A stretch of DNA of 64,000 nt from a virus. Each line of letters starts with the position of its first letter. Positions within the stretch are counted from its first letter, which is position 1. Where the stretch lies: positions 32,001 through 96,000 of IMG/VR virus record IMGVR_UViG_3300029985_000017; one strand, given 5' to 3'. A model generated the notes under the pieces. It saw only the letters and a program-made list of their open reading frames with translations, was not told the origin of the DNA and did not search any database. Positions 1 to 64,000 of this stretch are shown here, piece after piece. Made by a program: the position numbers and the translations under genes.

Positions 1-1
1 T

Positions 2-1021
2 CACCATAATGAATTTCACCAGCATTTAGGAAATGCCATCACAAATAACTCTAAAGTTAAAGAGTTTGTCCATCATTATCAACCCCATGAATATTCTAAA
101 ATGAAAACTTTTTTACATCCTGATAAAAAAAGCGGATTTGCAGTTAAACCAGATGGAGATATAGTTAGTGTATTCAGTACCGAAAAGGGTCGGGGAGATC
201 AAATTGTACAGCATGCAGTTAAAGCGGGTGGCAATAAATTAGATGCTTTTGATGGCTATTTACCTAAACTGTATGCTAAACATGGATTTAAAGAAACACA
301 CAGAGAAAAGAATTGGACTCCTGGTGGTCCTGATGTAGTTTATATGAAATTGCACCACAATGATATTAAAAAATCTGAAGAAAGTTCTATTATTAAAAAT
401 AAATATAATGAAAAATTGAATAAATCAGAAAAACAAATTAATCCCGGTGATTATGGTAATGTAAAACCTCATATTGGTCATAAAGAAATGAAAAATATGG
501 GTAGAAACTATAAAACTCTAGATTTCCATCCAAAACAAAGCATCCTTCATAGAAAACATTCAGAAGCGGCTAAAACAAAAGGTGATCATAATTTATCAGA
601 AAAACATGCCAAAATGGCTCAAATGCACGATCATTATGACACAGCCAATCATTTTGGACCACATTCAACAGAACATTATAATGATAGAAGAAATGCTTTA
701 AAAGAACATACAGATAAAGCCAAAAAACTTCATATAGAATTGAGTAAATCTGAATTTTTTCAGAAATCTGAAGCTCTTTTTTCTATTATCGTCAAAGAAA
801 CTATCTCTTTAAATCCAGATTTATTTGAGCACAAAAAAGCACTTAGACTTAATGGTGAAGATTTTACACATTATCTTCAAGACAATCCTGATCTTAAAGA
901 AATAGCTTTAAAAAAGCATGAAGATCGCGCTAAACATCATTTTGGAGATGATCTTATTTTAATCAATGTAGCTTTGAAAAAAGGTATTCAAGAAGCATAT
1001 AAGGCAAAAAGAGGAAAATAA
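2..1021 (+). CDS. 5'-truncated putative head-packaged polyvalent protein with GNAT-like domain and His/Lys-rich cassette
   Basis: Frame is open from position 2 (HHNEFHQHLG...) through the 101 ATG. DGDIVSVFS...GGNKLDAFDGYLPKLYAKHGFKE resembles GNAT domains of phage polyvalent proteins. Four xKSE motifs. Confidence 0.55.
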   Translation, partial: HHNEFHQHLGNAITNNSKVKEFVHHYQPHEYSKMKTFLHPDKKSGFAVKPDGDIVSVFSTEKGRGDQIVQHAVKAGGNKLDAFDGYLPKLYAKHGFKETHREKNWTPGGPDVVYMKLHHNDIKKSEESSIIKNKYNEKLNKSEKQINPGDYGNVKPHIGHKEMKNMGRNYKTLDFHPKQSILHRKHSEAAKTKGDHNLSEKHAKMAQMHDHYDTANHFGPHSTEHYNDRRNALKEHTDKAKKLHIELSKSEFFQKSEALFSIIVKETISLNPDLFEHKKALRLNGEDFTHYLQDNPDLKEIALKKHEDRAKHHFGDDLILINVALKKGIQEAYKAKRGK

Positions 1022-1022
1022 T

Positions 1023-1505
1023 ATGAATTTACAGCCAGACGATATTGATCAAATCGAAGATGCCGGTATCCTTGATGGAAGACCAGTCAAACTCGCAAGA
1101 ACAAAAGGCGGATTCTGGATGGGCATCTGCAATGGTAAAGTTCTATCAGGTGGCTCTCATCCAGCTATTGTAAAACATACAATTTCTAAAATGCATCCAA
1201 ACTTTCAACCTGTAATGTGTAAATCTGAAGCGTTCTCAGATGCCATTGTAGAAAGACATTCTCATTTTCTTTCAGATGACTTGCGCAAATCTGGGCACGA
1301 TATTTATTCTATTCAAAATGCTCAAGATATTGAATTTCAGATCACTAAAAATAATCTAAAAATATCCTCTGTTTTTGGTGTTATTCAAGACGAGTCTTTA
1401 ATTATTAAAGAAATTAACTTTCCGAAACAATTCTCCAGAGCTATGGCTGGAGCAACCACTGAAAAAGCTTTAAGCTGTAACAGTAAGAGTATTAAGGTCA
1501 AATAA
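1023..1505 (+). CDS. hypothetical virion-cluster protein
   Basis: 160-aa ORF, SD GAGG, tightly coupled to neighbours; contains MCKSE motif. Confidence 0.6.
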   Translation: MNLQPDDIDQIEDAGILDGRPVKLARTKGGFWMGICNGKVLSGGSHPAIVKHTISKMHPNFQPVMCKSEAFSDAIVERHSHFLSDDLRKSGHDIYSIQNAQDIEFQITKNNLKISSVFGVIQDESLIIKEINFPKQFSRAMAGATTEKALSCNSKSIKVK

Positions 1506-1506
1506 T

Positions 1507-1698
1507 ATGAGTGCAGAATCAACAAATAAAAAAGTCATTGATGTTAAAATCTTCAAAAAAAACAAGAAGATAAAAAAAGATGAAGCGGTAGATGATATAA
1601 TAAATAAGTTGGTTCTATTGCATAAATCCGCTGATGATGGATTGAAAGAATTGGCTCAAATGTGTTGCTGCGAGGATAAAGACGAAGATGGCAGATAA
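1507..1698 (+). CDS. small hypothetical protein
   Basis: 63-aa ORF filling the gap between coupled genes. Confidence 0.5.
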   Translation: MSAESTNKKVIDVKIFKKNKKIKKDEAVDDIINKLVLLHKSADDGLKELAQMCCCEDKDEDGR

Positions 1699-2713
1699 AA
1701 AACCGGAAGGCTCACAGCTTCCTACTATCATACCTTTTGCACCTTACGTTCAAGAATCTTTTGATTTGAATCGTTCGGATGCCTTTGTTAAAAGCCTTGG
1801 CACGGAATTTGTACATTGGAAAGCCACTCCCAGCCCAATTGGACTAAATGATCGTGGGGACTACCGTAGAAATAATGAAGTTGATGTAATCACCTCAAAT
1901 GGCTATGTTTATAGCCTCGGCGGTAAACTCACAGGCACAATGACAAATAATCAAAAAGATCAGGTTAGGCCTTCTGAGGGCGCTTTAATTGACGCCTCGA
2001 CTGCCTACTTGGTTCTGCCTAGATTTTATGATGATGCTTCTGACGCCCCATTCAATGGAAATGGATCATCTGGAAGTGGTAATTGCAATGATTGCTCAAG
2101 TGAAACAAATAAGATGGGTGGCTGCGAAGACGACGCGGGAGCTTTATCCAAAAAAAGAATCTATTTGACTCCAGGCGACAGGCTCTATCATGGCGATAAG
2201 CAAGCTAATGATCTTGTTGTCAATAAAGAATTAATGACCTTTTCTTATGATAGCGCTAATGTTCCAATGTATCCGATAGTTCAAATGGACGCACCTTTGA
2301 TTGATTCCAGGGGCATTAGATATACTCAAGGAACTGATTACAATATAGATTGTAGTGGGAATATACTTTGGACTCTTGGAGCAGCTAACCCCGGCATAGA
2401 TCCCAATACTGGCGAGGGTAGAACTTATAGTATCAGGTATCTATATCGTGCTTTTTATTATGTAAGTCGCATACTTAGAGAAGTTAGAATCACCGATGTT
2501 ACGGTTGGCAATGTAAGAAAATCTGAAAGAATGCCATATTATGTGGAGGTAGTCCGAGAATATTTATTCCATAATATTAATAAAGGCGATTTGACCAATC
2601 CTCCAGCTTCTCCTGCAGTAGCTAATAGACAAACAGTACAACCCACAGAAACTATTGAAATAAATCAGGGTATAGTTCGCGTGGAAACTACGGATATTTT
2701 AAACGATAATTAA
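1688..2713 (+). CDS. putative neck/head-closure virion structural protein
   Basis: 341 aa, beta-rich (GTDYNID..G.I.W...YSIRY), located upstream of tail completion and sheath genes. Confidence 0.45.
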   Translation: MADKKPEGSQLPTIIPFAPYVQESFDLNRSDAFVKSLGTEFVHWKATPSPIGLNDRGDYRRNNEVDVITSNGYVYSLGGKLTGTMTNNQKDQVRPSEGALIDASTAYLVLPRFYDDASDAPFNGNGSSGSGNCNDCSSETNKMGGCEDDAGALSKKRIYLTPGDRLYHGDKQANDLVVNKELMTFSYDSANVPMYPIVQMDAPLIDSRGIRYTQGTDYNIDCSGNILWTLGAANPGIDPNTGEGRTYSIRYLYRAFYYVSRILREVRITDVTVGNVRKSERMPYYVEVVREYLFHNINKGDLTNPPASPAVANRQTVQPTETIEINQGIVRVETTDILNDN

Positions 2714-2720
2714 GACGAGT

Positions 2721-2728
2721 AATCTTTA
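2721..2728 (+). promoter_or_regulatory. putative late promoter motif AATCTTTA
   Basis: Same octamer lies upstream of seven genes, six of them structural or lysis (2721, 8501, 8959, 15530, 21423; minus strand 24094, 60457). Confidence 0.55.
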
Positions 2729-2755
2729 AGAAAAGATAAGGAAAAACGGTGACTT

Positions 2756-3247
2756 ATGGCTAATCCAAGCAATCCAATCATGAAACGTAACTTCCCTGGC
2801 AATAAAACCCAGGATCCAGGCGCGATTGATATGCTTCAATATAATAATGCTGCCGGAGCACGCAAATCCATGAACATGGGTCAGCATTTGTTGCCTCTCG
2901 CGGTTCCAGGAGTTGGAAACGGATATACCACCAATGCTTCTTCGGCTCCATACGCTCTTCCAGGTGCTGGTAAATCTGTTGCTGTATATAACAACTCCGG
3001 CTCTATGGGGGCTATCGTTCTTGGAACAAGCAGTTCAATTACCGCTTTGTCTGCAGGGGCTACAGATTCAAATGGAAATGTTGGCCTTCCATGCCCACCT
3101 AATTCTTGGACTACCTTTGCCTCTGGTTATGCTAATTGGATAATTACTAGTGCCTCTACCCTTCTTGTATTTTTAGTAAATGATGAAACTAGTATCACTC
3201 CAGTAGCTAATCCATTAGTTAGTAACCCTAATTTTCCTAATTTGTAA
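2756..3247 (+). CDS. putative virion structural protein
   Basis: 163 aa, Gly/Ser/Thr/Asn-rich beta composition, behind AATCTTTA motif and AAGGA SD. Confidence 0.55.
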   Translation: MANPSNPIMKRNFPGNKTQDPGAIDMLQYNNAAGARKSMNMGQHLLPLAVPGVGNGYTTNASSAPYALPGAGKSVAVYNNSGSMGAIVLGTSSSITALSAGATDSNGNVGLPCPPNSWTTFASGYANWIITSASTLLVFLVNDETSITPVANPLVSNPNFPNL

Positions 3248-3250
3248 TAT

Positions 3251-4180
3251 ATGAAAAAGAATGCTAAGACCTTCCTAGATAAAACTTTAGGAAGTGACTT
3301 TTTAGAGTCGCTTGGCACTTCTTTGTCAAAATCTGAAGTATATAAACAAGGTACTAGAACTGTTACAGATACAGATGATCTATTCCAAGGTTTGCAAATT
3401 GTACCTAGGGCATTGTTGAGTTTATTGGTTCGTGAATTATCCCCCATGCAAATTGGGGAAACTAAAGAAATTAGAATTCCTGGAAAAGAAGACACTATAG
3501 TTTCAGCTACAAAACATGAACGTGATTCATATTCTGGACAAGTAATACAAAATAATGTTAAAATAAATGATTTTTTGCATCGCTCACTACCTGGTCTTGG
3601 ATTAGTCTTAATGACCATGCTAGAATTGTATGATTTTGAAGATCTTGAAAAAAAGCCTTCTATTCATCAAGATAAACAAGCACAAGTTCAAAAAATAATT
3701 GACGATCGAATGCAACTCCATTCCCTTGTTAATCAGGTTGTAGATGGTAAAATGCTACAACGTGACGCCATAAATCAGTTACTTATGAGTAAATTGACAC
3801 AATTATTGCATGAACATGAACAAATTAAAGAAGACCATAAAGAAATTATGGCTGAAGCACCTAAAGAAAAGTCTCCAGTAGTTATAGTTTTAAAACCACA
3901 AAAAAAGTCTCTACCTCTTGCCAGTTTCGTAGAAAATAGAAAAAAGAAATTAACAAAGAAAGAATTTTTGGTAGATATTTGTAAGGGAGAAACAAGAGAA
4001 TGCCCAGATTGTGGGCATACTGTTTTTGATGGTTCCGGCCTCTCAAGCTGCATATGTTTTGGCGACTCTAAAAAAGTTTTCTTAAAAAAGACTGAAACTG
4101 GCATTAAGTTATCTTTTAGCCGCCAATGGGATGCAGAGAATATCTCTATGCTATTAGAAGTCTTGAGGAGCAAGTCATGA
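3251..4180 (+). CDS. hypothetical head-associated protein with C-terminal Zn ribbon
   Basis: CPDCG...CIC motif; LSKSE and ICKGE motifs. Confidence 0.55.
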   Translation: MKKNAKTFLDKTLGSDFLESLGTSLSKSEVYKQGTRTVTDTDDLFQGLQIVPRALLSLLVRELSPMQIGETKEIRIPGKEDTIVSATKHERDSYSGQVIQNNVKINDFLHRSLPGLGLVLMTMLELYDFEDLEKKPSIHQDKQAQVQKIIDDRMQLHSLVNQVVDGKMLQRDAINQLLMSKLTQLLHEHEQIKEDHKEIMAEAPKEKSPVVIVLKPQKKSLPLASFVENRKKKLTKKEFLVDICKGETRECPDCGHTVFDGSGLSSCICFGDSKKVFLKKTETGIKLSFSRQWDAENISMLLEVLRSKS

Positions 4181-4677
4181 AAACTTGCAAAACCTGTAAA
4201 TTAGAAAAAGAAGATAGTTCTTATAGAATTTCTAAAAAAACAAAGAAACTTTTAAATCCTTGTTTTGACTGTAGAAAAAACATAAAAGAAGAATATAACA
4301 AAACTCATTTAGAAATTAATAATGCGACAAAAGATGCTTGGAAATTAAGAAATATAGATAAAGTAAGAGCCGCGAAAAAAAAATGGAAAGAAGAAAATAT
4401 AGGGAAAGTAAAAGCCGATAGGGCACGTAGAAAATTTCGCATAGAACAGGCAACACCTAAATGGCTTAGTTCTCAACAAATAGAAGCCATGGAATTCTTT
4501 TATTTATGGGCTGATCTTAGAAGTAAAAGCGGTGTAAAATATCATGTAGATCATATTATACCCATAGCAGGAAAAGATGTTTGCGGTCTCAATGTACCGT
4601 GGAATTTAGAAACTCTTAAAGAAGAAGAAAATCTTAAAAAAAGAAATAAATTGCTTTGGTGGAGGACAAATGGATAA
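4177..4677 (+). CDS. HNH homing endonuclease
   Basis: N-terminal CKTC...CFDC; YHVDHIIPIAGKDVCGLNVPWNL...ENLKK HNH signature; ATG 4177 after GAGGAG, ATGA overlap. Confidence 0.85.
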   Translation: MKTCKTCKLEKEDSSYRISKKTKKLLNPCFDCRKNIKEEYNKTHLEINNATKDAWKLRNIDKVRAAKKKWKEENIGKVKADRARRKFRIEQATPKWLSSQQIEAMEFFYLWADLRSKSGVKYHVDHIIPIAGKDVCGLNVPWNLETLKEEENLKKRNKLLWWRTNG

Positions 4678-6376
4678 TTCTAATACGTTCTTCGTATCTT
4701 TCGATGCAGATGACGCTGGCAGAAGAATAGGGCAAGCTATTTTAAATGATGACCCAGATTCTCTTAGGGATGCTTCACAAAAAATAGATCACGGTAACGA
4801 AATCGTAGCACAATGGGCACAAAAATATAATGGCGTACAGTACTCCTCTGGAGGAGATCAGGGTGTATGGTTAGTTCCAGTTGAAGCATTGCAGGAACTA
4901 GAATCCCTACGTAAAGACTATGAATTTGCTACTGGAATGACCATTTCAATAGGTGTTGCTGATACTCTTAGTGGCTCAGGAAGAAGTTTATTAGTCGCTA
5001 AAGTTAAAGGTAAAAACCAAATAGTTTTTTATGGTCCAGAAATAGAAAAAGAAATTCAACAAATTACTGAGAATGTTAGATCTGGACACGGTTCTTCAGA
5101 GGAACAAAAATTAGCAGAATCATATATAGAACCTACTCAGCATTCAGAGGCTTCCGATGATGATGAAGGCGTTGGACATGACCAAGTTCTTCCTACCGGT
5201 GCCGATGCTGCTCAAAATGAGCCTACTTTGTGTGAACCACCAAAAGACGATAATAATCGCGGCTATGATTCTGGATATAAAAATTCCGATGTAGAAGAGC
5301 GTAGGGATTCATATCAAGCTCAAGATCTAACGCCTCCTATTATTAGGAAACCAAACCTTACTCCTAAGCCTCGAGTGGAAGAAAGTTTTTCAACCGATAT
5401 ACCTGAAAGCGATAGAGTTATGAATAATGACCTACCTGATCCAAAAGATATGCCAGCAAAAGACTTAAAACCAGCCCCAAAAGACTATCATGGACAAGCG
5501 GAAGGTGCTCCCCCAGCTCCAGAAGGTTTGGCACAACCTATGCAAGGTAAGCCTAGCGACCTTAAATATAATGGCAATGACGAAAAGGGAATTCAAGAAC
5601 CCGACATGCCTAGGGAAAATGCTACTACGGATGAAGCCGAACAAACCGAAGAAAGTGATATGCTGGGAGATGATAAACATTGCCCTAGCTGCACCTGTGG
5701 CGCTCATGGGGATTCTGCAGAAGACACTTTAGATCAACACGTAGACAATGCTCAAGATTTCGCAGACGCTATTGGCAATGAACAAGAAGAAGATAGTGCT
5801 GAAGACACACTAGATGCTCATGTTAGTAATGCTAGCGAAATGAATGATGACATGGATGAAAACGGTGTTAGTCGTCCTGCTGATTACGATCAAAGAAATG
5901 AAGATATGGGTCTATCAGAAGAAGATGCTGATGACTCTAATTTAAACGACGTATTTAAAGATGGTTTAGATGCTCATGCAGACAGTATTCAACGTGAAAA
6001 AGTTGTTAATATGGTTGGTGAAGCTCTAGAAGCTTTCAAAGGCCAGAAAGCCATATTGGACAAAGCTAAAGCACAAGCCCCAGAACTTTATGATGCTTGT
6101 ATAGCCATGCTAAGAAGTATGATCGAACTTTGCTCGTTAGCTGGTATTGATGAAGGTCAAGCTGAGCAAGAAGTAAACGAAATCGAAGGCCAAAGTAAAG
6201 CTCCCGAAGAAGCTTCTGGTGAAGAAGGCGAAGGGTTTATACCTGAATCTGAAGATAATGGAGCTGAATCTGAAGAAGCCCCTGAATCAGAAGAAGGCGA
6301 ATCATGCCCTACTTGCGGAACACCACATGAAAAAGAAGCAGCTCCAGGAGGGGCTGCTCCATTCCCAAAAAAGTAA
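4670..6376 (+). CDS. mCpol (minimal CRISPR polymerase/GGDEF-like palm) domain fused to long acidic region
   Basis: aa 7-121: FVSFDADDAGRRI...SSGGDQ...TISIGV...LLVAKVKGKNQI follows the mCpol pattern (hDGDDhG...GGD...TxSxGhG...AL..AK..GKN). Remainder is acidic and low-complexity with CxxC motifs. Confidence 0.7.
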   Translation: MDNSNTFFVSFDADDAGRRIGQAILNDDPDSLRDASQKIDHGNEIVAQWAQKYNGVQYSSGGDQGVWLVPVEALQELESLRKDYEFATGMTISIGVADTLSGSGRSLLVAKVKGKNQIVFYGPEIEKEIQQITENVRSGHGSSEEQKLAESYIEPTQHSEASDDDEGVGHDQVLPTGADAAQNEPTLCEPPKDDNNRGYDSGYKNSDVEERRDSYQAQDLTPPIIRKPNLTPKPRVEESFSTDIPESDRVMNNDLPDPKDMPAKDLKPAPKDYHGQAEGAPPAPEGLAQPMQGKPSDLKYNGNDEKGIQEPDMPRENATTDEAEQTEESDMLGDDKHCPSCTCGAHGDSAEDTLDQHVDNAQDFADAIGNEQEEDSAEDTLDAHVSNASEMNDDMDENGVSRPADYDQRNEDMGLSEEDADDSNLNDVFKDGLDAHADSIQREKVVNMVGEALEAFKGQKAILDKAKAQAPELYDACIAMLRSMIELCSLAGIDEGQAEQEVNEIEGQSKAPEEASGEEGEGFIPESEDNGAESEEAPESEEGESCPTCGTPHEKEAAPGGAAPFPKK

Positions 6377-6403
6377 CGCCAGGGTCTGAAGAGGCTGCTG
6401 GCG
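6346..6403 (+). promoter_or_regulatory. programmed -1 ribosomal frameshift signal
   Basis: AGGAGG 6346-6351; in-frame slippery A_AAA_AAG 6367-6373 directly before TAA; hairpin CGCCAG(6377-82)/CTGGCG(6398-6403); -1 frame is open into ORF 6409-6597. Confidence 0.75.
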
Positions 6404-6597
6404 GCGGCGTGGGATCAATAAAAAAGTTACCTACTAAGAATAGTACCCCACATATTGCCAAAGAAACTACGCCAGTTGGTGGAATTAATGCTAAGGGCCA
6501 AAAACGTTATAAAGATCCTACAACTGGTAAGGACGCCTATATCAACATGAAAAATGGTATGGTAATGGGACCTAGGGGTATTCCTGTTAAGGGCTAA
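6373..6597 (+). CDS. 74-aa C-terminal extension of the mCpol protein reached by -1 frameshift (tracked ORF 6409-6597)
   Basis: VTPGSEEAAGGGVGSIKKLP... is continuous in the -1 frame; GTG 6409 has no convincing SD. Confidence 0.65.
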   Translation, partial: VTPGSEEAAGGGVGSIKKLPTKNSTPHIAKETTPVGGINAKGQKRYKDPTTGKDAYINMKNGMVMGPRGIPVKG

Positions 6598-6598
6598 T

Positions 6599-7465
6599 AT
6601 GATTAATATCAAATTAGATCCTTCATCACTTTTAGAAGCATGTAAAGAATCTTACAATGAAGTTAAGAAAGCCTTAACCAAATCTGTGACTAAACTTGCT
6701 AGTGCTGCAGAGACCCATTTGATCGAATTAACAAAAGAAGAATTAAATTCTCATCAATATAAAATGTTTGTGGGTGGAGACGATATGAAAAATATCGAAT
6801 TAACATCGCCAGATCCAAATGTTCATATTCTAACCATTAAAAATAAAGCGGTTCTTATAGATAATGGCGAAAGAATGGACATGAAAACCGATGATTGGCT
6901 TTTTAGTAGCTCCAAAACTAAAACTGGTAAAAAGGGTAAATATTTAGTTATTCCTTTTCAGCATGCTGAAAAAAATTCTAAATCTGAATCTGCAACTAAT
7001 AGACTTAAAATAGAACTTACCAATAGAATAAAAGAAGAACTAGATTTTCAAAATAGAAAAAGAAAAGCTAAAAAGCAACGCTCTATAAGCGTTGGTGGAA
7101 TAGAACGTTACCAAGAAGACTCTATGGGTCACAAAAAAGGCGAAATCATAGAAGGTAAACTTCATGAGTTTAACATCTTTGGCAGCAAGAAAAAGTCTCA
7201 TTGGTCAGATATGCCTTTAACCAGAGTAGGTGTTTATCAAAAGATAAAAAGAGATGATCAAGGAAATCCTGTCACGGATAAAAATGGCAAAGTAAAAGCT
7301 ATTCGTTCTTGGATGACCTTTAGAACTGCTTCAGAAGGGTCCCCAGATAAATTTTGGTATCCAGCACCTAAAACCAAAGATTTTTTAGCTAGAACTGGTG
7401 ATTGGGTTGAAAAAGAATTTTATGAAAACATAGTCCCAAATATCTTAAAAGAGTGGAAGGACTAA
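6599..7465 (+). CDS. putative neck/tail-completion protein
   Basis: 288 aa, basic; KYLVIPF...WMTFRTASE...FWYP pattern seen in myovirus neck proteins; position before sheath. Confidence 0.45.
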   Translation: MINIKLDPSSLLEACKESYNEVKKALTKSVTKLASAAETHLIELTKEELNSHQYKMFVGGDDMKNIELTSPDPNVHILTIKNKAVLIDNGERMDMKTDDWLFSSSKTKTGKKGKYLVIPFQHAEKNSKSESATNRLKIELTNRIKEELDFQNRKRKAKKQRSISVGGIERYQEDSMGHKKGEIIEGKLHEFNIFGSKKKSHWSDMPLTRVGVYQKIKRDDQGNPVTDKNGKVKAIRSWMTFRTASEGSPDKFWYPAPKTKDFLARTGDWVEKEFYENIVPNILKEWKD

Positions 7466-7468
7466 TTT

Positions 7469-8497
7469 ATGGGCGGTATATTTCAAACAGATGTTTTATT
7501 AAAAACGATATTAGAAGAATGGTTAGAAGACATTAAAAATAATCTATGGCTTTTAGATCATATTTTAGAAGATTTTGTTGATAGTCCATTACTTAGAACT
7601 AAATATGGACAAAAACAAATTCAGGCTGCTAAAGAGTACTTTACCAACAATAATGTAAATATATTTAATCAATTTGTTAAAGATAAAGATAAATTTCCAT
7701 GCATAGTATTAACTCTAGGCTCTTCAAATGAAGTTCAAGAGATGCGTACACTTGGAGATATAGATACACCTACAATTAATTTTTTACCACCAAATCTGGT
7801 GGGACAGAAGATACCTTATGTAGTTCCTCCATTTATTCCTTCTAGCTACGAGGCATCTACCGGTATAGTAACAGCCCCCATTGGTGTGGATATAGAGCCA
7901 GTGACTGCAGGCATGATTTTACTCAACCCAACTACTGGAACGGGTACTCCAGTTTTAAGTATTAATGGCCAAGAAATTTATGTTCAACCAAATGTACAAT
8001 TGGATACTAGTCAACTTGGAGTTGTACCACAGTACAGATTTTTCCAATCTAGACTAGGAAGAAGTTTCTTCGAAGAAAACTGGAATATTACGATCGCCAC
8101 AAATGATCCCCAATCTCTTCTATGGCTGTGGTCAATCGTGACCTATGGACTTTTAAGATATAGGGAGTACATGGAGCACAATGGGTTATTAGAAACACAT
8201 TTTAATAGTACAGATATTTTTAATCCCGAATTCTCTAATGCTGGTGCGGAAGAAATTTATTGTCGTCAAATAACCATGGCTGGCAAAGTATACAATAACT
8301 TTATCAGAGGACTGCATAGAAAAATTGAATCGGTAATACTTAGAGATACTAATCCTGCAGCCATCACTTTATCGGATCCATCAGGTTATGTAGGCGGAAT
8401 TAAATTCGTTTCAAATCAAGAGACTCCACCTGCACAGCAGAATCAAACTAATTGGTTTACCGTAACTCAAGCTGAAGATGAGGCAAATGAAGATTAA
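7469..8497 (+). CDS. putative tail terminator/tail-completion protein
   Basis: 342 aa; FPCIVLTL strand and synteny upstream of sheath. Confidence 0.45.
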   Translation: MGGIFQTDVLLKTILEEWLEDIKNNLWLLDHILEDFVDSPLLRTKYGQKQIQAAKEYFTNNNVNIFNQFVKDKDKFPCIVLTLGSSNEVQEMRTLGDIDTPTINFLPPNLVGQKIPYVVPPFIPSSYEASTGIVTAPIGVDIEPVTAGMILLNPTTGTGTPVLSINGQEIYVQPNVQLDTSQLGVVPQYRFFQSRLGRSFFEENWNITIATNDPQSLLWLWSIVTYGLLRYREYMEHNGLLETHFNSTDIFNPEFSNAGAEEIYCRQITMAGKVYNNFIRGLHRKIESVILRDTNPAAITLSDPSGYVGGIKFVSNQETPPAQQNQTNWFTVTQAEDEANED

Positions 8498-8500
8498 ATC

Positions 8501-8508
8501 AATCTTTA
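8501..8508 (+). promoter_or_regulatory. putative late promoter motif AATCTTTA
   Basis: 9 nt before ATG 8518, no SD. Confidence 0.5.
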
Positions 8509-8517
8509 TCTATATCT

Positions 8518-8919
8518 ATGCCATATAAATCAGATTCACAGCGCAGATGGGCTCACACCGAAGCAGGTAAAAAAGCTTTAGGCGGTGAGGCCAATGTACA
8601 TGAATGGGATGAGGCCACTAAAGGCAAAAAACTCCCTGAAAAAGTCAAAAAATCTGAAAATCTTACAAAATCCGTGCCAACTCCCCCAAAACTAGGCTCT
8701 ACCCTTGGTTCTACTTTAAGTGCTCCCCAAAATCAACCAAAAGATATTTCTAAGGCCGGTAAGCAAAACGTAACCGCTAAAATATCTAAGCCCAAAAAGC
8801 CAGGTGACGCTTTTGCTCCTCCCAGTGTCTTTTTTGGTAAATCCGAAGATTTTAATGGTCCTAAACACCCAAGTACGCGAAGACTATGGGATTTTATAAC
8901 AAAAAAACATAAAAAGTAA
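8518..8919 (+). CDS. small basic head-associated protein (MPYKS.SQRR N-terminus)
   Basis: MPYKSDSQRRWAH N-terminal motif common in small phage virion-cluster proteins; VKKSE, LTKSV and FGKSE motifs. Confidence 0.55.
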   Translation: MPYKSDSQRRWAHTEAGKKALGGEANVHEWDEATKGKKLPEKVKKSENLTKSVPTPPKLGSTLGSTLSAPQNQPKDISKAGKQNVTAKISKPKKPGDAFAPPSVFFGKSEDFNGPKHPSTRRLWDFITKKHKK

Positions 8920-8958
8920 TAAAATCAATAAGTTAAAGGGTATAAAAAAATCAGAACT

Positions 8959-8966
8959 AATCTTTA
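8959..8966 (+). promoter_or_regulatory. putative late promoter motif AATCTTTA
   Basis: Intergenic, upstream of GGGAG SD and ATG 8988. Confidence 0.55.
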
Positions 8967-8987
8967 AGAAGACAGGGAGTTCCTTTT

Positions 8988-10607
8988 ATGGCAGATGACA
9001 ACAAAAAGCTATTTACACCTCGTGAAGCTGCGCAAGCTGTGTTAGCTAAGACCTATGAGCTATTGTCTAAATCTGAAACTTTAAATAAATACGAGACAGA
9101 AAATCGTAAAGCACCCGGCGTTAAATACGGTAAAATTGAAAAAGATCAAAAACCTATTGAACGTGATTATCCAGAGTATGAAGTAAAGTCTGCGAGTTTT
9201 AAAGACTCTTCAGGAAAACGTCTTGAAAGGCAAGTTTCTCCAAGTGGTAATCCAAAAGAGGAAGCTGAAGGAAATAATAACGTAGACGGCATGGAACCAC
9301 GTTATGAATTTAAAGATAAAGTTAAGGGCGATCTAGCCAAAGAAAATGCCCAGCATATGGTTAAGTCTCAGTCAGGCATGCATACGGTTACATATAAAAT
9401 GCACAAAGCCGAAGATAAAGCTATGCCAAAACCCGATTTGGGTAAAGCTGAAACTGGACATGAAAAAGATGCTGAATTAGTGAATAACAATTATAAAAAA
9501 GAAAGAGCCCCAAACTTAAAAATGCCTAAACATAGAGAGACTAAACCAAAACTATCCCATGAACAAATGATGAATGTTAGCTGGGAGAAGCATAATTTGG
9601 CGGGCAATGTGCATAAAGAACATGCAAAAAAGTATCCAGAAAGTATTCCAGAAGCTAAGGCTATCAATGACAAACATAAAAAAGCTGCAGAGATGCATCA
9701 TGCATATTCTACAGCCAAAGCTAGTTTTCCAGATTACGATTATGAAAAATCTAATAGAGTAAAAAAAGAAGCTACTGAAAAAGCAAAAAAGCTTCATGAG
9801 GATCTTTCATCGATGGAAACTAGTGGCCATAAGGTTGGCCATGCGATAGAACATAAAAAATCAGAATCCAATATTTGCGATCTACATAAATCTGGCGAAC
9901 ATCAAATGCCTAAGCCCCATGCTTCTCATGAAGATATGATGAAGATGCCAAAAAATGCGCATGAAGAAAAAAGAGATTTTCATAATTCCGCTGAATCTAA
10001 AGAAGACAAGCTTCCACAAAATCCAGATAAAGAAGCTGATGCCGAACTTGGTGAAAAAGTAGAGCACGACGTAGAAGATCATTTTAAAGAAAATCAGGAA
10101 GCCGAAGCTAAAGAAGGACATGAACTCATGGCTAAACCAGAGAATAAATCTGAAAGTGAAACTGAAAAGTCCGTTATTCCTCGTTTAGTTCTTTCTGCTA
10201 AACTAAGCAAGTTTATGGAGCATATGCATTCTAAACGTAAAAATGCCGAAGCTCAATCGCCACAAGCCGTTGGCCATGAAGCCACTGACGCTCCGGCTCC
10301 TAGATCTACTGAAGCTGGACAGCCAATTGAAAAACGTGAAGGAGAAAGAGGAATACATCTTCCTCATTCTGAAACGGATATCGCTCCAGGATCTAAATTA
10401 AAGGGCGATATGGGCCAAAGCGGTGTGGGCTCTGATGTTCGCGATATGAAAAGGGATATAAAGCATCTTTCAAATAAAAAAACTAAGGGCGCGGATCGCA
10501 GAGAAACCATAGAACATCATGATATTAATAGAAATAGGGCAATAAATGAGCACAAACAAGTTCTTAGTGATATGAAAGCCATGCCGAAACCAAAGCTTCC
10601 AGGATAA
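8988..10607 (+). CDS. putative internal head polyprotein made of charged His-rich cassettes
   Basis: 539 aa, K/E/H-rich; many xK[S/A]E motifs; cassettes shared with ORF 2-1021 and the prohead protease. Confidence 0.6.
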   Translation: MADDNKKLFTPREAAQAVLAKTYELLSKSETLNKYETENRKAPGVKYGKIEKDQKPIERDYPEYEVKSASFKDSSGKRLERQVSPSGNPKEEAEGNNNVDGMEPRYEFKDKVKGDLAKENAQHMVKSQSGMHTVTYKMHKAEDKAMPKPDLGKAETGHEKDAELVNNNYKKERAPNLKMPKHRETKPKLSHEQMMNVSWEKHNLAGNVHKEHAKKYPESIPEAKAINDKHKKAAEMHHAYSTAKASFPDYDYEKSNRVKKEATEKAKKLHEDLSSMETSGHKVGHAIEHKKSESNICDLHKSGEHQMPKPHASHEDMMKMPKNAHEEKRDFHNSAESKEDKLPQNPDKEADAELGEKVEHDVEDHFKENQEAEAKEGHELMAKPENKSESETEKSVIPRLVLSAKLSKFMEHMHSKRKNAEAQSPQAVGHEATDAPAPRSTEAGQPIEKREGERGIHLPHSETDIAPGSKLKGDMGQSGVGSDVRDMKRDIKHLSNKKTKGADRRETIEHHDINRNRAINEHKQVLSDMKAMPKPKLPG

Positions 10608-10611
10608 TAGT

Positions 10612-10878
10612 ATGGCTAAACAAGAATTTGAAAATAAAGAAATGTCCCTAGAAGAATCAAAAGCTTATCGTGCTTCTCTGTATAAAGAAGTTAAAAAGAC
10701 TCTTACTCAAAAACAAAAACGCGATGCTTTTAAGATTTATTGGACAGAAAATAAAAAGAAATACGGAATGACTGGAAAATTAGAGCAAGTCCTTTGGTTG
10801 CATCTAGTTAGCACTGGGAATGATAGTCCTGAGAATTTTGCTAAGGGACTACAAAATTTTGGAATTAAGAAAGTTTAA
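10612..10878 (+). CDS. hypothetical protein
   Basis: 88-aa ORF directly upstream of sheath. Confidence 0.6.
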   Translation: MAKQEFENKEMSLEESKAYRASLYKEVKKTLTQKQKRDAFKIYWTENKKKYGMTGKLEQVLWLHLVSTGNDSPENFAKGLQNFGIKKV

Positions 10879-10892
10879 TAGGGAGAAATCAC

Positions 10893-13052
10893 ATGTCGCA
10901 AAGACTATCCACGACGTTCGTTAATACTAATGTTCCAGGAACATATGTTAATTATTCAGTACTTACGCAGCCTGTTGGGGTTACTTCCTCAGGTATAGCG
11001 GTTATCATGGGCGAAGCCGATGGTGGACCTAGCTTTAGCCAAACTACTTTAGCTGCTAGCCTTTATACGCCATCTCAGCTTCAGCAAATGACCCAAGTTT
11101 ATACTAGTGGTCAACTTGTTGACGGCTTTACGGCATTGTGTTCTCCTTCGAATGATGCTAATATCACGGGAACTGCTACTCAGATCTACGTTGTTAAAAC
11201 CAATACCGGTACTACAGCTACCGCTACCCTGCCTTCTTATGGTGACCTTAGTTACCTTAATTATGGTATTTTAGGCAATCAAACTCAGTATCAAGTTCTA
11301 TCTACGGCTGCAGAAGTTGCTCCTACGGTTACCGGGACCACGATCCCTGCTTTTGGAGCCCCTTTGAATGGCGCTAGTTTTACTATTCGTCTAAACGGTG
11401 GTGTTAGCCATATTATTACTTTGAGCGCAACGCCTTCTCTTCATAATAGCATTTCTACCTTGGTCACAGAACTTAATACTCTTTTAGTTGCTGTAACCGC
11501 TGCTCCTACCGGAATCACGGCTTCTCCAGGTACTCCTTTGAATACCCTCACTCTAACTGTTGGTGCTGATTCAAATGCTTATAGCGAAGGATGGGGAAAA
11601 TCGTTTGAATTGATTGATTCTACTCCCGGTGACTTGGCTGCTTTAGGTCTATCCCCAGGACTTACGATTTCTTCACAAGAAGCTGAAATTGAACAACAGA
11701 ACAGTAATTCTACTACCGGTACTAGTGAAACTCTAGCCGTTAACTCACAAATTGCTTTGTTGGTAGGTTATCAAGGTACTTCAGCAACTATCACTATTAC
11801 CAACGTGGCTTTAACTACGGCAGTAGTAGGTGGCGCTGGTATTGGTCTTAGTTTGACCTTAAGTGAATATTCCACGATTGGTCTATTGGCTTCCTTCATC
11901 AATTCTCAACCAGGATATACGGCGGCAGCTCTTCCTGCGGCTAGCAGCCAACCAGCAACTTCATTGGATGCTGTATCTGCTCAAGGAATTTGTTCTACCG
12001 AATCAGAACTTACACCAGGTAGAATTAAAATTGCTTTAGCTAATTATGAACAAGCTATGACTACTTCTAGGTTGCTTGCTTTTTCACCTACGGCAAGCGC
12101 TGGACTTCCGGCTCCTACGTCTGCTCCAGCCTATCTTGCTGGTGGCAGCAGAGGACCAACTTTGGCTATAGATATTGTGGATGCGCTTACGCTTCTTCAA
12201 AGTGTTAATTGTAATATCATTGTTCCATTGTTTTCTCAAAATGCTTCAGCAGATATCGCTGCCGGTCAAACGGATCCAAATTCAACCTACACGATTGCTG
12301 CAATTGATGCTCTATTGAAGAGCCATTGTTTGGAAATGAGCAACCCAAGTTTGAACAGGAATCGTATTTGTATCTTGTCAAATCTTGGCACATTTGCTGC
12401 AGCTGCTGCAACAGCTCAGACTTTGGCAAGCGATCGTTGTTCATTGACTTTCCAACAGGTAACGCAGGTTAATTCAACTGGAGTGGTCACGACCTTCCAG
12501 CCGTGGTATGCTGCATGTGTCGCAATGGGAATGCAACTTGGTGGTTTCTATAAAGCGATTGTTGGAAAATACGCTAATGTTATTAGCATTATCGATCCAT
12601 CAGATTACAATAACGGGAATCCAGGGGACACAAGCGAAGCTCTAACTGCTGGTTTGTTGCCATTGTATGAAGACGTTGGCGGCCCTAAGTGGGTTAGCGA
12701 TCAAACGACCTATAGCGTTGATGACAATTTCGTATACAATTCAATTCAGGCTATGTATGATGCTGACTTGATTGCTATTGACTTGAAATCTAGCTTCACG
12801 GATGCTTTCGTTGGTCAATCTCTTGCAGATGTTTCTGCTGCTTCAGCTTCAGCTTTCTTGACGCAAAAGATGGCTAGCTACATGCAATTGAAACTGATTG
12901 CTCCAAGCAATGGGGCTCCATTGGGATTCAACAATGCGAAGGTTTCCATTAACGCACCTACTATGACTATAGCGGTTAATATCTATCTTGCAACTGCGAT
13001 TTACTTTATTCCGATCAGCTTCACCATTTCAGCGGTTCAGCAATCGGCTTAA
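10893..13052 (+). CDS. contractile tail sheath protein
   Basis: 719 aa; N-terminal PGTYV...IMGEADGGP; C-terminal sheath domain (DQTTY...SIQ...IYFIPISFTI); followed by tube gene. Confidence 0.88.
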   Translation: MSQRLSTTFVNTNVPGTYVNYSVLTQPVGVTSSGIAVIMGEADGGPSFSQTTLAASLYTPSQLQQMTQVYTSGQLVDGFTALCSPSNDANITGTATQIYVVKTNTGTTATATLPSYGDLSYLNYGILGNQTQYQVLSTAAEVAPTVTGTTIPAFGAPLNGASFTIRLNGGVSHIITLSATPSLHNSISTLVTELNTLLVAVTAAPTGITASPGTPLNTLTLTVGADSNAYSEGWGKSFELIDSTPGDLAALGLSPGLTISSQEAEIEQQNSNSTTGTSETLAVNSQIALLVGYQGTSATITITNVALTTAVVGGAGIGLSLTLSEYSTIGLLASFINSQPGYTAAALPAASSQPATSLDAVSAQGICSTESELTPGRIKIALANYEQAMTTSRLLAFSPTASAGLPAPTSAPAYLAGGSRGPTLAIDIVDALTLLQSVNCNIIVPLFSQNASADIAAGQTDPNSTYTIAAIDALLKSHCLEMSNPSLNRNRICILSNLGTFAAAAATAQTLASDRCSLTFQQVTQVNSTGVVTTFQPWYAACVAMGMQLGGFYKAIVGKYANVISIIDPSDYNNGNPGDTSEALTAGLLPLYEDVGGPKWVSDQTTYSVDDNFVYNSIQAMYDADLIAIDLKSSFTDAFVGQSLADVSAASASAFLTQKMASYMQLKLIAPSNGAPLGFNNAKVSINAPTMTIAVNIYLATAIYFIPISFTISAVQQSA

Positions 13053-13075
13053 TTTTAGAATAAGGAGAAATAAAA

Positions 13076-13561
13076 ATGCCACAATCTCAAACACTTACTG
13101 GAGCAAGATGCCAGCTCTATGTCCCAAACAATGTGGGAACTCTGGTTTTAGCCGGTGTCTATGAAACGGTTTCTAAGAACGTTTCATTGGGAACTGAAGG
13201 GATCTGGACTTTAGGTCAGTATTCTGCTCATGAAGTTGCAATCACTAGTTATGAACTGGTTTCATTAAATTGCAGTGGATTCAGAGTTCTTGACTTCGGT
13301 GTGACACAAATGGGTAATTTTCCTACTCTAGCAGATCTTTTGAACTATAATAGCGTAGTTCTTAAAGTTGTCGATAGACAAAGTGGAAAAACTATTTTGG
13401 TCGTAACGGGTTGCGTTCCAAATGCGAACACGGAAAATACCAACGTAAAAGCAACCTCAAAGATTTCAATTTCTTATGTAGGCATTGCAGCATTTTCGGA
13501 AAATGAAGTCGATCCTTCTGGAAATCCAACGGATGGCGAAGGTACCCCGTCTTGGCCATAA
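13076..13561 (+). CDS. tail tube protein
   Basis: 161 aa directly after sheath; TLTGAR N-terminus; strong AAGGAG SD. Confidence 0.75.
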   Translation: MPQSQTLTGARCQLYVPNNVGTLVLAGVYETVSKNVSLGTEGIWTLGQYSAHEVAITSYELVSLNCSGFRVLDFGVTQMGNFPTLADLLNYNSVVLKVVDRQSGKTILVVTGCVPNANTENTNVKATSKISISYVGIAAFSENEVDPSGNPTDGEGTPSWP

Positions 13562-13586
13562 GTTTTTAATAATAATCAATAATATT

Positions 13587-13620
13587 GAGGGCTCCCAGTT
13601 TTCTGGGGGCCTTTTTTATT
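13587..13620 (+). terminator. Rho-independent terminator
   Basis: GGGCTCCCAG-TTTT-CTGGGGGCCT stem followed by T-run after tube gene. Confidence 0.85.
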
Positions 13621-13621
13621 T

Positions 13622-13629
13622 ATGATATA
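13622..13629 (+). promoter_or_regulatory. putative promoter motif ATGATATA
   Basis: 8 nt before terL ATG; recurs at 16499, 28664, 32537, 50844 and on minus strand at 27094, 60450, 61533. Confidence 0.5.
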
Positions 13630-13637
13630 TACTATAT

Positions 13638-15494
13638 ATGGACTTTGCCCTATTACCAGAAGATAAAAAAATTGAATTAGCAAAGTTAATGCTAACCCCC
13701 CTTAATTCTGCCTTGGAAATTAAGGATTGGGCGAAATTTTTTTTAGATCTTGAAATTCCAACCGAAAATACTGATCCAGAATCTACATCTAATCCATTAG
13801 ATGCTGCTTGGTATATTTATGAAACTTTTAAGCATAATTTAGGTAATCAAAGACCTGGCGCTATCATGATCTCTTGTCGTGAAGGCCTCAAGACTATTAT
13901 TGTTACTATATTAGAACTTTTATTGCTTATTCATTTTCAGCTAGAAATTGGACATGCTGCTGCCATTGAATCTCAGTCCTCAATTGCTCTTGGTTATATC
14001 GAAGGTTTTAAATTTAAAATCGAACCATTATTAGTAGCAATAGGTTGGATATCCCATTCTAATAATAAACGAGTTATCAAGTTCAAAACGCCTCAGGGAA
14101 AAACCCCTTTTATTAAAGTTGTAATATGTAATTCAAAAGGCATGAATGGTTTACATTCCAATGTTTTATTTTTGGATGAACTCGATCTTGCTGACAAAGC
14201 AGCTCTAAAAGAAGGTATGAATATTACTGGATTTTCTAGAGGCATTTATGGCATGATGGTTATGGTCTCCAGCTATAAATACTCATTTGGTAATGTTGCT
14301 GAAGCTATAGAAAAAGCAGATGAAATGAATTACAAGATCCTTAAATGGAATCTTATGGATTTAGCAGAGAGGTGCCCTTCTCAACGTCATAAACCAGATG
14401 GCCCAAAACAAGATATGTATGTAACTAAATCCTTACCTCTTAAGAATTTAACCGTACAAGAGTACGCGGGATTACCTGAAATTGAAAAAAGTAAATATGA
14501 TCTTATTGAACAAGCTTATGAGGGTTGTGTTAAATGTCCATTATTGCCTTTATGTAAAAAAAGACTAGCAGCTAAAGATGCATCAGCTACAGGTGGTTTT
14601 TATAAACCAATTTCCTCTGTTATTCAAAAATTTAGAGAGAATGATCCAGATATAGCTGAATCACAGCTTTTATGCCGTAGACCTGGCAGTGAAGGGTTAG
14701 TGTATCCTAGATTTAGTAAAACCGGCAATGTAATTTCTGTAAAAGAAGCCTATGAAACTTTGATAGGACCTACTAAATATAACAATGTTAGCGAAGCAAC
14801 TTTACTACATCAATTACAGGAATCTGGTGTAGAATTCTACGCCGGGGTTGATTTTGGTTTTACTCATGATTTTGTAATTTTAATTGCTGCCAAAATTCCT
14901 AATGGAGACTGGTGGCTAATGGAAACATATTCTTGCCCTGGCTTAGAATTTGATGATATGCTTGAAACTGCAAAAACTTTTAGAGATAAATATAATCCAG
15001 TTAAATGGTTTTGTGATACTGCTATGCCAGCCTATATTAAGTCATTTAATAAAAATGGCATGCGTTGTGCAGACTTCAAAAAAGATGTTTTGGGTGGGAT
15101 TGCAGCGGTTAGATCTAAGATTGTTAATTCTGCAGGTAAAAGGACTCTTAAGATTATCCAGAATGAAAGTAACAAAAGAACAATTGAGTCTATCGCCAAA
15201 CACCGGTTTTTATTGGATGGCCAAGGCAATGTTACTCCTCAACCTGCAGATGAACCAAGTATTGCCGATAAATGCGATGCCTTGAGATATTTGGGCCAAA
15301 ATCTTTGGCATGTTAAAGGAACCTATAAAGCTATGGTTGAATATACTGACGATCCCGCTAAAGTAGGTATGCCTAAAACAAATTCGAATAACATCAATGA
15401 ACAAATGCGTAACGAGATTGCTAAAAGAATCGCCGGTTCCTCCACCTATATCGGGACTTCTAAGAAGAAGGGCGGATTTCATTTCTCTCAATAA
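13638..15494 (+). CDS. terL: terminase large subunit
   Basis: Walker A-like CREGLKT, Walker B LFLDELD, nuclease YAGVDFGFTH, WFCDTA and DKCDALRY. Confidence 0.9.
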   Translation: MDFALLPEDKKIELAKLMLTPLNSALEIKDWAKFFLDLEIPTENTDPESTSNPLDAAWYIYETFKHNLGNQRPGAIMISCREGLKTIIVTILELLLLIHFQLEIGHAAAIESQSSIALGYIEGFKFKIEPLLVAIGWISHSNNKRVIKFKTPQGKTPFIKVVICNSKGMNGLHSNVLFLDELDLADKAALKEGMNITGFSRGIYGMMVMVSSYKYSFGNVAEAIEKADEMNYKILKWNLMDLAERCPSQRHKPDGPKQDMYVTKSLPLKNLTVQEYAGLPEIEKSKYDLIEQAYEGCVKCPLLPLCKKRLAAKDASATGGFYKPISSVIQKFRENDPDIAESQLLCRRPGSEGLVYPRFSKTGNVISVKEAYETLIGPTKYNNVSEATLLHQLQESGVEFYAGVDFGFTHDFVILIAAKIPNGDWWLMETYSCPGLEFDDMLETAKTFRDKYNPVKWFCDTAMPAYIKSFNKNGMRCADFKKDVLGGIAAVRSKIVNSAGKRTLKIIQNESNKRTIESIAKHRFLLDGQGNVTPQPADEPSIADKCDALRYLGQNLWHVKGTYKAMVEYTDDPAKVGMPKTNSNNINEQMRNEIAKRIAGSSTYIGTSKKKGGFHFSQ

Positions 15495-15529
15495 TAACAA
15501 TTACTTATCTTATAAATTTTTAAAAGATG

Positions 15530-15537
15530 AATCTTTA
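15530..15537 (+). promoter_or_regulatory. putative late promoter motif AATCTTTA
   Basis: Intergenic, upstream of AGGAG SD and ATG 15558. Confidence 0.55.
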
Positions 15538-15557
15538 TGTAATCAGGAGCGGAATCA

Positions 15558-16502
15558 ATGGCTACCCTTAAAACCCTAGTTTTTCTACAAGCTTATCAAA
15601 ATTCTCTCTCATCTGCCAGTCCAAATAGAAACAGTTTTAAATGGGCAAGAGAGATGGAAGCTCCTATTAATAACGCTACCTCTGAGACGTTCCAGGTTGC
15701 TCCAGGAGCCACGCAAAGCCTATTTAGCGGTTCTATATCTTTAACTCAAGATGGTACAACCCAGTATAGCCTAGCGCCTGTGCCGTTTACCACAACCTTC
15801 TATCAGCTGACCAATGTGGGCGGTACCGCTTCTGGTTTTAGGACACTAAGAGCTATCGGAGCAAACGCTACTACCCAGGTTACGACTACTATTAATGGCC
15901 CATTGCTTACCTATACCTTTACTGGCGGAACTCTTCCCAACTTGTCTTCAGTAATTCCAGGCGACAATGTTCTAATTGGAAATGCTTTTGCTGCCCAAAA
16001 TCAAGGTATTCAGCAGATTGTCTCAGTTACTTCTAACAGTTTTTCCGTAGTTAATTCGACTGGTTATGCTCAAGGACCAATCACCTTAGGCTCTAGTTAT
16101 GCAACCCAACTTCGCATTTTTAGTGGCACGGGAACTCAAATTGGGGATACTTTACAGATTTCAGGTGGATTCAGTCCAATTTCGCAGAACTCATATTTGA
16201 TTACACAAGTTACCGATTTTTATGTACAATTTTCTTATTTAGGCGCCTTACCTACAGAAGGGCCTATTACTACTGAAGCTATAGCTGTTTATTCTTCAGC
16301 TAAATCAATGATTTACCTTGAATGCGATCAAAATACTACCCTATTAATTAATGGGGCTGATATTGGTCCTCAAGTTACCCCAGTGTTTACGATTGGGAAA
16401 ACCTTCCCAGGACTATTTTTACTTAATTCGGTAGTTTATAGTCTATCAGTGATAAATAATTCAATTTCAACAGCTAACATCACACTTTTATCGTCTGAAT
16501 GA
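15558..16502 (+). CDS. putative virion structural protein (beta-rich)
   Basis: 314 aa, Ser/Thr/Gly-rich, between terL and portal. Confidence 0.55.
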   Translation: MATLKTLVFLQAYQNSLSSASPNRNSFKWAREMEAPINNATSETFQVAPGATQSLFSGSISLTQDGTTQYSLAPVPFTTTFYQLTNVGGTASGFRTLRAIGANATTQVTTTINGPLLTYTFTGGTLPNLSSVIPGDNVLIGNAFAAQNQGIQQIVSVTSNSFSVVNSTGYAQGPITLGSSYATQLRIFSGTGTQIGDTLQISGGFSPISQNSYLITQVTDFYVQFSYLGALPTEGPITTEAIAVYSSAKSMIYLECDQNTTLLINGADIGPQVTPVFTIGKTFPGLFLLNSVVYSLSVINNSISTANITLLSSE

Positions 16503-16516
16503 TATAAAGAGTATAT

Positions 16517-18364
16517 ATGAGTGATGAAAAGAAAAGCAAGATAAGCCTTAGCTTTGGTGACAGTGATGACGACACTCTTGAAAAATCCGGGCTTTCAGCT
16601 TTAGAGAGCGCCTTAAATAAGATTATTGATACTGGTGATACTTTAGCTAAAGGTGAAACTCCTCTTCAAAAGCTTATTAAGCAAACTACGGGTGAAGCTA
16701 AGAAAAAAGCGCCCGCTCTATCATTCTCTGAACTTCCAGCTCCCCAAGCCAATTTTTTAGGATTGTTTAAGCCTAGGATTAGGCTACTTCCTCCAGAACT
16801 CATCAAGACTATTCGTATTACTGACCATCTTGTAGCTGCGATCTTAAGAACTCGCGGCAACATCATGAAACTTTACGGTCATCTTAAAAAAGATCGTTTT
16901 GATGTTGGTCTTGAAATTGAGATCAAGCCTGAAATCTTAAAAGTTTTGACCCCCGAACAATATGGGAAGGTTACTGAAAGAATTAAGCGTCTTGAAAAAC
17001 TATTACTTAATTGTGGCCATGATGAAGGACTAGAACAGCAAGATCGTATGACTCTTGCCGATTTCATGAGTATTCAAACTATAAACGGACTATCATTTGC
17101 TTCTCATGGCACAGAAATTATTTATGACCGTTCCGGTGAACCTGATTCTCGTGGCAACTATCCATTTCATAGATTTAGGCCAGTAGATATTGCTACCATC
17201 TATCGCGCAGTTCGTAGGGGCGAACAAGTCGGTTCAAATCTAAGAGAATTAGCCTTGAAAGCTTTAGAGGCGATGGAAGGCCATCACTTTGATATTGATA
17301 TCTGTAAATTAAGGGAAGATAAGTACGCATGGTTGCAAGTTATTGAGATGCAGCCAAAACAAGCTTTTACACATGATGAAATGCTTGTTTATAATCTTTT
17401 TCCATCAACCGATATTGAGCACAATGGATATCCTGTTAGCCCTTTAGACACTTGTGTTAATTGTGTTACCACACATATATCTATTGAGGCCTATTGGAAG
17501 ACTTATTTTAGTAATGGTAAATCTGCTAAAGGCATGCTTGTTATCAAGAGCGATGAAGTTGATCAGCAGATGCTTGACGCTATTAAAATGCAATTCAATG
17601 CATCTATTAATTCAGTATCCAATGCGTTTAGAACCCCAATTTTTGGTATTGCAAAAGAAGATGATGTACAATGGACTTCTACTCAAGATAAACTTGAGAA
17701 TGGCGAGTTCAATTTTACTTATGACCAAGTAGCTAGAAATATTCTCTCGGCTTTTGGTGTTTCCCCAGACGAAATTCCCGGATATGGACACCTCAGCAAG
17801 GGGACAAATTCACAAACTTTATCTGAATCTAATAACGAATTTAAGATGACTGCCGCTAGGGATTCTGGACTTCGTCCTTTGATCCTAAGTTGGCAGACAT
17901 GGTTTAATCAGCGTTTATTGCCAATTATTGATAACGAACTTTCTCAAATGGTCGAAGTTAGGTTGTCTGGTTTGGATTCCCAATCTAAAGAACAGGAATC
18001 GGCTCGTTTACAACAAGACTCCGCACTTTTTCATACCTATGATTCTTTGCTAGCAGAAGTCGATGAAGATGGCCCAGGCAAAGCTTTTGGTGGTGAAGTT
18101 CCCTTTAATGAACGTTATCGTCAAGTTTTAGATTTCTACTCTAAAGTTGGAGAAGTTAGATCTAAATTCTTTGGAGATCCTGCTGGTTTAATCGATCCAC
18201 TTCTTCAATTTCAAAGAGATCCTTTTTCGCTTCAATATCTTCAACTTTTGATGCAAATTAATCCAACAGCTTTGAAAGCACAAGCAGCAGCAAAGGCACA
18301 CAATTTGAAATTCTTAAAAATGGCTATCCAAGATCTATTAGATGACGATGGTACCGAGGAGTAA
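16517..18364 (+). CDS. portal protein
   Basis: FRPVDIATI, GYPVSPLD, YFSNGKSAKGML, ILSAFGVSPDEI and GLRPLI motifs of HK97/SPO1-type portals. Confidence 0.88.
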   Translation: MSDEKKSKISLSFGDSDDDTLEKSGLSALESALNKIIDTGDTLAKGETPLQKLIKQTTGEAKKKAPALSFSELPAPQANFLGLFKPRIRLLPPELIKTIRITDHLVAAILRTRGNIMKLYGHLKKDRFDVGLEIEIKPEILKVLTPEQYGKVTERIKRLEKLLLNCGHDEGLEQQDRMTLADFMSIQTINGLSFASHGTEIIYDRSGEPDSRGNYPFHRFRPVDIATIYRAVRRGEQVGSNLRELALKALEAMEGHHFDIDICKLREDKYAWLQVIEMQPKQAFTHDEMLVYNLFPSTDIEHNGYPVSPLDTCVNCVTTHISIEAYWKTYFSNGKSAKGMLVIKSDEVDQQMLDAIKMQFNASINSVSNAFRTPIFGIAKEDDVQWTSTQDKLENGEFNFTYDQVARNILSAFGVSPDEIPGYGHLSKGTNSQTLSESNNEFKMTAARDSGLRPLILSWQTWFNQRLLPIIDNELSQMVEVRLSGLDSQSKEQESARLQQDSALFHTYDSLLAEVDEDGPGKAFGGEVPFNERYRQVLDFYSKVGEVRSKFFGDPAGLIDPLLQFQRDPFSLQYLQLLMQINPTALKAQAAAKAHNLKFLKMAIQDLLDDDGTEE

Positions 18365-18367
18365 TAT

Positions 18368-18988
18368 ATGGCCGGTCGTGTAGATTATAAACAAAAATAT
18401 GAAGAACTTAAAAGCATCTTTATGTCCAGTGTAGATAGCGCATGGCGTGATGGGTATCAACATGGAGCCCAAGATGCTCAAATGGAACAGGCACAACAAC
18501 AGCAACAACAAGCCGATGCCATGGCTCAAGCTCAGTCAGGACAACCTCAACCCAGCGAAGAAGCGGCTCCAGGTGAAGAAGCTTCTGGTCAAGAACAACC
18601 ACAAACTCCAAATTCTCAGAATCCCAATGGTGACGAACTTGATCAACATATTCAAAAATTAGAAGGTATGCTTGGTAAGTCGGAAATCTCTTCCTTGGAA
18701 CTACAAGATCTTAAAAAGACCCTTTCTGATATTCGCAGCCTTCAGGTCCAGATTAACCTAACCAAATCAATGGAGAGCATCAAGAAAACTAAATTGGGTG
18801 GTTTGAATAAGTCTTTAAACTTTAGTCCCAAAACTAAAGCTAATTTGCCAGAAATTGCCAAAAAAACTCTTACACTTCAAGAAAAAATAGTTAATGATGT
18901 TTTTAGTAAATGGGCATCAGATGAGGCCAAAGCCTCTAGTGATATACATAGTGCATTGAACATTGAAAATATTACTAAAAAGGACTAA
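18368..18988 (+). CDS. hypothetical head-associated protein (Gln-rich linker)
   Basis: 206 aa after portal; LGKSE, LTKSM and LNKSL motifs. Confidence 0.55.
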   Translation: MAGRVDYKQKYEELKSIFMSSVDSAWRDGYQHGAQDAQMEQAQQQQQQADAMAQAQSGQPQPSEEAAPGEEASGQEQPQTPNSQNPNGDELDQHIQKLEGMLGKSEISSLELQDLKKTLSDIRSLQVQINLTKSMESIKKTKLGGLNKSLNFSPKTKANLPEIAKKTLTLQEKIVNDVFSKWASDEAKASSDIHSALNIENITKKD

Positions 18989-18990
18989 TT

Positions 18991-19431
18991 ATGGAAAACA
19001 AAACCATTGAAGCACTTGAAAAATTAATTCAAATTAAAGACGAAACGATTAAAGAACTTGAAAAGCAAATTCAATTACTTAAAAATCAACCTATTCAACA
19101 GCCTATTACAGTTCCATATTATCCGCAACCATTCACCGCACCATGGTACCCTAATCCTATTATCGGTCCTACCACCAACCCTTTTACTAACCCACTTAGT
19201 CCCCCTTATATTATCACTAGTACTGGAACTACAGGCCCAGATACTCCCAATCTATCAATTACTTCAAACCAAGTTCTTCCTCCTGGATCGCAACAATTTA
19301 ATGTGCCCAATATCACTACTTCCGGATACATAGCACCAGCCACTGACATTAATTATGCTAATCAACAGTTTGCAGGACCTCAAGTCACCAATAGCACTAA
19401 TGTAGCTCATCTCTACAAAACTGGATGTTAA
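18991..19431 (+). CDS. hypothetical protein, coiled-coil plus Pro-rich tail
   Basis: 146 aa; PYYPQPFTAPWYPNP low-complexity region. Confidence 0.55.
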   Translation: MENKTIEALEKLIQIKDETIKELEKQIQLLKNQPIQQPITVPYYPQPFTAPWYPNPIIGPTTNPFTNPLSPPYIITSTGTTGPDTPNLSITSNQVLPPGSQQFNVPNITTSGYIAPATDINYANQQFAGPQVTNSTNVAHLYKTGC

Positions 19432-19434
19432 TTC

Positions 19435-20205
19435 ATGTATGGCATCCACACTTCTACCAAAGAACAAATTAATCGAGTAGTTAGCGACTTATTTGACAAG
19501 TCAGCCCTTCGTTTAGTTGGAAGTGTGCCCAAACTTCATAATAAAAGGCATACTCTAATAGGCTTTGAAACTGGTGTAACTTTAGCTAGCCTATTTGTTT
19601 TAGCAATGGGCAATAAGTATCTTAACAATACTGAACAAGATGTACTTAAAGGTATTTTAGAGGGAGCTTATTCTTACATAGATATTCTTAAAAACAAAAC
19701 ATCAAACGATATTACCCAACGCATAGAAGGATTAGCTAGAGAATCCCGTATAAGTGGGGAGAAGATTCCCGAAACTTCGATCAATAAGATCATTCAAGAA
19801 GAGTTGGGAAAAGCCAAATCTGGACTAGAAAGAATTGCAGCTTCAGAAGGCACTAAAACCCGTAATTTTGGCATGCTAATGGATATTACGAGGGCCTCTG
19901 CTACTATTGGCGAAAAAGATCCTATTGTAGGATTTGCTGTAATTAGAGACCATTCCACTTGTGAAAGCTGTATAAAAGTCTGTTTAATGCCAGACAAAGT
20001 TACGCCTAGGCTATTTAGGCTTAGTGAGCTTTCAGCCGGATATTATAAACGCGGAGATACAGTGCCGAGCATTTTAGGACAACATCCTCATTGCAGATGC
20101 ACTATTTTTTATGTTCCTAAGGATTGGGGCTTTGATAAAAAAGGGCATATTACGTTTATTGGTTCTGGACATAATGAGCTAGATAAGCAAAGAGAAGCCG
20201 CTTAA
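19435..20205 (+). CDS. head morphogenesis protein (SPP1 gp7/Mu gpF-like)
   Basis: TCESC and HPHCRC C-terminal signature; located near portal. Confidence 0.75.
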   Translation: MYGIHTSTKEQINRVVSDLFDKSALRLVGSVPKLHNKRHTLIGFETGVTLASLFVLAMGNKYLNNTEQDVLKGILEGAYSYIDILKNKTSNDITQRIEGLARESRISGEKIPETSINKIIQEELGKAKSGLERIAASEGTKTRNFGMLMDITRASATIGEKDPIVGFAVIRDHSTCESCIKVCLMPDKVTPRLFRLSELSAGYYKRGDTVPSILGQHPHCRCTIFYVPKDWGFDKKGHITFIGSGHNELDKQREAA

Positions 20206-20450
20206 GTCTTATCAATCCACCCAGGTAGCCTCCTGCATCTTTGGCATCTTATAAGGGTAACACCTTCCATACCTATTTGATCTTCCCAAGCCCATTTATG
20301 GGGCGGACAAGCCCTTTCTTCTGGAACCTTTTCTGTTTTTGGTTTATCGCCGTCTATCTTCTTATCTAAATGTCTACCTATAATAGTACCAAAAATAAAA
20401 AGCCATGTCACTACTATAAATCCAATGTAAAAATATAGTTGTTTATCCAT
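20202..20450 (-). CDS. membrane-anchored Zn-ribbon protein
   Basis: N-terminal TM helix; CPPH...CQRC. Confidence 0.6.
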   Translation of the reverse strand: MDKQLYFYIGFIVVTWLFIFGTIIGRHLDKKIDGDKPKTEKVPEERACPPHKWAWEDQIGMEGVTLIRCQRCRRLPGWIDKT

Positions 20451-20704
20451 TACTTATTCTTTTGTTGTTCAAACCATTCTTTATCGAACATCCCATCTTT
20501 AGCTTCTACCAACCCATCAATAGGGTCAGGCCTGAATTCCATGCCCTTTTTTTGAGCTACTCTAATCGCACTATTAAATTCTTCAACGGCATATGTCATA
20601 CGTCCATGTGCATACCTACGAGCCATCCACCAAATTTCTTGGATAATGTGTTTATATACTGCACAGTCGGGACATTCTTTTTCTACATGCTTCTTTTTAG
20701 CCAT
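20450..20704 (-). CDS. hypothetical protein
   Basis: 84 aa, AAGGAG SD, TAATG coupling; WMARRYAHGRMTY motif. Confidence 0.65.
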   Translation of the reverse strand: MAKKKHVEKECPDCAVYKHIIQEIWWMARRYAHGRMTYAVEEFNSAIRVAQKKGMEFRPDPIDGLVEAKDGMFDKEWFEQQKNK

Positions 20705-20713
20705 ATTTTCTCC

Positions 20714-21085
20714 TTATACAAATTCGTGCCATGCTTTTTTACGTCTTTTACCAGCTTTTTTAGCCCTATCATAAAAAAGGCTATATTCTAAAACATTTAT
20801 TTTATTAATTGTTAAAATTTGAGAAGCAAAATAATTAGCTTCATCTTCATTTCTTGTTTTTTTAGACCATACCAACCTATTATTTTTATTTAAAGTAAAT
20901 AGGTGACCGGTTTCATGTACTAATGTAAAATACTTTTCTTTATAAGTCATTTTAGGTTTAATAATAATCATAGCCTTAACGCCGTTTGTTTGGGAACAAT
21001 AACCCCAATAATCATAATCACAAACTTCACATCTTCGATGTCCTAACATTTTGGCAAATTCAATATAAAGATATTTATAATTCAT
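20714..21085 (-). CDS. ImmA/IrrE-like HExxH metallopeptidase
   Basis: FTLVHETGH...EDEANYFA. Confidence 0.7.
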   Translation of the reverse strand: MNYKYLYIEFAKMLGHRRCEVCDYDYWGYCSQTNGVKAMIIIKPKMTYKEKYFTLVHETGHLFTLNKNNRLVWSKKTRNEDEANYFASQILTINKINVLEYSLFYDRAKKAGKRRKKAWHEFV

Positions 21086-21408
21086 ATTTTATCCCAAGGT
21101 TTCCATTTTTTACAAAAACGCATATGATCGAATTGAAAATTTCTAGAATGCTTTGCACCGCATTCACAATCTTGTTTTTGTACTATAAAAAGATCCTCAA
21201 AGGCTGGCATATAGACATGATAATTAGGATCGTAAGTTGGTATTTCTGCAAAAGTAATATCGTATTCATTGGGACTGATAGAATTATACATTACCCATTC
21301 CCATTTTTTCTTTTTATACATTATAAGTTTATGAAATTTCATGATATCTTCATACCAAGTTATCTGTACTTTGGGTTCTTTTGTACCAAAATTGAGAGTA
21401 AGTACCAT
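21082..21408 (-). CDS. hypothetical protein with C-terminal Zn-binding motif
   Basis: CECGA...HMRFC; ATGA overlap with downstream gene. Confidence 0.6.
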   Translation of the reverse strand: MVLTLNFGTKEPKVQITWYEDIMKFHKLIMYKKKKWEWVMYNSISPNEYDITFAEIPTYDPNYHVYMPAFEDLFIVQKQDCECGAKHSRNFQFDHMRFCKKWKPWDKI

Positions 21409-21422
21409 ATTATCTCTAAACC

Positions 21423-21430
21423 AATCTTTA
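21423..21430 (+). promoter_or_regulatory. putative late promoter motif AATCTTTA
   Basis: Upstream of the isolated + strand lysin gene. Confidence 0.5.
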
Positions 21431-21473
21431 TAGTAGATTAAACCTATTAATTTAATAAGTCAAGGAATATTTT

Positions 21474-22097
21474 ATGGCAGACTCTTTTTGGGCTAGTTTA
21501 GCTAAAACCTTATTGGAACTATTTATTAACAAAGAAACTGAGAAAAATGGTGAAGTTGCTCCAACTAGCATAGATATTGCAATACCATTTGATAAACCTA
21601 AGGAAGAAGTTCCTGCACCAGTAGAATCTGCTCCTTCAAATATTCTCGATTGGACAAATCCTCACAGTATGATCTCAAAACATTTTTCTGTTAAAGAAGC
21701 GCTTTGGTTACCTTCTTGGCAGGTACTACATATTCCTTCTGAAGATGAAAAAGCTAATATATTAAAACAAGCTGCTAAAATGGACTTAATCAGAGAGTTT
21801 TTGGGAGTTCCTATAAATATTCATTGTTGGATTCGTCCTGTATTAAATAATCCTGCCTCAGAGCATAACGGACAAGACTATAATGCCCTAGTTAAGGGCG
21901 CAAAGAATTCAGCCCATAAGATAGGATTAGCAACAGATTATGATGCTAAGGGATTGAATTGCGATGATGTTAGGGCTAAACTTGAACCCAAATTAGATGA
22001 ATGGGAACTTAGAATGGAAAAAATGCCGGGTGGGAATTGGGTTCACAATGACTGTGCTCCATTGGCTCCAGGTGGCCATAGGTATTTTATTCCCTAA
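21474..22097 (+). CDS. peptidase M15A-family endolysin
   Basis: SKHFSVKE, R...N..V.GAKNSAHKIGLATD, WVHND (Zn ligands H, D, H). Confidence 0.8.
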   Translation: MADSFWASLAKTLLELFINKETEKNGEVAPTSIDIAIPFDKPKEEVPAPVESAPSNILDWTNPHSMISKHFSVKEALWLPSWQVLHIPSEDEKANILKQAAKMDLIREFLGVPINIHCWIRPVLNNPASEHNGQDYNALVKGAKNSAHKIGLATDYDAKGLNCDDVRAKLEPKLDEWELRMEKMPGGNWVHNDCAPLAPGGHRYFIP

Positions 22098-22306
22098 GGA
22101 TTTCCACATTCCGCATAGTAGTCCTGAAATCCTAGTTTATAAAACTTTTTAAGGCAAGGTGCGTCTTTATACTCATGGGGACACCTGTCCTGACAATAGT
22201 ACATTTCCATACGATCGTATGGTACCCAAGGCAACTTCGATCTATTGATCATTTTGGTAGGTGGACAAGCAACAGAAAGAATAAAAGCTGCTAAAATTGG
22301 ATCCAT
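22094..22306 (-). CDS. small exported Cys-rich protein, possible lipoprotein
   Basis: MDPILAAFILSVAC hydrophobic N-terminus plus four further Cys; start 22306 fits upstream TTGACT-16-TAAACT. Confidence 0.5.
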   Translation of the reverse strand: MDPILAAFILSVACPPTKMINRSKLPWVPYDRMEMYYCQDRCPHEYKDAPCLKKFYKLGFQDYYAECGNP

Positions 22307-22343
22307 GCACATAGTTTACATGGATCTAATATAAAGTCAACTA

Positions 22344-24089
22344 TTATTTTTCTTTTTTCTCAATCCAGGAATCTTGACCTTGATCGGTTACCATCTTTTT
22401 TAGAGCTTTTTCAGCTTTTAAAGATTTTCTTAAGCAGATGGTTTGACCAATAACTTGTATCTCAGATTTTGTAAGATTTGGCATAGCTTTTGCCATAAAA
22501 TTTTCAAATTCTTCGCGTTTAGACCATTGTGAGTACTCTTGCTCGGCGCGTTGAAGAAGTTCTGATTTGTCTAGTTTAGGTTTTGGAGCAGATTTAATAC
22601 TCTGCAATCTTTCCTTATGGGCGTCTTTAGCACCTTCCATTGCAATAGTATGGCCAAGTTTATCCCCTTGTTGCTTATACCCAGACGCTCTTTTAATACG
22701 ATTTCCTGCGATTGGATTTAAAGGATCTTCACCCTTACCTAGATCAGGTTTTGGAGCATCTTTAAGTCTTTTAAGATTTTTTTCTGCGATTTGTTTTGCT
22801 CTAACTTTAGACGTTTCTTTTGAACTATCACTAGATTTAGGATTACTTTGATTACGAACATGAGCACCCATATTAGATTGGCCAATTCCACTTTTAATTC
22901 CAGGATTCCAAGCCTTTAATTCTTTTCCAGGAACACCACTAAAGACCGGTTCATTAAGCCTATCAGCTTTTTTCATCTTCTTGTCTAATTCTTCTTTACC
23001 TAAAGCAGCGCCACCCGTAAGTGTTCCAGGGCCAGCCATTCCTGACCCAGCAGACATAGCCTTTGCAAGCTGCGGTCCACCAGGAGCTTTTTTAGGAGCC
23101 ATAGAGACTTTAGGGGCTATAGGACCAAATTTAGGCGGCCCAATAGTGAGGGCAGGAGCCTTCCCTTTTGCAGCTGCCGAAGAGGGATATTTGCTACCAG
23201 GAACTTCAGCTTTGCCCATACCAGCCATCTGTGGAGACGACCTATCGTGCATTTTATGAGACGATATTTGCCCATTACTTACTGCACCCATATAAGCCTT
23301 AGCATGGCTTCCAGCGTCTTGCGGATTTGAGAAAACACCTTTATTACCTTTTAGACCAGCGGGGGCACCATTATGCTTTACATGAAAGGAATCGTCTTCT
23401 TTAGTAACACTAACGGTACCGTGCTCAGGATGGGTAAAGTGCATAGCATTACCCTTTTGTTTACCAGCAGACCATGGAAGGGATTTTTTCATAGGTTCAG
23501 CCTTTTTCAACTCTTCGGATTTTCCGAATAGTTCGATTGTATGAGAAGGTTCAGATTTGAAGATAGAGTCTTCAGCGGATTCTTTGGATTCTGGTCCAGG
23601 AATTAATTCGGCGACACATGTTTTATTGGCCGGGCAATTTGTTATGGTTATTTTTCGTGCAATAGATTTATCAACAATCATACCATTTTTTGAAATTTTA
23701 CTTCCCTCGACGCTGAATCCAACCATAGGATGTTCATTTGGGTGTTCGGCATCGTCCAAAAACAAAGCAGCGCATTCTTTACTAGAATCTTTTTTGTCAT
23801 CAAATAGGCGCCCCATCACATATAAAAATGGAGTTTTACACTTATTCCAATAATATTTATGTCGATCGTTCTCACAATCTTTATCTGAGAATATTTTTTT
23901 ATATTCTAAGATCTTTCCAACTAGTTGATTTGGTTGATCATTTTTATGTTCCCATGTGAATGGGCCGCCTATCAATGAACTACAATCAAGACCGGAGATA
24001 TCGATAATCTCCGAGGAAGTATCTATTGCGGAACTGGAGCCGATTCCATCGATCCAAGAACAAGGTGTTTTTTCTTTTTCTTCAGCCAT
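22344..24089 (-). CDS. prohead maturation protease with long cassette-containing C-terminal region
   Basis: IDTSSEII, WEHK...LVGK, VGFSVEG, ITNCPANK (HK97/XkdF-like His-Ser protease). Likely start MAEEK at 24089, after the upstream gene ends. Confidence 0.8.
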   Translation of the reverse strand: MAEEKEKTPCSWIDGIGSSSAIDTSSEIIDISGLDCSSLIGGPFTWEHKNDQPNQLVGKILEYKKIFSDKDCENDRHKYYWNKCKTPFLYVMGRLFDDKKDSSKECAALFLDDAEHPNEHPMVGFSVEGSKISKNGMIVDKSIARKITITNCPANKTCVAELIPGPESKESAEDSIFKSEPSHTIELFGKSEELKKAEPMKKSLPWSAGKQKGNAMHFTHPEHGTVSVTKEDDSFHVKHNGAPAGLKGNKGVFSNPQDAGSHAKAYMGAVSNGQISSHKMHDRSSPQMAGMGKAEVPGSKYPSSAAAKGKAPALTIGPPKFGPIAPKVSMAPKKAPGGPQLAKAMSAGSGMAGPGTLTGGAALGKEELDKKMKKADRLNEPVFSGVPGKELKAWNPGIKSGIGQSNMGAHVRNQSNPKSSDSSKETSKVRAKQIAEKNLKRLKDAPKPDLGKGEDPLNPIAGNRIKRASGYKQQGDKLGHTIAMEGAKDAHKERLQSIKSAPKPKLDKSELLQRAEQEYSQWSKREEFENFMAKAMPNLTKSEIQVIGQTICLRKSLKAEKALKKMVTDQGQDSWIEKKEK

Positions 24090-24093
24090 AACA

Positions 24094-24101
24094 TAAAGAT
24101 T
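24094..24101 (-). promoter_or_regulatory. putative late promoter motif AATCTTTA
   Basis: 4 nt upstream of the protease ATG on the minus strand. Confidence 0.5.
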
Positions 24102-24120
24102 ATTCTTAGTTTGTTTTAGA

Positions 24121-25239
24121 TTATAAGATACCGATTTCTTTAAGTTTTTTCTTATCCCAAAGTTCTGAATTAGGATGCTCAGATTTAAACCAATCCCATT
24201 TTTCTTGGGCATCTTTTCGCATGTAACCTTTGATTTCTACCCAAATATCTTGATCGGCCAAATAAAGGTCAGGACGATAAGTAGTTAATCTGCCTTTTTC
24301 TGTAGTACAAATGCTGAATGGAACTTCAAAAACCTTAGGCTGCCAATCATAACTTATTTTATTGCTATTCAAATAATCTACAGTTTTGGCTTCGTAAGAA
24401 CCGATACAAACTATTTCCTTATTGGTTTTCCAATGGCATTTAATTTGACAACCATTAGTTGCTTTAGCGTTTTTTAATGCTATCACAGGATCATGCATGA
24501 TGCTAGCTACTCCGTATTTTTTTAAATTCGTATTGGCCTGTTTTTGTCTGACATCTTCGTTTTGTGAAGGATACTCTGTACCAAAGTTCTTAAGAGTAGT
24601 CTCTCTTTTTTTAGCTTTGATTTCTTCGTTACTTGAAATATTTTTAGTCCCATACTTTTTCAAAACTGTCGCATTAGCTTTATTTCTTAAAGCTTTGTTT
24701 TGCATGGGATGTTCTGTTCCATATCTTTCTAAATTTGTTTCTTTAATTTGTTTTTTGACCCTATCGGGATGATTTCTTCCATCCAAAACAGAGCCCACCC
24801 AAGTTTCCCATTCTCCATATTCCTTATCTATAAATTTTGCTTTTTTGCTAGCGCATACATAGGTATTTTCTACAATTTTAATAACATCACCATATAAGTT
24901 ACTAATACGCTTAACAATTTCATTTATAGGAATTTTTCTGTTTGGCACTATTTTTCTGGGTAAAATATCGTATAGTATCCCAAACCTAACAGCGGCTTTA
25001 TAAGCACCACTACTACTTTTTTGAAAATGACTTATTGTTTTGTATTTACGCATTTCTTCCAGAACAGTTTCCTTAGTCCATGGGAAATGAAGGTACCTCA
25101 TGTGGGTACAAATTTCACCCAACCAGCCATTGGCATGAGATATTTGATAAGCACTGCTACTACTTTTTTGAAAAGCCACACGCGTATTGTATTTAAGAGC
25201 TTCTTCTTTACATTTATCAAATGTCCAAATCTGTTTCAT
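24121..25239 (-). CDS. putative homing endonuclease (PD-(D/E)XK) with repeated DNA-binding modules
   Basis: Two WT.E...EE..KY.....FQKSSS.AY repeats; four T.L..YG repeats; C-terminal YRPDLYL...WVEIKG. Confidence 0.75.
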   Translation of the reverse strand: MKQIWTFDKCKEEALKYNTRVAFQKSSSSAYQISHANGWLGEICTHMRYLHFPWTKETVLEEMRKYKTISHFQKSSSGAYKAAVRFGILYDILPRKIVPNRKIPINEIVKRISNLYGDVIKIVENTYVCASKKAKFIDKEYGEWETWVGSVLDGRNHPDRVKKQIKETNLERYGTEHPMQNKALRNKANATVLKKYGTKNISSNEEIKAKKRETTLKNFGTEYPSQNEDVRQKQANTNLKKYGVASIMHDPVIALKNAKATNGCQIKCHWKTNKEIVCIGSYEAKTVDYLNSNKISYDWQPKVFEVPFSICTTEKGRLTTYRPDLYLADQDIWVEIKGYMRKDAQEKWDWFKSEHPNSELWDKKKLKEIGIL

Positions 25240-25303
25240 ACTATAAAAATTACCATACTATATATGTATATGTCAAGATAATTCTATAACTTATTAATAT
25301 TAT

Positions 25304-27070
25304 TCAGAATCTTTCATTGGCTTCATTCACATTAGACATAGGATCATTAGCGTTTTTCATAAATTCATTGTCTGCTCTAGCTTCTGACCTTTCAAATTGA
25401 TCATCCCTAGGAGCTACTACAATGCCTCCCAAAGTACCTAAAACACCAGCAATACTTACGGAATTAGTTAAACTCTCTTCTACTGCTTTTGTAGAGTCGA
25501 ATAGCCCAAGTTCCATGGCATCCCCATAGACTTCATTTTCTACATCGTAAACCAAATCTGGATTACCTATTAGAGTTGTAACCACCTCTTTGATTTCATC
25601 GACATTGTGACCAGAATTATCTAGCAGAATTCTAGGTAGACTCAACAAAGCTTCAGTTAGCACAATTCTTGCTGGATCATCCTCTGAGAGTTTTTCAGCA
25701 AGTTTAATCGCCATATCAATGGCAATCCTAGTTCCACCAGGTAAACAGCCATGCTTAATAGCCGAACGCATAGCCATAGTCGCGTCTTCAATTCTATCAT
25801 GCTTTTCTTTAAGATCTGCACCGGAACCTGCATAAACTGTAAGTTTAGCAATACCACATGTCAATAGAGCAACACGTTCTTGCAACCAGATAGTTTCAGC
25901 TTTAGATTCTGAATTTTTAATCATTTTTTTAAGATCATCAGCACGAACTTCAACATTTAGTGCGTCTGGTTCTCCAACAACAGTAGATCTATACCTATGA
26001 CTTTCAAAATAATCCATACCATGGCCTAGATCATTAATATTAGCACCAGAGAGTTGATCTTTTAATCCGAATACCTTAGCCCCTGTAAAAGCGGCCAAGT
26101 CATATAGGAAAGCTTGTTGTGAATTGGTGAATTGCCTCATAGGAGTTTTAAGAGGCATAATATTGATAGTTGAACTGTTAACAAAATTAAGAACTAGGGT
26201 AGTTAAAACCTGATCTGAAAATCCATGCGCCACAATAATTGTGTTCTTAAAATTTTCATCTCCGCTGGCATATCTTTCGCCAACCTCATTCAAAATAGGA
26301 GTGATTTGAATCAAATCAGTAATCATACCATCAAACAAAATGAACAGTGGTTTTTCAAGATAGGTTCTTTGGTTACCGATATCGTTAATAAAAACATTAC
26401 TGAATTTCCCAAGGTCTTCGTGCCCACTATAGATAGGAAGGCCGTCTACACGATCAATTTTATAACCTTCTTCTCCCGGAAGTTCTTTAATAGTAACGTG
26501 GCTAGAATCACCAAAACCTACAAGTTCAAAACACTCATAAACTTTATTAGCCATTTCTTCATCGCCATTGGCACTAATCTTGCCAACTTTTTTAAGAAGC
26601 TCTTGATTGTCGGCGGTGATTTGAATTGCTCTTTCACGAATATACGGCACTAGGATTTCACTAACTGCTTTTTTAATTTTACGAACAGCTTTTTGAGGAG
26701 AATATTTAGGATTTTCTTTACAATACTCGAAAAGATTTTTAATAAGTTGATGGGCTAGAATTGTGGTTGTAGTCGTTCCATCCCCAGCGCCTTCGCCTAC
26801 GCGCTGAGCGCAATCCCTAGCTGTCTCAATGATAACGTGGTCAATTGAATCAATTGCACCTAGATTGGAGAATACAGAGGTACCATCTTTAGAAACCCTA
26901 TTAGACACTCCAGGAAGATCACTTTCAATCAAAACCGTTTTTCCACCGGGACCGAGAGTGCCTCCAACGATGTCGGCTATCCTACTGGTAATATTAAGAA
27001 CTTTCCTTTTGATAAGTTCACGATCCGAGATAAAGATTTTAGGGGTTGTCTTAGCTTTTCTGTGGGACAT
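25304..27070 (-). CDS. groEL: phage chaperonin GroEL
   Basis: TLGPGG, SKDG, GDGTTT, KHDRIEDA and PGG motifs. Confidence 0.93.
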   Translation of the reverse strand: MSHRKAKTTPKIFISDRELIKRKVLNITSRIADIVGGTLGPGGKTVLIESDLPGVSNRVSKDGTSVFSNLGAIDSIDHVIIETARDCAQRVGEGAGDGTTTTTILAHQLIKNLFEYCKENPKYSPQKAVRKIKKAVSEILVPYIRERAIQITADNQELLKKVGKISANGDEEMANKVYECFELVGFGDSSHVTIKELPGEEGYKIDRVDGLPIYSGHEDLGKFSNVFINDIGNQRTYLEKPLFILFDGMITDLIQITPILNEVGERYASGDENFKNTIIVAHGFSDQVLTTLVLNFVNSSTINIMPLKTPMRQFTNSQQAFLYDLAAFTGAKVFGLKDQLSGANINDLGHGMDYFESHRYRSTVVGEPDALNVEVRADDLKKMIKNSESKAETIWLQERVALLTCGIAKLTVYAGSGADLKEKHDRIEDATMAMRSAIKHGCLPGGTRIAIDMAIKLAEKLSEDDPARIVLTEALLSLPRILLDNSGHNVDEIKEVVTTLIGNPDLVYDVENEVYGDAMELGLFDSTKAVEESLTNSVSIAGVLGTLGGIVVAPRDDQFERSEARADNEFMKNANDPMSNVNEANERF

Positions 27071-27114
27071 TTGAGGATTCTCCTTATCCTTTATATATCA
27101 TAATCAAATAATCC

Positions 27115-27143
27115 TTGACTTTTAATAATATATTTTATATTAT
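27115..27143 (+). promoter_or_regulatory. sigma70-type promoter
   Basis: TTGACT-17-TATTAT, 9 nt before ATG 27153. Confidence 0.7.
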
Positions 27144-27152
27144 ATACAAAAT

Positions 27153-28652
27153 ATGAAACTTACCCTCACTTCCCCCACAAAAGCCTATATCCAGGGAACT
27201 GATGAAGAACTAACTTCTCTTAAGGCACAGCTTTCTTACAAAGATCTTGCTGCTAAGCATGCCCTCAACCGTCTATCTAAAAACTTCTATTTTCGCAATG
27301 CCAGTCCCCTAAAATGGAAATTAGAATGCGATTTACTTTGTGAACAGATCGACCAATGTCTTTTATTTGAGGAAGGTCCACTTAGATATATGCGACCTGG
27401 CAGCATTTCTTATATTGAAGGGTTGACTTTAGAAGTAGATGATCAGATCAAATATGCTACCCCAAAGAAGATCCCATGGGCAAAACCACTTCCATTCTCT
27501 CTCTACAATTACCAACAGGAATCGGTAGATAAGCTTATTGAAGTAAAACACGGCAATGTAGACATTTGTACTGGAGGTGGAAAAACTGCAATAATTCTAA
27601 AGATTTGTAGGGAACTAGGTCTTCCTGCAGTTATTGTTACTCCCAGTTCTAGCATCTTTAATGAAATCCTAAAAAGTGCCGAACTTTATTTGGGTAAAGG
27701 TAAAGTAGGGGCCTATGGAGATGGTAAGAAACGTCTAGGTAAGCTTATTACAGTCGCTATATCTAAATCCTTGGCAATGATTAAGAAAGATAGTCCTGAA
27801 TACGAATTTTTCTCTAAAACCCAAGTCTTTCTTGGAGATGAGTGTCATACCCTACCAGCTGAGACCCTTGAGGCCGTCTGTCATGGTGTTCTTCAGGATG
27901 CCCCATACAGATTCTTTTTTTCTGGGAGCCCCACTAGGGCCGATGGAGCAGAAAAGCTACTACAGAGTATTATAGGCAAAACAGTTGTTAGACTTACTAC
28001 CAAAGAGGCCGTGGAGAAAGGTTTTGTTTCTCCCCATGATTTTAGGATAGTCCAAATAGAATCTAGCAATCCCAATTTCAATTCGCCAGATGTTTTGGAG
28101 CAGAAACGTGAGCATTTCCTACGTAATAAAAATATATGCGCCTTTGTAGCCAAACTATGCAATACCATGGCCTCAAGGGGAGAACAAGTATTGGTTTTAA
28201 CCGAAGAATTGAATCAGCTAGCTATGTTGATCCCTAAACTAATCGTTCCGGTTGCTATAGCCCATAGCGAGAAAAATGCAGCTAGGTTGGCAGAGTTAGG
28301 ACTTGAAAAAGTGGATCCAGCTGAAAGTGTAAAGAAGTTCAACAAAAGAGAGGCCATGGTTTTAGTCGGGACCTCTTGCGTGTCCACTGGCACAAATATT
28401 TACCCTATGACCCATACTGTGAACTGGCAAGGAGGGTCTAGCGAAGTAAAATCTAAGCAAGGAGCCGTAGGACGTAGCGTAAGGCTTCCACAAGCTAACC
28501 CATGGGCAAAGTTATGCGGTCCTAAGGATAGGTGTACTATTTGGGACTTCAATGTAATTGGTCAATACGTGCTAGAAAGGCACTTAGAGGAGCGCCTGAA
28601 AGTTTATCTTGATTCTGGAGAAAATTTGATTAAATTCTTAAAATTTACTTGA
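27153..28652 (+). CDS. superfamily 2 DNA helicase (UvsW-like)
   Basis: YQQE, TGGGKT, DECH, SGSP and QGAVGRSVR motifs. Confidence 0.88.
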   Translation: MKLTLTSPTKAYIQGTDEELTSLKAQLSYKDLAAKHALNRLSKNFYFRNASPLKWKLECDLLCEQIDQCLLFEEGPLRYMRPGSISYIEGLTLEVDDQIKYATPKKIPWAKPLPFSLYNYQQESVDKLIEVKHGNVDICTGGGKTAIILKICRELGLPAVIVTPSSSIFNEILKSAELYLGKGKVGAYGDGKKRLGKLITVAISKSLAMIKKDSPEYEFFSKTQVFLGDECHTLPAETLEAVCHGVLQDAPYRFFFSGSPTRADGAEKLLQSIIGKTVVRLTTKEAVEKGFVSPHDFRIVQIESSNPNFNSPDVLEQKREHFLRNKNICAFVAKLCNTMASRGEQVLVLTEELNQLAMLIPKLIVPVAIAHSEKNAARLAELGLEKVDPAESVKKFNKREAMVLVGTSCVSTGTNIYPMTHTVNWQGGSSEVKSKQGAVGRSVRLPQANPWAKLCGPKDRCTIWDFNVIGQYVLERHLEERLKVYLDSGENLIKFLKFT

Positions 28653-28679
28653 CATATAACCTTATGATATAATAGGTGC

Positions 28680-29735
28680 ATGAGTAAAGCACCTAAGAAA
28701 CAATACGAATCCTATGGAAATGAGCTATATTGGCTTGCTGACAATATTGCACTTATCCTAGCAGAAAATAAATTAGACAATACTTCCCAAAAAGAGCAAG
28801 TAAACGAACTTTTTTTGGCTGAAAAACTGTTTAAAAAAGAAATCCTAAGATACAAGTGGTCTAGTCAAGTATATAAGAAATTTATCCAAAAAATCAGATA
28901 TGTAGACCGTAATATTCTTTACTCAAAGATCTATTTTCGTGAATCAGCCGAAATCTTCTCTAGTGACATAACTCCTTGTTTAAAAACAGAAAATATAGAA
29001 GGCCTAAAGAAATTCAATATCAATTTTAACTTGATTCAGTTCATAAAAGAAAATTGGAGAGGTCCCCTAGGCAAAGATGCTGACTCCCTTTATCAAAGGG
29101 TAGAAAGAGCTAGACGAGTTCTGATGGAAAACAACCTTCCTTTGGCTATTAATGCTGCCAAGCTTTTCTATAGGAAAGTACCTAAAAATGGATCGGCTAC
29201 CCTAATGGATATGATTGCCGTTAGTGCCCAAGGATTGGCCAGTGCCGTAGATAAATATACGGGCGATAAGAACGGTAATTATAGCGAAGTATTTCGTAGC
29301 GTTATCCTAGGAAGAGCTACTGGTAACTTAATTAAATTGTACTCTGAAACTCCCTTGCATTTTTATCCTAGTGACCGTAGAGTTATGTATAAAGCCAACT
29401 CTATTCGTGGGCGCCAAGGAATTACCGATGTAACTGAGCTGGCTGCAGCTGTAAATGAAGCCTTTTCACAAGACAGTAAAAACGGTTTGAACGTACCCAA
29501 GAATCAAGTTACTCCTGCTGAATTACAAGAGCTTTTAAATGCCGCTAGTCTGGTTTCTGTAGAGCTAACAATGGATGAAGAATGCTATACCGCATATGAT
29601 TATACCCCGGACGATAAAGATACCCCGGAAGAAAGTATGATTCGGACAGAAATTAGTGAAAAGATTGGCGAATTGATTAGAGAATTGCCTCCTCTTTATA
29701 GGAAGATCATAAAATTAAAAGGCATTAACTTTTAA
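28680..29735 (+). CDS. phage sigma70-family RNA polymerase sigma factor
   Basis: Region 2-like LMENNLPLAINAAK...LMDMIAVSAQGLASAVDKY; region 3/4-like TPEE...ELPPLYRKIIKL, truncated before a full region 4. Confidence 0.7.
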   Translation: MSKAPKKQYESYGNELYWLADNIALILAENKLDNTSQKEQVNELFLAEKLFKKEILRYKWSSQVYKKFIQKIRYVDRNILYSKIYFRESAEIFSSDITPCLKTENIEGLKKFNINFNLIQFIKENWRGPLGKDADSLYQRVERARRVLMENNLPLAINAAKLFYRKVPKNGSATLMDMIAVSAQGLASAVDKYTGDKNGNYSEVFRSVILGRATGNLIKLYSETPLHFYPSDRRVMYKANSIRGRQGITDVTELAAAVNEAFSQDSKNGLNVPKNQVTPAELQELLNAASLVSVELTMDEECYTAYDYTPDDKDTPEESMIRTEISEKIGELIRELPPLYRKIIKLKGINF

Positions 29736-29737
29736 AC

Positions 29738-29766
29738 TTGACTTTTTTGTATAACTATAATACATT
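29738..29766 (+). promoter_or_regulatory. sigma70-type promoter
   Basis: TTGACT-17-TACATT. Confidence 0.65.
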
Positions 29767-29784
29767 ACTTAATGGAGAATAGAT

Positions 29785-30105
29785 ATGGATAGAGCCGCTT
29801 CTTTTAATGGTAAATTGATTTTGGAAGCCTATACTCAGACAGAGATTAAGGCTGAAATTCGTTCTGGATGGGCCACTACGAGTCAAAAAAATAATCTAAA
29901 AGGTTTAAAACTTTTAGTTGATTCCAAAGATTTAAATGGAAAAATCATTCCCGCTGGATCTACTGCTTTTATCAAGGAAGAACTTTTACATACTCAGCCC
30001 TGGGCGAAAGCTAAATTTAAATGTGATACTTTGACGGGCGAATTTATTGTATGTACTTTGAACGAAATAGAATTTATTAGCCCTCCCTCAGGAGAAGCTG
30101 CATGA
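29785..30105 (+). CDS. possible divergent GroES-like co-chaperonin
   Basis: 106 aa; SFNGKLILE / mobile-loop-like SGW / IPAGSTAFI / FIVCTLNEIEFI parallel the GroES strand order. Confidence 0.35.
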   Translation: MDRAASFNGKLILEAYTQTEIKAEIRSGWATTSQKNNLKGLKLLVDSKDLNGKIIPAGSTAFIKEELLHTQPWAKAKFKCDTLTGEFIVCTLNEIEFISPPSGEAA

Positions 30106-30371
30106 GTACTAAAGGAACCATCGCTCATGGCGAAGATTACCATCTATATCAAGAATGCTTTGAAAGCGGATCTTTGTATTTAGAATTAAGAATGGACGAT
30201 ATATACTTTGAAGCTTACCCAAATAGTGTTACAGTTAGGATACCAAACGAAATTCTAAAGGCTATTTTGGACAATTCGGATAAAATTAAACAATCATTTG
30301 AATATGATTCAGAATTTGTAGAAACTACAGAGCCTTGGGTTAAAAGCGGCGGTAATGATGAGAATCGGTAG
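30102..30371 (+). CDS. hypothetical protein
   Basis: 89 aa; MSTK.TI...HLYQECF; ATGA overlap. Confidence 0.6.
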   Translation: MSTKGTIAHGEDYHLYQECFESGSLYLELRMDDIYFEAYPNSVTVRIPNEILKAILDNSDKIKQSFEYDSEFVETTEPWVKSGGNDENR

Positions 30372-30552
30372 ACTTGAATTTGGCATTATTCAAGGAGGCT
30401 CAGATTGGAGCATAGATAAAGGTGCTTGTGGATGCCTAATTCTATCACTAGGGCGCTTATATTTTACATGGCTAAGCAAGGACTGCATATGTGGTGCTTG
30501 TAAACAATATAAGTGCATTTGTTTAGATGATGAAGAATCGGATTGCCTATGA
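30355..30552 (+). CDS. small Cys-rich hypothetical protein
   Basis: CGC, CICGAC and CIC motifs; coupled to next gene. Confidence 0.5.
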   Translation: MMRIGRLEFGIIQGGSDWSIDKGACGCLILSLGRLYFTWLSKDCICGACKQYKCICLDDEESDCL

Positions 30553-31520
30553 AGACACTATTTTTAGGTGATCCGCACGTAACCGTGACCAATCTCAAAG
30601 AATCTGAAAGATTGATGGAATTTGTTATACAGCAAAGATTTCAAGCTGGAAATCTTATTATTTTGGGCGATTTATTTCATAATCATGCCAATGTCCGTGT
30701 AGAAGTTCTTGAGTTTTGGAGTCGTTGGTTTGTTAGATTAAGCGATGTATTTAATAACGTATTTGTACTAGTAGGCAACCATGATATGGTTGGAGATTTT
30801 AACTCAAAATCTCATTCCTTAAGTGTATTCACTGATCTATACGATAATTTTTATATTATTGACTCTCCAACAACCTTAAATGGCTTCGGTTATATGCCCT
30901 ATATACATGATAAAACCGATTTTGTTAGACAAGCCAATGAGCTATGCTCGAAAGGCGCTAAAGTTATCGTTTGTCACGGTGAGTTTGCAGGCGTTAAATA
31001 TGAAAGTGGATTACAGGTTTTAAATGGTACTCAGGCCAGTGGTATTAATGCATCATTGATTATTTCTGGGCACTATCACTCCAGGCAACGTTTTGACAAC
31101 GTTATTTATCCTGGTACTGCCCGTTGGCTTACTGCTGCTGATAAAAATGAGCCCAAGGGTCTTTGGCTTGCCGATTTCGACAATTCATGTAATCTTGTTT
31201 CAGAAGAATTTCTAGACACTTCTAAAGTCTGCACACCTATTTATGCCTATGAATTTAAAGAAGGAGACAACTGTCCGGAGATTCCGGAAGGTTCAAGAGC
31301 TTCAGTTGAACTTATTGGCCCCTCAGAATGGGTTTTAAAGCAAAAAGCTAAGTTTAAAGGAATTGCGTCTATTTCGGCCAAGATTACAGACCGTCAGAAG
31401 GCTTCGAATCGTAAATCTGGTAATAGCCTAGAACATTTTGTTAACAATGTGTTTGAAACCAATAAAAGCATTAAAAAAGAGCGCATGGTTGAATTTATGA
31501 AAGAATTGGGGGTTTTGTAA
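30549..31520 (+). CDS. sbcD: SbcD/Mre11-like nuclease
   Basis: GDPH, LGDLFH, GNHD, CH, SGHYH and YPGT motifs; SbcC partner nearby. Confidence 0.85.
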   Translation: MKTLFLGDPHVTVTNLKESERLMEFVIQQRFQAGNLIILGDLFHNHANVRVEVLEFWSRWFVRLSDVFNNVFVLVGNHDMVGDFNSKSHSLSVFTDLYDNFYIIDSPTTLNGFGYMPYIHDKTDFVRQANELCSKGAKVIVCHGEFAGVKYESGLQVLNGTQASGINASLIISGHYHSRQRFDNVIYPGTARWLTAADKNEPKGLWLADFDNSCNLVSEEFLDTSKVCTPIYAYEFKEGDNCPEIPEGSRASVELIGPSEWVLKQKAKFKGIASISAKITDRQKASNRKSGNSLEHFVNNVFETNKSIKKERMVEFMKELGVL

Positions 31521-31873
31521 TGACCGCACCTACAAACGAAATTTTAAGGGATATGGCACGTTTAACAGCTTTGTCTGGTCGTATTTCTGAAGTTCAGATC
31601 AAGAATCTACAGATGTTTCCGCTAGTTTTCTTCAATTCCGTGGAACAGGTTAAGGTTGAGTACGATCTTATTCCTATTAAAGCCATGGATGATTCCCCCA
31701 CATTTAGCAACTCGTTGGTTTCTTATTACCTTACTTTGAGTGAATCCGATAATACCGATCTAGATAAACGATTCTCAGCCTTAGAAGCGTCCGTTAGGCA
31801 ACTTTTTTGGTCAGATGTGAAGGTTGAGGTATACTTTAACGATCAAATTAAATATAAGAGTAAAAAACAATGA
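31520..31873 (+). CDS. hypothetical protein
   Basis: 117 aa, TAATG coupling. Confidence 0.6.
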   Translation: MTAPTNEILRDMARLTALSGRISEVQIKNLQMFPLVFFNSVEQVKVEYDLIPIKAMDDSPTFSNSLVSYYLTLSESDNTDLDKRFSALEASVRQLFWSDVKVEVYFNDQIKYKSKKQ

Positions 31874-32589
31874 GTACCCGAACACTTCTTACAGATGGAA
31901 CCGAATCTGATATTACCCCAAAAGAACTTCAATCTATTGAAAAGTTCAAAGAAGAAGGCATGCCTGGGCTTCATGCCGTAGTTACGAATCCTGTTACTAT
32001 CACAAAAGCTTTAGATTTATATTTATCGGGAAAAACTTACCACGAAGTAGGTCAAATTCTTACCGTAAAAAAAGATATTGTTCTTTATTTAGCTCAAAAG
32101 TTTGATTGGTACGATACCAAAATGCAACACCTAGAAATTTTAGATGCTAATTTAAAAGAACGCATTTTACATGCTAAACTTGTTAACCAGGATTTTGCAT
32201 TACAGCTCCAACAATTCTTTCTCCAAAAGATTGGTAGAAAAATGAAACGTTTTATGGCTACTGGAGATGACGCCGAAGCAGCCAAGGTTAATGGCGCCGA
32301 TATCGATAGGTACATAAAGGCAGTAGAATTATTGGATAAATTGACCACAGAAAAGAATAATACTAATGGGCGAGGACCAGCCGTAGGTCTAAATTTGGGC
32401 GATGGCGGTGTAGATATTAAGCGTGTAAATGAGAATGAAATTACTATCACTCCACGCAATAAAACTGTTGCTCAAATGCTAAATGAACTAGCTAATGAAA
32501 AACGTAGAGAAGAAAATGAGACAAAAGATCCCTCTTATGATATAAGTAAGAATACGGACGAAAACAAACCTGAAAGGAACGAAGAATGA
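31870..32589 (+). CDS. HTH protein, possible terminase small subunit
   Basis: KALDLYLSGKTYHEVGQIL...KFDW HTH followed by helical region. Confidence 0.4.
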   Translation: MSTRTLLTDGTESDITPKELQSIEKFKEEGMPGLHAVVTNPVTITKALDLYLSGKTYHEVGQILTVKKDIVLYLAQKFDWYDTKMQHLEILDANLKERILHAKLVNQDFALQLQQFFLQKIGRKMKRFMATGDDAEAAKVNGADIDRYIKAVELLDKLTTEKNNTNGRGPAVGLNLGDGGVDIKRVNENEITITPRNKTVAQMLNELANEKRREENETKDPSYDISKNTDENKPERNEE

Positions 32590-33431
32590 ATATTTTTAAG
32601 AAAACCGTAGTTGGATTGATGGCTTTTGCCGCTGTTGTGGCTTATCCCCTTGTATCCACTGGAAAGACCGATAGTAAAGCTGATAAAATTACACTCAATA
32701 AGAATAATACCGTTATTCTTAATGGAGAAATTGATGATGCCTCTGCAGCGACCACAATCAAGTCGTTGATGGAGCTTGATAGTGGCACTTTTGGAAAAAA
32801 GAAGCCCATTTATTTGTTTGTGTATAGCCCAGGCGGCAGTATTCAAGCTGGCCTAGAGCTTATTGAGGCTGCAAAAGGACTAGATCGTCAAGTTGATACC
32901 ATTACAATGTTTGCCGCTTCAATGGCATTTCAAACCGTCCAAAACCTAGGGGAGAGGCTCATTCTTAAAAATGGTGTACTCATGTCTCATAGGGCTGCTG
33001 GTGGTTTTGAAGGCAATTTTGGTGGTCAATTTCCTAGCCAAATCGATAGTCGTTATAGCTTTTGGCTCCATAGGCTTCAAGAATTGGACGAAAAGACTGT
33101 TGAACGCACCAACGGAAAACAGACCCTACAGACTTATCAAGATGCTTATAAAAACGAAGCTTGGTGGACCGGTTCTCAATCCCTTCAGTTTGGGTATGCA
33201 GATAGAATCGTAACACTTAAATGCGATGATTCTTTGTCTGGAACCGACGTACACCATGTAAGCTTTATGGGTATTCCAGTTCAGTACGAAACGTCTAAAT
33301 GTCCTTTGATTACGGCTCCAATGAATGTGAAGATCGAAGAACAAGCCAAAAAAATGGTTACCGATGAAAATGCTGAGCAGATCAAGAAAAAGTTTCTTGA
33401 GAGTCGTGATCTAGAAAAGAACGTTCGTTAA
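32586..33431 (+). CDS. clpP: ClpP-family protease with N-terminal signal/anchor
   Basis: LNGEI, YSPGGS, AASMA (Ser), MSH (His); MNIFKKTVVGLMAFAAVVA leader. Confidence 0.8.
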   Translation: MNIFKKTVVGLMAFAAVVAYPLVSTGKTDSKADKITLNKNNTVILNGEIDDASAATTIKSLMELDSGTFGKKKPIYLFVYSPGGSIQAGLELIEAAKGLDRQVDTITMFAASMAFQTVQNLGERLILKNGVLMSHRAAGGFEGNFGGQFPSQIDSRYSFWLHRLQELDEKTVERTNGKQTLQTYQDAYKNEAWWTGSQSLQFGYADRIVTLKCDDSLSGTDVHHVSFMGIPVQYETSKCPLITAPMNVKIEEQAKKMVTDENAEQIKKKFLESRDLEKNVR

Positions 33432-33679
33432 TGCCTCTGATCTATTATCTCTGTACTTGTAAAAAATCTACTTCTAAATTTTACCGGATGGCCAAGGATG
33501 CGCCGTCCGGGTTTTCTTGCGAATGTGGTTCTGAATTTAAGAGACAGCTTTCTAGCCCTTCCAATGCATCAAAAATTGTAATAGACAATGGGTTTCAAGC
33601 TAAAGCAGTTGAAGTTGACCTTAATATAATCAATTCAAATTTAGAAAACTCCACGAAGGATTTTAGAGAAGAAGATTAA
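33431..33679 (+). CDS. FmdB-like zinc ribbon protein
   Basis: MPLIYYLCTC...CECGS..KRQLS. Confidence 0.7.
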   Translation: MPLIYYLCTCKKSTSKFYRMAKDAPSGFSCECGSEFKRQLSSPSNASKIVIDNGFQAKAVEVDLNIINSNLENSTKDFREED

Positions 33680-33681
33680 CT

Positions 33682-33735
33682 ATGACTTTATTTTTTATAG
33701 TTTTTATTATCGTGGTTTTGTATCTTCTTGATTAA
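33682..33735 (+). CDS. possible 17-aa membrane peptide
   Basis: MTLFFIVFIIVVLYLLD fills the gap exactly; not in the supplied ORF track. Confidence 0.35.
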   Translation: MTLFFIVFIIVVLYLLD

Positions 33736-33739
33736 TTTC

Positions 33740-33768
33740 TTGACTTTTTGATTTTTCTAGCTTATTCT
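33740..33768 (+). promoter_or_regulatory. sigma70-type promoter (leaderless sbcC)
   Basis: TTGACT-17-TATTCT, 7 nt before ATG 33776. Confidence 0.65.
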
Positions 33769-33775
33769 ATATTTA

Positions 33776-35956
33776 ATGCTCAAATTAAAAACCTTAAAAT
33801 TTAAGAATATCGGCAGATTTGTTGAAGAACAAACGATTGATTTAGCCAACTTAGGGTCATTGATTCAAGTAGATGCCCAAAATAATCTTACTGGCGGCTC
33901 TAGCGGTTCTGGAAAATCCACTGTTTTCAATGCTTTAGATTGGCTATTAGGATTATCCGACCTTAGTACTGGAGTTCTTCAATCCAGACTTACCAAAGAA
34001 ACCATCTCTGTAACTGGCGAATTTGATTGGGATGGCCACTCTGTTACCATCCATAGGGCAAAAAAGCTATCTGTTACAGTAGACGGCATAGAAACGGTAG
34101 GTTCATCCAAACTAGCCGAAGAAGAATTGGATAAGATCCTAGGACTCCCAAGGCATCTATTTTCTGTTTTACTCCATCGCAGACAGGGTGAAACTGGATT
34201 TTTTCTTAAGATGACCCCCTCTAAAATGAATGAATTTCTGACAGATTGCCTTGGATTATCCACAGTTAACTCTAAAATTGACTTAATTGATGCTAAGATA
34301 AAGATTTATACCATAGATAGGGCTAAGGCTGAATCTGACCTCCAAAGCGCTCAGGCTGCCTTAGAAGCAACCAAATCGGCTATAGCATCCTTGGGAGAGG
34401 AACCTAAGACGGACGTCACTGAGACGAATCTAACGCTTCTTAAAATGGCCTTTGAAGGCGCTGAAAGCGAACTCTATCGCGAAAAAACCGCCCGTACTTT
34501 AGAAAAGGGTCTCTTAGAGCAAAAAAAACCCATTCTAACCGCCATCTCCTTTGATTTTACTCAACTTAATTCTTTAAACGATAGTGTGTCAGAAGTAAAA
34601 GCACAAATAAATGCCGAGTTGGATAAAGAACGGGCAAGACAAACGGAAGTTCGCAATTTAGCAGCGGCCCTTAAACTAGAGGTCAATAACAAAATTTCCA
34701 CCTTGAGACTAGAGCATCAGAAGAAAATTGCTGAAGCCAAGACTTCTATATTCAATTTAAGCGGTATGGTTTCAACTGGTAGGACTGCCAAAGAAAAAGC
34801 CATCCAGCTAGCATCAAGAATCAAAACTTTGAGGGATGGAAGCTGCCACGTCTGCTTGCAGTCTTGGAAAACCGATGAAAATAAGACCGAAGAAGAAAAG
34901 CTTCTCAAAGAACTTGCTGAATGCAAGATAGATATGGACGCATCGGTTTTTGCTGCAAACGAACTAGAAGAAATGAAAGCTGCCCTTATAACACTAAACG
35001 ATCAAGTAAATGCTGAAATAGCTGCATTGAATGACCAACTAGCCTCAGAAACTGCGATTTTAACGGAACAAGCAAAACCACAAGTATATCCAGTACTAAT
35101 AGAGCTTAACACTAAACTTAGAGAAGTTACCAAGCTAAGGTTGGAAGAAAAAGAAAAAGAAGACCTTCACAATAAAGAACAAAATTTAAAGAATCAGGCC
35201 TTGATGCAAGTTTTTTACGAAGAGCAGAAGGCTTTAAATGAAAAACACCAAACTGAGCTTGCCGGTATGGTTAAATATATAGCTGAGGCTAAGGCTAAAT
35301 ATGAACAAGCGGAACAAGCCCTTAAGGCCCACAAAGAGTCCTTGGCACGTTATAGTTCTACTCTAGGGTCTTTGAAAGCTAAAGAAACTGATATCAACCA
35401 AAAAGTAGTCCATATGAACCAAAAGTTGGCTACGATAACTGAAGACTTAGAGTTAGCCGAAGAAGCCAAAAAGTGCCTAAAGTCTTACCTTTCTTGTTCT
35501 TTTGATGGCTCATTGATTTCTATCTCTGAAAGCGCAACTAGGATACTCAGATCGGTTCCTACCATGGCAAATGCGACGATTAGGCTTGAAGGGACTAAGG
35601 AAACAGCAAAGGGCGCTATTAAAGATGAAGTTACTGCTTGTTTGGATAATGATGGAGAATTAGACATTCCTATTAAGAGTCTTTCTGGTGGGGAACGTTC
35701 CGCTGTAGACTTGGCCATAGACTTAGCAGTAATTGAATTAATTGAAGACAGAACTAATAAAGGTATAGATTTATTGTTATTAGATGAGATTTTTAATGGT
35801 TTTGACAGTTTGGGCATAGAACATGCATTAGAAATGCTAAAGACTTTCGGTGCCAACAAAAAACTATTGCTCGTAGAACACGATGGTATCGCTAAGGAAT
35901 ACATTCAAGACAGGATCACCGTTATTCGCGATGGCGAAACAAGTTATTTAAAATAA
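33776..35956 (+). CDS. sbcC: SbcC/Rad50-like ATPase
   Basis: GSGKST, coiled coils, CHVC zinc hook, LSGGE, LLLDE, VEH. Confidence 0.9.
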   Translation: MLKLKTLKFKNIGRFVEEQTIDLANLGSLIQVDAQNNLTGGSSGSGKSTVFNALDWLLGLSDLSTGVLQSRLTKETISVTGEFDWDGHSVTIHRAKKLSVTVDGIETVGSSKLAEEELDKILGLPRHLFSVLLHRRQGETGFFLKMTPSKMNEFLTDCLGLSTVNSKIDLIDAKIKIYTIDRAKAESDLQSAQAALEATKSAIASLGEEPKTDVTETNLTLLKMAFEGAESELYREKTARTLEKGLLEQKKPILTAISFDFTQLNSLNDSVSEVKAQINAELDKERARQTEVRNLAAALKLEVNNKISTLRLEHQKKIAEAKTSIFNLSGMVSTGRTAKEKAIQLASRIKTLRDGSCHVCLQSWKTDENKTEEEKLLKELAECKIDMDASVFAANELEEMKAALITLNDQVNAEIAALNDQLASETAILTEQAKPQVYPVLIELNTKLREVTKLRLEEKEKEDLHNKEQNLKNQALMQVFYEEQKALNEKHQTELAGMVKYIAEAKAKYEQAEQALKAHKESLARYSSTLGSLKAKETDINQKVVHMNQKLATITEDLELAEEAKKCLKSYLSCSFDGSLISISESATRILRSVPTMANATIRLEGTKETAKGAIKDEVTACLDNDGELDIPIKSLSGGERSAVDLAIDLAVIELIEDRTNKGIDLLLLDEIFNGFDSLGIEHALEMLKTFGANKKLLLVEHDGIAKEYIQDRITVIRDGETSYLK

Positions 35957-35959
35957 ACC

Positions 35960-35988
35960 TTGACTTTTGAGTAAGTATAGTTTAGTGT
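35960..35988 (+). promoter_or_regulatory. sigma70-type promoter
   Basis: TTGACT-17-TAGTGT. Confidence 0.55.
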
Positions 35989-36005
35989 ATTAAACAGAGG
36001 CCATA

Positions 36006-36278
36006 ATGACAACCTACTTGTTGGACAAAAAAGATCTTTATATGATTGTCTGTAATGCTAAGAAAAATATGTTAGATTTTAATTTGCCTATTTATGTTAC
36101 TCAAAATCAAGTAGAACAAGGAGAAATACCTTCGTTAGCTATGCTAGAATCTGTATTAATGACTTTAAATTCTAAAGGTTTGTTAAATCGTATAGTTAAA
36201 GTTGACTATACGGATCCGGCCTGTGAGCATGATCCTGAATCGCCTCTTGAAGATGAAGAACCTGTAAAGAAAAAATAA
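36006..36278 (+). CDS. hypothetical protein
   Basis: 90 aa, GAGG SD. Confidence 0.6.
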   Translation: MTTYLLDKKDLYMIVCNAKKNMLDFNLPIYVTQNQVEQGEIPSLAMLESVLMTLNSKGLLNRIVKVDYTDPACEHDPESPLEDEEPVKKK

Positions 36279-36288
36279 GGAGAATATA

Positions 36289-36591
36289 ATGGGAAGACCT
36301 AAGAAAGAACCACTCTCAGAACTAGAAAAGCTCGCTAAGAAGATTGGCCCCGATTTTAAGGAAGTTCTAGCTGAACTAGAAGCCGCTGATGCAGAAGGAC
36401 TCAACAAACGTATTGCTCAAGCAGCTCAAGCTATTAGCGATACGTCTGCAGAGCTTAAAGCCAATCCAGAATATGAGCAAATTGTAAATGATAAGAAACT
36501 CCTTGAATCAGGACTTAGGGAAGTTAAACAACGACAAAATGCTATTATTAAGGTATGTTTGAGCTTGCGAAAGGATCGCGGGGAAGCTTAA
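36289..36591 (+). CDS. hypothetical coiled-coil protein
   Basis: 100 aa, AAGGAG SD. Confidence 0.65.
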   Translation: MGRPKKEPLSELEKLAKKIGPDFKEVLAELEAADAEGLNKRIAQAAQAISDTSAELKANPEYEQIVNDKKLLESGLREVKQRQNAIIKVCLSLRKDRGEA

Positions 36592-37235
36592 TGGTTTTGG
36601 AACGAGTTCTATCACTTGATCTCAGCACTAAAACAGGATACTGTTTGGGCTTATGCTCCGATAAATCCCTAGTTTTGGAAGCTTATGGTCAAGTAGATAA
36701 AATTCCATGTCCAGAAGAAGAGCCCTATCCAGGGTCGTATGTTACTTGGGCCTATAAGTGTTATGCGGAAGTAGAGAAACTAATAGAACAATTTCAGCCA
36801 GATGCTTTAGTGGTAGAGGAAGTTACCAAATCTAAGAATGCGTTTAGTCAAAAAATATTGGATTACCTACATTTCCTAGTGGCTAAGTTTATTCAGGAAA
36901 CTGGTATTAAAAACATTTATTTACAGACCGGTGATTGGAGAAAAGAAATCGGTTCATACATGAATGATTCTGAAAGAAAGAAGAATAAGGAAGTTAAAGA
37001 TTATAAAAAGGCTTATGAGAAGAAACACGGCAAAAAGACTACCGTGGCATATGATATAACTACGGGTAAGCGTATCGGCATGATTGGTAAAAAACACGTT
37101 ACTATTAGACTTATTAATGATAATTTTAAGGATCAATTAAAAGCCCCATTAAAGCGTAAAGATGAAGATACCGCTGACGGCATTTCACTTGTATGGGCTT
37201 ACGATCTAAGACGCAAGAGAGGAATTTATGGCTAA
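36591..37235 (+). CDS. ruvC: RuvC-like Holliday junction resolvase
   Basis: VLSLDLSTKTGY, LVVEE, DEDTADGI. Confidence 0.8.
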   Translation: MVLERVLSLDLSTKTGYCLGLCSDKSLVLEAYGQVDKIPCPEEEPYPGSYVTWAYKCYAEVEKLIEQFQPDALVVEEVTKSKNAFSQKILDYLHFLVAKFIQETGIKNIYLQTGDWRKEIGSYMNDSERKKNKEVKDYKKAYEKKHGKKTTVAYDITTGKRIGMIGKKHVTIRLINDNFKDQLKAPLKRKDEDTADGISLVWAYDLRRKRGIYG

Positions 37236-38178
37236 AAATATTTGGGATGACGAAGAACCTTTTATGGATGGTGCTCCAGCCTTTGAAAATGGTCAATGGA
37301 AAGAGCCAGATACTTACACTCCAGCACCTGACAATATGATTAATGCTGAAAAGATTAAAGAAGCTAGAGCTTTGGCTGCACAACAACCAATCGAAGAAGA
37401 TTACGATCTAGACGAACTTACAGAACAAGTTTCTCAAGACGATGACGATGATGATTTTACTGAAGTTTTGTCAGATGCTCGCCTTAGGTTGGAACAAGGT
37501 AAACTATACGAAATGGTAATGAATCACGGCCTATTTGATGGAGTAGAAGCTGATCCTAGGGCTGCTAAAAGTGTTCAAAAGCAAATTCGTAAGTTTGCCA
37601 AAGAACAAATGGAGATCATGCTTGGTATGCGTCAAGAACAAACTCTTGCAAATAATGCAATAGTTTCATCTCCCTTTAATGACCTAGAAGTTACAATTCT
37701 TAAAAAATTGGCTTCTGCTGCAAGTAAAGGTGCTACTGAATCTGAAGAAGCTCAAGTACAGACTCCAACACCAGTACAAGCTCAACCCCAAAAGAAAAAG
37801 ACTCTAAATTCTATTGGTAATAAGCCCCAAGCAAAGCCTCAACCAAAATCAATTCAAAAGAGGGTTGAACCTATTCAACGTACAGCAAAACCTAAGTTGG
37901 ATCTACCACCAGAATTTGAGCCAGATTATGAACCTTTGTCAAAACCAGTTCATAAAATGACTGCGGCAGAATTGGCAGAAAGAGATCGTCAAGCTGCAGA
38001 AAGACAAAAGGCGCGTACTTCAGCTATGCCAGCCAATAGAGCACCATATCCTGACTATGCAACTCGTGAAATGTTGGCTATGAGCCAAGCTAATCGCGCC
38101 ACTGGTGGAGCGGGTATGTCCGCTTTTAATGGTAAGCTATCACAATTGATTATTAATAATCAAATTAAAAAGAGTTAA
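37228..38178 (+). CDS. hypothetical protein
   Basis: 316 aa, acidic N-terminus and low-complexity C-terminus; GAGG SD. Confidence 0.65.
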   Translation: MAKNIWDDEEPFMDGAPAFENGQWKEPDTYTPAPDNMINAEKIKEARALAAQQPIEEDYDLDELTEQVSQDDDDDDFTEVLSDARLRLEQGKLYEMVMNHGLFDGVEADPRAAKSVQKQIRKFAKEQMEIMLGMRQEQTLANNAIVSSPFNDLEVTILKKLASAASKGATESEEAQVQTPTPVQAQPQKKKTLNSIGNKPQAKPQPKSIQKRVEPIQRTAKPKLDLPPEFEPDYEPLSKPVHKMTAAELAERDRQAAERQKARTSAMPANRAPYPDYATREMLAMSQANRATGGAGMSAFNGKLSQLIINNQIKKS

Positions 38179-38226
38179 TAAAAGTTCTCATAACGAGAAG
38201 TAACTGAAACCAAAAGGAGAAATAGA

Positions 38227-38841
38227 ATGTCTGAAACGAATACTGGAAATAAGAAGAGTGCAACTGAACGATTGGAAGATCTAGAAAACCTAACCCAACG
38301 AGTAATCCAAGCTATCCAACCTTTGGAATCATCTCTTAGGGACATCGCAGGTCTTAGGGAAGCTCTCAAGCTTCTCAACAATAAGCTTGATGCTGTAGTT
38401 AAGTCTGTTAATGCTGGCGGACCTATCACTGACGACGGCATCTCGAAGTACATGGTCGAAAATAATGTCAAGGAATTAACTTCAAGGGTAGAAGGTATGG
38501 TTTCTCAGGGCATGCTTGTTGCCACCGATACGGTTAGCAAGGAATCGTTTGTTGTTGTAAACGAAGCCGATGCTTCTGGAACGATTGTCAATCCAAGGAT
38601 GCAATTTTTGCTTTCTGCTTTGGATAACGAAGAAGTTCGTACAAAGCTTGAAGGTGCTAAGACTGGAGACAATATCTTTATTGGGGATAAGGGCGCTTCT
38701 ATTAATATTCTAGAAGCATATACCTTGGCTACTCCTCAAGCTCCTGCTGCTGAACCTTCGGCACCAGAAGCTTCAACAGACGCTTCAGCTCCCGCATCTA
38801 CAGATGCATCAACTGCTGGCTCAACGGAAGCTACTGCTTAA
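38227..38841 (+). CDS. hypothetical protein
   Basis: 204 aa, AAGGAG SD, Ala/Ser/Thr tail. Confidence 0.65.
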   Translation: MSETNTGNKKSATERLEDLENLTQRVIQAIQPLESSLRDIAGLREALKLLNNKLDAVVKSVNAGGPITDDGISKYMVENNVKELTSRVEGMVSQGMLVATDTVSKESFVVVNEADASGTIVNPRMQFLLSALDNEEVRTKLEGAKTGDNIFIGDKGASINILEAYTLATPQAPAAEPSAPEASTDASAPASTDASTAGSTEATA

Positions 38842-38848
38842 TAGATAT

Positions 38849-39310
38849 ATGAAGAAGGCAAAACCTACTCCAGTTTGTAGTTTTAAGAATTGCAAAAAGC
38901 CACTCTATAAAAAGGGTGTCAGTTGGAGTAGGTTTTGCTATTCTCATAGATATAAAGTAAGCACTACCGGATTTCTTGGAAATTTATATAGAAGTATGAG
39001 ACGACGCGTAGAGGGGAGAACTGCTCACAATAGAGGTAATTGGGCAGGTAAGCCTATTCTTCCAAAAGACGTTTTTGTTCAATGGGCTAAGAATCACCCA
39101 GATTTTCTAGCTTCTTATAAAAGATGGTTTTCTAATGGATTCGATCGCAAACTTACCCCTTCTGTAAATAGAATGAATTCTAATAAAGGTTATGTTCTAG
39201 GTAATATGGAATGGATGACCAACTCTCAAAATTCTGGTTTGTCTGGTGAAGTAAGAAAAATGAAAAACAAAAAGGCAATTTACGACCTTTTAGGAGTAAC
39301 GAATGGCTGA
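38849..39310 (+). CDS. His-Me finger (HNH-like) endonuclease, possibly degenerate
   Basis: PSVNRMNSNKGYVLGNMEWMTNSQN resembles the common PSIDRIDSxKGYxxGN pattern. Confidence 0.6.
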   Translation: MKKAKPTPVCSFKNCKKPLYKKGVSWSRFCYSHRYKVSTTGFLGNLYRSMRRRVEGRTAHNRGNWAGKPILPKDVFVQWAKNHPDFLASYKRWFSNGFDRKLTPSVNRMNSNKGYVLGNMEWMTNSQNSGLSGEVRKMKNKKAIYDLLGVTNG

Positions 39311-40052
39311 AACTAAACTTGAAAAAATTCTACTAATCCCCGATACGCATGTTCCATATCACGACAAAGAAGCTTTTAAGTTGATGCTTAAGGCTGGCAA
39401 AGCTTTTAAACCACAACATGCGATTATCCTTGGGGATTTTGCAGATTTTTACGGAGTGAGCAGCCACAGCAAGGATCCCAACCGCGCTTTGAAACTTAAA
39501 GAAGAAATTGAAGCCACTAAGGAAGCTCTAGATCAAGTTATATCTATCGGCGCCAAAAATAATGTTTTTGTTTCTGGTAATCACGAAGATCGTCTAGAAC
39601 GCTATCTTCGTGATAAAGCTCCAGAGTTGTTTAATTTTATCTCTATCCCAAAAATTCTAGAACTTAAAGAAAAGGGATTTAAGTATACTCCATATAAGCA
39701 AGCCTATAAAATTGGCAAACTCAATGTAACCCACGATACCGGTGTTGCTGGTAGATTTGCACATTATAAAGCTTTGGACACTTTTCAACATAATATTGTG
39801 ATCGGACATACACATCGTGTTGGGTATGCTATCGAAGGTAATGCCCAAGGTGAACGTCATGTTTGTGCCCAATTCGGGTGGTTAGGCGATGTAGCAGAGA
39901 TTGATTATATGAATCAAGTTAAGGCTCGCAAGGAGTGGAGTTTGGGCTTTGGTATTGGATACCTTAACCCAAAAAATGGTACGGTGTATTTGGTTCCAGT
40001 GCCCATTATCAACGGAACTTGTCTTATTGAAGGAAAGCTCTATACACTTTAA
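39303..40052 (+). CDS. calcineurin-like metallophosphoesterase
   Basis: PDTH, LGDFAD, GNHEDR, TH, GHTH. Confidence 0.85.
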   Translation: MAETKLEKILLIPDTHVPYHDKEAFKLMLKAGKAFKPQHAIILGDFADFYGVSSHSKDPNRALKLKEEIEATKEALDQVISIGAKNNVFVSGNHEDRLERYLRDKAPELFNFISIPKILELKEKGFKYTPYKQAYKIGKLNVTHDTGVAGRFAHYKALDTFQHNIVIGHTHRVGYAIEGNAQGERHVCAQFGWLGDVAEIDYMNQVKARKEWSLGFGIGYLNPKNGTVYLVPVPIINGTCLIEGKLYTL

Positions 40053-40060
40053 GGATATTT

Positions 40061-40447
40061 GTGTCTACTAAAAAAGAAGAGCTTGCAAAAATTGACCGCA
40101 ACATAAAAGACGCTGAAATCAGACTTAAGAATTTTACTCTTAATATAGAGACAATTCAGAAAGAGATTGACTTTCTTGAAAATGTTGGGGAACAACTAGA
40201 CGAAAACATAAAATATCTCAAAAAGAACAAGATTATAACTTTAGCAGAAGAATATAAAAAATCTAAAGAAAATCTTAAAAAAACTAAAACTAGACTCGTT
40301 CAGCTTAAAAGTGATAAAATAATCAATGAAAAAGCTTATAAAGAGCTTGATGTATATCTAGAGAAAAATAAGGAGCTATATGATAAGCTTTCAAAACAAG
40401 GTGAAAACAACGTCCTACAGGGAAAGTTTGGTCGAAATCGTGAATAG
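40061..40447 (+). CDS. hypothetical coiled-coil protein
   Basis: 128 aa, GTG start with AAGGA SD. Confidence 0.6.
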   Translation: MSTKKEELAKIDRNIKDAEIRLKNFTLNIETIQKEIDFLENVGEQLDENIKYLKKNKIITLAEEYKKSKENLKKTKTRLVQLKSDKIINEKAYKELDVYLEKNKELYDKLSKQGENNVLQGKFGRNRE

Positions 40448-40670
40448 GGAAGAAGTTAAAAAGAAGATCATGGAGGATCCCGATTTTATTAAATCCCATA
40501 AGTATGGGAACTCACTAAGTAAATTTCTTTCCAATAACAATGGCGATCTTGAAAATGCTACTATAGCTAGATTGTTAATGATTTCTGAAGATGAAGTTGA
40601 AAATATTTATAAAGAAGTTGTTGACTTTATCAAAAATAAGATGCAAGATGGAAAAGATGAAAGTAATTGA
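40440..40670 (+). CDS. small HTH-like protein
   Basis: NATIARLLMISEDEVENIY resembles a sigma-4/HTH helix pair; GTG start assumed. Confidence 0.45.
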   Translation: MNREEVKKKIMEDPDFIKSHKYGNSLSKFLSNNNGDLENATIARLLMISEDEVENIYKEVVDFIKNKMQDGKDESN

Positions 40671-41310
40671 AGTCTACAGTGACGGATCTGCCACTACAGC
40701 CGCTAAACCCGGAGGTTACGCTTGGGTAATGGTTGTAGATGGAGTTAAGCACTCTGAAGGCTCAGGACATGTTGTTAGTGCTACCAACAACGATATGGAG
40801 TTGGAATCAGCAATTCAAGGTTTGTCGGCAGTATTAAAGTATATACTTTTATCTACTTCTACATGTGAAGATCCTGAAAAAAGTAAAGAGATTGCCCGAT
40901 GTGAAGTTATTCTAGTATCTGATTCCCAAATAACCTTAGGATGGGCATCTGGAACCTATAGGTTTAAACAAGAATCCAAAATAGAAAAGTATAAGCAATT
41001 AAAAGGTTTAATGGAATCTTTGAACGCTAAAACTCGTTGGGTTAAGGGCCACTCAGGAGATCCCTACAATAGTAGGTGTGATCTTCTTGCTAATAACGCT
41101 AGAAAAGGTCTTATGCAAAAAAGCGTTATTAATCCTGATTCGCTAAAGAATAGTTTAATTGGCACCAAAAAAGAAGGCGTATTTTGCGTTTGGTGGGGAG
41201 ATAAACTTAAAATTATTTGCTTGACAAATAACGCTATTGAGGACTACAATAGAGAGATACACGGTAAACGTGGGTCTGCAATCGAAATAAGACAGGAGAG
41301 AATGAGATGA
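40657..41310 (+). CDS. rnhA: ribonuclease HI
   Basis: YSDGS, TNNDMEL, SDSQ, WVKGHSG..YN.RCD.LA. Confidence 0.9.
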   Translation: MKVIEVYSDGSATTAAKPGGYAWVMVVDGVKHSEGSGHVVSATNNDMELESAIQGLSAVLKYILLSTSTCEDPEKSKEIARCEVILVSDSQITLGWASGTYRFKQESKIEKYKQLKGLMESLNAKTRWVKGHSGDPYNSRCDLLANNARKGLMQKSVINPDSLKNSLIGTKKEGVFCVWWGDKLKIICLTNNAIEDYNREIHGKRGSAIEIRQERMR

Positions 41311-41504
41311 GCGGTTATAAACTTAAGGATCCTTTCGGTGAACTTGCTTCGGAATATCAAAAGTCTCCCCGTTTTTTAGATGATAATAAAGAAAAGGCTT
41401 GGAATGATGCTATACTAGACCTCAACAAAAACTTTTTGGTTTGGGGCGAATTTGATCCAGGAGGATCACACATTCATTCCCCAGCCTTTCTTAGGGAAAC
41501 CTAA
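41307..41504 (+). CDS. hypothetical protein
   Basis: 65 aa, coupled on both sides. Confidence 0.55.
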   Translation: MSGYKLKDPFGELASEYQKSPRFLDDNKEKAWNDAILDLNKNFLVWGEFDPGGSHIHSPAFLRET

Positions 41505-42148
41505 TGGCTAATCCAGCTTACTATGTAGCTTTGGACTGTGAAACAGGAGGGCTCTCAGCAGATACAGCCGATTTGCTTACTTGTTATATATCTGTAGTAG
41601 ATGAGAACTTTAAAGTTCAAGAAGAACTTGATTTGAAGTTAAAGCCAGATGGCGGAAGATTGCCACAAGCTGATGCTGGTGCTCTAAAAGTCAATGGCAT
41701 CAATCTACATGAGCATTTGGCCAATCCAGAAACTATTGCTTACTCTGAAGCTAAACCTAAAATTATAGCTATGTTGCGAAAATTCTTGAAGAAAAATGGA
41801 CGCTACAGCAATTTACGCCCTATGGGTTACAATTTACCCTTTGATATTAAGTTCGTACAAACTTATCTTTTGTCCTTTGAAGAATGGGATTCGATTATTA
41901 ATTATAATCAGATCGACCCTAAAGTGGTAGTGAATTTCCTTAAAGACTGCGGTTGGCTTCCACCCGATCTAGGAACACTAGTAAGTGTAGTCAAGCACTT
42001 TCAGATACCAATGGGCACAGCTCATAATGCTAAGGTCGATACGTTGGCTACCGTAGAAGTTTATAAGAAATTGATAGAACTTATGGCCAGCAAAAAGAAC
42101 TCTGGCGGACAATCAATGGATTTAATTAGTTTGCTTGAGGCAGAATAA
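41504..42148 (+). CDS. DEDDh 3'-5' exonuclease (DNA pol III epsilon-like)
   Basis: LDCETGG, GYNLPFD, AHNAKVD; coupled to dnaE. Confidence 0.88.
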   Translation: MANPAYYVALDCETGGLSADTADLLTCYISVVDENFKVQEELDLKLKPDGGRLPQADAGALKVNGINLHEHLANPETIAYSEAKPKIIAMLRKFLKKNGRYSNLRPMGYNLPFDIKFVQTYLLSFEEWDSIINYNQIDPKVVVNFLKDCGWLPPDLGTLVSVVKHFQIPMGTAHNAKVDTLATVEVYKKLIELMASKKNSGGQSMDLISLLEAE

Positions 42149-45100
42149 TGTACATTTCGCCACATACTCATACCGAGTCATTTTTAACTAGCAGCACTTT
42201 ATCTAGCTTAATAGATAGAGCTAAAGAACTTGGTAGAACTCATTTTTCATGCACAGACTTAGGCTATCTTCATTCTTCAATGAAAGCCTATACACTGGCC
42301 AAAAAGGCTAAGCTTATACCCATTTTAGGGCTTGAATTCTATTTTAAAGATCCAGTGTGCCCAATCACTTCTGGAACTCCCGCAGACCGCTGTAAATACT
42401 TTTCTGCTACTATTTACGCAGAAAATCAGGAAGCTTATCAAGCCATCTGTAAAATGGTTTCTAGGACTGATTTTTCAACTATTGAAATTAGAGAAGAAAA
42501 GCAAAATCTTTTTACTTGGGCAGATCTAGAATTGCTTTCTAAATACAAAACCAATTTGGTGCTAGGCGGCGTCCATGACATTGTAGGGAAAGCTTATCTA
42601 GCATCAGATGCAAATGTGGGTCTTAAGTTATTTGAAAAACTTAATAACTTGTTTTTTAATAGGCTTTATATTGCTATGATTTGTGAGCCCTGGTCTAAAA
42701 AGTTTGCAAAAGTTGTAGAAGTCAAATATAAGGATTTTACAACGGATTCTTTATTGGACACAGATCTAGTTAGTACGGATAAGGCCAGAAAGATAAAGGC
42801 TAGTGACCTAATTGAGCGTTCTGGACATCTTTTAATCAAATCTAAAGTCTCAAATGGTGTTTTCTTTGAAGTTGATAGGGAGATAGATTCGGTAAAACTC
42901 CATACAGGTTTTTTGCCTCTTTCTTGTGATGTAACTTTAAAGATCAATAAATTTTTAATGTTACTTGGAAAACGTTATAATGTGCCAATTTTGGCTTCAG
43001 ATTACGCCTACTATTCTCACAAAGAGGACAAGATCGTTCAACGGGTTGTTCTAGAGGGTAAAGATAGTATCCATGCTCAACAACACATGAAGACCGAAGA
43101 AGAAGTTCTAAGTTACCTACAAAATACTATGGGCTTATCTTCATCTGAAGCCAATACAGTTATAGACAACAACATTAAATGGGCCGCTCTTTTTGATAAT
43201 TTTGAGCTTAAATACGAGTGGCGCTTAGCCTCTACTGAAGGACAAAATCCATTAAAAAAAGCCATGGAGATCATTAATCGCAATGGTCGTATGAAATGGG
43301 ATAATCCTATATATGTTAATCGCCTTAAAACTGAACTAGAAGTTATTGCAAAAAATGGAGTTAAAGATCTAACCCCTTATTTCTTACCTATTGTTGAGGT
43401 TTTAGATCGCTATAAAAAAGAAGGCCAAATAACCTCGCCTGGTCGTGGTAGCGCTGGTGGAAGTCTATTTTGTTATTTATTGGGTATTACAAATATAGAT
43501 CCTATTCGTTATGGACTTCCATTTAGCCGATTTTTTTCTACGACTCGTATTCAAATGAATAAACTTCCGGATATCGATACAGATTTACCACAGAAAGAAA
43601 CTCTGCTAGGCAAGGATGGACACAGTGGATTCTTATATGAACGTTGGGGTGACTGTGCTGGACATATCTCTACTCGTAATACAGTTAGACTTAGAAGCGC
43701 TATTAAAGACGTTCACCGATACTTAGATGGAACCGTTTCTAGAGAAATCGACAGATTCACATCCGGACTCCCACAACCCCCTCAAGGAATCTCCGATCTT
43801 CATTTTGTATTTGGTTATGAAAATGAAGAAGGAGAGCATATACCCGGTATCTTGGAAACTAATGAAGACCTTCAAAAATACACAAAAGACTATCCTAAAC
43901 ATTGGTCTATTGTAGCCAAGTCTATGGGTATAACGCGTGCTTTTTCTAAGCATGCCTGTGCCATGGTGCTATCTGATGTTCCTATTAGAGAAACTATGCC
44001 CCTAAAAGAAGGCTATATTACTCACTATGAGCATAAAGAAACTGAAGCTGTTGGATTGATTAAATATGATTTCTTAACTATTAATCAATTGCTTGATATT
44101 CAGGTTTGTTTGGAATTAATTAATAAAAAAAATGGGGATAACTTTGAACCTGGCTACTTTACCCATAATGGGGAAAAGATCTATATTTGGGATCTTCCAG
44201 AAGAAGCTGATGTCTATAAGAGCATTTGGGATGGCAATACTGTAACTCTATTTCAAATCAACAGTTCTGGAATGGCTAAACTTACTCAAGAGATTCTTCC
44301 AGATCGCTTAGAGTATCTGGCCTCTATTTTGGCCCTAGAGCGTCCAGGTCCTAAGGATTACATTGACCCTGTAACCGGAAGAAACATGGTCGAAGAGTAT
44401 GTTATGCGGCGTAATGGACAAAGCCAACCCGATATCCCAGAATTGGCTGAGATTCTGCCAGAGTCTTACGGTACCTTAATTTACCAAGAAGATCTAGGTA
44501 AAGTTGCCAAGCAATTAGCTGGATTTAGCGATGAAGAAGCAGAGCTACTTAGAGAGAACATGGCCAAGAAAAAGATGGTTGAATTGACTAAAATTAAGCC
44601 ATCTTTTATTCAAGGTGCTCAAACTAAGGTCTCAAGAGAAGTTGCCGAAAAAATCTGGGAACAAATGGTTACTTTCGGACGTTATGGGTTCTCTATTATC
44701 CATTCCTATGAATATGCTATGATTACTTATGCTTGTATGTTCTTACGCCACAACTATAAACTTGAATGGTGGGCTGCCGTAGTAACCAATGCAGATCAAG
44801 CCGAGATCACGGGTAAGTTTTGGCCTCATGTAAAGGATTTAATTGCTCCTCCTGATATTAATATTAGTACTGATAAAATGGAGGTAGACTATTCTGCTAG
44901 TAAAATCAGATCTAAATTGGGTATTATAACGGGTATAGGCGATAAAACAATTGATCCTATAGTTGAAAATCGCCCTTATAAAGATCTACAAGACTTCGTT
45001 AATAAAGATGTAGCCGGTCCGTCTTTGGCTCATAGATTAATTCATGTGGGTGTTTTAGACTCTTTGTTCAAGCCAAATATGTCTCTTGAAGAAAAACTTA

Positions 45101-45696
45101 AAACCTATGAAGATGCGGTTGAAATTAAAAAGTTTCAAGACAAAAAAGTTATAGCTGAAAAAGAAGGTAAAAAAGTTAGAAATTTACAGCCTAAAGAAGG
45201 CAAGATTCCAGAAAAATACATAGATCTTCCCCCTCTTGTGGATGCTGCAATGAAGAAAAATACTCTTCCTACAATGCCTATCGACCTCTATTCTCTAGGA
45301 GCTAAGTATAGTAAGGTCAGAGATCTTAATTCTACGAAGCCTAAAATGGTAGACGAGATTTGGAATAAGTCAGTTTTCTTAATCGAAGGCAATGCAGTAG
45401 AACGTTTAGATAAGACAGATTTCACTACAGAAGAAAAAGACTTATACGTAGCCGCCACTGGTTACATTATTGAAGCCAAAGAGTTCTCATATTCTAAGGG
45501 AACTAAACGAGCTTTAAAATTGATTGTTGCTTGTGACAATTATATTAGCGAAAAAGTTTTATGGCCTAATTATAAAACCCAAGAGCTTATTTATGATAAA
45601 AATATTAAAAAGGGTTCTATATGCACGTTATTTATGAGAAAAAGGGCTGGAGAAAAAGGCCCTTTAAATCTTACCCAAATGGTTCTTGAAACGTAA
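42148..45696 (+). CDS. dnaE: DNA polymerase III alpha subunit (family C)
   Basis: PHP HTHT; GRGSAGGS, PDIDTD, KYDFL, FQ, RPGP, IYQE, YGF...HS. Confidence 0.95.
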   Translation: MYISPHTHTESFLTSSTLSSLIDRAKELGRTHFSCTDLGYLHSSMKAYTLAKKAKLIPILGLEFYFKDPVCPITSGTPADRCKYFSATIYAENQEAYQAICKMVSRTDFSTIEIREEKQNLFTWADLELLSKYKTNLVLGGVHDIVGKAYLASDANVGLKLFEKLNNLFFNRLYIAMICEPWSKKFAKVVEVKYKDFTTDSLLDTDLVSTDKARKIKASDLIERSGHLLIKSKVSNGVFFEVDREIDSVKLHTGFLPLSCDVTLKINKFLMLLGKRYNVPILASDYAYYSHKEDKIVQRVVLEGKDSIHAQQHMKTEEEVLSYLQNTMGLSSSEANTVIDNNIKWAALFDNFELKYEWRLASTEGQNPLKKAMEIINRNGRMKWDNPIYVNRLKTELEVIAKNGVKDLTPYFLPIVEVLDRYKKEGQITSPGRGSAGGSLFCYLLGITNIDPIRYGLPFSRFFSTTRIQMNKLPDIDTDLPQKETLLGKDGHSGFLYERWGDCAGHISTRNTVRLRSAIKDVHRYLDGTVSREIDRFTSGLPQPPQGISDLHFVFGYENEEGEHIPGILETNEDLQKYTKDYPKHWSIVAKSMGITRAFSKHACAMVLSDVPIRETMPLKEGYITHYEHKETEAVGLIKYDFLTINQLLDIQVCLELINKKNGDNFEPGYFTHNGEKIYIWDLPEEADVYKSIWDGNTVTLFQINSSGMAKLTQEILPDRLEYLASILALERPGPKDYIDPVTGRNMVEEYVMRRNGQSQPDIPELAEILPESYGTLIYQEDLGKVAKQLAGFSDEEAELLRENMAKKKMVELTKIKPSFIQGAQTKVSREVAEKIWEQMVTFGRYGFSIIHSYEYAMITYACMFLRHNYKLEWWAAVVTNADQAEITGKFWPHVKDLIAPPDINISTDKMEVDYSASKIRSKLGIITGIGDKTIDPIVENRPYKDLQDFVNKDVAGPSLAHRLIHVGVLDSLFKPNMSLEEKLKTYEDAVEIKKFQDKKVIAEKEGKKVRNLQPKEGKIPEKYIDLPPLVDAAMKKNTLPTMPIDLYSLGAKYSKVRDLNSTKPKMVDEIWNKSVFLIEGNAVERLDKTDFTTEEKDLYVAATGYIIEAKEFSYSKGTKRALKLIVACDNYISEKVLWPNYKTQELIYDKNIKKGSICTLFMRKRAGEKGPLNLTQMVLET

Positions 45697-45704
45697 GAAA
45701 AAGC

Positions 45705-45733
45705 TTGACTTTTTAAAACAGATGTGTCATTAT
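45705..45733 (+). promoter_or_regulatory. sigma70-type promoter (leaderless)
   Basis: TTGACT-17-CATTAT with TG extension, 6 nt before ATG 45740. Confidence 0.55.
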
Positions 45734-45739
45734 CTACAT

Positions 45740-46444
45740 ATGAAGTTTTTAATCTATTCTTTGCTTCTTCTAACCACTGTCTCTATAGCCAAAGAAAGTA
45801 CAAAACCAATTAAGATAGCTATCGTAGATACGGGAATAAACGTTTTAGATCCGCGTTTTAAAGAGCATGTTTGCGCCACAGGACACAAAGACTTTACAGG
45901 TGAAGGATTGTTAGACACCGTAGGTCATGGAACCTTTGTAGCTGGCTTAATTCAAAAGTATGCAGGTAAAGGTACTTATTGTTTTTTAATATATAAGTAT
46001 TACTCTGAACATAATACTGGAATTCAAAATCTTCAAAATGAGATTAAAGCCTTCCAAGAAGCAGCAAAAAATGGTGCTGCGGTGGTGAATTTCTCAGGTG
46101 GTGGTGCTGAACATAATAAATATGAGTATTTAACCATTAAAAATAATCCCAGGATGCTTTTTGTAGTTGCAGCTGGAAATGAAGGCCAAAATGTAGATCT
46201 TCCTGGAAAAGAATATTACCCAGCTTCATATAAGCTAGAGAACATAATTCCTTTGGGAAGTATTGATAGAAATGGCACCAAAGTTACTAGTTCTAATTGG
46301 GGCAGTAGAATTACAGATTTTGAAATTGGAGACCAAGTGGTATCCACTCTGCCCGATGGAGATACGGGAACGATGTCTGGAACTAGTTTTGCTACAGCAA
46401 TAAGAACTGGTAAAATAGTAAGGGATATGTTATATGCAAGATAA
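45740..46444 (+). CDS. exported subtilisin-family (S8) serine protease
   Basis: Signal peptide MKFLIYSLLLLTTVSIA; IVDTG, GHGT, AAGN, SGTSFA. Confidence 0.88.
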   Translation: MKFLIYSLLLLTTVSIAKESTKPIKIAIVDTGINVLDPRFKEHVCATGHKDFTGEGLLDTVGHGTFVAGLIQKYAGKGTYCFLIYKYYSEHNTGIQNLQNEIKAFQEAAKNGAAVVNFSGGGAEHNKYEYLTIKNNPRMLFVVAAGNEGQNVDLPGKEYYPASYKLENIIPLGSIDRNGTKVTSSNWGSRITDFEIGDQVVSTLPDGDTGTMSGTSFATAIRTGKIVRDMLYAR

Positions 46445-46676
46445 TCCTTTTGCGAATAAAGTAGTAAAGACCAAAAAACTGGGCAAGAATGCTGTTTTAC
46501 AAGTAAGTGAAAACGAGCATTTTGGTCGTATATATGTTGAGTTTCAGACTGTAGACGGAAGACTTAAAGTACAGAAGACTTTTAGGGATGATTTTCAAGG
46601 TAGAAAAGAATCTAAAGAATTCGAAAAGAAATTTAAAACTTCAACAGATATCAAAAAATACTTTGGATTGGAGTAA
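46434..46676 (+). CDS. hypothetical protein
   Basis: 80 aa, operonic. Confidence 0.6.
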   Translation: MQDNPFANKVVKTKKLGKNAVLQVSENEHFGRIYVEFQTVDGRLKVQKTFRDDFQGRKESKEFEKKFKTSTDIKKYFGLE

Positions 46677-46678
46677 GT

Positions 46679-47053
46679 ATGGCTAAACCCAAAAAACCTA
46701 AAACAGTAACCATATACATGGATAAAACCGACTGGGATTATGAAGTGGGCTGCGCTTCTGATGGCAATACTATTTATCCCGATCTTGAAAGTCTGAAGGA
46801 ATTTAATCGCTGCTGGGATGGATGTGGGGTGGTAAAATGCGAGATTACTTTTAAGGAAATAGCTATAGAAGAAGATCGTAAAAAAATGTTTGAGGGGTCT
46901 TCTAATGGATATACAGCAGAAGACTATGAGATCAACCGTGATATAATTAGAATAGAAAGTGCTACTAGAAGATTGGAATGGTTAGAAGGAAAAGTTGCTC
47001 GCGAAAAGCATAGGATTATAGAATTAAAAGCTAATTTAAAGAAGGAGAAATAA
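46679..47053 (+). CDS. hypothetical protein
   Basis: 124 aa, GGAG SD. Confidence 0.6.
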   Translation: MAKPKKPKTVTIYMDKTDWDYEVGCASDGNTIYPDLESLKEFNRCWDGCGVVKCEITFKEIAIEEDRKKMFEGSSNGYTAEDYEINRDIIRIESATRRLEWLEGKVAREKHRIIELKANLKKEK

Positions 47054-47054
47054 A

Positions 47055-47831
47055 ATGTCATTACAGAATACTTTGGAAGAAATTAAGAGACTAAAGCCTC
47101 TAGCAGAAGAAGATCTTAGTACTGGACCCATTGAAACATACGTGTCTAGGGAGGGGCGTAAAAGGAATGCTAAAGAACGTTTAAAGGCTCTAAGAGAAGA
47201 GTATATAGACGCTCTTAGGACATCAGCCGTATTTATTATTGTTTCTGGCTCTAATAAAAATGAATTTTTGGACTTGGCTACCAATGAATTTAAATGTTTT
47301 ACAGCTGACCCAGAAGGTTTTTATAAGGACCTAGCCAATCGTTTGCCAAGCGAGCTTTATGCCAATAAAACTTCGGGCGCCAACCTTTTTGACATTATGG
47401 GACGCCATCTAGAAGAAAAGGCGCAAGAAATGCATGTTTTAGGCTATCCTCAATTGATTATGAAGCAACAATATCGAAGGGCTATTAACAATAAAGAAGA
47501 CTTTGTTGAATTGATTAAACAAGCTATTAACGAACAGGTAGGTTCGGAGATCTCCGGCCTTCATATGGTCCGATCATTGGTTGATAGCGCTATCAGCGCA
47601 GAGCATGGACTAAAGCTTACTCCAATCGTTTTGGCTACAGATGATGAAAACTTGGCTTTGGATTTTAATAGCACCTTTAATAGGATTGGTTCCCGTTCAT
47701 TTTTGGTTGCAGCTGGAAAGGGCGCTAAAGCCGTTAAATCTAGGGAAGGAACTTTTGCTCTTAAAGAAGTGACTAAAGAAAGTGTGGAAAATGTCTTGAC
47801 AAATGTAAGAAACTTGTGTAAAACTAGATGA
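47055..47831 (+). CDS. hypothetical protein (possibly degenerate P-loop kinase fold)
   Basis: 258 aa; FIIVSGSNK strand-loop lacks a canonical GK[ST]. Confidence 0.55.
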   Translation: MSLQNTLEEIKRLKPLAEEDLSTGPIETYVSREGRKRNAKERLKALREEYIDALRTSAVFIIVSGSNKNEFLDLATNEFKCFTADPEGFYKDLANRLPSELYANKTSGANLFDIMGRHLEEKAQEMHVLGYPQLIMKQQYRRAINNKEDFVELIKQAINEQVGSEISGLHMVRSLVDSAISAEHGLKLTPIVLATDDENLALDFNSTFNRIGSRSFLVAAGKGAKAVKSREGTFALKEVTKESVENVLTNVRNLCKTR

Positions 47832-47878
47832 TAGATGAAATTGAAAGAATATCAAAAATAAAGAAAGAGAGAAATAAT

Positions 47879-48919
47879 ATGTCAGTAAAAATTGGTAAAG
47901 CTCGTTTTGGTGGTCAACAACAAATTCAACGTAGGTATTTTAAATTGAAGGATGGAGAACAAGCCTATCGTATTTTGCCTCCTATTAAGGAATTGGCTGA
48001 TTCAGGCCGTTGGTCCATATTTCATAGCGTTCATTATGGCTATAAGTCTACTGATGAAAAGTTTAAGCCTTTTATTAGCCCAGAAGTTAAGAACCGTAAG
48101 ACGGGTATGATTGAAGTACCAGACGCCGCTAAAGAACGTATTCAAAGCCTTAAAGCTAAATTGGACGAAGCCAAGGCATCAGGTAATTCAGCGGCTCTCG
48201 AAAAACTCAATTTTTTGGTTGGTCAAACTGGGCTATACAATCTAGATAACAATCATTATATGAACGTAATTGATGCCCAAGGCAATATCGGTGTCCTTAA
48301 GCTTCGACATAAGGCTAAACTTGCTTTGGAAGCTGAAATTAAAGCTCTAAACGCTGATGGCCATGACCCTTTGAGCGTTGAGGACGGTCGCTTCTTTGTA
48401 TTTACTCGTACTGGTATGGGTCGCGACACTACTTTTGGTGTTAAGGTTTTGAAGGAAAAGATCATTGTCCAGGGCATTGGAAGTGTTGAACGCGATGTTG
48501 TTCATGCACTTGATGACGCTCTTTTGGGACGACTTGAAGCCGAAGGTTCAGATTTGGATAAGATCTTTAGGCGTCCAACTGCTGAGCAAGTACAAAAGAT
48601 CGTAGAAAGTTCAAATTTGATGACCGGCATTACACCATACTTGGATACATTGTTTGGTAAGAATGCTAGTGCCGAACAAACTGCAACAGAAGAAGATGCT
48701 CCAGATGCTGAAGAACCAGCGCCTAAAGCCTCTACGGTAGCTCCTGTAAAGCCCTTGGTTGCTCCAGTTGCTGCGGCTGTGGTTGCTCCAGTTGCTGCGG
48801 CTGTGGTTGCACCTGTAACTCCAAGCGTAGCTCCTGTAAAGCCAAAAACAAGCGCTGCAAGTATCACTGAGATGTCAAATGACGAGTTCCTAGAACGCCT
48901 CAATTCAGGGTCTCTCTAG
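47879..48919 (+). CDS. single-stranded DNA-binding protein (T4 gp32-like)
   Basis: YFKLKDGEQAYRILPP, HY, DPLSVEDGRFFVFTRTG.G..T.F, acidic tail NDEFL. Confidence 0.75.
   Translation: MSVKIGKARFGGQQQIQRRYFKLKDGEQAYRILPPIKELADSGRWSIFHSVHYGYKSTDEKFKPFISPEVKNRKTGMIEVPDAAKERIQSLKAKLDEAKASGNSAALEKLNFLVGQTGLYNLDNNHYMNVIDAQGNIGVLKLRHKAKLALEAEIKALNADGHDPLSVEDGRFFVFTRTGMGRDTTFGVKVLKEKIIVQGIGSVERDVVHALDDALLGRLEAEGSDLDKIFRRPTAEQVQKIVESSNLMTGITPYLDTLFGKNASAEQTATEEDAPDAEEPAPKASTVAPVKPLVAPVAAAVVAPVAAAVVAPVTPSVAPVKPKTSAASITEMSNDEFLERLNSGSL
48756..48810 (+). repeat. 24-nt coding tandem repeat (VAPVAAAV x2.3) in SSB linker
   Basis: TGGTTGCTCCAGTTGCTGCGGCTG twice plus partial copy; flanked by two copies of GTAGCTCCTGTAAAGCC (48737, 48827). 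Confidence 0.85.
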
Positions 48920-48927
48920 TTAAATAT

Positions 48928-49022
48928 AGGGTTTCCGAGTAGGCAGGAAGTAAACGATATTTAATCGTCCAGCGGGTAGGGAAACCAGACCCGGTAGCCA
49001 ATGATGATATCGGCCCTTTTTT
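48928..49022 (+). ncRNA. candidate structured RNA element (three-way junction, GAAA tetraloop, 3' U-run)
   Basis: GC-rich intergenic island; CCGA/TCGG, GGC/GCC, ACGAT/ATCGT, CGGGT/ACCCG and GG-GAAA-CC pairings. Confidence 0.4.
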
Positions 49023-49034
49023 ATAGAGGTTAAA

Positions 49035-49253
49035 ATGCTTGGAATTTATTTAGATCTACAAATAGGATTGAAAACTATTAGTTTTGAGATTCACCCATTG
49101 TCTTGGACTTTAAAACCCTATAAAGCTGGTTATACTGACCCTGATTTTGATGTTAATATGGATTATAATATTTTTTATAGTTTTTTGTGTTTTAGTATAA
49201 GATTTAAGAAAAGAATGGATTTGTCACAGTTTTTGATTGACAAATCAAAATAG
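49035..49253 (+). CDS. hypothetical protein
   Basis: 72 aa, GAGGT SD. Confidence 0.5.
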   Translation: MLGIYLDLQIGLKTISFEIHPLSWTLKPYKAGYTDPDFDVNMDYNIFYSFLCFSIRFKKRMDLSQFLIDKSK

Positions 49254-49265
49254 ATGGGTTAGACT
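49237..49265 (+). promoter_or_regulatory. sigma70-type promoter (leaderless)
   Basis: TTGACA-17-TAGACT, 6 nt before ATG 49272. Confidence 0.7.
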
Positions 49266-49271
49266 CTTAAG

Positions 49272-49805
49272 ATGAGCGACGAACTTCAAAAAGATCAAAC
49301 CATAGTTCTTCCACCCTTTGGAAAATCACCACAACTAAGATTAGAAATGGGAGCTATTAGAGAAGCTGAAATTCGATTGATTGAAGCCAAAACCGTTAAT
49401 CCTTCTACCTATCCCGATCTTAGTCACTGCTATAACGAGTCATATCGCGTGCTTAAGACGCATTTGAGTAATATTGGATACCAGATTAATATGGCAGATA
49501 AAGCCTTAGAAGAGGCTAAGGCAGATATTATTTTAGGCAGCTATGCTGAGTTTTTAAAAGATAAGCCAAAGTCCGCAGGAAATGCGGAGCTTAGGAACGC
49601 TTTTCTCATTAGAGATCCCGCTTACAACGCAGCCTTGGACCGCAAAAATCAACTTTTGGCTATCCAATCAAATTTCGAAGGCAAGATTAAGGTTTTGGAA
49701 AATGTAGTTTCGTTTATGAAACAAAAAATGTATTTGATTAGTCGCTCTGGTTTGAGCAATGAAAATCTATATGTAACCAGTGGAAAAGGAAATAAAAATG
49801 GCTAA
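49272..49805 (+). CDS. possible UvsY-like recombination mediator
   Basis: All-helical 177 aa (AELRNAFLIRDPAY...KVLENVVSFMK) immediately upstream of recA and near SSB. Confidence 0.4.
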   Translation: MSDELQKDQTIVLPPFGKSPQLRLEMGAIREAEIRLIEAKTVNPSTYPDLSHCYNESYRVLKTHLSNIGYQINMADKALEEAKADIILGSYAEFLKDKPKSAGNAELRNAFLIRDPAYNAALDRKNQLLAIQSNFEGKIKVLENVVSFMKQKMYLISRSGLSNENLYVTSGKGNKNG

Positions 49806-50847
49806 TAAATGGCTTTCGGATTTGAAGAAACTAGATTCAGCAGTAGATTTTGATTACGATAGTTATGCACCTGAGAACTGCTTTTACACGCCTTCCCCCT
49901 ATCTTAACTGGCTAACTGGTAATAAGGCCAATGGATTCCCCAAGAATAGTAGTATCCTATTCTTTAGCGAACCAAAATCTGGTAAGAGCTTCCTTTGTCT
50001 TTCTATGATTGCCGAGATGCATAAGCGAGATCCTGAAGGTATTGCAGTTTACGTATCCACAGAGCTTCGTGGTCAACTTCAGGCCATTAACTTTCCTGGA
50101 GTTGATCCAGATCGTGTTTTGATCATAGACTCTAATGACCCTGTAGAGATCTTTGATGAGCTTTTAGATCAAAATCTTAAAGCAAAAGTTCAAGATGGCA
50201 TGCCTTTAAGAATGATTATTTTGGACTCTGTAACCGGTATTTTGGGAGTTAAGAGAAAAGCTGCTGAAAGCATTGAACAACATCTTATTGGCGATTCCGC
50301 GTTGACTATCGGCAATGCAATGCAAAACATTGTACCGTGGTGTAAGAGGAACAAGATCATGCTTATTGGTACAGCTCAAATTCGTGCCAATATTGACTCT
50401 AATCCTTATGCTGAAAAGACCAAAATGCAAGCTAGTTTTGCTGTTAAACATGCTTTTGAATACTTCATTAGCGTTAAACGAGCTAATGCTGCTGACGACA
50501 AAAAAGATCTAGAAGGTAAAACCTTTGAAGATGAGATCAAGGATGCTAGGGGAAACAACTTAATCAACGCCCACAAAGTTTATGCCAAAGTTGAGGGTTC
50601 ATCTATTGGTCCTGCAGGTCGTGCAGGTGTGTTCACCATTTCTTATACCCATGGATTAATCAATCAACACGAAGAGACTTTTTTCTTGGGCACCACTACT
50701 GGTGTTATTAAAAAGGAAGGAACCCGTAATTATTTCTTCGACGATAAGAAATGGTCTTCAAAAGGCGATTGCGCCAATGCTATTAAAGATGATCCAAAAT
50801 TGGCTGCCGCTATTCTGGAGGAAGTCCGTAAGTTAGACGATAAATGA
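49798..50847 (+). CDS. recA: RecA/UvsX recombinase
   Basis: SEPKSGKS, YVSTE, IILDSV, AQIR. Confidence 0.85.
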   Translation: MANKWLSDLKKLDSAVDFDYDSYAPENCFYTPSPYLNWLTGNKANGFPKNSSILFFSEPKSGKSFLCLSMIAEMHKRDPEGIAVYVSTELRGQLQAINFPGVDPDRVLIIDSNDPVEIFDELLDQNLKAKVQDGMPLRMIILDSVTGILGVKRKAAESIEQHLIGDSALTIGNAMQNIVPWCKRNKIMLIGTAQIRANIDSNPYAEKTKMQASFAVKHAFEYFISVKRANAADDKKDLEGKTFEDEIKDARGNNLINAHKVYAKVEGSSIGPAGRAGVFTISYTHGLINQHEETFFLGTTTGVIKKEGTRNYFFDDKKWSSKGDCANAIKDDPKLAAAILEEVRKLDDK

Positions 50848-50870
50848 TATAAAACACCAAGGACATAAAA

Positions 50871-51857
50871 ATGCCAAAAGTTGAAAGACCTGCAGCGGGC
50901 GTTAAAAGAATCAATTGCAAAGAAGAATTTGAAAGTTGCTATTTAAGGCACCAATATATTCGTAGGGCCAAATACAATCCTACTAGGGAAGAAATGGAAC
51001 CCTATAACTTTATTATAGAAAAGTTTGCCAGAAACACGTTCTATACGTATAAAAATCTATTTTTATTGGTAGGTCTTGATTTAGATGATGTTACCAATGC
51101 TGCTCAGGTTCATCTAATCAGTTATCTTGGTTTATTCGCATTGGAACGTAATCCCAAAAAATTGTCTGATTTCAAGAAACTGTTTAAAAACCGTAATTCC
51201 ATTAGATGTTCTAAAGAAGACCTGCTAAACAAGAATAAGGCTAACTTTACTTGTTTCATTAAACAACGCCTTGAAGACATGGTTAGGGTATGTCGTCAAA
51301 AGGCTAAAAATATTAAGGGATTGCGCCCAGAAGAGTTTATTGTATTTAAAGGTACAAAACAACCTCCCAAAGATATTGAGGACTTGCTAGAAAACCACGA
51401 AAAATATGAGTACCATCCAGTAGATGCTTCGGTTTTTAAAACTATTAAAAGGCGTATGAAAGATAAGCAGGAAGGGCCTGTATACCTTTGCAATGAACTA
51501 TGGTACGTTTGTGTTCCTATCAGAAAAAAAATGCTTAGTCTTACCGATTTTGCTTGCAAAAATTATGACCCATATGATAATCTACATAACATGAATCCAG
51601 AAGAGATTTATGAAGTCACTCAAGAATCTAGCTGGGAAGCTAAATGGTTAGAATTTAGTGTGTTAGAAGATGAAGATAAAGTTAAGATTGTAGAAGATTT
51701 TATTAAAGAAAACAATAAAAATCCTAAGTTTAAAGAAGAATTAAGAATCGCACGAAAATTTCTTGGCACAGAGTTTAAAGAAGGCAATCCTAAGAAAGTT
51801 ATAAATACTGTTAAACAGTCTGAATTGAGCATTAAAAATGGATCATCCAACATTTGA
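50871..51857 (+). CDS. hypothetical protein, possible divergent sigma-like factor
   Basis: LDLDDVTNAAQVHLISYL...NFTCFIKQRLEDMVR resembles sigma region 2; preceded by ATGATATA. Confidence 0.35.
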   Translation: MPKVERPAAGVKRINCKEEFESCYLRHQYIRRAKYNPTREEMEPYNFIIEKFARNTFYTYKNLFLLVGLDLDDVTNAAQVHLISYLGLFALERNPKKLSDFKKLFKNRNSIRCSKEDLLNKNKANFTCFIKQRLEDMVRVCRQKAKNIKGLRPEEFIVFKGTKQPPKDIEDLLENHEKYEYHPVDASVFKTIKRRMKDKQEGPVYLCNELWYVCVPIRKKMLSLTDFACKNYDPYDNLHNMNPEEIYEVTQESSWEAKWLEFSVLEDEDKVKIVEDFIKENNKNPKFKEELRIARKFLGTEFKEGNPKKVINTVKQSELSIKNGSSNI

Positions 51858-52446
51858 AGAGATCGTAAGGGCTTGGGCCTTAGATTATGATGACCGCGTA
51901 CCCTCTGAAGGAAGGGAACGTAGGGAGGCCTTTATAGTTTTGTTAGGCAATCTAGCAGACCATGGCTTCCTTAAAGAAAGTGTTGATAGTTCCAAAAAAG
52001 AAAAGATTGTTCGCTCTTGTGTAAACCCTAATCATAGGGACAAAAAGAAACTTAAAAGTTGGATTTCAATGGTTGTAAACGACCTTGAAGCCGCGATGCT
52101 GGTTTACTATGGAACTGTCAAGATTCGTAGAGATGTTTTAACCCAAGAAATGTCTAATAAACTTGATGGGATGGCTAAAAAAGCTGAAGAAACTAGAGCT
52201 TTGAGGACACCAGATAGTGAAGAAGATTCTGAAGAAGATAATGTAGAGGAGCCTTTTAATTTAGATGGCATCCCTTTGGATATAAGTTCTAGCGCGATTC
52301 CTTTAGACTTTTCGGAAAAGCCTAAGACTAAAAGTGACCCTAAAGTAGTAGAGATGACTGATGAAGAGTTTGACGAGATAGACGGACCCGAACCAATTTG
52401 GGATACGGAACTCATGGAGAAGCTTGGGGTTAAATTAGATGAGTAA
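51838..52446 (+). CDS. hypothetical protein with acidic C-terminus
   Basis: 202 aa, operonic. Confidence 0.6.
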   Translation: MDHPTFEEIVRAWALDYDDRVPSEGRERREAFIVLLGNLADHGFLKESVDSSKKEKIVRSCVNPNHRDKKKLKSWISMVVNDLEAAMLVYYGTVKIRRDVLTQEMSNKLDGMAKKAEETRALRTPDSEEDSEEDNVEEPFNLDGIPLDISSSAIPLDFSEKPKTKSDPKVVEMTDEEFDEIDGPEPIWDTELMEKLGVKLDE

Positions 52447-53593
52447 CCCAAAACCTATCTCTGAGGCTTTAGAAAAATTCAATGCTTCTTTAGAAAAAGA
52501 CAAAGAATTGGATAAAAAGAAAGAAAGTCTTAGAGAAAAGAAACTCATAGTAGATGATCACAAATATACTAATGAACTTGAAAAAATCAGACAAAATGAA
52601 TTGGATCTAAAAAGAATTACCGATTCTAATGTTGGTATTTTAGACGAAGAAAAGATTCTCAAGATCCAAGAAGAAAATAGAAACTACCTTAATAACCTAA
52701 ACGATTCTTTGGTTTTTCTAGATCCAAAGCTAACTAAACTAATTAGTGCATGGCCAGGAAATCTTATCTTGGTTGGTTCCTGCACCAATGGCGGGAAAAG
52801 TACATTAACCGCCAATTTGATGCTCAAGACTATTGGACAAAAGAGAGCAAGTGATGGAAAGAATAGAACGGTACTTGTAATCTCAAATGAAGAGTCACCT
52901 TATAGTGTTTATAATAGGTTGACTTGCTTAGTTAGAGGTTATAATTTTAATGATATTGATAATTTTACCCAAGAGCAAAAGGATGAATTAGTAGAATACG
53001 TCGGTAGATGGGCCAGACTTGGCATCACTGTCATAGAAGATGACGGACACGGACTAACCACTAGTTTAGAGGGTATCCAATCTATTTTTCAGAATTTATT
53101 CAAGACAAAGACCTGGTATGATATGGTGATTTTGGATTATATTCAAAAGGTTACCAATAGTAAGAGGGCAAATCTATCTGATTGGCAAGTAATGCTTAAA
53201 ACCATGGAGTGTTTGGATATTTACAAAAATACTTATCCAGCACCAATCGTTGTAACCTCGCAATTAAAAACCCAAACAAAAGACGGTGATAACAATGATA
53301 TGGACTTTAAAGAAAGACTGTGCGGACGAAAAGATATACTTAATCCGTGCACAGTTGGTATTGAACTAATACCAGATAGAGAACTTTCTCGTTCTAGATT
53401 CGTTCTTAGAAAAAGTCGTTATAGAGGCGAAAAAGTAGGGAGATTCCATGATATGGGATTTGAAAATGGTAAGTTCGTGCCTTATAGCGATGAATTTAAA
53501 GCTAAAGTAGCAAAAAAGAAAGAAGATAGAGAGTATAAAGATAGCCTTGGTAAGCACGGAATAGAAAACAAAGAAACAAAGGAGCAAGTATGA
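52439..53593 (+). CDS. dnaB: DnaB-like (SF4) replicative helicase
   Basis: GSCTNGGKS, ISNEE, ILDYIQ, TSQL, KSR. Confidence 0.82.
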   Translation: MSNPKPISEALEKFNASLEKDKELDKKKESLREKKLIVDDHKYTNELEKIRQNELDLKRITDSNVGILDEEKILKIQEENRNYLNNLNDSLVFLDPKLTKLISAWPGNLILVGSCTNGGKSTLTANLMLKTIGQKRASDGKNRTVLVISNEESPYSVYNRLTCLVRGYNFNDIDNFTQEQKDELVEYVGRWARLGITVIEDDGHGLTTSLEGIQSIFQNLFKTKTWYDMVILDYIQKVTNSKRANLSDWQVMLKTMECLDIYKNTYPAPIVVTSQLKTQTKDGDNNDMDFKERLCGRKDILNPCTVGIELIPDRELSRSRFVLRKSRYRGEKVGRFHDMGFENGKFVPYSDEFKAKVAKKKEDREYKDSLGKHGIENKETKEQV

Positions 53594-53964
53594 CACATGA
53601 ACAAATCCAAGAATTGAATAATTTGAGTATGGCAGTTTTTCGTAGCAAGAGCAAATGGCGTAAGATGGTAGAACAAGGGGTAGCAGAACTTGTGGTGGAA
53701 GATACGACCAGGTTGACATCGGATGGTACTGAAACTACCGTCAAGACTGCTAAAATGCATGTTGGAGCTAAAGGTGGAGAAGTACCCCAATATACTTTGC
53801 AACGGTATACGCCTGAATCTGTTAAGGAATTTATGCTTAAAGTTATATATGAGCGCCAACTATATTTTGATGCCATTAGAAAAGTTAAGGAAAAAGAAGA
53901 AGAAGATCTTAAAAAAGAACTACAAAAACAAGCTGTTGAAGAAGCCTCGGGAACATCAGTTTAA
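53590..53964 (+). CDS. hypothetical protein
   Basis: 124 aa, AGGAG SD, ATGA overlap. Confidence 0.6.
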   Translation: MTHEQIQELNNLSMAVFRSKSKWRKMVEQGVAELVVEDTTRLTSDGTETTVKTAKMHVGAKGGEVPQYTLQRYTPESVKEFMLKVIYERQLYFDAIRKVKEKEEEDLKKELQKQAVEEASGTSV

Positions 53965-53966
53965 AC

Positions 53967-53995
53967 TTGACTTTTATAAATCCTCGGGATAAGAT
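53967..53995 (+). promoter_or_regulatory. sigma70-type promoter (leaderless)
   Basis: TTGACT-17-TAAGAT; implies start at ATG 54002 rather than 53996. Confidence 0.65.
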
Positions 53996-54001
53996 ATGGG
54001 T

Positions 54002-54871
54002 ATGGAAGATTTAAAAACTTTCTTAAGCCTAATGTTTGATCCCGAGGACACAGTAATAGTCTCAGATTCAAAATTTTCAATGCATGCAGTACCATTGCCC
54101 ATGGTTTTTTCTGGGGAAGTAACCTTAGTACCTTCCAGTCAGAACATGCAAATTAAAAAGGTTAAATCAGATCAGTTGATCTTTGCTGCCCTAAATCCTA
54201 CTAAAGGTTTTAGAAAAGATAGTAATTGTTATAAACTAAGAAATTTCTTGGTTGAAATGGATAATTACGAAAGAAACGCTCAAATTCAATATATCAAAGA
54301 GACAGGTTTACCATATTCTGGTATGGTCTGGAGCGGTTCAAAATCAGTTCATACTTTAGTATCATTAGAAGAAGATACACTAAGCGAAAAAGAATACCGC
54401 ATACTATATAAATGGATGCTTAATATCGTAGCCCTATCAGACCAAGCTTTGGGCAATCCCTCTAGGAGCATAAGGTTACCTGGAGCTATTAGAGCTGAAA
54501 CCGGTAATATACAGGAGCTTATAGAGCTTAAAACCAGGATTAAATTAGAAGACTTCATGGTTTGGCTTAATCGCTATCCAGATTTAAGACCAAAAGTAAA
54601 GGAACATAAAAAACACTTGACAAATGGTTTTGACTATGAGAAGCTAAGTCTATGGGCCACAGCTCAATTTAAGAATGGAATAGATTTTACTAACGGTAGA
54701 AATAGGGCTTTTTTTAATCTTTCTTGTGATTTGTATAGTAGCGGCCTTACAGAGGATGAAGCGGTAGAAGTTTTGAACCAATATTTTATAGAAGAGCATG
54801 ATTTTAGAGAAAAAGAATTTTTAAAGACTATATCTCAAGCATATAGTTTTATGGCAAATAAAGGCAAATGA
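54002..54871 (+). CDS. AEP/RepB-like primase with PriCT-like C-terminal domain
   Basis: FLVEMD, SGSKSVH, D...NPSRSIRLPG; C-terminal GRNRAFF. Confidence 0.75.
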   Translation: MEDLKTFLSLMFDPEDTVIVSDSKFSMHAVPLPMVFSGEVTLVPSSQNMQIKKVKSDQLIFAALNPTKGFRKDSNCYKLRNFLVEMDNYERNAQIQYIKETGLPYSGMVWSGSKSVHTLVSLEEDTLSEKEYRILYKWMLNIVALSDQALGNPSRSIRLPGAIRAETGNIQELIELKTRIKLEDFMVWLNRYPDLRPKVKEHKKHLTNGFDYEKLSLWATAQFKNGIDFTNGRNRAFFNLSCDLYSSGLTEDEAVEVLNQYFIEEHDFREKEFLKTISQAYSFMANKGK

Positions 54872-55368
54872 TGAAACGTGATGATGAAATCAACAGATTA
54901 ATCAAATATGCCCAAGGGCTTAACACTATGGTTAAGTTCAAGCAAGTTAAAGGTCCTAATTTAGATGCTGCCGAGTGGAATATAGATGGATCGGAAATAA
55001 CCGTATACACAAAGCCTAAAACTGCAAAAATAGATATCGTGCTTTGTTTAATTCATGAGCTAGGGCATCAACTAGAACACATTCATGGTAATAATAGAGA
55101 ATTAGATGAAAAACTAGATGAAGCTTTGGAACCAGAAGAAGCCAATAAAAAACATCGTAAAAATCTATATAATTGGGAACTAAAAGGATCGACTTGGTGG
55201 GAAACCATATATAAAGAAACTGATTGCCAATTTAATATAAATAGGCTTTATAAAGAAAAAGAATACGATCTATGGCAATATGTTGTTTATTGCGAAAAGG
55301 GTAAATTTCCAACACATAGCGAAAAAAAGAAAAAACGTAAAGAGCTTAAAAGTAAATACAAAGTATGA
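54868..55368 (+). CDS. HExxH metallopeptidase-like protein
   Basis: LIHELGH...WE. Confidence 0.6.
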   Translation: MMKRDDEINRLIKYAQGLNTMVKFKQVKGPNLDAAEWNIDGSEITVYTKPKTAKIDIVLCLIHELGHQLEHIHGNNRELDEKLDEALEPEEANKKHRKNLYNWELKGSTWWETIYKETDCQFNINRLYKEKEYDLWQYVVYCEKGKFPTHSEKKKKRKELKSKYKV

Positions 55369-55952
55369 GCGAATATCTTGAAGTAGAATGCAAATATAAT
55401 GCGGACGGAATAGATCGCATGGTTTTCAAGGACCTAGCCAAAAGTTTGGGTCCTAAACGCTTTATGTATGTAGAATCTACTGATATTTATTATGTTAAAG
55501 GCGAAGATGAATTTTTAAGATACAGGATGCCATCTGAAAATAAATTAAATGGAGACGAAGAAAATAGATCTGAACTTACTTTTAAGAAGAAGCATAAAGA
55601 AGGTAATAATTGGGTTAGAACCGAAGTTAATCTTAGGATTGATTTAAATAAACCAGAGTTAGTTAATGCCTTTTGCGAAGGTTTGGGTTATACAAAGAAT
55701 TTTTCTATTTGTAAAAGTTGTGATATATATTTTTGGGATGACGCTGATATAGTATTTTATAGCGTTAAAGGCGAAGATGGCAAATATGCCCACTATCTTG
55801 AAATTGAAGCCAATGAAGATATTGGGATGACCTCAGAACAAGCGTGGGAAGTTATCTTGAAATATGAAAAACTTTTAGCTCCACTAGGAATTACTCCACA
55901 AAAACGTAAAAAGCTATCCTTATTTGAAATGTATAAAAAGGACATCAAATAA
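55365..55952 (+). CDS. CYTH-domain protein (class IV adenylyl cyclase/triphosphate tunnel enzyme)
   Basis: LEVECKY (ExExK), DIYY, LRYR, ELTFK, RTEVN, YLEIE. Confidence 0.85.
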   Translation: MSEYLEVECKYNADGIDRMVFKDLAKSLGPKRFMYVESTDIYYVKGEDEFLRYRMPSENKLNGDEENRSELTFKKKHKEGNNWVRTEVNLRIDLNKPELVNAFCEGLGYTKNFSICKSCDIYFWDDADIVFYSVKGEDGKYAHYLEIEANEDIGMTSEQAWEVILKYEKLLAPLGITPQKRKKLSLFEMYKKDIK

Positions 55953-56215
55953 TGTCAGATATAGAAGATAAGCATCAAAAAATAGCTGCTAGAGTAAAGA
56001 ACCTAGCTAGAAGCCACGACGCACACTTGACGCCCATGGGAGATGTTTTATGCAATTTATTCTCCTTTGTTCTAATGGATTTGTATAGTTTTGCTGAAAC
56101 GTTGCCGGAATCCCATAAAACTAACCTGTTAGAGTTAATTAAGAGTAAAGAAGATTTTCCAAGAAATATTATTGAACTCGGAAACAAAGTTAAGAAAAAA
56201 GATAAGGGTGTTTAA
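55952..56215 (+). CDS. hypothetical protein
   Basis: 87 aa, coupled on both sides. Confidence 0.6.
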   Translation: MSDIEDKHQKIAARVKNLARSHDAHLTPMGDVLCNLFSFVLMDLYSFAETLPESHKTNLLELIKSKEDFPRNIIELGNKVKKKDKGV

Positions 56216-57195
56216 TGAAGCAAGAATTTTTATTGGGGTGGGGTGATCCCATTTGCGTTAGACAAGCTCTTGTAGAAACACTAGACAAGGAAAGCTTTTC
56301 GTTTGCTAAAATTAAACTAGATAAAATGGGATATCCAGATCATTATGGCGCTCCTAGCCTAATTGAGCGGCTAAAAGATTTGGAATTAAGGCAATCTGGA
56401 CATAGACCAAAGCACCTATTTATTACTTGTGGAGCTACTGGCGCATTAAATGCAGCCTTGCACGCTTTAAAAACCATTCATACCGATTGGGTCGTGACCA
56501 ATAAGAGATACTTTCCTATATACCCAACTATTGTTGGGTTAACCGATATGGTCATGATTGACCGAGCAAAAAAAGAAGAACTTTGTAATAAAAGTAACGG
56601 ATGTAAGGAACACAACTTTATAATTTTAACTGATAGTCCAAGTAATCCAGAGGGTATAGTCTATCCCTTTCATAATGTAGATATCTGGGATATGGCATAT
56701 GCATCAAGTACCTATAGTAGGGGTGGCCATGTGCCAGCAAAATATGGGATCGCCTGTGGGAGTCTTTCCAAAACCCTAGGATTGGCTGGACTCAGATTGG
56801 GATGGGTCAGTACTGACGAAGACCTATTGGCAGACAGTTTGGGCAATTATGTAACAGCCACATATGTAGGGTTATCTTCGGCTTCTATGGCCATAGCCGA
56901 ACAAGTTATTTCAGAATTAGATTTCTATCTGTTTGAATCCAAATCTCGAAGTTATCTAGACGACAACAGGGAAGAAATTCAAAAACTTTTGACAAAATTT
57001 GGACAGGGTTTTGTTCCTGTTAATGGTATGTTCGCTATATTAGAATTGGGTAAATTAGAAAGAAAAGCTTTAGAGAAAGCCAATATCAAATGGCAGTCAG
57101 GATCTTCATGGGGAGAAACCGATGATTGGGCCAGATTAAGTTTAGGCCAGACCAGGGAGATCACTAGGGCGGCAGTTAAAGCGGTCTTAAAATGA
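56215..57195 (+). CDS. PLP-dependent aminotransferase class I/II (alliinase/TAA1-like features)
   Basis: GWGDP, GATGAL, SPSNPEG, WDMAY, SLSKTLGLAGLRLGW, ARLSL. Confidence 0.85.
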   Translation: MKQEFLLGWGDPICVRQALVETLDKESFSFAKIKLDKMGYPDHYGAPSLIERLKDLELRQSGHRPKHLFITCGATGALNAALHALKTIHTDWVVTNKRYFPIYPTIVGLTDMVMIDRAKKEELCNKSNGCKEHNFIILTDSPSNPEGIVYPFHNVDIWDMAYASSTYSRGGHVPAKYGIACGSLSKTLGLAGLRLGWVSTDEDLLADSLGNYVTATYVGLSSASMAIAEQVISELDFYLFESKSRSYLDDNREEIQKLLTKFGQGFVPVNGMFAILELGKLERKALEKANIKWQSGSSWGETDDWARLSLGQTREITRAAVKAVLK

Positions 57196-57287
57196 TTGAC
57201 GATTTTATTGTAACAGTAGTTTACTTCATCGCTTTAAACGGTCTTGGATTTGCTTTCTTGGTATACATAAAAGAGATATTTCTATGA
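57192..57287 (+). CDS. 31-aa single-TM peptide
   Basis: MIDDFIVTVVYFIALNGLGFAFLVYIKEIFL; ATGA overlaps with both neighbours; not in ORF track. Confidence 0.55.
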   Translation: MIDDFIVTVVYFIALNGLGFAFLVYIKEIFL

Positions 57288-57514
57288 TTACTCCTGAACA
57301 GCTAATCAGAGATTTGCAAAAAGAAAATGAACGACTTAAAGAAGAGCTTAATCAAACTCAATCGGATTTAGAAGACTTCGAGTCTATGGCCAAAGTTTGG
57401 ATGCAGTCTTATAACGAAGAAGTTCCAAAACTTAAAAAGCGAATTATGGAATTAGAACAAGTTGTAGAAGAGCTAGACAACGAACTAAAAGAAAAAAGAT
57501 CCGAACCAAATTAA
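57284..57514 (+). CDS. coiled-coil hypothetical protein
   Basis: 76 aa with heptad pattern. Confidence 0.6.
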   Translation: MITPEQLIRDLQKENERLKEELNQTQSDLEDFESMAKVWMQSYNEEVPKLKKRIMELEQVVEELDNELKEKRSEPN

Positions 57515-57527
57515 TGATTCGGATCTT
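57492..57527 (-). terminator. intrinsic terminator between convergent operons
   Basis: AAGATCCGAA (57496-505) / TTCGGATCTT (57518-527), with a U-run on the minus strand. Confidence 0.7.
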
Positions 57528-57550
57528 AATTGTTTTAATCAAATATTAAT

Positions 57551-59716
57551 CTATGAAGCTACATAGTAAATATTGACATAGGTATATATAGGTGTAGTGC
57601 CGCCATTGAAAACTGCGGCATTTGCCGGACGTAAATCGACGTAGTCTCCAGAATTTAGAGAAATAAGCAAGTTTCCAGATACGTTGTAATCTTCTGCGCC
57701 CGCGTTACCATACACACCACCGATGCTGAAAGTTTGAGTTCCATTTTTGTATAGATTAAACGAGCCACCCGCATTAGTGGTATCCCAAGAGGCATTAAAT
57801 CCCACAAAATAGACACCGGTACTTGGAGCAGTAAATTTCCATGATGTTCCAGTAGTAACCGCATTAGCAGTATCAATTAATTTAGTATCGAAATTCATCT
57901 GAGCATTTGAGCCAGGCGTTAAAGTAGATGGAGAAACGTAGTAAGATGCTACAATAGGTGCGCTAAGTCCCGTTCCGCCATTCGCTACAGCCACAACACC
58001 GGTTACGTTTGTTGCGGTCCCAACCGCACCGTTATTGTAATAGGTCGTAATAATGATAGCGCCTGAACCACCGGCACCACCGTTGCCACCACCAGTACCA
58101 TTAATTCCTGCAGTTCCACCAGCTCCAACAGCATAGCTATAGGTAGACGCAGGGCCTATAATGGTTGCGTAGACATAACCGCCAGCTGCGCCACCATATC
58201 CTGGAAAAGCATTGCTCGCGTTTTCCGAGCCGCCGCCACCACCACCCGAACCAGTATTTGCTACGGCACTACTGCCAGTTGCACCATATCCGCCGCCGCC
58301 AGCACCACCAAAAGGTGATGAGCCGCCGACTCCTCCGTACCCATTTTGATTGGCGTTACCGGAGGCTCCGCTGCCCGTAGAGCCCGTGAGTGCGATACCG
58401 GTAGGGCCTGAGCCTAGAGATGCAGTGCCTCCTGAAGCTGGGCTTGTGGATGAACCAGTAGAGGGTCCACCACCGCCACCATTAGCAACTAATAGTGAAG
58501 TTCCGAAAGTTGTGTTACCACCAGCACCACCAGCACTACCATATCCGGATGTTAACCCGCCGCCGCCGCCTCCACCACCGCCACCGACCATCTGTACGGT
58601 AATATAGCTTGCGTTTGCAGGAGTAGTAAATGTTCCACTGCCTGAAGTAAGGGTCGTAATAGTTGGAGTATATGCCCCACCATTACCGGCAGCTGCACCT
58701 TGACCGTTGTAATAGTATTCTGTAACGATGATAGCACCTGAACCACCAGCGCCCCCGGCAAGTCCTGACGTGCCTGCAGAACCTGCAGTTCCTGCAGCCC
58801 CTACAGCATAAGCATAAGTAGCCAAAGGATTTGTAATAATGGCTTTTACGTAACCGCTAGCTCCACCACCAGCACCACTGGTAGCTGAAGTTATTGATCC
58901 TAAACCACCACCACCACCGCCTGCGCCTGTATTTGAAGCAGCTGCGTATCCAGGTTCAGAATTAGATCCGCCGCCGCCAGCGCCACCAAATGGATTGCTT
59001 CCGCCGCCACCACCTAGTACATATGGGCTACTTGCAGCGCCAGTATATGCCCCGCCATTACCAGTTCCTCCAGTGAGAGCTATTCCTGTTGGTCCCGATC
59101 CGAGAGAAGCGGTGCCGCCAGCTCCACCAGCAGTTTGAAGTCCAGGAGCCCCAGTTGCCCCATTACCACCATTAGCAACTAATAGTGAAGTACCAAATGT
59201 AGAGTTTCCGCCGTTTCCGCCAGCACTACCGCCATTAACTCCGGAGCCACCGCCGCCGCCACCGCCGCCAACCATTTCAACTTGAATAAATGCGACGTTT
59301 GCAGGAGCAGTATAAGTTCCAGAACCAGAAAGGAATTTTTGAACGGTAGGGCCAGGAGCGCCTGTACCAGTTCCAGCAGCTGATAGAACTGCCCACGTAC
59401 CAGCAGAAGTTCCGTTTGTTTGAAGGACTACAGTAATAGAAGTAAGGGAGGCAAGGTTAGCATAGTTATGGCCAGATGCGTCGGTAAAAGCTGCGCCACC
59501 ATTGAATTCTAGTGCGATAATGCCGGTAGATTGATTAAAAATTTCAAATTGTTGCCCAATAACCATTGTAGTGGCGTTAGGTAAAACCACCGTCTGGGTA
59601 GTAGAGCCAGTAAAGATCTGGATAGTCTTACTAGTATTTATTAATGTTGTGGTTGTTGCTGCAGTTGCAGTAACCGCCACTTGAGAAATTTGCATGCCAA
59701 ATTGAAAGCAACCCAT
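57551..59716 (-). CDS. tail fibre/receptor-binding protein with two Gly-rich domains and C-terminal C1q-like domain
   Basis: Duplicated SGSGT.T.PAN...VGGGGGGGG units; C-terminal FTAPSTGVYF...LNSGDYV. Confidence 0.8.
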   Translation of the reverse strand: MGCFQFGMQISQVAVTATAATTTTLINTSKTIQIFTGSTTQTVVLPNATTMVIGQQFEIFNQSTGIIALEFNGGAAFTDASGHNYANLASLTSITVVLQTNGTSAGTWAVLSAAGTGTGAPGPTVQKFLSGSGTYTAPANVAFIQVEMVGGGGGGGGSGVNGGSAGGNGGNSTFGTSLLVANGGNGATGAPGLQTAGGAGGTASLGSGPTGIALTGGTGNGGAYTGAASSPYVLGGGGGSNPFGGAGGGGSNSEPGYAAASNTGAGGGGGGLGSITSATSGAGGGASGYVKAIITNPLATYAYAVGAAGTAGSAGTSGLAGGAGGSGAIIVTEYYYNGQGAAAGNGGAYTPTITTLTSGSGTFTTPANASYITVQMVGGGGGGGGGGLTSGYGSAGGAGGNTTFGTSLLVANGGGGGPSTGSSTSPASGGTASLGSGPTGIALTGSTGSGASGNANQNGYGGVGGSSPFGGAGGGGYGATGSSAVANTGSGGGGGGSENASNAFPGYGGAAGGYVYATIIGPASTYSYAVGAGGTAGINGTGGGNGGAGGSGAIIITTYYNNGAVGTATNVTGVVAVANGGTGLSAPIVASYYVSPSTLTPGSNAQMNFDTKLIDTANAVTTGTSWKFTAPSTGVYFVGFNASWDTTNAGGSFNLYKNGTQTFSIGGVYGNAGAEDYNVSGNLLISLNSGDYVDLRPANAAVFNGGTTPIYTYVNIYYVAS
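58476..59191 (-). repeat. internal duplication (690-nt offset) of the Gly-rich domain
   Basis: Identical 26-mer CCACCATTAGCAACTAATAGTGAAGT at 58476 and 59166; FGTSLLVANGG and GGTASLGSGPTGIALTG each occur twice. Confidence 0.85.
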
Positions 59717-59729
59717 AAAACCCCTTTAA

Positions 59730-60437
59730 TTACAGATACTTAAATCTGAAACCCTTCATTTGTTTATATATACCGCTAGCAACCTGAGCAACTCCAGATT
59801 TGCTAATAGAAAGCTCTTTAGCTGCGTGTACTGCAGAATCATAGATTATGCCATTATCAAGACAAATAACTTTTTTACTTGCATTATTGTTATTTAAGCC
59901 CTTACCTTTTTTAGATTCAGATATTTTCTTGCAAGTTTCTTGAGAAAAAGTTTTGCCTCTATTGAAAGAAGGTTTACCAAATCTATGGTTCTTTTCTCCT
60001 ATTTGGGCTTCAGACATCTTTTTTCTAGTTTCTTCAGAACGTTTGATACCCTTATTGGCCAATATTCCCATTTCCCTACATTTTTCTGGCATGGGTTTAC
60101 CTTTTTTGGCATCTGACATTTTCTTCTTAGAAAATTCATTGAGAACGCTATTATGCCCACCTGTCATCATATTGTAGCCATTTGGCCATAGACTGTTAAG
60201 TTCTCTAATATATTGCTCTTCTTTTTTGTTAAGTTCTTCTATAGAAGAAGCAGAATCAATCACAGCAAATTCAAAATTCTCAAATCCATATTTATTTATG
60301 GCATTATACAATGGCAAATTACGTGTTCTTTTAGAGGCACAATACTTATGTTCCTTAATACGTTCAGAAAAACCTCTTATGGTTTGGCCCACGTATTCCT
60401 TTCCATTAATAATGTTAGTTGCCTTATAAATAACCAT
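59730..60437 (-). CDS. GIY-YIG homing endonuclease with NUMOD-type repeats
   Basis: VIYKATNIINGKEYVGQT, R..EH, GYN, SEETRKKMSEA repeats, C-terminal YDSAVHAAKEL. Confidence 0.9.
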   Translation of the reverse strand: MVIYKATNIINGKEYVGQTIRGFSERIKEHKYCASKRTRNLPLYNAINKYGFENFEFAVIDSASSIEELNKKEEQYIRELNSLWPNGYNMMTGGHNSVLNEFSKKKMSDAKKGKPMPEKCREMGILANKGIKRSEETRKKMSEAQIGEKNHRFGKPSFNRGKTFSQETCKKISESKKGKGLNNNNASKKVICLDNGIIYDSAVHAAKELSISKSGVAQVASGIYKQMKGFRFKYL

Positions 60438-60462
60438 TCTTACTTAACCTATATCATAAAGA

Positions 60463-61524
60463 TTACTGGTATGCCGCCACAGACCAGGCTAATCTATAAT
60501 TACTTGTTTCTAAAGGCATATTCCATGTAGCGGTAAATGTGCCATTTGTTTTTGCGGTTATAGAAATTGGTTGAAACATAGGTAAGCTATCAACTGTATT
60601 GACTAACTCTGCCAAAACTACATATAAACTGCTAGAAAATGCGATAGGAAAGGTAACCGTAGCAGAAGTATCTCCCATATTAAGAAGACTTTCTCCAACC
60701 ATTTCACCAGAAACACCGGGTCCAATCATGTAATCGAGCGAATAATTAGAAGAATCAAGAGGCATATTCCAAGTAAGGGTGCAACCAGTAGTCGTTTTAT
60801 TTGTAATAGTAATAGGTTGAAATTCTGGATCTGGATCAATAGTATTGACTAATTGCCCTAATATCACATAGTTAGCACTACTTTGTGGCGTAGGAAATGT
60901 TACTGTAACGCTGGTAGTGCCAATAGTAAGGGCTACTTCTTGTGCTACCCCTCCACCAGATCCGCCGCCACCACCTGAGCCTTCGAATTGATAAATATTT
61001 TGCTGAGTAATATTTTGGATAACTCCACCAATATTTTGCAAGGTAACATATCCAAAAGGCTGAGTTGCTGCATGTGGCTGTGGTACTAAGGCATTGGCTA
61101 AAACCGCATTAGGGGTTCCTACAGTGACATTTAGGTCATTAGACTCATCTATGGCTAATAGTACCTGTACGTAGTCTCCTGAAGGCAATGTGAGAGGGAA
61201 AGACCCACCTGTAGAGGTAGTTATATTGCCTCCAGAGGTAGAAGGGAAGGTTACGGTCCCACCAGAAAATATAGGAAGAGCCGTTCCAAGAAAAGAGGTT
61301 GATTTATTGCGACCAGATACAGAATTAGGTACTACACTAGGTCCGATATCGATTGTAAGAGATGGAGTTGAAGTAGCATCAATTTGAAAAGGAGGGGTAA
61401 GATCTGAGTTAATAGAGGCCATTAATACGTCAAGAGTTTGAGAACCTACCCAAGGGAATAGCTCTTGTAGAATTGCGCGATTAACTACCTGCCTATCGTC
61501 TAATGGTCTATAATCAATACTCAT
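60463..61524 (-). CDS. tail/baseplate-associated protein with two C-terminal H-type-lectin-like repeats
   Basis: TVTFP....NYVIL..LVNT....FQPI.IT.KT..GT..TWNMPL occurs twice. Confidence 0.65.
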   Translation of the reverse strand: MSIDYRPLDDRQVVNRAILQELFPWVGSQTLDVLMASINSDLTPPFQIDATSTPSLTIDIGPSVVPNSVSGRNKSTSFLGTALPIFSGGTVTFPSTSGGNITTSTGGSFPLTLPSGDYVQVLLAIDESNDLNVTVGTPNAVLANALVPQPHAATQPFGYVTLQNIGGVIQNITQQNIYQFEGSGGGGGSGGGVAQEVALTIGTTSVTVTFPTPQSSANYVILGQLVNTIDPDPEFQPITITNKTTTGCTLTWNMPLDSSNYSLDYMIGPGVSGEMVGESLLNMGDTSATVTFPIAFSSSLYVVLAELVNTVDSLPMFQPISITAKTNGTFTATWNMPLETSNYRLAWSVAAYQ

Positions 61525-61539
61525 ATATCTCTTATATCA

Positions 61540-63999
61540 TTAGTTATTAGTGATTGCATGCCACATAATTGCATAATTAGCAGTTGCTGTTGGGAAATTC
61601 CATGTAAACGTAGCGCCAGTTGTAGATTGCGCGGTAATCACAATAGGCTGAAATTCTGGATTGGTGTCCGTAGTATTAAACATAGTTCCGGTAAGTGCAT
61701 AGCTAGTATTAGCAAAAGCAGTGCTATATGTAATAGAAATGCTAGTAGCAGCAGAACCAATGGTTACTTTTCCGGCATAATAAATCAATGAAGATCCGCC
61801 AGCAGCCTGCCAAGTAGGTAACGCGCTAGCGCCATTAGAGGTGAGAACTTGGCCTGAAGTACCTACACCAGAAACTTGCTGCAATGCGCCAGTAGAGGTA
61901 GTTCCGCCAGTCAAAACTGCATAGGCTGTTGTAGAAGAAAGTCCGGTACCGCCATCATCAACAGGCAATGCGCCTTGAACAACTGAATATGCGTAATCCC
62001 AAGCGGCTGCCGTAGTTAAACTTGTAGATATAACGGTTACCAATAACTGTGTATTGGCTTCCATGGCTTTAATGGTATTTGCACCTGACGATTGTACGGT
62101 TACTGTTCCAGTGGATCTATTCTGAATAAGGAATTGTTGACCCAATACTAGAGTACTGGTAACAGGAAGTACAACAGTTTGTGTACTGGTACCAGTAAAA
62201 TATTGTTCATATGTGGATCCAACTACTAGAGTTGTGGTTCCGGCTGCAGTTACAGTCGTTGTGTATCCCTCAATATGATTATTTGCTGATAGATTTTTAT
62301 TAGCATCCCATCCAGCCCAAGCCGAGGCAGCTGGGATAGTTACTACAGTAGCGCTACCAGTACCACCACCAGCCACTGGAAGAATTTGGAAACTAGGATC
62401 GCTACTTAATCCATTACTAACTAGAGGATAGCTAACAGTACCTGGACCAACTTCAGCGATACTTCCGCCTTCACCCACTAATACCGCATGGGCGGTAAGA
62501 GTATTCGATCCCGTACCACCGTTACCAACTGGGAGAATACCAGTAATAGCGGCGTTTTGAGCAAGATTTACTTGTCCGTACCCAGGAGTGGTAGCGCCCA
62601 TTACTAGAACTTGGTACTGAGATCCGGCAGCTAGCGTAGAAGGAGCAGTTCCGGCACCACCACCAATAATTAGTTGGCTGGCAGTAAGTAGAGCGCTGCT
62701 AGATAGTGCTGAAGTAGAGCTAAAATATGGAATACCACCGCTAGTTCCGGTAGTGGTTAGTCCAAGAGTCCCAGAAGAAGTAACTGGAGAACCAGTAACA
62801 CCAAAAATGCTGGTTGCTGGAACGCTAAGAGCTACAGAAGTCACTGTTCCGCTAGTAGCAGGTGCTGCCCATACTGGTACGCCTCCTGAAACTGTTAGTA
62901 CATTGCCAGTAGAGCCAATAGCCAATCTAGAAGCAACGCCAGTTGCGGATTCATAGATTGTATCGCCAGTAGTGGTCATTGGATTTAGAGCATTAAATGC
63001 AGAAGAAGCATTATTTTGGCCAGTACCGCCATGAGCAATGGCTATAGCTGTTCCAGCCCATGCACCAGAGGTAATAGAACCTACGGTAGTGAGGCTAGAA
63101 GCAGTCGTAAGACCAGAAAGAGTAGTTAGGGTGCTATTGGTCGTGGCTGTCAAAGAAGCAGATGCTGATCCTGGACCAGAGGCCGTTACGTCTCCGGTTA
63201 GGGCAGTAATATAGTTGCCAGATGCTTGCTTGCCGTTAAAAGTATTCCAATCCGTTGAACTCAAATAGCCATTAGTGGAGGTATTTGCTTGAGAAATACT
63301 TACCGTACTTCCAGTCAAAGAAAGTGGTGAATTAAATGTATATGCGGTAGGACCAGCAAATTCTGTAAATGTTGCTGATGGAACGGCTGCATTGGCTACA
63401 AATGAACTATCTTTATATATAGTGCCATTGGTAATTAACCATGCATCGCCAATAGCATTTGGCAATCCATTCGATGTTAGTGTATAAGAACTTCCAATAC
63501 CGCTTGCAACATACTCTCCATTTTGTGAGGCTGTCGTCTGATTACCAAGAATTACTAAATCGCCATTCTGTACAGAGTATCCATCGACAGTTAGAGTCGC
63601 TCCACCAGTTAAAGCAACATTGCTGGCAGCATATGCTTGAGCAGGACCCTTCCAGGTCAAGCCATTGATGGCGGCATCAACATATCCTTTTGTAGCGGCA
63701 TCGGTACTTAAAGTTGGTGTTGCCAATGCATTAATTTGATTTGATCCCATGTTGATGGCGCCAGACATGGTGCCACCAGCTAATGGAAGATAAATGGATG
63801 ACAAACTTGGAATATCAGCTGAAACCAAGCTTCTAAAGGTAGGTTGTGCAGCAGAACCAGTAGTTGGGCCAGCAAATACTTTATTCGCAGACTGTGTTTC
63901 AAGAGAAAATGTAAGAGTTCCACTGCTAGTTACAGGTGACCCAGAAATACTATAAATTGGAGTAGAACTTCCATCTGATAGCGCAACAGAAGTTACGCC
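61540..63999 (-). CDS. long tail fibre protein (5'-truncated by window end)
   Basis: Frame open to window end; YLPLAGGTMSG, DAATKGYVD and repeated V..GGTG fibre motifs. Confidence 0.85.
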   Translation of the reverse strand, partial: GVTSVALSDGSSTPIYSISGSPVTSSGTLTFSLETQSANKVFAGPTTGSAAQPTFRSLVSADIPSLSSIYLPLAGGTMSGAINMGSNQINALATPTLSTDAATKGYVDAAINGLTWKGPAQAYAASNVALTGGATLTVDGYSVQNGDLVILGNQTTASQNGEYVASGIGSSYTLTSNGLPNAIGDAWLITNGTIYKDSSFVANAAVPSATFTEFAGPTAYTFNSPLSLTGSTVSISQANTSTNGYLSSTDWNTFNGKQASGNYITALTGDVTASGPGSASASLTATTNSTLTTLSGLTTASSLTTVGSITSGAWAGTAIAIAHGGTGQNNASSAFNALNPMTTTGDTIYESATGVASRLAIGSTGNVLTVSGGVPVWAAPATSGTVTSVALSVPATSIFGVTGSPVTSSGTLGLTTTGTSGGIPYFSSTSALSSSALLTASQLIIGGGAGTAPSTLAAGSQYQVLVMGATTPGYGQVNLAQNAAITGILPVGNGGTGSNTLTAHAVLVGEGGSIAEVGPGTVSYPLVSNGLSSDPSFQILPVAGGGTGSATVVTIPAASAWAGWDANKNLSANNHIEGYTTTVTAAGTTTLVVGSTYEQYFTGTSTQTVVLPVTSTLVLGQQFLIQNRSTGTVTVQSSGANTIKAMEANTQLLVTVISTSLTTAAAWDYAYSVVQGALPVDDGGTGLSSTTAYAVLTGGTTSTGALQQVSGVGTSGQVLTSNGASALPTWQAAGGSSLIYYAGKVTIGSAATSISITYSTAFANTSYALTGTMFNTTDTNPEFQPIVITAQSTTGATFTWNFPTATANYAIMWHAITNN

Positions 64000-64000
64000 A

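Follow-up and report, generated by a model that had tools for sequence, protein, structure and literature searches.

The mCpol domain was reportedly defined by Burroughs et al. in 2015. Characterised mCpol proteins are bacterial alarm-guard synthases, stand-alone proteins of about 120 aa, and an operon of Panoptes, an anti-phage guard, also contains a nucleotide-binding membrane effector as their partner. These mCpol systems are relatively rare, and all characterised members of the mCpol/Cas10 branch act in immunity (PMC12657218, PMC12657230, PMC13577387). In the synthase OptS, the catalytic residues are Asp6 and Asp57 (PMC12657218), and the serine that selects the nucleotide is S30 (PMC12657230). 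Among phages, rare polyvalent proteins bear GGDEF heads, for which interference with the nucleotide signals of the host has been predicted (Iyer et al. 2017, PMC5512222). Ordinary GGDEF proteins are encoded by phages as well, Bacillus phage G and SP-15 being examples.

We analysed a window of 64,000 nt (positions 32,001 to 96,000 of IMG/VR record IMGVR_UViG_3300029985_000017) from an uncultured phage of 163 kb related to Myxococcus phage Mx1; its genome has a GC content of 38.4% versus 55.5% for Mx1. Here the mCpol domain is found in a virus record, in a fusion of 568 aa and not in a stand-alone bacterial synthase; no partner gene of the Panoptes kind was detected in the genome, and the neighbours are virion genes. 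The open reading frame of the original prediction and the letters quoted from it were confirmed. The features of the locus are compiled in Table 1.

Table 1. Features at and around the gene of the mCpol-carrier protein (positions in the window).
Feature	Position	Strand	Basis or remark
309-aa protein, two protease-type motifs	3251..4180	+	Direct upstream neighbour of the carrier gene in most relatives
Endonuclease VII-like gene	4126..4677	+	PHROG; overlaps the start of the mCpol gene; insertion missing from most related loci
Short-form ORF of the mCpol-carrier protein, 568 aa	4670..6376	+	51 full-length homologues on ~160 kb contigs; 60 IMG/VR loci
mCpol domain, aa 8-121	4691..5032	+	Pfam, PDB sequence matches, fold, conservation in 200 domain copies
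Conserved helix following the mCpol domain, aa 144-156	5099..5137	+	pLDDT of model; motif count in relatives
Acidic, mostly disordered linker with short conserved motifs	5138..5869	+	Alignment, pLDDT
Conserved helical C-domain of carrier, aa 401-500	5870..6169	+	In 143/199 collected proteins
Second CxxC, aa 546-549	6305..6316	+	Near-invariant in close homologues
Two overlapping in-frame slippery heptamers, C_CCA_AAA and A_AAA_AAG	6364..6373	+	End at stop codon 6374-6376
Hairpin, 3 nt past the slippery site	6377..6403	+	-16.7 kcal/mol, z -1.65
Basic tail, 65-73 aa, -1 frame	6376..6597	+	Predicted beta-hairpin; would yield the long form
Conserved downstream partner gene, 288 aa	6599..7465	+	Homologue in 44 loci, nearly all adjoining the carrier gene 3'
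342-aa protein, candidate tail terminator or sheath stabiliser	7469..8497	+	Lead only

The mCpol head and its active site

The Pfam mCpol model (PF18182) was matched over its whole length (aa 8-121 to positions 1-114 of 114), with E 2.7e-8 and 34.6 bits, above the curated cut-off of 26.4. The NCBIfam model NF033576 found the same stretch with 29.7 bits, under its cut-off of 40, so that the stricter threshold was missed. With phmmer, the single sequence matched the PDB chains of KpOptS (9mnr) and mCpol (9nwn) at E of about 2e-3, and a profile built from 31 phage N-domains matched them at 4e-18 and 1.4e-17. The AlphaFold model has pLDDT >90 over residues 10-130, and its top Foldseek matches are 9mnr, 9pd0 and 9nwn (TM by target 0.85-0.88, rmsd 1.7-2.1 A, 115-119 columns), followed at much weaker levels by GGDEF and Cas10 palms. 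The palm with retained acidic residues proposed in the original prediction was therefore borne out by the HMM search and by superposition on the Klebsiella OptS structures. We also found at least 547 clusters at E <1e-10. One could still read the match as a chance resemblance or the gene as decaying, given the weak single-sequence E-values to PDB chains, but the profile result, the full-model Pfam match, the TM of up to 0.88 and the number of clusters refute this reading, which is almost certainly wrong.

Strand 1 of the domain holds D12 and D14; S36, the GGDQ hairpin with D63, and K111 and K115 follow. D12, D63 and S36 align with Asp6, Asp57 and S30 of OptS. GGDQ is a minority variant (26/200 domain copies); since OptS itself reads AADG at this position, Q64 does not disqualify the domain as an enzyme. 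Among the 200 copies, D12 is present in 190 (with Asn in 8 more), D14 in 197, S36 in 180, G62 in 196, D63 in 197 and K111 in all 200, so the catalytic Asp residues are indeed conserved among the phage homologues. Every IMG/VR locus with a complete N-domain retains the catalytic set, whereas the cultured Mx1 does not. Kept in about 95% of copies, the active-site residues are, judged from the alignment, under purifying selection, and by its fold and these residues the head looks catalytically competent.

The carrier and its basic tail

The original prediction had described the C-terminal ~450 aa as acidic and largely disordered, with two CxxC motifs. The acidic disordered linker and both CxxC motifs (aa 338-341 and aa 546-549) are present, the first of them in a His/Cys knuckle within the linker (aa 337-343, nt 5678-5698). 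The description overlooked the conserved helical C-domain (aa 401-500) and the tail that is probably reached by frameshifting. The helices of the C-domain have pLDDT 75-86, and the domain also occurs in Mx1 and in carriers that have no mCpol. When the C-domain and tail were folded separately (pLDDT about 60 to 86), we obtained helices and one beta-hairpin with no recognisable fold, and an Atlas search with the C-terminal part returned generic helical look-alikes only.

A motif of the head-protease type (hydrophobic-x-K-[SAG]-E) is frequent in the scaffold, the protease and the neighbouring head proteins, but the mCpol-carrier protein has zero copies, as the original prediction had said of its K-S-E motif. 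Because the motif is missing, head packaging is not indicated for this protein. In the relatives the motif occurs 132 times versus 57.5 in shuffles. It lies 24-33 aa past the mCpol domain in 37/193 proteins, that is, at the helix of aa 144-156, where the present protein has the degenerate SYIEPT; in relatives with an N-terminal extension it stands just before the domain. Such placement at the borders of the head is a hint, drawn from motif positions, that these relatives may be packaged.

The short form ends at the two overlapping heptamers of Table 1, of which A_AAA_AAG occupies 6367-6373. The tail is in the -1 frame at 19 distinct loci, 18 of which have an in-frame X_XXY_YYZ heptamer 0-27 nt upstream of the stop. 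It reads C_CCA_AAR in 17 such loci; in this phage a weak C_CCA_AAA stands beside A_AAA_AAG. No start codon precedes the conserved KLP motif in 14 of the 19 loci, and in this phage the -1 frame before KLP contains just a GTG without a Shine-Dalgarno sequence. The features expected of a programmed -1 frameshift, namely an in-frame heptamer, a downstream frame without a start and conservation across relatives, were all found. The following hairpin is only modestly more stable than its shuffles. Elsewhere in the group the same tail is fused in-frame (18 loci of related phages, and Mx1) or lies in the +1/-2 frame (10 loci); the site at one locus of the latter kind reads CCCCACAGCAG. Comparison of these loci makes a clear case that the tail would be reached here through -1 ribosomal frameshifting at A_AAA_AAG. 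The basic tail peptide as a query had no match in Pfam or among cultured phages.

Genomic setting

As originally described, the gene is placed among head and neck genes. It is a member of a tightly packed late-gene run, lying between genes of head-internal proteins and neck/tail-terminator genes; head proteins with the protease-type motif flank it on both sides, and the sheath, tube, large terminase and portal genes follow downstream. The 288-aa partner protein matched nothing in the PDB or Pfam. For the 342-aa protein, Atlas features gave 0.94 to SP10_terminator clusters, with T4 gp15-like clusters ranking lower; its Pfam SP10_terminator match (E 0.026) is below threshold. Profiles of both downstream genes had no match in the PDB. 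The mCpol-carrier protein itself belongs to no PHROGs family and received no PADLOC assignment, and no second copy of its N-domain or C-domain was found elsewhere in the genome.

No CARF (Cas_APE2256), SAVED or Cap15/S-2TM-beta receptor was detected in the 163-kb genome, which extends to the whole phage the earlier remark that no CARF or S-2TM-beta effector lies beside the gene. Acb2-like, Tad2-like and 2H families, whose presence would give the phage a reason to replenish a guard signal, were likewise not detected in the genome. A 2H/GNAT reading of the neighbouring upstream cargo protein was not reproduced by Pfam, so the argument that the phage offsets its own Acb1 was dropped.

Relatives and modular architecture

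The position of the carrier is fixed among morphogenesis genes in the related phages, in which synteny had been proposed as a check. Most syntenic orthologues have a presumably active head; in others the head is dead (Mx1) or missing, or GNAT or NUDIX modules are added. The headless syntenic carriers are P0205, P0207, P0212 and the one at locus L068, for which the absence of mCpol covers its 13-kb locus. P0044 and P0045 also appeared headless; they are probably gene calls starting mid-gene and were left out of this count. The added modules are GNAT in 9 members, NUDIX in 1 and DUF5661 in 5, and other relatives have methyltransferase-like modules. In proteins with tandem heads one copy is intact and the other degenerate, as would suit an enzyme that works as a dimer. 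Judged by these architectures, mCpol is an accessory head of the carrier.

Mx1 is the only cultured member of the family. Its protein WNM70340.1 (OR576727.2), annotated as hypothetical, is a syntenic orthologue whose gene lies four genes ahead of that for the sheath; it is matched by the N-domain profile at 1e-27 and by the C-domain profile at 6e-14, and its tail is fused in-frame. It differs in having lost the catalytic residues (D12S, D63A, K111Q) and in two protease-type motifs after the C-domain. As the Mx1 head is dead, catalysis seems dispensable in at least one lineage. Megablast against cultured phages gave no match, and tblastn against them with three family members as queries found the fusion in Mx1 only. 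No relative was found in the GTDB species genomes, a word-based search that looked for short, stand-alone relatives returned one fragment only, and the literature searched contains no description of this Mx1-like family.

Proposed role and alternative explanations

We tentatively favour, at somewhat short of even confidence, the explanation that this late protein of Mx1-like phages has two parts, a conserved carrier and an accessory mCpol head that places an immune-disturbing nucleotide signal and is probably delivered with the virion. The carrier would consist of the acidic linker with its Cys knuckle, the 100-aa helical domain and the basic beta-hairpin tail, and would be made in two lengths via the -1 frameshift at A_AAA_AAG. 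The head would probably be dimeric, as OptS is, and may join two or more NTPs into a cyclic di- or oligonucleotide; because of the conserved Ser, ATP is a likely substrate. The most likely purpose would be to supply a phage-made nucleotide in the infected cell that disturbs host immunity run on such signals, with delivery probably in the virion, as for polyvalent cargo proteins.

In a different reading, the protein would serve at the head-neck junction in structure or assembly only, with the palm as an oligomerising or nucleotide-binding module that gives no signal. The fixed syntenic position amid morphogenesis genes agrees with this, as does the predicted recoding, since ending in two different C-termini through a programmed frameshift is typical of assembly and structural proteins in phages, for example lambda G/GT; the Mx1 copy, moreover, retains the fold with its catalytic residues gone. 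Against it, about 95% of copies keep active-site residues that a scaffold does not need, the tandem versions preserve exactly one intact site, and orthologous carriers work without the domain, so mCpol is not a required structural part. The co-opted structural palm, already raised in the original prediction, is thus weakened by the headless syntenic carriers, though kept alive by the loss of both catalytic Asp and the invariant Lys in Mx1, and we regard it as rather unlikely. Of similarly low probability is an active but unpackaged enzyme working late in the producing cell, where it would keep abortive-infection effectors ligand-bound until lysis or time late processes. The tightly packed late-gene run and the missing protease motif of this protein favour such an enzyme; the motifs at domain borders in relatives speak against it, a conserved anchor-like tail is hard to square with a free cytoplasmic enzyme, and no phage-encoded receptor was detected.

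The nucleotide might also serve to take over host physiology (motility, biofilm, stress programmes) or to exclude superinfecting phages, and not to counter immunity. Both uses have been proposed for polyvalent cyclase domains (Iyer et al., PMC5512222), and phages do carry the ordinary GGDEF proteins mentioned above; yet the present domain is of the mCpol/Cas10 branch, whose characterised members are all immune proteins (PMC12657218, PMC12657230, PMC13577387), and we consider this use quite improbable. As for the favoured reading of an immune-disturbing head on a late carrier, its most specific version would have a Panoptes-type guard effector kept ligand-bound and off, with a packed and injected active mCpol supplying 2',3'-c-di-AMP, cA3 or a relative. 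This version we hold to be improbable. The original prediction of an anti-Panoptes/CBASS role is not supported in this specific form, as nothing ties the enzyme there and no sensor or sponge gene was found in the genome. What the evidence supports is a role as a counter-defence or signalling enzyme, without specificity for Panoptes.

While the characterised mCpol proteins come from bacteria, the domain here forms a large and strongly conserved phage clade, mounted as an exchangeable head on a conserved carrier of the virion cluster. Should the head be active, phages would synthesise immune-type cyclic nucleotides besides destroying or sequestering them, and it could be tested directly whether a guard such as Panoptes can be silenced through a virus-made ligand. 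Ready-made controls are offered by the natural series, in which the head is presumably active, dead (Mx1), absent or joined by extra enzymes. Were the anti-guard version true, it would add a layer to the arms race over nucleotide signalling, and its bearer would be an undescribed mCpol clade specific to phages that numbers at least 547 clusters at 50% identity. The tail is of interest in its own right, one peptide apparently being reached via fusion, a -1 shift or a +1/-2 shift across sister phages.

Comparison with known systems

The closest described proteins are the Panoptes OptS/mCpol synthases of types I and II (PF18182; KpOptS 9mnr and 9pd0; 9nwn; PMC12657218, PMC12657230, PMC13577387). 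They share with the phage domain the fold (TM 0.85-0.88), the two catalytic Asp, the Ser, the C-terminal Lys/Gly motif and a length of ~115 residues. The identity is only about 24%, and the phage GGD[EQ] hairpin is canonical-looking in contrast to AADG. Moreover, OptS is bacterial and stand-alone, while the phage copy comes from a lytic-type phage, sits on a 450-aa carrier and has no S-2TM-beta or CARF-TM partner gene. Cas10 palms and GGDEF diguanylate cyclases share with it the palm/RRM fold, the metal-binding Asp and the logic of a GGD[DE]-type hairpin, and the two palms of Cas10 resemble the tandem phage heads with one degenerate copy; the phage domain differs in having no target-RNA sensing apparatus, I-site or sensory domains.

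For the predicted recoding, the comparable cases are the -1 frameshifts of lambda G/GT and dnaX, with an X_XXA_AAG-type heptamer near the end of the upstream frame, a start-less downstream frame and a shared N-terminus. Unlike lambda G/GT, the carrier gene is by its position no tail assembly chaperone gene, and the same tail is fused outright or in the +1/-2 frame in related phages.

Compared with polyvalent proteins (PMC5512222), the present protein has one enzyme module and not two or more unrelated effector domains, this module is mCpol and not GGDEF, MuF and portal domains as well as a protease motif are lacking, and the carrier and its tail, probably frameshifted, are outside the described set. 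Like them, it is encoded among late structural genes and bears an enzymatic effector module on a conserved virion-cluster protein; its relatives with GNAT, NUDIX or DUF5661 do combine unrelated domains, with protease-type motifs between modules, and the effector-on-carrier design of polyvalent proteins fits the family.

The mCpol domain and its conservation

The 568-aa product of the ORF at the centre of this analysis carries an mCpol domain at its N-terminus, as the original prediction had proposed. Residues 8-121 matched Pfam mCpol over the full model length and above the curated cut-off, while the NCBIfam mCpol model matched the same stretch with a score under its stricter cut-off. Two solved mCpol proteins were reached weakly by single-sequence searches, and at full length (4e-18 and 1.4e-17) by a profile of 31 phage N-domains. 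In an AlphaFold model built with 32 homologues, pLDDT was above 90 at residues 10-130. The proposed superposition on OptS also held, since KpOptS, the mCpol synthase of Klebsiella Panoptes, was among the best Foldseek matches together with the mCpol of 9nwn (TM 0.85-0.88, rmsd 1.7-2.1 Å), and GGDEF and Cas10 palms ranked well behind. D12 and D63 align with Asp6 and Asp57 of OptS, which hold metal and are required for full activity (PMC12657218), and S36 aligns with S30, one of two ATP-selecting residues reported in OptS (PMC12657230). At the GGDQ site of the window protein, OptS itself has AADG, so Gln64 does not speak against activity.

When 1.84 billion representative proteins were scanned in full, 785 clusters were obtained at E <=1e-3 and 547 at E <=1e-10, nearly all of them proteins of 350-1100 aa with the mCpol domain N-terminal. 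Conservation was counted over 200 domain copies from 197 proteins: K111 is kept in 200, D14 and D63 in 197 each, G62 in 196, D12 in 190 (plus 8 Asn) and S36 in 180. Among the acidic residues whose retention had been noted, D12, D14 and D63 are near-fixed. At position 64, 171 copies have Glu and 26 have Gln, and the minority variant with Gln, to which the window protein belongs, still keeps every other functional site. The active-site set is retained in all IMG/VR loci with a complete N-domain. Close relatives are located on contigs of about 160 kb, and a scan of the GTDB species genomes found none. Among 50,697 cultured phage records, the fusion of mCpol to this carrier (the rest of the protein) was found only in Myxococcus phage Mx1. 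Neither the Panoptes papers nor a 2026 review mention a phage-encoded mCpol.

The carrier and its modular architecture

The approximately 450 C-terminal residues had been described as largely disordered, but they also contain conserved elements. A motif-bearing conserved short helix directly follows the mCpol domain; then come an acidic linker that contains a His/Cys knuckle and several short conserved motifs, a helical domain of 100 aa (residues 401-500) present in 143 of 199 collected proteins, and, C-terminal of it, the second CxxC. Used as lone query, the C-terminal part retrieved 62 proteins, 55 with mCpol, one of these also with GNAT.

The mCpol head is accessory to the carrier. Three clusters lack it and start straight at the Cys-knuckle linker. 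One headless carrier (L068:6001-7359) lies in a 13-kb locus of a 164-kb contig, where it comes with a ribosome-binding site of its own and mCpol is absent in every frame. Gene order there is identical to that of the window (homologue of the 309-aa head protein, carrier, homologues of the 288-aa and 342-aa proteins, sheath, tube). The headless carriers of L068, P0207 and P0212 begin with arrays of CPYC-type Cys knuckles.

Longer family members contain inserted GNAT, NUDIX, DUF5661 or methyltransferase-like modules. In P0130, one such family member, the module inserted at residues 450-570 matches hypothetical proteins encoded by Caulobacter phiCbK-like phages (~42% identity) and by some cyanophages. 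Three metagenomic proteins (P0056, P0167, P0194) have tandem heads, which bring to mind the pair of palms in Cas10, with one intact and one degenerate active site, as expected for an enzyme working as a dimer; mCpol structures show a dimer (PMC12657230).

The only cultured orthologue, that of Mx1 (L001:8010-9416, WNM70340.1), has retained the fold as well as the C-domain and tail. Its D12 is replaced by Ser, D63 by Ala and K111 by Gln; having lost the invariant Lys along with its two catalytic Asp, this head must be catalytically dead. Two protease-type motifs (VQKSE and IPKAE) lie C-terminal of its C-domain.

A basic tail reached by a probable -1 frameshift

The carrier frame stops directly past A_AAA_AAG, which overlaps C_CCA_AAA. 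The -1 frame is open across the stop region and runs on for about 73 codons, encoding a basic peptide predicted to form a beta-hairpin. This tail is present in 50 of 60 related IMG/VR loci: fused in-frame as a single ORF in 18 (as also in Mx1), in the -1 frame in 22 (19 distinct), and in the +1 (or -2) frame in 10, where a conserved CCCCACAGCAG precedes it. An in-frame X_XXY_YYZ heptamer, nearly always C_CCA_AAR, occurs 0-27 nt before the stop in 18 of the 19 distinct -1 loci, and 14 of these 19 have no start codon ahead of the conserved peptide part. The sole possible start of the window tail is a GTG without a Shine-Dalgarno sequence, and the hairpin 3' of the slippery site exceeds shuffled sequences in stability by a modest margin only. 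As a whole, comparison across the loci supports a programmed -1 frameshift well, which would give a short and a long form of the protein.

In the +1 (or -2) loci (L005, L006, L009-L011, L014, L017, L031, L032, L035), CCCCACAGCAG is kept at the nucleotide level, and tRNA-Pro slipping by -2 on CCCCA would be compatible with this arrangement.

Gene neighbourhood and possible packaging

The window covers bases 32001-96000 of an IMG/VR virus record that is 163,229 bp long, with an estimated completeness of 99%. The host of the phage is probably not a myxobacterium, given a genome GC content of 38.4% versus 55.5% in Mx1 and ~69% in Myxococcus. Genes on the + strand are tightly packed around the mCpol-carrier gene, and the virion-gene context is confirmed by the sheath, tube-like protein, large terminase and portal encoded downstream.

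Features around the mCpol-carrier gene (window coordinates unless marked genome)
Feature	Position	Strand	Remarks
542-aa motif-rich cargo protein	genome 31393-33021 (window up to 1021)		sole match phrog_2563, function unassigned in PHROG; no Pfam, NCBIfam or PADLOC match
Endonuclease VII-like gene	4126-4677	+	phrog_1035; overlaps mCpol gene start
mCpol-carrier ORF	4670-6376	+	568 aa; letters as originally quoted
Slippery site A_AAA_AAG	6367-6373	+	
Carrier stop TAA	6374-6376	+	
288-aa protein gene	6599-7465	+	starts 2 nt past end of tail ORF; no match in Pfam, PDB or named PHROG families
342-aa tail-terminator-like protein	7469-8497	+	Atlas lead 0.94; Pfam match below threshold
Tail sheath	10893-13052	+	downstream of carrier gene

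The endonuclease VII-like gene looks like a mobile nuclease insertion; most related loci lack it and have the 309-aa head-protein gene directly adjoining the mCpol gene. The 288-aa protein has a homologue in 44 related loci, nearly always immediately 3' of the carrier gene, and may function together with the carrier. A candidate late-promoter word, AATCTTTA, has 13 window sites (e.g. 2721, 8501, 8959) versus 8.3 expected, a count reached in 7 of 100 shuffles and not significant by itself.

The head-protease-type motif (hydrophobic-x-K-S/A/G-E) occurs 132 times in the wider family versus 57.5 in shuffled sequences. Of 193 proteins, 37 have it 24-33 residues past the domain end, about 5 times the background rate; in N-terminally extended mCpol domains, motifs stand directly ahead of the domain, and in several of the long members five or six are spaced between modules. 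This placement reads as the pattern of head-packaged, protease-cut cargo. Proteins with the motif are encoded on both sides of the carrier gene, and the scaffold has 10 copies and the head protease 7. The window protein has none, in agreement with the original prediction, and the aligned spot reads SYIEPT; its own packaging is therefore inferred from relatives and gene position.

Role of the mCpol head

These data suggest an effector-on-carrier design, in which a conserved carrier, fixed between head-cargo genes and neck/tail-terminator genes, bears a swappable head, and the recoded tail may serve as an anchor. Where present, the head most likely synthesises a cyclic di- or oligonucleotide out of NTPs, as strong purifying selection acts on its active site. 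The original prediction went further, proposing that the product averts Panoptes-type defence. Its observation stands and its interpretation does in part, but the anti-Panoptes role is attractive but unsupported. No CARF or S-2TM-beta-type effector adjoins the gene, as had been noted; no CARF, SAVED or Cap15-type receptor and no Acb2-like, Tad2-like or 2H family was detected in the genome, and the cargo protein encoded upstream gave no Pfam match to 2H or GNAT. Mx1 is resistant to a CBASS/type III island of Myxococcus (PMC11506125), which cannot be credited to mCpol catalysis because its head is dead.

In this phage lineage, a Panoptes-family mCpol serves as a modular head mounted on a virion-cluster carrier with a frameshifted tail. 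The rare GGDEF heads of phage polyvalent proteins were predicted to interfere with host nucleotide signalling (Iyer et al. 2017, PMC5512222); the reading proposed for the window protein is the same idea with a different palm, mCpol, which is much more widespread than those GGDEF heads.
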